From: Amoebidium appalachense
Taxonomy: Eukaryota > Protista > Ichthyosporea
Length of the DNA: 64,000 nucleotides
Reading direction: 5' to 3'
Assembly (NCBI GenBank): GCA_963693365.1
Contig: CAVNZM010000002.1
Location: 16,835,615-16,899,614 of the forward strand
Positions within the stretch are counted from its first letter, which is position 1, and each line of letters starts with the position of its first letter. The position numbers and the translations under genes were made by a program. Of this stretch, positions 1 through 64,000 are shown in pieces. The notes below the pieces were generated by a model that did no database searches, was not told the origin of the DNA, and saw only the letters and a program-made list of their open reading frames with translations.

Positions 1-191
1 AAACCAAGATCCAACAATATGACTGGCCGGCTGACAGCCAATCAAATGCAGCAATCCTGTCCCTGTGGTGCCTCAGTCCCCGGTTTGGGGTTCAAAATAT
101 CCTTGATGGCGGGGCTCGAAATTTGATCATCACATCGGGCACATTGTCCCCCCTGGAGAGTTTTGCAGCTGAAATGGACGTGTACGTTAAG

Positions 192-260
<69 letters not shown>

Positions 261-364
261 GCGTCTCCCTCCCCGTTTCCCCCGTATTCCTCTATCCTCT
301 AATCTGTTTCCCATATACAAGACGGCCTCTCTCTACCTATTTCCCGGCATCTAAATACATTTGA

Positions 365-398
<34 letters not shown>

Positions 399-909
399 GG
401 GGTGCTTCCTCCCACTGTTATCTCCCATCCACGGTTCACAGTGGTCCCAACTGGACTTTTGCATGTGACAAACTCAACTATGCCTGCCCGTGTATGTGCC
501 GGTCTACTTAGGAACAACACACACACAACAGGAGACAAGCACGAACATGCAGGAACGTACGGAGTGTCTTGCGCTTACGTTGTACCATCACTCCTACACC
601 AGAGACTCGAAGTGCCCCTCCCTTGAACCTACCCCCCTCCCCCCTCCCCCCTCCTCCGGCGATCTCCCCTTTCCTTCCAATGACATTCATACATCTGCAT
701 TGATTCTTCCATCTTCGCTCGTTCGTCTCCTCCTCCCTGGAACCCCCCCCCCCCCCCCCCCCCCCCCCCTTCCCCCCCTCCCTCTCCCCCCCTTCAAAAA
801 TGAACAAGAATCAGCGCAGGCACCAAACTTCAATTCTCCCCAAGCCCTTTTTGTCGCCACATGCATAATATGTCTTAAATCCTCCCACTAATCCCCCCCG
901 TACCCCCAG

Positions 910-12214
<11,305 letters not shown>

Positions 12215-12515
12215 CGGATTATCTTCCTGCCTGCCTCTTTAAATATGTATCATATCCACAACTGCCCTGGCCTTATATTAGTTAGATCACGAAGGTCTTC
12301 TTGTGAGCATAGCAAATTTCAATATAAATGGCCGGCCCTTTGTAATGTATCAACAATTGGTAGCTGGTATTAATTATTATCACATTAGTAGGATGCTGTG
12401 TTTTGTTCAACCCTAATAAATACTGGGAGTGGATTTGGCATAATGCGTATGTGCATGTGTTCGTGCCTGTAATGTTTCGCGCATGCATGATTTTTGGGTG
12501 TTTTTTTTTTTTTTT

Positions 12516-12566
<51 letters not shown>

Positions 12567-13360
12567 TCGCTCGAGACGCAGAAACCTTTTACGAAAGAAG
12601 ATTTTGTGTGTAAGCAAATAATATGTGTACACGTGATTTGAACAGGCCTACAGAGCCTTGCATTTTTTAATGAACGTATGTATGATAATTTATCGGCTTA
12701 CTCCCATTGCTGAAACGGGTTTGCTACGGAGCAGACAACATGATGTGTTGTATAATAGTTGTGTAAAATATTGCGCTGTGCGTGAGGTTTAAATTTAAAT
12801 GATAATTAAAGTGCTACCGGCCATCTGTCTGTGTCAAAGCGACCAGCACAAGAAATCATAATGTAAACACAGGTGTACATACCGTGCGCACGATGTATAT
12901 GCATGTTCACAGTGTCACATGCATGCACATGCACCCATCAATGATACACCCATGTGTGCCTTAAAGTTATGCCGTGCTATGCCAGGCCCACCGCCCACTC
13001 GTGTGCCTGTGTGATTGCCTCATTTGTATGTGCACGTAGCACCTGTATACTTTCAGCAACTGAACCTGGGTCCATATTCGACCAGCAGATGTGAACGAGC
13101 AACGTACTGCGACCTCGATCAGCGCTCGTGCAGACGGCCTTGATCACTCGGATATATCGGATATATACATAAAGACTAATGGTGACGTCACGCAGGGTGG
13201 ACGCACCGTAGACAAGGCCCTGAAGAGTGATCATGATAAAGTGCCATTATGATATGCATTTTATTTCACTCTCTAGTTCTCACTCGATGCTTCAATCATG
13301 TCTGTACACAAGGAATATGCCAGGCAAACCTCAGCCAGCTGAAGTCATTTAGTTTAACAG

Positions 13361-13441
<81 letters not shown>

Positions 13442-13969
13442 GGGGGAAAACAAAGACACTTGAGTAATCCAAACTAAAACATCTCGTTCTAGAAGGCACA
13501 CTATGTGCAAACTGGGTTAAACACCATGTCGTGTTACACAGAGAATATTAGTGCCTGTGCTAGTCAACAATAAACAACTAACCTTACCATAACCTAAGTC
13601 ACACTGAGTCGCTTAAAGTTTTGAAAACATATGTAATGAAACAGTGAAAGACACTTGTATTGAAACCGAGTTTGATATTTGGCTCAAACCTCAGCGTTCG
13701 AGAGAAACACAGAAACCACAATTACTACGACTATGTTCAAACTTATAAAACTAAGTACGATCTCTCCCCCCCCCCCCCCCCCCCCCCCCCTCCCCCTCCC
13801 AAAAACACGCACGCACACGCGTGTGCATGCACACATACACACAAAAAAGAACAAAACCCCACCAGCCAGGAGGATAAGACAAGTAAACATCAAAAAAACA
13901 CTCCAACCTTAGCATGAATACACAGCTACATCTAAATGGGCATAAATCTCATACGTCACACGTCGGTGC

Positions 13970-25445
<11,476 letters not shown>

Positions 25446-25763
25446 TTTGTGGTCTAATCTGCCCTTGGCGGGCACACAGGCACGTAACGAAACCCTTTCA
25501 GACCAAGAAGCCCTAATGCGCTGATAACAAGAGGGCTATGATAACTCCGGGCCCTTGTAAGGCCGCTCCTAGGTATCCAGTGTGAATAGCTAGTAGGGGG
25601 ATAAATGACGTGATCTTGTCTCAAGGAAAGAGAGGAAAGCCTGGGAGAAAGGGAGAGAGAAAATAAACTCTTTAAAAAAAAAAAAAAAAAAAAAAACATG
25701 ATCATGAAGTCCGCGGATCCGGCTGCACCCCAAATAAATTAGTCTATATATGCGCTACCTTTC

Positions 25764-25773
25764 GTGACGTCAC
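25764..25773. promoter_or_regulatory. CRE/ATF palindrome upstream of TRAPPC8
   Basis: GTGACGTCAC about 320 bp upstream of the TRAPPC8 ATG; function not shown. Confidence 0.35.
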
Positions 25774-26035
25774 TCATCCCCCAAGGCCTCCTGTCAGAGT
25801 AGGAGGCCTTGGGATCCCCACGACTAAGGCTTCAAAGGCTCTCTCTACATTCGCATTCCCCCCTTCTCCCAACCTTTTCTCTCTCTGTCCCTCTCCTCTC
25901 TCCCCAGCTCTTTCTTTATGCCACCCTCCCTCCCTCTCTTTCGCTCTCTATCTGTCATTTCTCCCTCGCTCTACTTCTCTCTCTATCGCCCTCTCCCCGG
26001 CCCTCCCTCCCTCCCTCCCTCCCTCCCTCCCCCCC

Positions 26036-26375
<340 letters not shown>

Positions 26376-27890
26376 ATCCACTCTCTCACACTCACTTCGA
26401 GGCAGTTCTTCTTATGCATCCCAATAAATACCTTTTGTCGTAAAGAAAGGCTCTTTCTTTCATCGAAATGCTTCTTCTTTCATCCTGTTGTCAAAGCCCT
26501 CAAGGAGAAGTTGCCACGGATTTTTGTGTACCCGAGTGAATGGCCTCCTTGACTACAACGAGGCCATTCACTCGGGCACGGAAAAAGTCCGTTAGCTGGG
26601 TCTTTTTGCCAACATATAACCGTGTGTTCCCTGGCTTCTCAATTTCTTGCCTTCTCAGCTTCGTTCTTTTTCTGGTATAACCCCGGCGGCTCCTTAATCG
26701 GCTCGAGTAAATCGCCACTTGTTGTCAAGTCAATAACTCAGTCCCTGACCCTCCTTTGTTTCGATCATAGCTATGCGGCTTTCCAGTAAAGCCCAAGCTG
26801 GAAAAACAAAGGCAGAGAGTGTCCATCAAAACGGTGTGCGCATGTATGCGCTGGTTCTGAGATACCATGCATACTCGAGCCATTCTACGAAGGCTAAATC
26901 AGATAACACACTCATGACTGCTCGCACAAGTTTAGGAAACGTTTCAAACCTACTATTCGATGCATGGGAATGGCCAAACATATGGTTAGTGCCATGCACA
27001 TCAAACGTCGCATACGCGCAAGCACACTGCAGTGTGGCACATATCATGCTAGCTATTGTCATTCAATCACACATGTACATGGCCGCGGACACAATAACGT
27101 GATGAACGCAAGCACGCGCATCATCGCGGCATCCTATCGAATTCGACGACGCACACGCCCACACCCACGAACAGTTATGCCAGCAGGGAGCCGTGCCCAA
27201 ACTTTTTGTGCACGAAACGGACCGTGACGTCGCCATCATCACCCGGCAAACCCGTCGCTACTGATGCCAGCAACGATTCGCTAAGACGGCACCACTCATG
27301 ACATCATTGTGATATCATCAATCTGAGCTCAAAGCTAATATTCATACTTTGGCACGTAAATGCCACTATATTCCAGCTACTTATAACACTTCATTATTAT
27401 TCTTGTAGTATATTTTGTAATTGATTGTCAGCTATGGTATTTAGCTCCGAGCTGTTGTGAACCTCAAATGTCAGGACAAGTTTTAGATGATCTATCAAGT
27501 TAGATCCGATTGGCTTAAAGCCATGCTACTGATTTTACTGCTTTTTGGTCTGGAATGCGTACATTTATCGTTCTTCGCGCATGATGACAACCAAGGTGCG
27601 CTATCCTCGGTTTGGGTCGAACACTTCGGGGGGTTGAAAACATGAACTTTCATCAACGACTTTAAAGAATACTGAGAAGATGGAAAAGTAAAGTAAAAGA
27701 AGCAGAAGAATGTTTATAGCTATTTATTAGAGTTTTGAATGAAGGGAATAGTCTTTTCATCATTAATAGAGTTAGTTTTATGACACCGGTGGTAGGGAAG
27801 CAGGTGCTGTAGCGTTAGGGCTGAAGTCGAAAAGAGGCTTACATACTACTTCTAAGCTGTTGCCCAGCTCTCGAAACGGATTGGTTAATA

Positions 27891-28021
27891 GGAAAGAATC
27901 TATTTTGCATCAGCGTCTGTCTTGGCGTTTGCGTTATAGCGTTGGTAAAGACCAGAAAATCGGAAAGAATCTACGTTGCATCAGCGTCTGTCTTGGCGTT
28001 TGCGTTATAGCGTTGGTAAAG
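27891..28021 (+). repeat. ~60-bp direct duplication upstream of the RBR ligase gene
   Basis: GGAAAGAATCTA..TTGCATCAGCGTCTGTCTTGGCGTTTGCGTTATAGCGTTGGTAAAG at 27891-27950 and 27962-28021. Confidence 0.9.
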
Positions 28022-28410
28022 GCGTAGCACATTTGTTCGTGGGAGGTCGTGCTTTTACAGACACACACACTTCACCAGTCGGTATGATAGACCCTTGCGG
28101 CACGACGAAGCAAAACGGCCGAAACAACAAAGGAAAAGGCAAACGTGCTTCTCGTTGCTAGCAAACAATTGCAGGCCTGCGCTTGTTCACTTGCCCAACC
28201 TCTCCAGCTAGGTGGGTGGTGTTCACTAGGTTTTTGGAACAGCGAGGTCTTGTTTACTTTCCAAAGCTAGCTGTTGGTCGTCAAGTGCAGCTCGCCGAGG
28301 CCAAACCCTTGAGGCTGCTGCATCCTGTGCACGCAAACTCTGACAGAAAATTGAACGATACCACTCGAAATTCTTAATTCAAATACAGGCGGAGAACAGT
28401 GTTTGGAAAA

Positions 28411-30975
28411 ATGAAGCCACTAACAGACGATTTCTATCAACCTTCCCCGTCGGGAGTTGAGCCTTGCAACGGTGCCTTTATCAGCTCCTTGGTTCCCAAT
28501 AATCCAGAAGCTTTGAAGTTGAAAAACGCATCGTCATCTACAGCCACCGCTAGCCTTGGTGCTTGGGCATCCGAACATGACACCCCCTCATTGGATGGGG
28601 CCGAGTGCCCTGTTTGTCTGAGTGCTGTGGCGGGCGTTTCTCTTCCATGTGGCCATTCATTCTGTTCCTCTTGTGTTTCTTCCTACGTGATGCATGAAAT
28701 ATCCGAGGGTCGGACGGCGCTAGCGTGTATGGAATGTGAGGAGCAACTTCCTATGCAGGTATGTGTGTGAAACTACATGGCCGTCCTAGAGTAAGCTTTA
28801 GGCTCCTAGACCATTTTTGGTGTACTTTGTTGATCTTGCCTCTCTGGTGTGTGAGTTTTCTGCTATCCACTATAAAACAAGGAAAGCTTACTGGTTGTGA
28901 GCCTTGCGCTTTCTTGTCCGGTCACTGTTATGCATCAGCTATCCATGAGCTTTCTCAGATGCCAAGGCACGCTATAGGGTGTTCAAAAGCCTAAAGGGAA
29001 TGTGTGAAAGCGTGATTATGTGAGCTTTGTTGAAGCTCCTCACATCAACATACTGTCTGTTACTACACGGAAAACATTACACCTGCTTCGCTGCCTGAGA
29101 AAAAAAAAAAGGTGATGGCCATGGGCATATTGGTGCACAATGCTTGGCTGTACAAACGCCACACACACGTGGTTGTGTGCATATACAGCTGCAGGCAACA
29201 CTGTGTGCTTGTTTTCAGCCACTTGGGCCTACGAACGATTTATTTCTAAAATCAAAATTTTGCTTACCTCTGACCCCTCCCTCCTCTATAGCTTGTCGTA
29301 TCCCTTCTGGACAAGGAGAAACACCTTGTCGACCGATTAGAATACTTCAGTGTGCGCAGCGCGCTCCTACAAGACCCGGATTGTCGCTTCTGCCCATACC
29401 CAGACTGCGGCTATGCGGTTATTGCTGGTCCCACCTGCAGAGAGATCAAGTGTGAGAGGGGGTGTGGGTCTTTCTGCTATGACTGCCGGGGGCCTGCACA
29501 CGGCGGTGACTGCAAGGAGATGGTCAAGAAACTTTCAGACATGTAAGACCCTCTGTGATACCTCCCTTTGTCTGCTTTTCGCATGATAGCCTTCGGTTTG
29601 TGCCCTCAGTGTCTTCTGTGTACCCACCCCCCTACCCCCCCCCCCCCCCCCCCCTTCCCTTCCATTCTCCCCTCTGCATGCCCCGTTTTACAACCTTGAC
29701 CCACTTCTCTGTGATCTCCATATTCCCTGCTCTTCGCTATCCTTTCTTCGCCCCTCCGGTGTGTGCACACACCTCCACCAGGGGGCAGGGGGGGAGCGGG
29801 GAAGGGGGATGAAAGTCTTACTTTTGCTTTTCGCACCTTTCACCCGTGTATGGCTAGGACGGCAGGCAATGTTCATGCTCGTAAGTGTTTGTGAGTGAAG
29901 ACAACCCCTGCCACATCTGCTAAAAACTGTTGCCCCTTCCCCCCCCCCCCCCCCCCCCCTGTGTGGAGTATGGCCTAAATTAATACCCCAAATCCCGGCA
30001 GGCTGGACACGTATGGGTACAAGCGGTGCCCGCGCTGCAACGTGATGGTGACCAAGACGGGGGGCTGCAATGCCATCATGTGCACGTGCGGCTGTGAGTT
30101 CTGCTGGGTCTGTGGCCAGCCATGCAGCGAGGTCACCCACTTCCTCCCCCACAAGCCCTGCAGGCAGTTCAGCGCAAAACCCCCCCTGTCGGCCGCAGAC
30201 AGATGGCTCAGGTATGTGTATGAATCGAAAGGGGATGGCAGGCCGGGCAAAAGACATTGGTGTCGGAGAGGGGGGGGGGGGGGGGGGGTTGTTATTTTTA
30301 ATTTGTTTGTTTGTTTTTTCGTTAGTATGTTTTTTTTTTTTTTTTTTTTTTTTTTGGGGGGGGGGGGGGGGGGGTAAGGGGTGTGTTTTGCTTTTTTGCA
30401 CGATCCCCATCTACCAATCATTACTTGCCATTCATTCCCGCTCACCCACATGTGAAACCCAACCATAGTCCAGTTCTTTTCCAACAAGGCGTGTGAACCA
30501 ATCATAACCCGCTTTTTATCCCCACAGGTACGGCCTGACAGTAGCAGCAGCGCCCATCCTCATTCCCGCCGCCACCATAAGCGGTGCAGCAATGACCATC
30601 TATCTGTTAAACGGCGCAATGAGAGAAAAGGTAAAACGTGTACCGGCGCACGAAAAGAGAAAAAAGATAGCACTAACAACTATGTATACGGCGTCTGCAG
30701 TCGTGTGGGCGCCTCTTGCTGGTGTTGTGGGTGCGACAGTTACCGTGGTGGGTGCCACTACGTATTACCTGGGGTTCCCGGTGTTGCTGGCAAAAGATAA
30801 CATACAGGAGAGTATGAAGAAGAAAAAGAGAGTGGGTGTGCAACCACCACCTGTGACAGGTGTAGAGGCGAATTTGGAGGCTGTGGAGATGAATGCAAAG
30901 GCGGGGAGGAGGGACCGGGTGAAAGGGAAGAGACCTTCGAATAATATTAGCAAGCTCGAGAATGTGTCTGTATAG
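28411..30975 (+). CDS. RNF19: RBR (RING-IBR-RING) E3 ubiquitin ligase with C-terminal hydrophobic segments, RNF19/dorfin-like
   Basis: Exons 28411-28758 (RING1 CPVC..CGHSFCSSC..CMEC), 29292-29542 (IBR DPDCRFCPYPDCGYAVIA, the RNF19-type signature), 30002-30211 (RING2 CPRC..GGCNAIMC.CGCEFCWVC) and 30528-30975 (two hydrophobic stretches). All introns are GT-AG and the exons join in frame. Confidence 0.85.
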
Positions 30976-32549
30976 CTCATATGCATGGTTTGTATTGTTC
31001 TGGACATATACTGTATGTAGTGGTGAAACACGGATGTTCGTAGGTAGTTTGTACTCCATGTATGGTTGTTTATGGTATTGATATTGGTGTTTTTTACTGC
31101 TGCTTTGGATGTTGCAGAGCTATTGTTATATCGTGTTGCGTCTTCTTAATCAATCATATTATGCCCCTCCTGGTTACAGTCAGAAACGAACGATAATGTT
31201 TAAAGAACTGTTAAATATGAGGTTTGGAAAACTATTCGAACTTTTTCGAGTGACTATTAGAGCCATTAGCTAGAGTCAGAGCTCAATTTATGTAACGATC
31301 GTGAGAATAGAGAGTACTAAAAACATAATACAACACGAAGTTTGCATGCATATGCTATTCACACGATGTGAAACAACACAGCCACAAATTAGGTCTGAAT
31401 GTCAACAGCAGAGCAATTGGCCAAGTGGAGCCCCTAAGTGAAGAGCACTCGGGCCCTAAAATGCCAATTAATGCGGACCTTCCGCGTGATATCTCCTAGA
31501 TGGGGCCCCTTACGCACTATTTATTGCTACGGACACTGTCTGGGCTCCAGCCTCGTACATGACGGCCAACTGCGTTTTCCAGCGCAGCCAATCATATGCA
31601 GCTGGTGACGTATGTACATGGTAAGCAACACTTAGTGCCATCATACACATCACAACTGACGACTAATACAGATGATTATGGATATTCCTAGATAGTGCGG
31701 GTGACGTACCGGTCGAGGCGGCCCCATGTGCAGCATGGTTCTGCACCTTTGTCAACTGTGAAAGTAAATATGCAAATGTTTTGTCCTGTATATCAGCAAC
31801 TGCAATCTGACTGATTAGCCATATATGGAAATTTTGGCGGGAAGTTTAATTTTTGACACGCAATTTTTTATATATATTTTTTTTAGAAATGAATAAACAA
31901 TAAGCTATAGGCCAAAAAAAAAGTTTTTATAAAACAATAGAAAAGGTAGGGATATGGAATGTGTTTGTAAGAGGTGTATAGTACGTGAATTGGTGTTCAG
32001 TATCAGATGGGTGGGGGCATGCGTGTACAGTTACTTTTGTTGTTGGCCGGGGCCTGTCTTGTAGAGCTCGGAGGTGGTCATTGCAAGTCAGACCATCTAA
32101 TATTACTGTAGCCTGCCACGTGAGACTGTGGCCTCAGCGCTCGCCGCCATATGACCAAGTATACTCTGGCATTTTTCAAGGGTATGAGTTGGCACGTCAT
32201 CAGTCGCTTCGAAACGAGAGTTTTGTCAGCCTTGAAAAATAAGAGCTACCTCCAAAGGTAGTAGAATATCAACTATAAGGCGTCACCTCTGAAGGGATGT
32301 GGGCCGGAGCTCCATGCATAACATTACGGAGCCATGCATATGGCACGTACGTACACGTAAACTATTAATGCTTTGAAATTTTGAAGCAGATTTTACCGTC
32401 TGTTCGAAGTGTATACTGCCTAGGGAAGTGGGGAGGACTTTGTAATATCTGAATGGGGCCCGGAGGGGGGCCGCGGGGCCGGAGGCGACCCCAAGAAGGG
32501 CCTGCCAAATTGTCATCTAGCTAGCGCTAGCTGGCCCCCCTCCCTCCCT

Positions 32550-32580
<31 letters not shown>

Positions 32581-32726
32581 ATTCCCCCTGGGCAAATACA
32601 AACACATATACACACACAAACACACATAACATGCTGTACGTGCACACATGCGCACATGCACCAAATAATATAGAACAAAAAGAAAGAAAGAACGGATTGG
32701 CCTTAGGAACAGGGGGAGGGGGGAGG

Positions 32727-32811
<85 letters not shown>

Positions 32812-33476
32812 GAGAGAGAGAGCTGAGAGAGAGAGAAAGGAGATGGGAGGAGGGGGGGAGGGAGAGGCCTGGAGGGGAGAGGGAGGGAGCAAGGAGGCTG
32901 GGCGTATGGAGGGAAACACAGGGTGGTGGGAGTACGTGGGGATAGAGGTAGTCGAACATAAAAGGGGAGCAGGATGGGAAGACGTAAATGTGTCGGTGTG
33001 TGTGTGTGCGCGCGTGTCTGGGGACGGGGGGAGGGGGGAGGGGGGAGGGGGGTGTTGACAGGGGGGGGGGGGGGGGGGGGGGGGGGTTATAGGTGGACCA
33101 ATACGAAAGTGCATACATAATCATTCGACCAAACCACTTCCCTTTTATTCTAAATATAAAAACTGAGCCGCTGCAGGCCAACAAGCTTTTCTACCGTATA
33201 CTATAAGCCACCAGGCAGAAGCTGCAACTGCATAAATTCTCCCTCCTCCATCATCAAAAAGTCTACATAGGGAAAAAGAAGAACTGGGCCGAGGTGTCAG
33301 GGAGGAGGGAGGAAGGGGGGAGGCAGGGGTTAAAGTGATACATATACAATAAAAGGCTGGTAGCAAAAAAAAAGGGGAAATCGAGTTAACAAATTAGTAT
33401 GATACATATACGAAAAGAGGCTGGTAGCAAAAAATAAAATAAAAATAATAAATAAATAAATAAATAAAAAAGGGTG

Positions 33477-33933
33477 TCAGCAGCCATCCTTCCTTTTATA
33501 CTCTCTCAGGAACCTCTCTATGCTCGCATCCTCGTGTCTATCTTTCTGCTCCCTCTCCTCCTTGCTGAAGTGGGTGGGTGCAGGAACAAAGGTTGCTATG
33601 TTTGAATATTCGGGAAGTATTGTGGTGAAGAAGGTTTGTGCCCGCCGAAGGTGAAAGTCTGACGTGACAAGAACGATTTCTGACGGTTGGAGCTGAAATA
33701 AGAGGGGCTGCATGTACTCCATGTCCGTAACTGTGTGTGTGTGTATGTGTGTGTGTGTGTGTGTGTGTGTCTGTGTCTGTGTGTGTGTGTGTGTGTGCGT
33801 GTGTGATGTGTCGCGCAAGTATGCGAGTGGTTGCATGTGTGTGTATGTATGTGTGCGCCTGTGCTGCACCTGTGTATGAGCATGGATGGGATGGTTTGTT
33901 TCGACCTTTGGAGAAGGGGGAAGAGGCCCCCCT

Positions 33934-33969
<36 letters not shown>

Positions 33970-34520
33970 GCCAAAAAGCGCGCACACATACACACACACA
34001 CATGATGTGTGCGGGCACACCCACGCACCTACGTATCCACATACCCTTATACACGTACATGTGCATCCACGCAGTTTGGCGCACACATTCACACTCAAAC
34101 ACACTCCAAAGAGTTCATGCACACACACACACACGCGCGCGCGCCGCAAAGAAACAAACACACACCAGCATAGATGCAAACAAGTTTGGCCATGTGCTTT
34201 ACACGTGCATGTATAAACGAACACACGAACAATTGAGCACACACGCACACACCTGTATTGGAGCTATCAACCCCAACAAGGATATCCTGCTCTGGACAGC
34301 CCATTTCCATCAACTTGGTTCTTGAGTAGGTGTAGTGAGGATGGGGGGTGGTGTTAAAGTGTGGCCCGTGGCCCCCGGTCAGAAGAATTTTACAGGAGTT
34401 TTCTCTCTTTTCGGTTTTTGCTTTGTACACCTCATAAGCTGTTTCAATGCGCTTTGACGTAGATTCAGTCAAAAGCCCGTTTTCATCGTTCGCACCGCCC
34501 AAGCTAATGACCAGTTGCAT
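33477..34520 (-). CDS. YdcF/ElyC/SanA (DUF218) family protein, bacterial-like, one intron
   Basis: Exon 34520-34253 (MQLVISLGG..KRIETAYEVY..ILLTGGHGPHFNTT..SSNT) plus exon 33730-33477 (VTD..IVLVTSDFHLRRA..). These are the DUF218 motifs LGG, LTGG, SxNT and VTSxFHxxRA; about 173 aa. Confidence 0.85.
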
Positions 34521-35493
34521 TTTGCAGAGTCTTTCTTCAGACGTGTTCACACGTTTGGCACACAAGAAAGGGCTTAATGGACATGGGCTCTGACTGATTG
34601 ACAGTGGATGGTGCGCAAGAATGTTAGAATGGAGTACTAGTACGTTGAAACTCTGGTCACTGGTCAGGTACGATCGTCGATATTCGACTCTTGATACAGG
34701 AAAAAAGTGGTGCATCCTTAGCCAATCGGATGAAGACAAAATAGCCTTTTTAAGCTAATAATGGAAGATTACCATTAGGTACATGTCACACGTGCACCGT
34801 GGGTTCGTGATCAGCCTGTGGCCTGCTGTGGCCATGGCTCAGTGTACACCCGAGCATGCCATCGAGGTGTTTGTGTATGTGTCTGTGTGTGCCACGGTGT
34901 ATGTAATGAATAGCACATGTATGCTTTGGGATGCACGTGGTGGTGGTGTGTGAATGTGTGGGTATGCATGTGCGTGTGGAGGCGGGGGATCCGGGGGGGG
35001 CACTGGGGAGAGGGGGGGGGGGAGGGGGAATGATAGAGAGGCTTATGGGGCACATGCATTTGTGTTTGCATGCACTTTAGCCTGCATTCAAGGTGCAAAG
35101 ATATCAGCAACAGCAACAGAACTCCATTAAAGGACATTGCGCCAAGCAGTTACCAGACCGCCTGAAGGTCAACTGGTCTATTTTTAGAGCTATTCCAACA
35201 GACACCATACACAGTATGGGCCCACACACACCCCGTGGTGTGCTGAATTGTGCTTATGAACATCATGTGTGCTGGCTGCATGTTTTCTTTCGGATTACCA
35301 TCGTACGATTGCGCCACGAGGGAGTGTTACCTTTTACTGTCTTTTCTAGTGTGTTTATTCAACAACGCTTATTCAAGTGTATTTCTGTGTAAAACGATTG
35401 GCTAATCCCTTGCATGTACATGTATGCACGCACACGCATGCTGTGTACGCATGGGAGTTGATTCTGCACAACAGGTGTTGTGTGTGGGTGTTT

Positions 35494-35537
<44 letters not shown>

Positions 35538-35791
35538 TCATGGTACTGATATATCTCCCAGGTAAATGGGTGCTGTGTTCAAACGTAAAGCAACCAACCC
35601 AGATCAAATCCCTGATTCAAACCTGTCATACAAATTAGGTTCAGTTGCGACCAACAATCATCTAAAAGTAACGCTCATGCATTGAAGACCCAAGGGGGGG
35701 AGGAGGAGGAGGAGGAGGAGGAGGAGGAGGGGGGGGGGGGGGGGGGGAGGGGGGGGGGGGGGGGGCTCTGAACCTAAGAATAATGGATCTC

Positions 35792-36297
35792 CTACTTGAC
35801 CTTCTTTGCATCCCCATCCCCAACTTTCTCTGCTGCCCCCTCCTTTTGCTTTTTCGCATTCTTTTCCTGAATTTTCACCACTTCCTCGATGGAAATTCCG
35901 GCAAAAACGGTGGCCACAGCGAAATACTGCTGCACGTTCAACGGGTGGTTGTAGAAGATGCACGAGAGGAAAATGGTGAACAATTTTCTCGTTACTGTCA
36001 CGGATACAAGAACGAGGGAACCGAAGTGTTCGAGGGTGAGGTAGACGAACACTTGGCCCACGGCACCGCACACGCAGAAGAGAAGAATGTCCTGGAATAT
36101 TCCAGGGTGCCTGCGTGGACATGGATAAGACTTAGAGAGTTGAAGGTATTGTCAAACGTGTGCCTCAGTGGTGTAAAATAGTGCACAGCAAAATTTCATG
36201 AAACCATTCAAGGATGAAAGACCACGAACGTAAGGATGACACTTTGTTAATGGTAAATAATTCGTGTGCCTTTCCCCCCCCCCCTTTTTGGTGGTTT

Positions 36298-36371
<74 letters not shown>

Positions 36372-36491
36372 CTAAAGGTGCAAAGTATTTGTATTGAGGT
36401 GGTGGGGGTATGCTCCATGCAACCAAATCTAGCTCCCTACCCCGTTACGTGTGTCTCAACCTCATCAAAGAGCCCAGTCCCTCCCTCTTCT

Positions 36492-36532
<41 letters not shown>

Positions 36533-36662
36533 CCGCGGATGCCCCAAACGTACACCACTACAGACAAACCTCATCTGGTAGATGAAAAAAACCAAATTCG
36601 CTGATATGCCCGAGTTACACCGTTTCATGTGTGCATGTGTGGGTGTGTGTGTGCGCACATGT

Positions 36663-36693
<31 letters not shown>

Positions 36694-36753
36694 GGGGGAG
36701 GAGGAGGAGGGAGAAACACACACTCTCACTCTGACTCTCTCTCCTTCTATCCT

Positions 36754-36815
<62 letters not shown>

Positions 36816-36986
36816 TGTGTGTGTTTGTGTGTGTGTTTGTGTGTGTGTTCGCGTGTGTTTGTGTGCGTGTGTGTGTGGGCGCGCACGTGTTACGGGTGGG
36901 CAGGCGGGGTGCACCCCCACGCTCGCCCCCAGTGCCATGCCATCCACCGCAGCACACCAACCTCCCTCCCCTCCCCCTGCCCGCCC

Positions 36987-37022
<36 letters not shown>

Positions 37023-37891
37023 ACACACACACAAACATACTCACTACCCCTCTCTCTCTTTCCAGTTCAACACCTCACCACCATACACCCACACACAGAC
37101 CATACGGGATTTACAAAATAACCGAGATAGATGATGGATATACCTGGCCAGGAATGCAGTTGCGTCAGCCAGCTCCGAGGTCAGGGGGGACATGAGGTAT
37201 GCAACCATCAACAGGGTGCCCATCAGATTGAGGTTGAACATCATGTGGAAAGGGCTGGGGGGACGGTGTGTGTGTGTTAGTATTTAAATCGCATGAGTTT
37301 GGGTGTGGGTGTGTGATTGTGGTGGTAATGCTCAGAGTGTGTGTGTTGATTCATGGGTATTTGCAAGGCATGCATTTTTGTGTGTGGGTGTGTGCTTGTG
37401 TTGGTAACAATTGGTGTAGGCTCAGCTGTAGAGGAGAAACAACCCACCCACCCACACAAAACAGAAACACAACATCCCCCCCTCCCCCCGCCCCGCCCCC
37501 TCCTCCCCGCACCCCCTTTTGCAAGCGCCCAGCAGCCCCGTCCTTTCCCAAGGCAAACCATCATTCCCACCCCCCAGCCCCCACCTCTCACTCTTATCCA
37601 CTACACCCTCCCTACCACTTAAACCTACTCTTTTCTCCACTATCCACTGGCCCACACACCAAATCCCCCCCCCCCTTCCCCAACTCTTCGTCTGTCCTAT
37701 TTATAACCTGCATTGTGTTGTCCGTCGTGAACGCATACCTCGTACTCTGTAGCGCATTGGAATCCTACCCCCCTACCCCTCCCCCTTCCCCCAGTCCAAA
37801 AAAAAAAACAAAAAAAAAAAAAAACACCGACTTGTACCACTGACGCCCTGAATCGACTAAACAACCCCCCTCCCTTCCTCTCTTCCCCACC

Positions 37892-37923
<32 letters not shown>

Positions 37924-38568
37924 AAAAAAAAAAAACCGGCAAAAAACAAACAAAAAGTGCATCCCATTCACCCACCTAAGTTTCTTGCCGCCATTGAGAG
38001 CCACTGCCTTTCTAAATATCTCGTCCTGTGTGGAGTTAGTGAACCCATCGAGTACGAGGTTGATGAACACTAGAAGCAGCCCGTACAGACTGTTGGCCCT
38101 GGGGGGGTCTACGGTCAGAAGTGGGTGTGTGCACACAGTGAGAAATGAACACCATGCGGATGGCAGGAAGACAATTAATGGAAGTTTCTTTTAGGTATTC
38201 GGGTCGGGTCAGACCCGGATGGCATACATGCAATATTATTGGCTTGATGTGCATCAAACAGCATTTGGCCTGCCCCGAGGACCAAAAAGCGGTGACAATA
38301 AATCGGCCTAAAAGAAAACCCCTTCAATGAATTTAGGACGGGGAGAGAGGGGGGGGGGAGGGGGGGGGGGGGAGGAATGTGTTAAGGGGTACGAAGGACA
38401 CCTTGGCGACGGGCACAAATGCAGACCAGGGGGAGGGTGGGAGGGTTAGAAGGGAACATGATGCCATACTGTGTGCATGTGTGTGTGCATGTGTGTGTGT
38501 GTTTTGTGTGTGTGTGTGTGTGTGTACGCACGTTTGTGTGCATGTGAAGGTGTCTGTGTGTGTGTGTC

Positions 38569-38607
<39 letters not shown>

Positions 38608-38670
38608 ACTGTGTGAAAAAGTGTGTGTGTGCTGAGAACGTCTGTGAGTGTGCATGTAAGTGTGGATGTG

Positions 38671-38708
<38 letters not shown>

Positions 38709-38760
38709 GCGCACGCGCGCACACGCTTGTGTGTCGAAGGAGTGTGTGATCACGAGGTGT

Positions 38761-38791
<31 letters not shown>

Positions 38792-41470
38792 GGGGAGGGG
38801 AAGGGGAAGGGGCGGAAGGGGGGGGGGGGGGGGGAGGAAGGAGGGGGAGGGGGATAACACACGGCTAAGTTTTTGCAGTTTGTAACAGGATGCCACGGAG
38901 CGCAGAAAACATGCATCTGTTCTTGTTGTTGGGCTTTTCCCCCCCCTTTCTTTCCTTTTTTTTTTTTTTTTTTTTTTTTGGAAGGGGGTGGGGGGGTGGG
39001 GGGGAATACATAAAAGGGTGGCAGATGTGGAAGCAAAGATAAACAAACACAATCGTTTATGCAGAGAACACCTCAACATCAACAGAGCACATATCAGGAG
39101 GCTTCCTACGTCTTCATACCCAGGGGAGGCCCTCAGGGGAGGAGAGGGGAAGGGGGGGGGGGGGGGGGGAAGGGGGAGGGGGTGGGGTGGGGTATGTGTG
39201 TATGTGTATGTGGGGGGGGGGGGGGGGGGGGGGGGGGTTGCACACTTGTCCTCCTTCTTTGAGCCCTTTGCAAGGGTGAACCAAGACACACCGGCAGTGA
39301 TCAGCAGCACACTCACATACTTAGACCATGTGAAGCTGCGCCGGTAGATGATCGTGCCTGGGGGGGGGATGGTGTGAGACACAGAAGATGCATGTTCCCT
39401 TTCCTGTGCATGACTCCGTTTCATCCTCTATTCTGATAGCCATTCGGCTTTTAAATAACACCACTCCAACCGGCTTCAGCCCAATTCCATGCCATTTCCC
39501 ACCCCCCACCTCCCACAAATCCTGTCCCTCCGCCTGACACTGTAGAAAAAAGAAAACAAAAACACACTGTCCCTGCCCCCCCTCCCTCCTCGTGCTTGTG
39601 TCATGGTATCCCAAGATCACCCTAGTCTAACGTATTTTCTCTTTTTACCCCCCCCCCCCCCCCCCCCTCCCCTGATCCCTTCCCCCCCCCCCCCCCCTCC
39701 CCCCATCCCCAAAAAATGAAAAGCTACCACCACCACCAGACAAACCCTTTGTGCCTTTAACCCTCTTTTCTCTTTCGAACTTATTCTGTCACACCAACAC
39801 AAGTCTTTCCTGTTGGAAACCCTCAACTCTACACCGGGGCCCATCAAACCCCCCTCCCCCTCCCCCCCCCTTCTCCCCCCGCCCGTTTCCGTTTCTTCCT
39901 ATTCTTCTAATCTCCTCACTCCCGCCTCATGCACCCTTCCCATGAGCCCCTGTAGCCTCTCCCCCCCCCCTGTCCCCCACCCTCCCCTCCCTCCCTCTCG
40001 TGCAATTGGAACCACTACTGTTCTATCTAGTACACTGCCTCAGACTTTCCTTTGCACATTCCAGCCTGTGCTGGGTACACACGTTTCAGCGTGCGAATGT
40101 GTGTGCGCCTATGCAATGCCCTTGCCGTACTTGGAAAACCGAGGTGGGGTGGGTGGGATGGGTGTTTTTTTTCCTTTTTTTTTTTTTTTGGAAGGGGGGG
40201 AAGGGAGGGAGGGGAGGAGGCCGGGGGGGGGGGGGGGGAGGGGGGGGAGGAGGAGGGGGAGAGGGGGGGTCAACCTGTTAGCATGACAGGGATCAGCTTG
40301 CATGACTTTGCAAGCACGTGGGTGGGGTAGTTGATGTGCTTCAGCGAGGCATAGCCAAACGGGCTGGCAATGGTGTGCGACACCGCCACCTGAAAAAGGA
40401 AAAACGAAAGGCTGTGAAAAGGGTGTCTAGATAAAGTGTGGAAGGTCCATATCCCAGTTAAGGAACAGGAGTGATGGTTCTGGCAGGTGGGTACTAGAAG
40501 GGGGGAGCTGGGGAAGGGAAGTGGGGTGGGGTGGGCCGGGAAACGGGGGGGGGGGGGGGGGGAGGGGGTTCGAATTGAAAAAGGGGAAGGGTGGGTAGGG
40601 ACGGGGTTTTTTGCATGCAATAAGCGGCAGATCGTGGACAAACAAAACATGTTCAGAAAAGAGCTCCACCCTACAACCTCCTGTTTTTCGTGTGTGCGTG
40701 TGTGTGAGTGTGTTTAAGAGAGACAGAGGGGCGGGGGGGGGGGGGGGGGGGGGGGGGGGGAGGGGGAGGGGGGGGGGAGGGGGGCGCGGAGCTGGACACA
40801 CTGAACATACATTCTTCACATATTAAAGGCCACCGCCCACTTCCCACTTTAATGTTATCCCACACCTCACAATAGGCCCATCCATACGGGGGGGGGGACG
40901 GGAGGCGGGTAAGCGGGTGTGTGTATGTGGGGGGGAGGGGGGGGATTGGTACCTTGACATAGTCAAGGAGCAGAGGCCCAGGCCATGGAAACCCCTGACC
41001 ACTGATGGCAAGTGAAACCAAGGCAACAATACTGCAGGGACGTGGGGGGTTGGTTTGGGTAGCCTGATTTGAGCAGGGGTCTTGAAGAATTTAGGGGTAC
41101 TGGGGGGGGGGGGGGGGGAGGGGGGCGGGGAGGGGGGGGGGGGGGGGGGGAGGGGTAGAAGGAATGGAATGGTTGAAGTGCAGCAGTGTGTTCGCTCGCC
41201 TACATGATAACTAATTGTATTTGTAAAATGTGTGCGTGTGGGTGTGGGCGCAAGGTCGATTCGATAGAAACAAGAGCACAGGGAAAGGCACAAAGATCTG
41301 GAGGTGGATGGCCAAAACACTTGAAGAGCTAAGAAAGTGGAAAGGATGCAAAGCTTTCGTTTACACAGCTGGCTAGAATTTGTCTCATCTGCAGACGGGG
41401 AGCAGCTGCGGTAATAGGGTAGGAGTGGTGGGGGGGGGGGGGGAGGGGGGGGGAAGGAGGGAGGGAGGGA

Positions 41471-41504
<34 letters not shown>

Positions 41505-41819
41505 GGGGGGGCGGGGGAGCGGGTTGCCTTAGCGGAGTGGGGCTGGCGGAGGTAAGAGAAGAATGACTTAGGGGTAAAAAATGGGGCTAACTAGTGCCCG
41601 TGAGCATTTGATTGCTAAAATGGTTACTTACCAAGCAATAAACGCTTGAATGCCGTTGAGCACAAAGACATAGGTGTATCGCTCGCACACTCGCTTCTCC
41701 CCCTCGCCACTACACCAGTCTATGGCGGAAACTCTCTCCTGCAATATGGCCCACACTATGTAGCACACGTATATCCCCGCCACATACGTGGCCAGGACAA
41801 GGTGGCGTGAACTAAGCAT
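35792..41819 (-). CDS. SLC35B1: ER nucleotide-sugar transporter family protein SLC35B1/Hut1 (UAA family)
   Basis: ATG at 41819 ([16 protein letters not shown]). Exons ~41032-40953, ~40389-40275 ([29 protein letters not shown]), ~39357-39246, ~38098-37976 ([12 protein letters not shown]), ~37256-37144 (HMMFNLNL) and ~36109-35792 ([29 protein letters not shown]). The C-terminal KKVK is a dilysine ER-retrieval signal. Confidence 0.9.
37708..37760 (+). repeat. Highly degenerate 3' fragment of family 1 repeat (the only copy antisense to its host gene)
   Basis: CTGCATTGTGTTGTCCGTCG..ACCTCGTACTCTGTAGCGCATT resembles the consensus CTGCATCGTGTTATCCGT..ACTTCGTACT..GACGCATT. Confidence 0.5.
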
Positions 41820-42912
41820 GGTCACTACTCTACCACCACGAGCACTAGAAAAATACACTCGGAAAGGCCTGAATCTCCCTCGGATAATGGTGCCGAGGAC
41901 CGTCCGACGTGTTTGTCATCTGTGCCATGGCCGAAAACGAAAAATCCCCTCGTTATTGTAAACATTACGGCTGAAAGGCTTCATCGAATACAGCAGAGCC
42001 GCGGCTTTGAGACAGTGCGAGACTGCCACCTCGATAAAGTCAATACATTTCATAACAACGAGGAAACTCATTTCCAGTCCGACCGCTTCGAATTCCGTGA
42101 ATTCATGAAAGCGGCGAACACAAGAATACTTTATTTTATATACTGTAAAGTAACACCAATTAATACAGGGCGGTTGAGCATATAAACCTATATTGGGATT
42201 AAACAAATTTTAAAAGCTATTTATCACGAATACAGACGAACATGACAACATTGTGCCTAGGTGGCTGCAACTGATTGGTGGTCAGGGCACACATACGATT
42301 TTTCTATAAGCTTGGTAATTTCAGCATGATTTCTTTACAGCTGAGGTCCAAAAGCTATGAAAAAAAAAAATATTAAAATAATTTATGATATCATTCATCT
42401 TCATCTTGTAGTGACTGGTAGACTTGCTTCTGCCAATATTGATGATGTTTGATTGGTCCCTGGCGCTTCAAGTCGTTTGTTCCCCTAAGCTAGGATGTTT
42501 TCATCGACCCCTAATTAAAAATAAGTAAATGTTTCATAACAAAAACCATAATATGCTTGTGTAGAGCAAGCATCGCATAAAAAAAATAAAACTTACATCA
42601 TTAAGTAAAAATAAGGCTTTCTTATAGTTAAATACCTTATTAGCTTACAATGTAAACTTGGTTCCTGTGAATCAGGCTGTGATATTGGATTAGGGATGAG
42701 GATTCAAAAACACAAAGAACCCGCGACTCTGCTTTTTCCTGACGATCCGGAGGTTTTGGTCATACGTTTTGATTGGCTGTGATTAGATCCCTGTGCACGA
42801 GGGCCCTAGCATAAAACGGCATTCTTCTTCAGCCTTCCATTTTCACGACGGTTTGTTTACTGTAACGTAGCACCTTATTTTTCGCCCCTCTAGGGAGTTT
42901 GTTATAGGAAAA

Positions 42913-45077
42913 ATGTCTGAGACAAAGACAGTTACGTTTGCTGAGGTTGCCCAGCACAAGGATAAGAAGGACATTTGGTTCGTGATCAACGGCAAGGCTT
43001 ACGATGTAACCCCCTTCCTTGACGAGCACCCGGGTGGTGAGGAGGTGAGTGTGGAAGAGCCTCGAGCCACACGTGTTATTCCCTGTGAGGGCATCTTTTA
43101 TACCTAAGTCCTAAGTCCAACGTTTTTTTATTTTATTCATTGCCTCGGACTAGTATTTTTATACATGCACAAGGTTTCTAATATTGTTGGAAGTTTGCTG
43201 CCAAAGTTTGGAGAACTACAGAGGCATGAAATTCCCCCTGTGCTGTCAACCAACCTCTTTCCCTGACTTGTCATCTTGTGAGTAGTACCTTTGCCTGGTT
43301 CTACTGTCAAACCATTCCAGATGACTTCTCAAAAACACACACTTACGGGAGCCGACTCGACTGTTGTTTTATTTTGCTTTCTCGGTTATTCAGAGTAGCT
43401 GTTGTATGCCACGTTCAGGGTCGTTCAAGAGATTAAGTCATTATTCTTTTGCCAGGTGCTGCTCGAGCACGCCGGTGCCGATGCCACACAGGCATTCGAT
43501 GATGTCGGGCACTCGACTGATGCCATCAGCGATTTGAAGAAGTACTATGTGGTATGTTTAGCTCCCCCCCACCCACCCACCCACCCACCCACCCACCACC
43601 ATACACACACACACACACATATACACACACACGACCTCAACGCTCTCCCTGATGTTGGGTCCCTTTCCTGTCACTTGCATGTACTAGCCAAGATGTCTCG
43701 TTTGTGTGATCGGTCTGCTTGCTTTTCTTGGTGTGCACTGCCCTTCGTTGTGTTTTGGTGGTGGATCGGGTGTTGCCCCCCCCCCACCCTCCCCCCACCC
43801 CAAGCTGCACCCACCCATGTTTCCTTGCTCCTTTTCTGCATGCTGTCTGCTGTTGCGGTCTTAGAGTTGCTGTGTGTGTGTTTGTATGCTTTGCTGTGTA
43901 CTTTGTTTTCTGCTTGCCTGCATCTCGACCCGTTTGCTCCCCACACCCGTAGCTCCGAACAGGGTGTCATTTTTGGTGTTCTACGAGTCACTCGTGGGCA
44001 AATGGTGTTTTTCACTTCTTTCACCCCCTTGTGAAGTATGCACATACACCCTCGCTTTCTCTTGTGGCCTCTTTTCGATGCACCACAATGCTTGTGCCTC
44101 GTCTAGCATGTATCGGTCACCCTGCATACATTCCACACTGTGTGTTGTATGTCATAACACCCCCCCCACACACACACACACCTTTCCCCCCCCCGGCGCC
44201 CGTGGCCAACACACACACACACACACACACACACGACCACCAACACGCGGAACAAGGTCATCTGCTATGTTTGCGTTTTGGTTTTGATGTGAGTTCATTT
44301 TGGCAATGCTGCACCCATGGGCATGGTGCTGTTTCGTGGCATGCCTTTCGCGCTTGTTTATGTACAGTGTACCTCCTCCCCCTCCCCTTCCCCCCCTCTC
44401 TCACTACCGTTGCCTGTTTGCCTGCTGGCATAAGTGACCCTGCTCGTCTCTGATCAAGGCGGGTGACCCACCCATGTGCAAGTGAAATAGTTTCTGAGTT
44501 GGGGTTCGTTGACGAGATGACTGGGTTGGAACTCGGGTACTGTGGATGACGTGGGCCTGCCTTGAGGATGGGCTTTGCTTTTTATGCATGCTCTTGATGT
44601 GTAGTTTGCATTCTGAATTGTGTTTGCCGTTGTGAATGTGTACTTCGTACTCCATGGCGCGCACCCCCCTTTCCCCCCCCCCCCCCCCCCCCCCCACCCA
44701 ACACACACACCACCACCCCCACGACCCAAAAATGAAGAAGCAGAAGAAGAAAAGAAAGGGGGGTGGGGATGGGGAACACCCTCACTCATTTCATCCCACC
44801 GTTGTATGTTGCTATGCGTCCCGGTGCACTGTGTTCTTTTTCCTTCGTATTTGCAGTGCACCACCTTGAGCTCCAGCACTCTGCTGTGTTCAAAATACAT
44901 CCCCCCCGGGTTTCGTTAACGAGGTGAATGGGTCGAAACTCTCGTAATGTGGATGACGTGCCCCCCCCCCCCCCCCCCCCCCCTAAGGATGGGCTTTGCT
45001 TATTATGCATACTCTTTATGTACGGTTTGCATTCTGCATCCGTTGTTCACGTGTACTTCTTACTCTATGATGCATTC

Positions 45078-45132
<55 letters not shown>

Positions 45133-45335
45133 ACACACACGCGCGCTCCCCTTTAAACACACGCACATACACACGTCACCAATCTTGCCGGTCCCACACT
45201 ACCCTCATCACACACTAAGTGCATGTCGTTCGGGTCCTTGTACCTATTTCCCCTTCTTTCCCCTGGCTCTCCTCTTGTTTGGGTGCACCAGTCTCCCTAT
45301 ACTTCTGCCCATCCTTCCAGTTGCTTCCTTCCCTC

Positions 45336-45375
<40 letters not shown>

Positions 45376-45607
45376 TTCAGGTGCCTTGCACATACACATA
45401 GACACACACAACCACTACACATTGGACACTGTGGGATTTACCATTGTTTCCTCACAGGCCGATGTTGAGGGTGCCACCGTGACGGCACCAGGCAAGAAGG
45501 CAGCCAAGGCAACACAGCAGGGGGGCAGCGACTTCATCACATACTTGATCCCCATGCAGTCATGCTGCTGCTATCTACTACAAGCTGTACATGGCTTAAA
45601 GGTGTAA
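42913..45607 (+). CDS. CYB5: Cytochrome b5 (tail-anchored); last exon appears frameshifted in this sequence
   Basis: Exons 42913-43044 (..YDVTPFLDEHPGGEE), 43456-43551 (VLLEHAGADATQAFDDVGHS) and 45458 onward. Both haem-ligand His motifs (HPGG, GHS) are present. Confidence 0.93.
44427..44660 (+). mobile_element. Near full-length but degenerate family 1 repeat in cytochrome b5 intron 2
   Basis: CATAAGTGACCCTGCTCGTCTCTGATCAAGGCGGGT..GTGAAATAGTTTCTGAGTTGGG..ACTCGGGTACTGTGGATGACGTGGG..TTGAGGATGGGC; the GAAA and CUGA core positions are mutated. Confidence 0.88.
44908..45079 (+). mobile_element. Family 1 repeat copy starting at GGGTTTCG and ending CATTCAA plus poly-C
   Basis: Matches 63644-63810 with substitutions and an expanded internal C-run. 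Confidence 0.88.
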
Positions 45608-45949
45608 TTATTGTCTAATGCCATGGTACACATTAGGCTCCCTTATTAGCATGTAGGTCTTATGCGCTCTGTGTTTGTACGAGCATGGGTTGTTGTGCAG
45701 GGGTGATTTTTCGAAACAAACCGAGTGCCTTTTGTGTTTGCAGTAAGGCCATGCCTGACGCTGCTATTTCGTCCAGTTTTGTATTTCCATCTTAATCTTA
45801 CTGCGTACTTGCCTTATATAGTTGTGGGTGGTATTATGCCCGGGCTTGATGTCCTGCCGACTGTAGCTAAAACAATGACCTCGATCATCATTACTATTGT
45901 CTCCATGCGAGTGTCGGCGACCCCCCCCACCCACCCACCCACCCACCCC

Positions 45950-46144
45950 ACCCATGTTCAAGTGAAACGGTATCTGAGTTGGGTTTCGTTGACGAGATGA
46001 ATGGGTCGAAACTCGGGTACTGTGGGTGACGTGGCCTTCCCCTGAGGATGGGCTCATTATAATGCATACTCTTTATGTGTGGTTGCACTCTGCATCGTGT
46101 TGTTCGTTGTTTTTGTGAGCTTCGTAATTCATGGCGTATTCAAA
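45950..46144 (+). mobile_element. Family 1 repeat with intact putative hammerhead core, about 350 nt downstream of the cytochrome b5 stop
   Basis: GTT 45978-45980, GGG 45981-45983, AATGGGTC-GAAA 46000-46011, CCC-CTGAGGA 46039-46048, GGCTCATT 46051-46058. Confidence 0.88.
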
Positions 46145-46843
46145 CCCCCCTCCCCCTCTTCCTTCCACAACCACCATCACAATCACCAAACCCTGTCTTT
46201 TCCTCCCTTCCCATAGCCCTCTTCCCCTTTGCCCTTCCCCTCCCTTTTGTGTTGTTCGTTATGAATGTGTACTCAGCGGACTCAATAACACGCTCTATAC
46301 CCCCTCCCCCCCCCTTTTCTCTCTCTCCCTCTGAATTGCTCTCTCTCTCTCTCTTCTTTTTCTCTCTCTATGTAACTGTAAAGTTCCCTCACAGCTTTGG
46401 AGAGCCCTTCCCGAATTTCAAAGCAAGTGCACACACGTCCATTTCTTTATATAATAGCGGCTTGCACCACCACTACACTACATGTTACGTTGGCATCAGC
46501 AAGAACACGTGCACAGCGTCCCACCCAGACAACTTAGCATTGTCATTTACACATATGCACGCACACATGTGCACATACACACACACAGGCGCGCCTGCGC
46601 ACACACGTGAACACACACACAAACATATTTGATTTGCCCCAATCAAGAGTCAAAAGGTGCAGCGCTGGTCAATGCGAAGGTAAGAAGTTGTAGGTGGTGG
46701 TAGCAGTGGTGCGCATCGTGGTGGTGGTGGTGATGGTGGTGATGGTGGGCGGGGGGGGGGGGGAGGCCCTAGGGGGGTATGTCGTAGGGCCGGGACCCAC
46801 CACCCCACCGGAAACGTGGGTCCCGCCGTTCCAATGGGGGGTT

Positions 46844-46876
<33 letters not shown>

Positions 46877-47261
46877 AGGGGGGGGACCACCCATGGCCAG
46901 GGGAGACTTCTTTCCAAAAGCATATCCCGGTTCAGCCGTTAGTTGTCTACGTCCCCGGGGAGGCCCCTCTGAAGGGCCTCGTGGGAACTAACCCGCGTCT
47001 TCCACTAGGCACAGACGGCAGCTGTACCGGTCCTAGTAGTAAGGTGCTAAATGATGATGTTGAACACTTTCATAAATCCCAACTGCACTGAATACGTACA
47101 GACCTCGCTAGCCCAGGGCTTTTGCCTCAGCTGAGTCTCTAGGAGAGAATTCGACATCTACTACTACTGCCGGCCCCGGCCTCCCTCCCTCTCCCCCCCC
47201 CCTTCCCCTCCGGGCCCTTGCTCCCCCTCCCCCCTCCTCCCCCCGCTCTCCTCCCCCCCCC

Positions 47262-47307
<46 letters not shown>

Positions 47308-48743
47308 GGCGCACGCTCCTTCCGCAGCAGGATTTCAAAATATCCTAGTCTAAGAAGGGGGAAAGGGTTACCGTTACTATTTGAAGACTAATAGCATGTG
47401 AGGCTAGCTTAAGTTAAAATGGTGGGCCTTAACAGTCGCTTCCCGTACATATCAATTACTACTACGCCGGTATAGTCAAGCTTAGTGGGAGAAGGAGCAC
47501 TGGACTCTTGATAATGATTTACGGAGAGAGAGAGACAGACAGAGAGAGAGAGAGAGAGTTAGGGTGAAGGGCGGTGAGAGAGTTGTCAAGTGGACACAGT
47601 GTCATTGATGTACATGTATTGTGATTGCGAGAGAGCTACAAGTATTTGCTCTCACGGTAAGGGCAGTGGCTACAAGAAGGGTAACCCGGGGGAGGGGGCG
47701 CGCAGGGGGCCCGGGGGAGGGGGGGGGGGGGAGGGAAGAGGGGGGGGGGGAAGGGGGAGGGGGGGGGGGGGGAGGGGGGGGGGGGAGGTAATATTAAAAT
47801 GTGGAAGCCGGCACGAGGTACATCTACACGATGACTCTTGAACACGACACATGCCATGATGCAAGGGCAAACATGGACCTATCGAATACTGTAGGGTCTT
47901 TATCAGCACTGCTGCCCACTGGCAAGAGCCCTTGGCTATATACCTAAGCTGAGACTAGTACTATGTTCGAGCCCGTCATTAACATGACACATGCGCATGC
48001 AAACGGCAGAACTGTTACAACTGCCGGATAATTTACAAAAAGAAAAAAAAAGGGGTCCCGTTATGAAAATGCATCGTTCGGCTGTTTGTGTGTGTGTGTG
48101 TGTTTGGGGGGAGGGGGGAAGGGGGGGGTCTAATATAGTGTTGTGGTGCAGGCTGTGGAGCTTAGGGTGGTGGGGGCATGGCCAGTGCATGATAGTATCC
48201 CATATATAGTAGTGTGGTGGTGGCTGCTGTGCGCGAACTGCAACACACAGCTGTCCCAAACATTCAAAAGCTACAGTTAGCCACATTCTTTCACTTGAAC
48301 TTGTGACGTGGCTCTTATACTATGTAGTGCTTAGTGAAAGAATGCAACTTTCTGCAACTGGGCAACTGTTGCTGTATGTATACGGTGACTTGTACAGGGC
48401 CGCCCTCTGAGGGGACCCAACCATATCGGCTGAGTCAACTTGCTCCGAGCATAATTATTCTATACAGAAATCTTCTGAATGATTCGGCTGCTTGGGGAAT
48501 ACTTCTGTTTACATATGCAGCATAATTCTGCTTTGCATTGTGCAGAATAATTCTGCTTTGCGCAGAAACTCTCCTCGGAGATGATTCTGCCAATGTGGCT
48601 GGGTCCTCTCTGAGGCTCCCCTATGTGAAGCCGTAACCTCCCTCCCCCCCCCCCCCCCCCCCCCCAAAACACCTCACTAAGGGGGGTGCACCCCCCTTTT
48701 TTATTGTTTTTGCCGTTCATTTATGCCCCCGCGATCGACCGGA

Positions 48744-48774
<31 letters not shown>

Positions 48775-50201
48775 TTCCCCCCCCCCCCCCCCCCCCCCCT
48801 TCCCCCCCCTTGAATTCCTCCGTCCGCCCGCCCTCCCTCCCTCCCCATCCTCTTTCCTCCCTTCAATGCAGGCACCCTACCCATCCCTGCTCCCCCCCCC
48901 CCCCCCCCCCCCCCCCCCTCCCCCTCCCCCCCCCGGGCCCTCTCCCCTCCCGGCCCCGGGCCCTCTCCCCGCGCCGCAGCGCCATACCCCACCTCCCAAA
49001 AACCGGCGTCTGGTTTTGCTGCTCCTTAGCGTTTACCTTATAAAAAAGTATCAGGGGCCTTCTTTAAACCTTTAACAAGCCTCTCCCCCCGACCCCACGA
49101 GCACGTGGACCAACGTTAACACCACATTCCATACAAGCCCCCCTCGAGACCTTCCCCCCTTCTCCCAACCTCAATTCCCCTCGCCCGCCCGCCCTCTCCC
49201 CTCCTCCCCCCCCCCGCCCCTCCCTTTCCCCTCCTTAGATTCCCTTGGCTGTGCAGTGACCTATACAACGGCACGCCAACCTGTATGGTCAGTGACACAC
49301 GTGTGCTAAGCCCCCGTGGCCAGCACCTCTTGTGCACGTCCCATCGAAATGGTTGCAACTGGGGGCAAGCTGAGAGATCTGGAATATATGTCGGCAGCGG
49401 CACTAAACAAATTGGCAGTGCGCTGCAGGAGACGTGTTCGAAGAACACACTATCCAGCTGTGCTGCTTATAAACCTGGAGACCGTTGGCAACAAGTATTA
49501 CTGAGGCAGGGCATCCCAACCGGGGCCAACCCGTGGAGATGACACCGTTGGCAACAGGAGTCGTCCAGACAGCCGGCGCCGGATCATGTCAAGCCACGCC
49601 CCAATGAGCAATGACACATATCACAAGGGAATAATGCCGTGGCTGGATGCTTCATTCTGTAATTCTTGCGAATGAGTAAAGCGTAATGGTTATATTCCGA
49701 CTCCAATCCAGTCTGCGAATCAATTCCCACTGGCCCCCACTAAACCAGTGGCCCAGTGGGCAGTTTTTTTACCGACTTCAAAAACGCGCCGTTTTGGCGC
49801 AGCCGTTACGGATTGGTTGACAGTTGTCTTTGGGCCCTGGTGACAGAAGAAAGGGGATTGGATGCTATATTTGGTTGCTGCACGCTATAAAATCATACCT
49901 TTATCATATAGGTTATATACGCAGTAAAAGTGGAAATATAATAGGGGTTTACGCTGTTTACTCGAGGCAAAGAGAACCAGTCTCAGGTATGGGGGGGGGG
50001 GGGTTTTGCTCGGAATATCCCCTCAGCGGTATATCATGATCACGTACATAGATGTCGGGTGGTGACTATATATCAGGGTTTACTTTCTCTACGAGACACC
50101 ATAAAGACTACAAGGAGAAATCAATTAGTTGGGGTTCCCCGTTTTTTTTTTTTTTTTTTTTTTTTAAAGGGGCTCCCCTCGGGACACTCGGTATCAGCTG
50201 G

Positions 50202-50250
<49 letters not shown>

Positions 50251-50270
50251 TGTGTGTGTGTGCGCGTGCG

Positions 50271-53200
50271 CTATAATTTTGTAGTGATGTGTTTCTCAAG
50301 CCAATCAATACATCTAATAAACAGGTCGTAGTTACGCGTGTTTAGTATAAAATCAAGGATGTTGTAATTTACAGGTAGGCTATCTTTCTGGGTGTCTGTT
50401 GTGAATGTGACGTGTGTGTGTTGCGGTATTATGTGGTCTATCAAACTACATTTGGCGATACATGACCGGTTAAACTGGTGTGTGTGTGTGTTGTTTGGGC
50501 ATGCAAATGATGCCACCTTATACTTATTAGATCTCCACTGTATAGCACGTGTACAGTAAAAGCGTGGTAATTGATCAATAATACCATCAGCTAGAGAAAG
50601 ACCAGTTCTACAGGAAGGTAATATGTATTTAGGTGTTATACACTTGCGAGTGCCATATTTGGCAATATGGTTGAGGCGGTCAGTATATATAAAACGAGAC
50701 ATAAGGCTTAGTTTTTCAAGGTGTATGCTTTCATCGGGTCTAGTGTCGTGTGGTATCTTTTTCCATTTGTTATATTGCGTGATTATCTTGTGATTGTGTA
50801 CATGTTTAATAAGTAAGTGGCAGTCCAAAGTCACACACACACTATTGCGGGGTTTATTTGTATTTGTGCCCAGGGGAGAAGGGGAGAGAGAGGGGAGGAA
50901 AGAGGGGAGAGGTGAGGAGGGGACAGGTCGGATAGAGAAGAGAGGGTGGGAGGGCAAATACTTCTTTAAGCGGCTTATGTGCTTATTGAATTTCAGCGCG
51001 AGATAGGATACTCTAGCAGCTATTGGGACCAGACCATATATCGAGAGCGTTACAGGCCCAGGTTTACAACAGTTGTTAGATAGAAAGGAGGCAACTTCTG
51101 CTTCAAGGAAATTTGCCAAGGGTTTAAGCGCTCTAGTTCTCTCTTTCTTGATCCAAGCGGCGAGAAGGGGTAAACCATATTCACATGCCGGGAAGACAAA
51201 AGTGCGAATAAATGTAAGTCTAATAGAAGGATGGAGGGGTGTGTCTTTAAAAATATTAGCCGAGAAGAAAGCTAACCGCTTACGAGCCAACTCTACCCTC
51301 TTTTCGACCATATGGGGAAACATAACACCAACAGAATCAACCGGAACACCAAGATATTTGTATTCTGGAACTATAGGTACAGGTTTAGATGATAATGTAA
51401 ATGTGTGTAAATTGTTAGCTATATCAGGTACAAGAACACCACATTTGTCTATGTTAAGGATCATAAGGTTTGCCTTGCACCACTCTGACACTACATCGAA
51501 CAATCTTTGCAGGCGTCTAGGGGTACGGGCAAGGAGGGACAGATCATCAGCATAGAGAAGTGCAGGCGGAAAGTTATTAATAGGGTCATCGTTTTCGGCG
51601 TAAATCTTGACAGCCAAATCATCTATAAATAGGTTAAACAAAAAGGGGCTAAGCAATGAACCCTGCAAGAGACCTCTAGTACGAGCAAAACCATATGAAA
51701 GATGCCCATTAACCACAGCTCTACCATAGGTTTGAGACAAGAGTGCTTCTAACAGAACACCAATGCAGTGTGGTACACCCCGTGCAGCAAGCTTTTCCCA
51801 TAGGAGACCAGGGGAGACAGAATCGTAAGCAGTTTTCCAATCAATAAAGCCAACATATTGTGCACCAACTTGCATAGAATCGTGCAGTGCCATTATTTGA
51901 ACATAACATGAATTGTTTTTACGAAAAGCGGATTGGCATGGGTGTATGTGAAGAATAGATTGAAACCTAGGGTGATGTGCAAATAACCTAAGTAAGCAAG
52001 CTTCAAAGAATCTACGAACAACCTGGGTTAGTGTAATGGGGCGAAAGGATGATATGGGGCCCTCAGAGTCCTTCTTAACTATGGGGATCACTAAGGTATC
52101 TAACCAAGATGACGGGACATGTCCACATTTAACACACCAAGAAAAGAGAGAGCTTAACATGATAGTAAGATCAGGTTTAATAGCACGATCACTTTCCTTT
52201 TGTGGGTAGGAGGGAACAAGGATTTTAAGAAACCCAGCAGGGAGTCCATCAGGTCCACAAGACTTACTAGAGCTATAACTAGATATCACAGACCATATGG
52301 CATCGGGACTGAAAAAGGGGAGGATCGATTCTATGGGGATAGATGGGTCTACAGGCCACACAATAGGTTTCTGAGCGGGGGTCCTATCTTTAAACAGTTC
52401 CGAGAAATACTTATCAGAGTCTATGAGGGGGTCTCCAGTGGTATCACCAATAATACGAGCAGGGGGGCCAAATCGATTCATACTAGCAAGCCGGCGCAAG
52501 CTTTCCTTTTGAGACAGGGGTTCACCTAGTCTAGCGGGAGTGGTGTTTGGTAACAAGAGAGCATCGGGATATTCCTTCCTACCACCGCCAGCATAATCAC
52601 CGAGATCTATCAAATCATCAACAATAAAGTTAGTGCATGTATCTAGTACGAGATGTGAATCTGGCCTGGCTTGTGCAGATTCTAATAGGCGCATATATAT
52701 AGGGTGTTTCGTAGCATAGCATACACATACATCAACTCTACCCCACTGTGACTTAAGCTGGGATAGACGGAGGCGAAAGGTGGGAGGGGGAGGGGGGAGC
52801 AGATCAAGGGAGATCTTAGGTAGGAAAAGGATAGGAGAGTGGTCAGATGACCTAGAGAGGTTAGGAGGGAGAGAGAGTTTTGACATGGTTGATGGCCAAA
52901 AGGCCACTCCCCAGTCGGTGTTGTGGGCATGGGATATTTGAGGGAACCGCAAAGTGTGACTTTGGACATACCTTGCTAAAGGGATAGCACGCTCCGGGGG
53001 CTTAGATGGGTACCCGACACTCACTTGCAGTGTGTCTGTGTGGTGGAGTCGCGTGTTAAAATCACCTAAAATAACAGTGGACATTGGTAACTGTGACAAC
53101 TCGTGAGTCAATTCGACAACCGACATAGATGGTGGGTAATATACAAAAGTAAAAACATTAGAAAGAAACTCTATAGAAACCGAGAATTCCGTTTTTGCTA

Positions 53201-53465
53201 CCGGTTTGCACTTCACTCTCACGTGTGGTGCGGCAAGTACAATAATGCCTCGGTTTTTCGCGTAACCGGGGTGTGTGGATGTGTCGACCAATGTAGAGTT
53301 GAATTTGTGGTGGTTTTTAAACTGTGTTTCGCAAATCACTGTAAACGTGTGGTTGTTTGTCTGTTGTTGTATGTAGCTGATTTTATCGTCGAGTGTCCCG
53401 GGGGGGAGGCCCTTTTGGGGGCCCAGTGTCCGAGCATTCCAGAAGAAGAAGGATAAATTAGGCAT
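50271..53465 (-). CDS. LINE ORF2: AP endonuclease, reverse transcriptase and C-terminal Cys/His motif (1064 aa)
   Basis: APE motifs WNAR, CET, YYPP, GDFN, SDH. RT motifs GPDG, PIVKK, FRPITL, QSAFR, FIDWKTAYDSV, GLLQGSLLSPFLFNLFIDDL, YADD, KYLG. No introns. Confidence 0.96.
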   Translation of the reverse strand: MPNLSFFFWNARTLGPQKGLPPGTLDDKISYIQQQTNNHTFTVICETQFKNHHKFNSTLVDTSTHPGYAKNRGIIVLAAPHVRVKCKPVAKTEFSVSIEFLSNVFTFVYYPPSMSVVELTHELSQLPMSTVILGDFNTRLHHTDTLQVSVGYPSKPPERAIPLARYVQSHTLRFPQISHAHNTDWGVAFWPSTMSKLSLPPNLSRSSDHSPILFLPKISLDLLPPPPPTFRLRLSQLKSQWGRVDVCVCYATKHPIYMRLLESAQARPDSHLVLDTCTNFIVDDLIDLGDYAGGGRKEYPDALLLPNTTPARLGEPLSQKESLRRLASMNRFGPPARIIGDTTGDPLIDSDKYFSELFKDRTPAQKPIVWPVDPSIPIESILPFFSPDAIWSVISSYSSSKSCGPDGLPAGFLKILVPSYPQKESDRAIKPDLTIMLSSLFSWCVKCGHVPSSWLDTLVIPIVKKDSEGPISSFRPITLTQVVRRFFEACLLRLFAHHPRFQSILHIHPCQSAFRKNNSCYVQIMALHDSMQVGAQYVGFIDWKTAYDSVSPGLLWEKLAARGVPHCIGVLLEALLSQTYGRAVVNGHLSYGFARTRGLLQGSLLSPFLFNLFIDDLAVKIYAENDDPINNFPPALLYADDLSLLARTPRRLQRLFDVVSEWCKANLMILNIDKCGVLVPDIANNLHTFTLSSKPVPIVPEYKYLGVPVDSVGVMFPHMVEKRVELARKRLAFFSANIFKDTPLHPSIRLTFIRTFVFPACEYGLPLLAAWIKKERTRALKPLANFLEAEVASFLSNNCCKPGPVTLSIYGLVPIAARVSYLALKFNKHISRLKKYLPSHPLFSIRPVPSSPLPSFLPSLSPSPLGTNTNKPRNSVCVTLDCHLLIKHVHNHKIITQYNKWKKIPHDTRPDESIHLEKLSLMSRFIYTDRLNHIAKYGTRKCITPKYILPSCRTGLSLADGIIDQLPRFYCTRAIQWRSNKYKVASFACPNNTHTHQFNRSCIAKCSLIDHIIPQHTHVTFTTDTQKDSLPVNYNILDFILNTRNYDLFIRCIDWLEKHITTKL

Positions 53466-54642
53466 CGGTTTGGTCCGACACCTGTGGGGTTGGTTCCCAC
53501 TTGTCGCTTACGGGGTCGTATGCACGACCTTCCGCCAGCGCGAACAGTTCGCAGAAGAGCTCGATTTCCATCTCGCATCGGCGTTTGCGCTCGAGCAGTT
53601 TCTCACCAGAAAACATTGGTTCCTTCGTGTCCGTGTCTATCACGCTCGTAGCATCGTTTTCCAACTTTGCGAGGAACTCTTTTGCCTTGCTGATGCGTAC
53701 ACGACAACGTGTGGCGCACGCATTCTTAGCAGACACTTTACGTTCTTTGTCTGCTTTCTGAATGTTTTCCGGCGCGCATGGGTCGTAGCTTGGGAGGTGG
53801 GTGAAGAAGCTTCCACACCCCTTTGTCGCGTCACGGATGAACGCACGGTTATAGTCGCCCCGTACTGCTACTTCCAGCACATCGTATCCAATGAAGGACA
53901 GACAAAGGATGCGAGAGCACCGGAAGCCGAGAGCCTTGAAGATGGACCACATGGCCCTGTGTGGGCGTCTGCCGTGCTTGACTTTGAAATACACCCTCTC
54001 GTATTTGGGTGGGATGTTGATGTTACCGTTTGCTTGGGTGTTCCCCTTAGCCGGCGGTTTGGAAGGGGAGTTGCGGCGGTACTCGTTGCCTGCAAGAATG
54101 CTGGCATATGTTTCCTTGGCAATTTGGCGGAGCTCGGGTGTTTTACGAGAGTTCGCATATTCTAGGAACTCTGCCGGGAGCTGTGCTTCCGGTCCTGTGT
54201 TGTTTTGTGTTGGGGTGGAAATGTCTCCGTCGCGAGATGTTTGCTCATGAGTTTTGGGGTTTTGCGATCCACTAATGTTTAGCTGGGCTGTGAGTGAATC
54301 AATGGTGAGCTTGAGTTGGGTATTTTCTGTTTGGAGTTTTTCTATCATGTTCTTGAGTGGTAACAGCTCATTTAGCTGTTTCTTAACGAGGGCAAGTTCT
54401 GCCAGTACTGTATCAACCGAAAGTTTCGGCATGGTTGTTATTGTGTTTCTACGGAGTGGTGTGGTGTTATTCTGAATGGGTAGTGTATTGTAAATAGGTG
54501 TTGCGCTTAGTCTAAGGCGATGTTTTTCTGGTTGTGCATCTGTGGTAGGTGTATCTGCTGGACGTTTTAATGGTCGCACATGTGTGATGGGTGTAGATGG
54601 AACTTTGAAAGAGGTTCTGAAACGATTATAGGCATGTGCCAT
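53458..54642 (-). CDS. LINE ORF1 (394 aa): N-terminal coiled coil plus probable RNA-binding alpha/beta domain
   Basis: Intronless ORF directly upstream of ORF2 and overlapping it by 8 nt. Heptad-rich segment LAELALVKKQLNELLPLKNMIEKLQTENTQLKLTIDSL; the true start codon is uncertain. Confidence 0.85.
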   Translation of the reverse strand: MAHAYNRFRTSFKVPSTPITHVRPLKRPADTPTTDAQPEKHRLRLSATPIYNTLPIQNNTTPLRRNTITTMPKLSVDTVLAELALVKKQLNELLPLKNMIEKLQTENTQLKLTIDSLTAQLNISGSQNPKTHEQTSRDGDISTPTQNNTGPEAQLPAEFLEYANSRKTPELRQIAKETYASILAGNEYRRNSPSKPPAKGNTQANGNINIPPKYERVYFKVKHGRRPHRAMWSIFKALGFRCSRILCLSFIGYDVLEVAVRGDYNRAFIRDATKGCGSFFTHLPSYDPCAPENIQKADKERKVSAKNACATRCRVRISKAKEFLAKLENDATSVIDTDTKEPMFSGEKLLERKRRCEMEIELFCELFALAEGRAYDPVSDKWEPTPQVSDQTDA

Positions 54643-54690
54643 GACATGGATGGGGGTGTTCCCCGGCCCTTAGGGCCACGGATGGCCTGG

Positions 54691-54751
54691 TTTAGGGGTG
54701 GATGCGCGAAGGATACTATTTATTAGTATCCTTCGCGCATCCACCCCTAAA
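54691..54751. repeat. Perfect inverted repeat with 28-bp arms and a 5-nt loop
   Basis: TTTAGGGGTGGATGCGCGAAGGATACTA-TTTAT-TAGTATCCTTCGCGCATCCACCCCTAAA. Confidence 0.97.
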
Positions 54752-56464
54752 TATAATAAGAAATTCCAGAAAAAAGTATATGTTTTTGCGACTTTGACTA
54801 TCTTTTTGGCTGATAACTGATCGTTACCTAGTTCTATTTCTAGCAAAAAGCAGAAGGGCCCAGGATTATTCTGATAATTAAAAAAACAATATTCCTAAGT
54901 GTAAGCCCAACCTCTCATTGTTGCAATTTTAATCTACATTTATTTGACAAGATCTTTATTTTGTGGATATATGACGCTATTATCTGTAAGAAAATTCAGG
55001 GGGGGGTAATAAAGATATTTCTGGACTTTTGGCTCAAAAGCACCCATTCCGCCATCCCCCCGAGCTGCGCAGTCTACACAACTGCCGTGAAGTACGAACC
55101 TCCGATAACAGTCCCAAGATTGAACCCATGTTCCCTTTTCCTGTTTTCTCTCTCTCTCTCTTACCTCTAAAGTACTCTATTTTTGGGCTCCCGTTCATAC
55201 AAGTAGTGCAGAATAACTAGGAAGTAGCCGGCCATAGTGCGTTTGGCTTGATACAAGAGCTTTTTTGATGGGGTGGTGTGTTCCCCCTGTCCTTTTTCCG
55301 CTCTGTGTTGAGTTTCAACCTTCAGCCCTCCATATTCCCCTTTCCACTCGTCGAACGCCGCACCATACCGTGCATATACTGTCTATTACATGTACTTGCT
55401 CCTAGGGCAAACACACAGGATTCATTCCCGTTTCTGTGCTTGTTATGATTGCAATTCTCTGCCGAACCCACAGATTTCCCCCACGACCTCAGCAAACGAG
55501 TACTGGGGGACTGAAACCGTGTTCGTACTCCGTTCACGCCAAGGGGGTGAGTCACTGCTGTTTAGGGGGCTTAGCACTGGGGTATCTCGGTGATGTGTCC
55601 ATCAGTGTTGTGATAGTGTGCAGTATAGTAGGAGGGTGTTGCTTTTCAAATCTACGAGTGACAAGATCAAGAGTGCTTCTCTAACCGCAGGGGAATAGCA
55701 GGCTGGTGATCCTTGCGCAGCCACACACTATTTCACTTGCTTTCACGTCTATACGAACTAGGCCTTTTCGTTGCGCTTGCGCGCTTAGCTGTGGTTGTGC
55801 AGGATAGCCACACAGTAACAAGCTCCTTGTACGTACCAGGACGTTGCCCCTCCACATGAGCCATGTTCTAGGTCTTGGCCATGGCCGGCCTGTTGGGTAG
55901 TCTCGGAGGCGCGTATAATCAAACACACTTGCCTGAAAGGTGAGACTGATGTTAAGTGTTTAACTCAGTGAACTTGTTTGGCCTGGGATTCCTCTCCTCC
56001 CTCCTTCCCTCCCGCCCCCTCTCCCTCCCTCACTTGCTTCCTTTCTCCCCCCCTCTCCCTCCCCTCTCTCCCTCGCCCTTCTTGGCTCCTCCTCAGTAGC
56101 CGTTCTTCCTAGTGCTTCCCTCTTTTACTGTCCCTGTTTGTTCCCTGTCGCTCTTGCTCGTTTTACGGCTAGTCTCCTCATGCATCGCGTTAGGTGCTGT
56201 GCTCTCCAAGGTTACTACCCTTCTTTTTAAAAGCTCTTTCGGCCCTGTAGTTTAACGTCGTCGGCTCTGCCTGCCCCTTTCAATCTTGCGTCATAGGTGC
56301 AGTCAAAGCCGTCCGGCTATCTGTTGGTCCCTGCACGACTACGCTTGGTTCATTTCCACCCTTCACGTACCCCTTCCCTGGCTTTGTCTGCTGCAGTAAG
56401 TACTCAGCGCTCTCCATAGACTTCATTGTTTTTGAAGTTCGCATATTGTTTCTCTGCTGGTTTT

Positions 56465-56503
<39 letters not shown>

Positions 56504-57162
56504 TTCCTCCCCACCTCTGCATGAAAAAAAAAAAAACCTCTCAGTTTTATGTCATATGTACCTTTCACACGCACACACACACAGACACACACGCACGTGC
56601 ACACACATGGGCGCGCACACCGCACACATACACACACAAGTGCACTTGTATGCAGCTACCCACCCCCCACCCCCCTTCCCCCACCTTCCCCCCTCCCTTC
56701 CCGGAGCTACACGCAACCCAAATCCTCTTCTAGCTACGGACACCATCTTTTGTGCCCTTTTCGAACCACCAGTATACTTCTATTGCTCCACCTCTTCCTA
56801 CACACCACGCAAAGACTCAACAATAAACACACATGCACACATCGAAAAACACGTACACTGCTCTAGCCACACATGCAGGGTCGTCCCTCCCTCCCTTTCT
56901 GCGCTCTCCGTGTACTCCTCCTCCTCCACTTCTCAAACCCACGATCTGGCATACAATCCAGGTTTCGCCACTGCTACATATAGCGACTTTCCCGTTTCTT
57001 CAGTGTTTTTTTGTCGTGTGTCTCGCTCTCTCTCTCTCTTTCACTCACTCTTTCACTCTCTCTCTCGTTGCAAACTTGTATCCCTAGCTATGTGGTCACT
57101 TGCACCATCAACATGTTCTTACACGGTTGTTCCATCGTGTGCACAGGGACCTTGGCTTGAAG

Positions 57163-58528
57163 ATGGCACACCTGCACGACGACCTCGGGCTGGACCTGTC
57201 CGATGATGAGCCAGACCCTCCTGAGATGATCAAATCCTCATGTAAGCATGTTGGCTGCTTTGTTTTAACTTTGCACTTTGCGAACCCATTCCCTTGAGGA
57301 CGGGGTGTAATAGTGCTGTTTTATGCCTTTTTAGGAAGTGATGGACACTTGTGGTTTCGCATCTAGGCGGTGGTGATAAGGTGACTTGTAGTGAGGAGAT
57401 TTTTTTTTTTTTGCTGTCTGTGATTCATAACAGCCGTGAGTACTTGACTGTTGACCAAGACACTGACTTAAGCACCCGTAGTGAGCTTCCCAACCGACGG
57501 ATCAATCCATCTTGGGGTGGCCACTCCCTTCACCCTGTCCCTCGACAACCCCATCACTGCCACACTCTCCTCATCCCCCGCCGCAAACCGTTCGCCTGTC
57601 TCCTTTATATCCAGCCCAGTGTTGGGGACGCAACACACATCAGCCATCCCGGGATTCGCCTCCATCACGCGCACATTGACACCGCCCATTCCCGCCATGC
57701 CGTTAGTAAACGGCATATCAGCCCCAACGTCGCGCCTAACCCCGCCCGTTCCGGTAGGGGTTGGGCTGAGCATAGGACGCACACCCTCGCTGACCCAAAC
57801 GTCCATGGGGCTGGGTCTTCCCTTTGCCCCCATGCCAGCACCAACCACACAGCCGGCCGCTTTGCCGGGTGGCAATCTCCTTAAGGGGTTTATGGCGGAT
57901 ATTTTGGGCCCTGAAGTGGGTCTGGATGCCGATGCAAATGACGACATGTCGCACGATCTGTCGGGAATCGATGTTGCGAGTCTGTTGAAGGCGGTGGAGG
58001 ATGGGGAGCTTCATGAAGATGACGACATTAATGTGGGTTTGGCGAAAATCGCGGCGGCTGCGGCTGTGGATGTGAAAAAAGAAACTACCACTGCTTCTTC
58101 GGAGGCAAATTCGTCCAAAAATGGCAATGATGTGCCCAAAAATGCGAGCGATATATCCAGTAATGGCACTGTGTCGGTAAATAGCACCAGTAGCAAGCAG
58201 GATAAGGGAAAAACCGAAGCAACACAGGCATCAACAAAGACGGAGACGAAGGAAAACGCAAAACCAAGCACGGATTCGGTGCCCGTTAAGCCCGCGGCTC
58301 CAGCCACCAGGGTCGTGGCTAAACCCACCCCAGTGGAGACGCCCGCACTTGCCCAGGGGGCAGGAAAGAAGAAGGGTGGGCGCCCAACCAAGGACAAATA
58401 CCTCACCCCACCGGTACGTACCTGTGTGGAGATCAAACCCCCACACTGTGCTAGTCTCTGTGTGTGTGCTGCTCAGATCTTGAGACTGTGCGGGTCAAAT
58501 ATAACTAATAGGGCCTTGGTGTGTGTGT

Positions 58529-58559
<31 letters not shown>

Positions 58560-58756
58560 GGGGGGGGAGAGGGGGGGAGGGGCACCCCCCACCCTACCCA
58601 AATCGTCGATCCCCCCCCCCTCCCCGAGGATGGGTTGTGCTTATGTTGCATGCTGCGGGTGTTGCTGATCTTGCATACTTAAAAGTTCGCCTTTGCATGT
58701 GTCCTGCACTGGTTTCTAATCGTGTAGTTGTACTTCGTTTCTTGTTCCGCGTTCTT

Positions 58757-58791
<35 letters not shown>

Positions 58792-59888
58792 CCACAATTC
58801 CCCCCCCCCCCCCCCCCCCCCCCCCCTTATCCCCTAACGGCCCATTTGTGCAAATTCATGTTTACACAATGTGCTGCACAATTGCCAACACCCTTTGCCC
58901 CGAGGACACAGGCCACGTGCACAGAGACAAGCAGTATAAGATGCGACCATTGGCAGCATATCTGTGCTGGTCCGTGCATGGTGGTGTAGTGATGGTTTAT
59001 GCCTATGTGATGTGTTCCACCTCCTGACACTAACACACATCCCTCCTTCCCCCCATGCGCCGCACTCCATGTTACCTCCGCCTTTGCCTTCTTCTCGCCT
59101 TTTTCTTCCCCTTCACCAAACAATTACACTCATGGGGTTCACCCTCCTCCCCCCCCCCCTTCCCCCCCCCTCTCCCCCCTTCCTCCCCTCCCTCTCTACA
59201 TGTTGTTCTGCAACACTACTCCCTATCACACACACGTACACACAAACACACGCACACACACCAAACAGTCGCCTGAGCTCCCCTCCAAGCGCACGACCAA
59301 CCAGCTCTATTTTCTTGAACACACGGTGATGAAGGCTCTGATGAAGCACAAAGACAGCGCCCCATTCCGTGACCCCGTAGACTGGAAGGGGTTGGGCCTC
59401 CTAGACTATCCCGAGGTGGTGGAAAAACCGATGGATTTTGGATGTATCGTGAGGAAGTTGCAGGAGAGGGAGTACGCGAGTGCGGAGGATTGTCTGGCTG
59501 ATATCCGGCTGGTATTCTCAAACTGCAGGTGGGTGATATTAGTGAAATACTAATGGCATGCTATGATTGGATGTCTTGTGCTCGATGGGGTTGGTGCTAG
59601 CCCAGACACTAGCCATACCCGATTTGATGGCGTGGGAATAGGATTAGCATAGTGATAAAAATTTGCAATTTCCTGCTGATATATGTTGGAATGCGTCGGC
59701 TGACATTTCTGTGCGTACGAGATGTTTTCAAATGTGCCATAGTGTAATATGGACCTTTATTATTGGTGTGTCTTCAATTACTAGCTTATCACGTCAGCTA
59801 AGACAGTAATTCATCAACATGGTCTGTACACACATGCATGCGTGCACGCGCACATGCGCACGCACACACGCACGCACGTGCGCGCCCG

Positions 59889-59975
<87 letters not shown>

Positions 59976-61044
59976 TGATCCAACACTACATACCTAACAG
60001 CCTCGTGCATGTTTGCATATGCATTCGGCACATACACCACTGCTCATAGACACACACAGGCATGCATGGGGGTGTTCATGCACCCATCACACACCCATGC
60101 ATGTGTGCGGGCATTCACTCACCCGTATGATTAAACAAAGACATGCACGGACACAAGTGACAATATGCACACACGCACACACGAGAAGTCATGCACACCA
60201 GCTTTGGTGCATGCCAAAACACACATCAACACACAAGCACACAGCGCGCATGTGCACGCTCGTGTACACACAAGCACGTGGCGCGCACGTGCGTGCCCAC
60301 ACACACACACAGTTGCATGCATGCAAACATGTATGCATCCGCGCGTGTGCACACACACACACACACGCACACACACACACACACACACACATCCCCGCAT
60401 GCATATGCAAACCACGTACCTGCCCACAGACACACATGCACACTCCATGCATGCATGCATGCATAGCATTGCATACGCACACGCGCGTTCGTGCGCACAC
60501 ACAATTGACAAGATCAACCCAGTGTGTACAAGTGTATGCTTATGCATTTGGTTTTGGAGCACCTGTCTTGCAGTGTTTTTTTCACCTTTTTTTTCATTCT
60601 CGCACCCCCTGCGTGATCTTTCAAACCCCAGCAGCACATGACCAATCTGATCTAGCACACCATCGTCTTACAAGGCACACACAAGTACTGACCCAGCCCA
60701 TTTCTCCACCTGCACACAGGCTCTACAACCAGCCCGCATCAGACATTGTCATTCTGTGTCAAAACCTCGAGGCTGTGTTGCGTCAGAAGATGGAAAAGAT
60801 GCCAAAGAGCGAACGGGAGCTCAGCAGGGACGAGGAGGGGGAATTGTGGAAGGTGGCTTGGTTGAAGAAGGAGAGGGATAAGATAAGACGCGTGAATGGC
60901 CCTAAAGCGGCTAGGGGTATTAAACGGGCAGGAGCGGTTCCTAAGAAGACAAAAACGAAAAAGATGTCGGGAGGTTAGTGCAACACCGCACATGCACATG
61001 CGCACGCGCACTTACTCAACACACGTAGGCGTGCGCACACACGC

Positions 61045-61112
<68 letters not shown>

Positions 61113-62610
61113 AACACACGGACGTGCGTGTGGTCCATAGGTGTGTGCATTACCTTTGCACACGCCTTAATGTGCATCTGGTTGCCCTATGTACCAAAAA
61201 ACGGATGTGTTGAAAGGCTAGATAGGCCCTTGACCGCTCACTCCATATTCTACCACGCGCTGACCCTAGAGCTACCTCAGAAGGTAGCACGGGCATGGCA
61301 CGCACGTGCACATGCTTGAGCACCAAACAAGTGCACACACACACACGCACAAGCACGCGTGTGCTCATCCAAACTCATGCAGACACATACACAGGTACTG
61401 GGGAGTCCGGCAAGAACACCCGAGAGAAGAGACCGCCAGAGGATACGGGATCGGTAAGACGGTTATGGGTGGTGCTGTGGTGTGTGTGCGTGCGTGCGTG
61501 TGTGCGTGGAAGAGGTGTGTGTGTGTGGGGGGGGGGGGGGGGAGGGAAAGGGGAAGGGGGAAGGTGGGTATTATGGTGGGGGGAGGGGAGGGGGGGGGGG
61601 GGGACGATATGGGCTACTATGATGAAGTAGCAATCTGTCAGCATCGCATTCAAATGTGCATATCGAGCTAGCTCACAGGCAGGCACAATGGGCTCCTTCG
61701 GCGCCTCCGGATACCTCTTGTAGCCCCTCTGGCTCCGGCCGTGCATGTGTGTTTGTGTACACTTGGTGTGTGCCGGCACATGCCACACACATTGTTTCTG
61801 TGACCTTTGCCACGTGTACATGCCAGCATTTGAGTGTAATTTGTTCTTCTTTCCTGTTGCCTAAGTGCAATGCTTTTTTCAGGAGGCCGACTCCATCAAG
61901 CGGTTTAAGACGGGGGGTGCTGTTGTCTTTGCGGCCCCTCCCCCACGAAAAGCAGCCACGGTAAACACTCCTAAATGTCACATTTACCACCCCATATACT
62001 TGGCTCTTTTATCTGTGTTGGTTGTTCCCTTCGTGTTGGGACTTGGTTGTGTCAGGCATTCTGTTATCCCCCCCCCCCCCCCCCTCCTCCCAAACACACA
62101 CACGCACACACGGACCAATGCACCCCTCCACACGTTGCACCCTCCCTTGTCTTTAGAGGATATCGTCATTCCACTCCAGTTTAAGCACATAAACCACAGT
62201 GCTTGCTATTGAGCAGTCATGGAATATATGAGACAAGGGGCATGCATGGAGAGATGAGAGAAGGGGGAGGGGGGGGGGGGGGGGGGGGGGGGGGAGAGAT
62301 CTGTGCTCGTGTACGGCGTAGATGGGTGTGTGTATGTGTTTGTGTACTGTGTTTGTGCGTGTGCGTGTGCGTGTGCGGTGTGCGTGTGTGTGTGTTTGTG
62401 TGGGTACTTGTGTGTGCATATGCATGTGTGCGTGTACGCGTGTGTGCGTTTGTAAATGCGCACATTGTTCTCTAGGGTGTGTGTTGATGTGCACTGACAA
62501 TTCACCCCCAGGACACCAAGGCCAGCAAGATGTCCAAGTACAAGAAACCCCCCATGGGGCCCGGCCTTAAGTTCTGCAGCAACGTACACCGTGAGCTCAT
62601 GTCCAAAAAG
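57163..62610 (+). CDS. BET-family double-bromodomain protein (BRD2/3/4/Bdf1-like), 5' part; continues beyond the last recognisable exon and the window
   Basis: Exons 57163-57241, ~57434-58413 (low complexity), 59269-59528 ([38 protein letters not shown]), 60720-60973 ([10 protein letters not shown]), ~61395-61452, ~61883-61960 and 62512-62610 ([15 protein letters not shown], start of BD2). A probable 5'UTR intron spans 56396-57146. Confidence 0.88.
58620..58760 (+). repeat. Degenerate 3' half of family 1 repeat
   Basis: CCCCGAGGATGGGTTGTGCTTATGTTGCATGCT..CCTGCACTGG..GTACTTCGT, then poly-C. Confidence 0.5.
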
Positions 62611-62781
62611 GTAGCAACCCCCCCCCCCCCCCCCCCCCCCCGAGAGAATGATCGTATTGGTACGATTTGTCTAATATCTGACGATTCTGCAGCATCCATA
62701 AGACCCCCCTCCCCCTCCCCTCCCCTCCCCCCCCCCCCCCCCCCCCCACCTTCTCTCTCTCTCTCTCTCCCTCTCTCCCTC

Positions 62782-62875
<94 letters not shown>

Positions 62876-62880
62876 TTCCT

Positions 62881-62914
<34 letters not shown>

Positions 62915-62975
62915 GCGCCTGTTGTTTTGCTTGTCATTTGTTGTTCTGGTTGATTACCTGTAATCTTCGCTTATT

Positions 62976-63010
<35 letters not shown>

Positions 63011-63569
63011 TGTGCGGGGTTGCACATACCGGTGTCTACTTTTCTTCTTACTGTTTTTCTCTCCACACACTTCATCTGTCCACTTCTGCATACCCCCTTT
63101 CATAGCTATAGACACACTTCACACATTGCGTTACGCGCACGCATGCACACACCGCTCTGTTGGCGACAGCTCCCTTGGAACCCATGCGGCATGTTACCCG
63201 CCGGCGTAACATAACTCGGACTATCGGTTTGGCTTTTTTCAAGCCCAAAGCAATGGGTGATACCATATTTCCGGCTGACATCCGGGGGCATAGCTTTCCG
63301 TTCGAAGACGATAAAGTTCCGCCCTAGTAAGCGTGTTACTACCCTGCGGCGTGGGTCAAATCTCATATTTTCCCCTCTGATTACGAATTCTGTGGCCTTC
63401 GGGACTTAATTCTTTTCAGCTGGTGTAGTATGTTAGCCAGGGAAGTATCGACTTAGGTATCGACGGGGGAGCTTCCTAGAAGCCCCGTCTCCTGAGTTCC
63501 TATCTATATTTTTCTTGCTTCTGCTTACTGCTGCAACTTTAACCCCCGGCCTTTCCCACTGCCCTTGCC

Positions 63570-63812
63570 TGCATAAGCAACCCTGCTCGTCTCTGATCAA
63601 GACGGGTGACCTACTCATGTTCAAGTGAAACAGTATCTGAGTTGGGTTTCGTTAACGAGGGGAATAGGTCGAAACTCGGGTACTGTGGATGACGTGGGCC
63701 CCCCCTGAGGATGGGCTCTGCTTATTATGCATACTCTTTATGTATGGCTTGCATTCTGCATCGTGTTATCCGTTTGTTCTTGTGTACTTCGTACTTTTTG
63801 ACGCATTCAAAA
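63570..63812 (+). ncRNA. Most complete family 1 copy: kissing-loop hairpin, k-turn, putative non-circularly permuted hammerhead ribozyme and 3' tail
   Basis: Hairpin 63585-63607; 13-bp stem 63630-63642/63674-63686; GUU 63641-63643; GAAA 63671-63674; CUGAGGA 63705-63711; ends CATTCAAAA plus poly-C. Confidence 0.75.
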
Positions 63813-64000
63813 CCCCCCCCCCCTCCCCTCCCCCCATCTCAACCCTACTCTCAGTACGATACCTGTGTCCACACCCTGCTGTCAACCGCACTCATGTTTC
63901 TCCCCAACCCTTGGTTAGGAAACTTAGAGTACTGTGGTAACTCATTCATTCTTGCTTGTAAACCCACACGTTTGCACAACGTGCGTCATGCCTGTGCATT

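Follow-up and report, generated by a model that had tools for sequence, protein, structure and literature searches.

We analysed a window of 64,000 nucleotides from the ichthyosporean Amoebidium appalachense (the whole stretch of DNA under study; all coordinates below are window positions) and found that two families of a high-copy repeat element share a kink-turn (k-turn) motif in the extension of stem III of a predicted hammerhead ribozyme. The explanation that best accommodates the evidence as a whole, to which we assign a probability of roughly 45%, is that the k-turn serves as a hinge in a split hammerhead of S-G-C strand order, which probably cuts itself and belongs to a Penelope-like repeat. 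Our confidences in this explanation and in its competitors overlap, and their sum differs from 1. If the RNA does cleave, it would be a natural hammerhead whose structural hinge is a k-turn.

The k-turn motif in families 1 and 2

The family 1 copy on the forward strand is predicted to form a hairpin at 63614-63698, with stem III on the NC side and a C helix, 8-9 pairs long in the two families, across the motif. According to the pair table, the C helix 5′ strand lies at 63614-63623 and comprises an outer part of six pairs, two of them G·U (63614-19/63693-98), and an inner part of three Watson-Crick pairs (63621-23/63690-92), with U 63620 bulged between them. The 3-nt bulge AGU (L1-L3, 63624-26) is followed by G1b, A2b and A3b, bulge and purines together spanning 63624-63629. 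These form the non-canonical pairs G63627·A63689, A63628·G63688 and A63629·G63687 with A1n, G2n and G3n, which make up 63687-63698 together with the 3′ strand of the C helix. Beyond the G·A block, 13 unbroken pairs (two of them G·U) lead to A15.1-U16.1 of the hammerhead core. The family 2 copy, on the reverse strand and with a complete core (22209-22366), has its k-turn at 22314-09 and 22248-46 and its C helix at 22323-15/22245-38. Here the outer helix consists of five Watson-Crick pairs (22323-19/22238-42), U 22318 is bulged, and the inner helix (22317-15/22243-45) ends in a U·G pair; the bulge AUU is followed by G·A, A·G and A·G. Stem III beyond this block again runs for 13 steps, interrupted by a single bulged base and a single mismatch, and comparison with the contigs of the sequencing runs showed the mismatch to be private to the window copy. 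The initial annotation had placed k-turns in both families, and its coordinates are correct for family 1, while the family 2 motif begins at 22323 and not at 22322.

Both families, as well as an older family 1 copy at 44428-44660 on the forward strand, conform to the k-turn consensus, as had been claimed. The 3-nt bulge has a canonical helix on its 5′ side (three inner plus five to six outer pairs), the tandem pairs G1b·A1n and A2b·G2n stand immediately 3′ of it, and the NC helix extends past 3b·3n through the 13 steps of stem III. The tandem G·A pairs are present in three of the four window copies that retain both strands (at 63627, 22311 and 44484) and are broken in the copy at 45947. Judged by its sequence, the motif is very probably a real k-turn. 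The C helix, 3-nt bulge, tandem G·A/A·G and NC helix are those of Kt-7 and box C/D k-turns in the accessible parts of the literature (PMC8191799, PMC5689011, PMC4382518, PMC5061560). Its description as Kt-7-type stands in part: 3b·3n is A·G in families 1 and 2, as in Haloarcula marismortui Kt-7, and apparently U·U, as in box C/D, in a third subfamily described below (PMC8191799, in part). Unlike Kt-7, which has C:G at both positions, -1b:-1n is A:U or U·G and 4b:4n is A:U (G·U in the third subfamily), and the context is a mobile-element hammerhead.

A motif scan of the 64 kb gave two matches, at the family 1 and family 2 loci. Shuffled windows gave a mean of 0.83 matches (range 0-3), and two were reached in one of 12 block shuffles; the k-turn motif by itself is not rare, and real support comes from its conservation. 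Another pattern count, 3 against 0.05, was left unused because its pattern was derived from these same copies. Between the two families the GAA/GGA bases are identical at 6/6 positions against 12/34 for the flanking helix positions (Fisher p 0.005), in a comparison of two sequences only and an alignment anchored on the motif. Five of the eight aligned C-helix pairs are altered on both sides, and the earlier claim of conservation with covariation is upheld. The core bases, G10.1-C11.1 and the 13-step spacing are likewise all kept. Individual copies decay: A1n has become G in the 45947 copy, and the 44428 copy keeps its k-turn with a core broken at the C3, A13 and C11.1 positions. Were the motif a chance resemblance, a k-turn-like internal loop held in common through the shared ancestry of families 1 and 2, the match rate in shuffled windows and the loss of A1n in one copy would be unsurprising. 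We nevertheless consider this very improbable in view of the excess conservation of GAA/GGA, the compensated C helix and the third subfamily, which alters only the freely variable 3b·3n pair.

The stretch is present in 20 of the 24 listed sequencing runs, with 6676 contigs over family 1 in run X5 and 4576 in run X1, and 1543 over family 2 in X5. Variant lists drawn at 3% (family 1) and 1% (family 2) contain no entry for the six G·A bases, which carries little weight with listed positions of only 16/341 and 27/241, respectively. In the family 2 majority sequence the stem III pair is restored, L1 is G and not A, and the loop holds a 4-pair hairpin; because the majority contigs differ from it in this way, the window copy has changes of its own. 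Loose contig ends appear to point to a third subfamily with U·U at 3b·3n (5′ strand UCA-GUU-GAU, 3′ strand UU-GA-UGA), whose halves lie on separate pieces joined by complementarity and by similar depth in run X15 (185 and 167.5). In it both G·A pairs are intact, L1 is a purine, L3 is U and 4b·4n is G·U, and its core is again 13 steps away. In its outer C helix a U·G pair is replaced by A-U, a double change (63694 G>T, at 16-22% of depth in X5 and X1). The three subfamilies, whose 3b·3n pair is A·G or U·U, provide a natural test of k-turn folding rules.

A predicted hammerhead core and the position of stem II

Families 1 and 2 contain the hammerhead elements CUGANGA, GAAA, NUH, A15.1-U16.1, G10.1-C11.1 and stems I-III, stem I having three pairs only. 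The core strands run in the order cleavage site, GAAA, CUGANGA (S-G-C). In family 1, block S (63630-63646) holds the stem III 5′ strand of 13 pairs, U16.1, U17 (63643) and the stem I strand GGG, and by the hammerhead consensus the predicted cut lies between 63643 and 63644. Block G (63665-63686) holds the stem II 3′ strand, GAAA (63671-74) and the stem III 3′ strand. The stem I strand CCC with CUGAGGA (63702-63711) forms the first half of what we read as a split block C. Its second half, the stem II 5′ strand from G10.1, would be found at 63608-63613, immediately upstream of the C helix. In family 2 the corresponding elements are stem II at 22329-25/22270-66 and CUGAUGA at 22230-24, with the predicted cut between 22295 and 22294. 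No Rfam model matched the window at its gathering score, and near the element similarity was at chance level only (Hammerhead_1, 14.2 bits, E 6.5), the Rfam type I hammerhead model having a different strand order. We think it probable that the RNA cleaves itself.

CUGANGA is trailed by a covarying closing helix of seven pairs in family 1 and eight in family 2 (22366-59/22216-09). The 5′ half of the family 1 closing domain (63573-63607) contains the outer helix strand 63573-79, a C run at 63581-83 and a side hairpin at 63588-63604, its inner pairing being ambiguous. The 3′ half (63712-63725) contains the outer helix strand 63719-25, which pairs at 7/7 positions, and 63714-19 could also serve as a weaker alternative stem II strand. 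Two segments, 63578-63592 and 63711-63720, are nearly invariant between the families and allow two to three mutually exclusive pairings, with no covariation to choose among them.

The location of the stem II 5′ strand determines how the core is read. The upstream strand forms six Watson-Crick pairs in family 1. Its partners vary together: 63612 T>C and 63666 A>G have equal shares (4.2 and 4.1% in X5, 4.2 and 4.4% in X1), the copies at 44428 and 45947 each carry both of them, and two double changes separate family 1 from family 2. The downstream register, of four to six pairs in families 1-2, shows one-sided changes only. Duplex energies are −8.8 kcal/mol upstream against −3.9 downstream in family 1 and −8.0 against −8.7 in family 2, where the downstream duplex is as stable. 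It is therefore quite unlikely, in our estimate, that the RNA is a plain type-SGC ribozyme whose active stem II uses the strand just past CUGANGA (with a 2-nt insertion after A9), the kink serving the stem I side only and the upstream strand acting as an inhibitory competitor. Such a ring would close without strain at 35-50 degrees in the axis model described below, insertions of 1-2 nt beside CUGANGA are known (PMC10085705, in its accessible part), and the downstream strand is invariant, forming 4, 6 and 8 pairs in family 1, family 2 and the 45947 copy, respectively. Its conservation can also be explained by pairing with the 5′ closing domain, and the parsable Naiad versions in the accessible part of the supplement to PMC8557442 have no downstream strand. 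In the truncated 45947 copy, in which G10.1 of the upstream strand is absent, the downstream register that grows to eight pairs lies at 46005-46060 on the forward strand.

We hold it likely, on the pattern of paired changes, that the stem II 5′ strand is the one upstream of the C helix. With the strand upstream of the kink, the core would be split after A9. The covariation would place the 5′ strand of the C helix after the stem II strand and its 3′ strand before CCC-CUGANGA. On the upstream-strand reading, the C helix stands where type-SGC ribozymes have the helix connecting the free strands of stems I and II. The split core would then be closed by a separate helix and hairpin.

Two runs guessed to be RNA contain contigs of the element; neither the level of expression nor the ends of the RNA can be read from contigs. 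At C3 of the family 2 core (22230), U makes up 42% of contig depth in run X20 (4 contigs; guessed RNA) against 0.9% in X5 (guessed DNA). Survival of transcripts with a dead core would be expected, but contig depth measures this poorly and the strains differ.

Geometry of the kink

The arrangement was examined with an axis model, rough and optimistic and not atomic, which takes 2.8 Å per layer, near-coaxial stems II and III, a 50-degree kink, helix radii subtracted and a reach of 7 Å per step. For an unkinked rod it gives gaps of 61-76 Å against reaches of 7-42 Å; the gaps exceed the reaches, and a bend is therefore geometrically required. With a 50-degree kink the gap from CCC-CUGANGA to stem I is 22-25 Å and the reach 28-42 Å. 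The CUGANGA side closes at 35-50 degrees, and family 1 fails at 65 degrees. On the upstream stem II side, at 50 degrees and a core bend of 0-20, the gap is 35-41 Å against a reach of 7-14 Å, and this side fails in 18 of 18 settings (25-48 Å against 7-14 Å) unless 2-5 pairs melt. The initial annotation had proposed that the kink brings the downstream strand to stems I and II. The model supports this for stem I, which CCC-CUGANGA reaches at 50 degrees, but not for the stem II side, which stays out of reach. Within the limits of the model, the k-turn is likely a hinge that turns distal stem III back toward stems I and II.

With all pairs formed, the ring could not close within one molecule. The solution that we favour is that the weak outer 5-6 pairs beyond the bulged U open and free a tether, and that the fully paired rod would be an off state. 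The outer C helix is worth 6.7 and 4.6 kcal/mol; its opening releases 7 nt in either family and lets the ring close in 12 of 12 settings (39-49 Å against 56 Å). Nearest-neighbour folding of the whole element, by a model without k-turn or pseudoknot terms, disfavours the C helix, with a pair probability of 0.03-0.08; z-scores are −1.15 and −0.53 for the whole element, the arm alone giving −3.43, −0.76, −1.85 and −3.20.

A different fourth step, with everything else unchanged, is that all helices stay paired and two copies, in tandem or in trans, swap stem I/II strands to give a closed four-sided dimer with two k-turn corners, so that cutting needs two copies. With all pairs formed the stem II side is 18-41 Å beyond reach in 18/18 settings, yet the outer C helix covaries in three subfamilies. 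A ring with two k-turn corners would also close (reasoned, not computed), and neighbouring copies do occur, at 22086/22360 and 44428-45947. Dimer-dependent hammerheads have been described for other Penelope-like elements (PMC4209133, in the part available). Naiad arm lengths, in the accessible records, vary widely, and two of seven (with a 1-nt bulge and with a 5-nt bulge containing G·A) fail to close at a plausible angle. Against this, most window copies are single and truncated, each corner would be held by only 8-9 intermolecular pairs, and opening the outer helix closes the ring too. We lean slightly toward opening of the outer helix over two-copy assembly, which as an account of the whole we rate as rather unlikely. 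A stronger version is more doubtful still: an obligate two-copy machine, whose split core would assemble only between copies, so that tandem transcripts yield unit-length RNA and single intronic copies stay quiet, with Snu13 clamping the kink through the loop U and the design spanning a unicellular animal relative and animal Naiads.

The misfit of arm lengths to a simple hinge would also suit a k-turn that is a protein-binding handle of an RNP (for stability, nuclear targeting or RT recruitment), the hammerhead fold being independent or inactive. A core-intact family 2 copy lying in sense orientation between TRAPPC8 exons points the same way, suggesting low or tolerated activity. We find this improbable, since the core bases, G10.1-C11.1 and the 13-step distance are kept although only 12/34 helix positions are shared, and the core strands would be 61-76 Å apart without a bend. 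The hinge remains our preferred role for the k-turn.

Protein and the folding of the kink

It had been suggested that the k-turn could make cleavage protein-dependent. In the accessible parts of the k-turn papers (PMC8191799, PMC5689011, PMC4382518, PMC5061560), A·G is the best ion-folding pair at 3b·3n and U·U is intermediate, G at -1n aids folding, and G·U at 4b·4n improved the folding of Kt-7; A·G at 3b·3n with A:U at -1b:-1n folds well in Mg2+ (PMC8191799 among the sources). Family 1 has exactly A:U at -1b:-1n and A·G at 3b·3n, and family 2 has G at -1n. The published rules class these pairs as folding in Mg2+, and obligate protein dependence is thus not predicted; protein-dependent cleavage is not the default expectation. 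The same rules predict that family 1 needs only Mg2+ to form its kink. Snu13/15.5K may attach to the kink and make it more stable, and probably no protein is obligatory for kink folding.

The base at L3 is U in 3/3 subfamilies and in both Naiad records of reversed polarity. In k-turns the U at L3 sits in a pocket of 15.5K. The conserved U hints at Snu13/15.5K binding. This is the more relevant as L3 makes no RNA contact in k-turns, according to the accessible part of PMC5061560, and it lends some weight to a protein-gated ribozyme, in which the kink needs Snu13/15.5K or another L7Ae-family protein and cleavage is protein-dependent. The third subfamily has the box C/D-type U·U, opening of the outer helix would leave a C helix of three pairs, and a helper protein has been raised for slow SGC ribozymes (Eckert et al., PMC10085705, in part). 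Such gating is nonetheless unlikely in our view. The A·G and A:U pairs fold well in ions, the G at -1n of family 2 and the G·U at 4b·4n of the third subfamily favour folding, and the G·A motif is absent at the bend in five of the seven Naiad groups of the accessible records. An L7Ae gel shift is expected for almost any k-turn (PMC8191799, in part) and would be uninformative on dependence. RNA switches could make direct use of a hammerhead that L7Ae can address.

The element as a Penelope-like repeat

Self-BLAST delimited the family 1 copy, which consists of the ribozyme domain and a 3′ tail up to a C run, to 63571-63815 on the forward strand, with its true 5′ end further upstream. Nine family 1 copies were checked; they have a common 3′ end and differing 5′ ends, and seven are truncated and start in C- or CA-rich runs. 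Among the truncated copies, that at 45947-46146 (+) has an intact core with A1n changed to G, that at 44908-45080 (+) begins exactly at the first base past the predicted cut, that at 21912-22086 (−) follows the family 2 ribozyme, 130 nt further downstream on this strand, and that at 18040-18168 (−) begins at G3n. Thus one of the seven starts at the predicted cut, and no pile-up was seen there among the loose contig ends listed. Numerous contigs cover 63500-63570, so that full-length elements extend further 5′. The segment 63031-63580 has no open frame spanning its length and no second copy in the window.

A shared 3′ end, variable 5′ truncation and insertion into (C)n/(CA)n are the marks of non-autonomous elements of Chlamys/Naiad type. 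Chlamys elements are reported to insert into (C)n and (CA)n and to include non-autonomous copies (Craig et al. 2021, PMC8557442, in its accessible part), and the element resembles them in its 5′-truncated copies in such runs. It differs from Naiad and Chlamys in having no coding region. No autonomous partner with GIY-YIG and RT was found: the sole RT among the 30 of 101 window ORFs scanned belongs to a LINE without the motif, and this LINE (50271-54669) was rejected as the partner for that reason. ARAGORN found no tRNAs in the window, and there was no sign of a tRNA-derived head. A cut after 63643 would help to process the element RNA for retrotransposition, which an autonomous partner of Chlamys/Naiad type would carry out.

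Pattern scans for relatives returned 1 (on one contig), 14 and 0 matches in viral collections, 69 in metagenomes and 35 in prokaryote genomes. Out of 120 loci with 123 motif pairs, two passed a loose filter on stem III and stem I, and both were judged by eye to be chance. The pattern scan with stem filter therefore gave no relatives outside the host in the viral, metagenome and prokaryote collections.

Comparison with Naiad ribozymes and other known systems

Naiads were reported to lack a canonical hammerhead, eight being marked "half core" (Craig et al. 2021, PMC8557442, in the accessible part). By eye we found the same split order in at least 10 Naiad consensus records from 7 groups of the accessible supplement, a minimum and no frequency, covering ctgatga places 1-6 and 15-62 of 62, ctgagga 25 of 25, ctgaaga 18 of 43 and ctgacga 18 of 23, with the first GAAA places also taken and unparsable passages omitted. 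The bend differs among these groups. In one (two records, among them Naiad_Ovul) it is a standard k-turn with U·U and reversed polarity, in another (one record) a 5-nt bulge able to form tandem G·A pairs, and the other five show two three-way junctions and bulges of 7, 3 and 1 nt. Since the bends vary in these records, the k-turn is one of several exchangeable bends. The idea that the kink itself explains the permuted topology is accordingly not sustained, the related Naiad ribozymes having the same order with other bends. In the present element stem III is on the NC side of the k-turn, 13 steps from the core, whereas in Naiad_Ovul stem III is a 5-pair C helix; the closing domain here is also more elaborate than the four-way junction of the Naiad records. 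Our reading supplies a candidate ribozyme for Naiad/Chlamys-type elements, for which canonical ones had been reported missing, in what is likely a non-animal host. Records near Naiad_Hcon and Naiad-2/-3_Nbra in the accessible supplement (PMC8557442), also read by eye, are C-S-G hammerheads with an intact block C; this C-S-G type was represented by two sequences in Eckert et al. (PMC10085705, in part).

The closest published relatives are the type-SGC hammerheads (HRIMA-1 and variants; Eckert et al. 2023, PMC10085705, in its accessible part), which share the S-G-C order, the full core and the helix joining stems I and II. Here, unlike in those, the joining helix is tied to stem III on both strands through the k-turn, and block C most likely breaks after A9, an arrangement that Eckert et al. 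excluded by assumption. Their sequences come from metatranscriptome contigs, whereas the host here is a genomic repeat. A direct link of the joining helix to distal stem III was called geometrically puzzling in that paper. The present element would answer how the two are linked, and would break the assumption that CUGANGA and the stem II strand are adjacent. The terms "kink" and "k-turn" do not occur in the text and supplement of Eckert et al. (PMC10085705), nor does the word "hammerhead" in the 2016 k-turn review (PMC5061560).

Like the minimal hammerheads of Penelope-like elements and non-LTR retrozymes (PMC4209133 and bioRxiv 10.64898/2026.07.22.740005, both in part), the element has a hammerhead at its end and a proposed role in cutting tandem RNA. 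Those are of type I, with canonical order and a short helix III, unlike the long stem III and non-circularly permuted order found here. The exchange of k-turns and pk-turns in RNase P and the lysine riboswitch offers a parallel, with the k-turn among exchangeable bends that serve one fold; in the accessible part of PMC5061560 these exchanges are proven by structure and assay, whereas here they are read from sequence alone. Within open-licence PMC and bioRxiv (most subscription journals lying outside this scope), we found no paper on a natural hammerhead with a k-turn, "Type-SGC" was used by Eckert et al. only, and nothing notable emerged on ichthyosporean Penelope-like elements. The k-turn and the SGC hammerhead are both known by themselves; a split-core ribozyme that combines them appears to be undescribed in print.

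Surroundings of the element

The window contains many (C)n, (CA)n and (CT)n runs. A TRAPPC8 gene occupies about 15400-25500 on the reverse strand and includes an exon with PF12739, whose best match, at 51% identity, is a EukProt protein labelled "Ihof", which we take to be the ichthyosporean Ichthyophonus hoferi. Four copies of the element within the TRAPPC8 span (22360, 22086, 18168 and 17196) all lie on the sense strand, the core-intact family 2 copy among them. This sense-strand bias may come from the strand of the C runs.

The LINE on the reverse strand (50271-54751) has an ORF1 of 403 aa and an ORF2 of 1078 aa (RVT_1, E 6e-28) and ends in a (CA)n run; its RT is 98% identical to one in a EukProt record (P0005). 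Just upstream of its ORF1 lies a near-perfect 61-nt palindrome (54691-54751). An imperfect inverted repeat of 77 nt at 26516-26592, with 82% identity to its own reverse complement, occurs as a single copy. Local tandem repeats were observed at 8287-8752, 15704-15848 and 27887-28021, with periods near 50, 71 and 71 nt, respectively.
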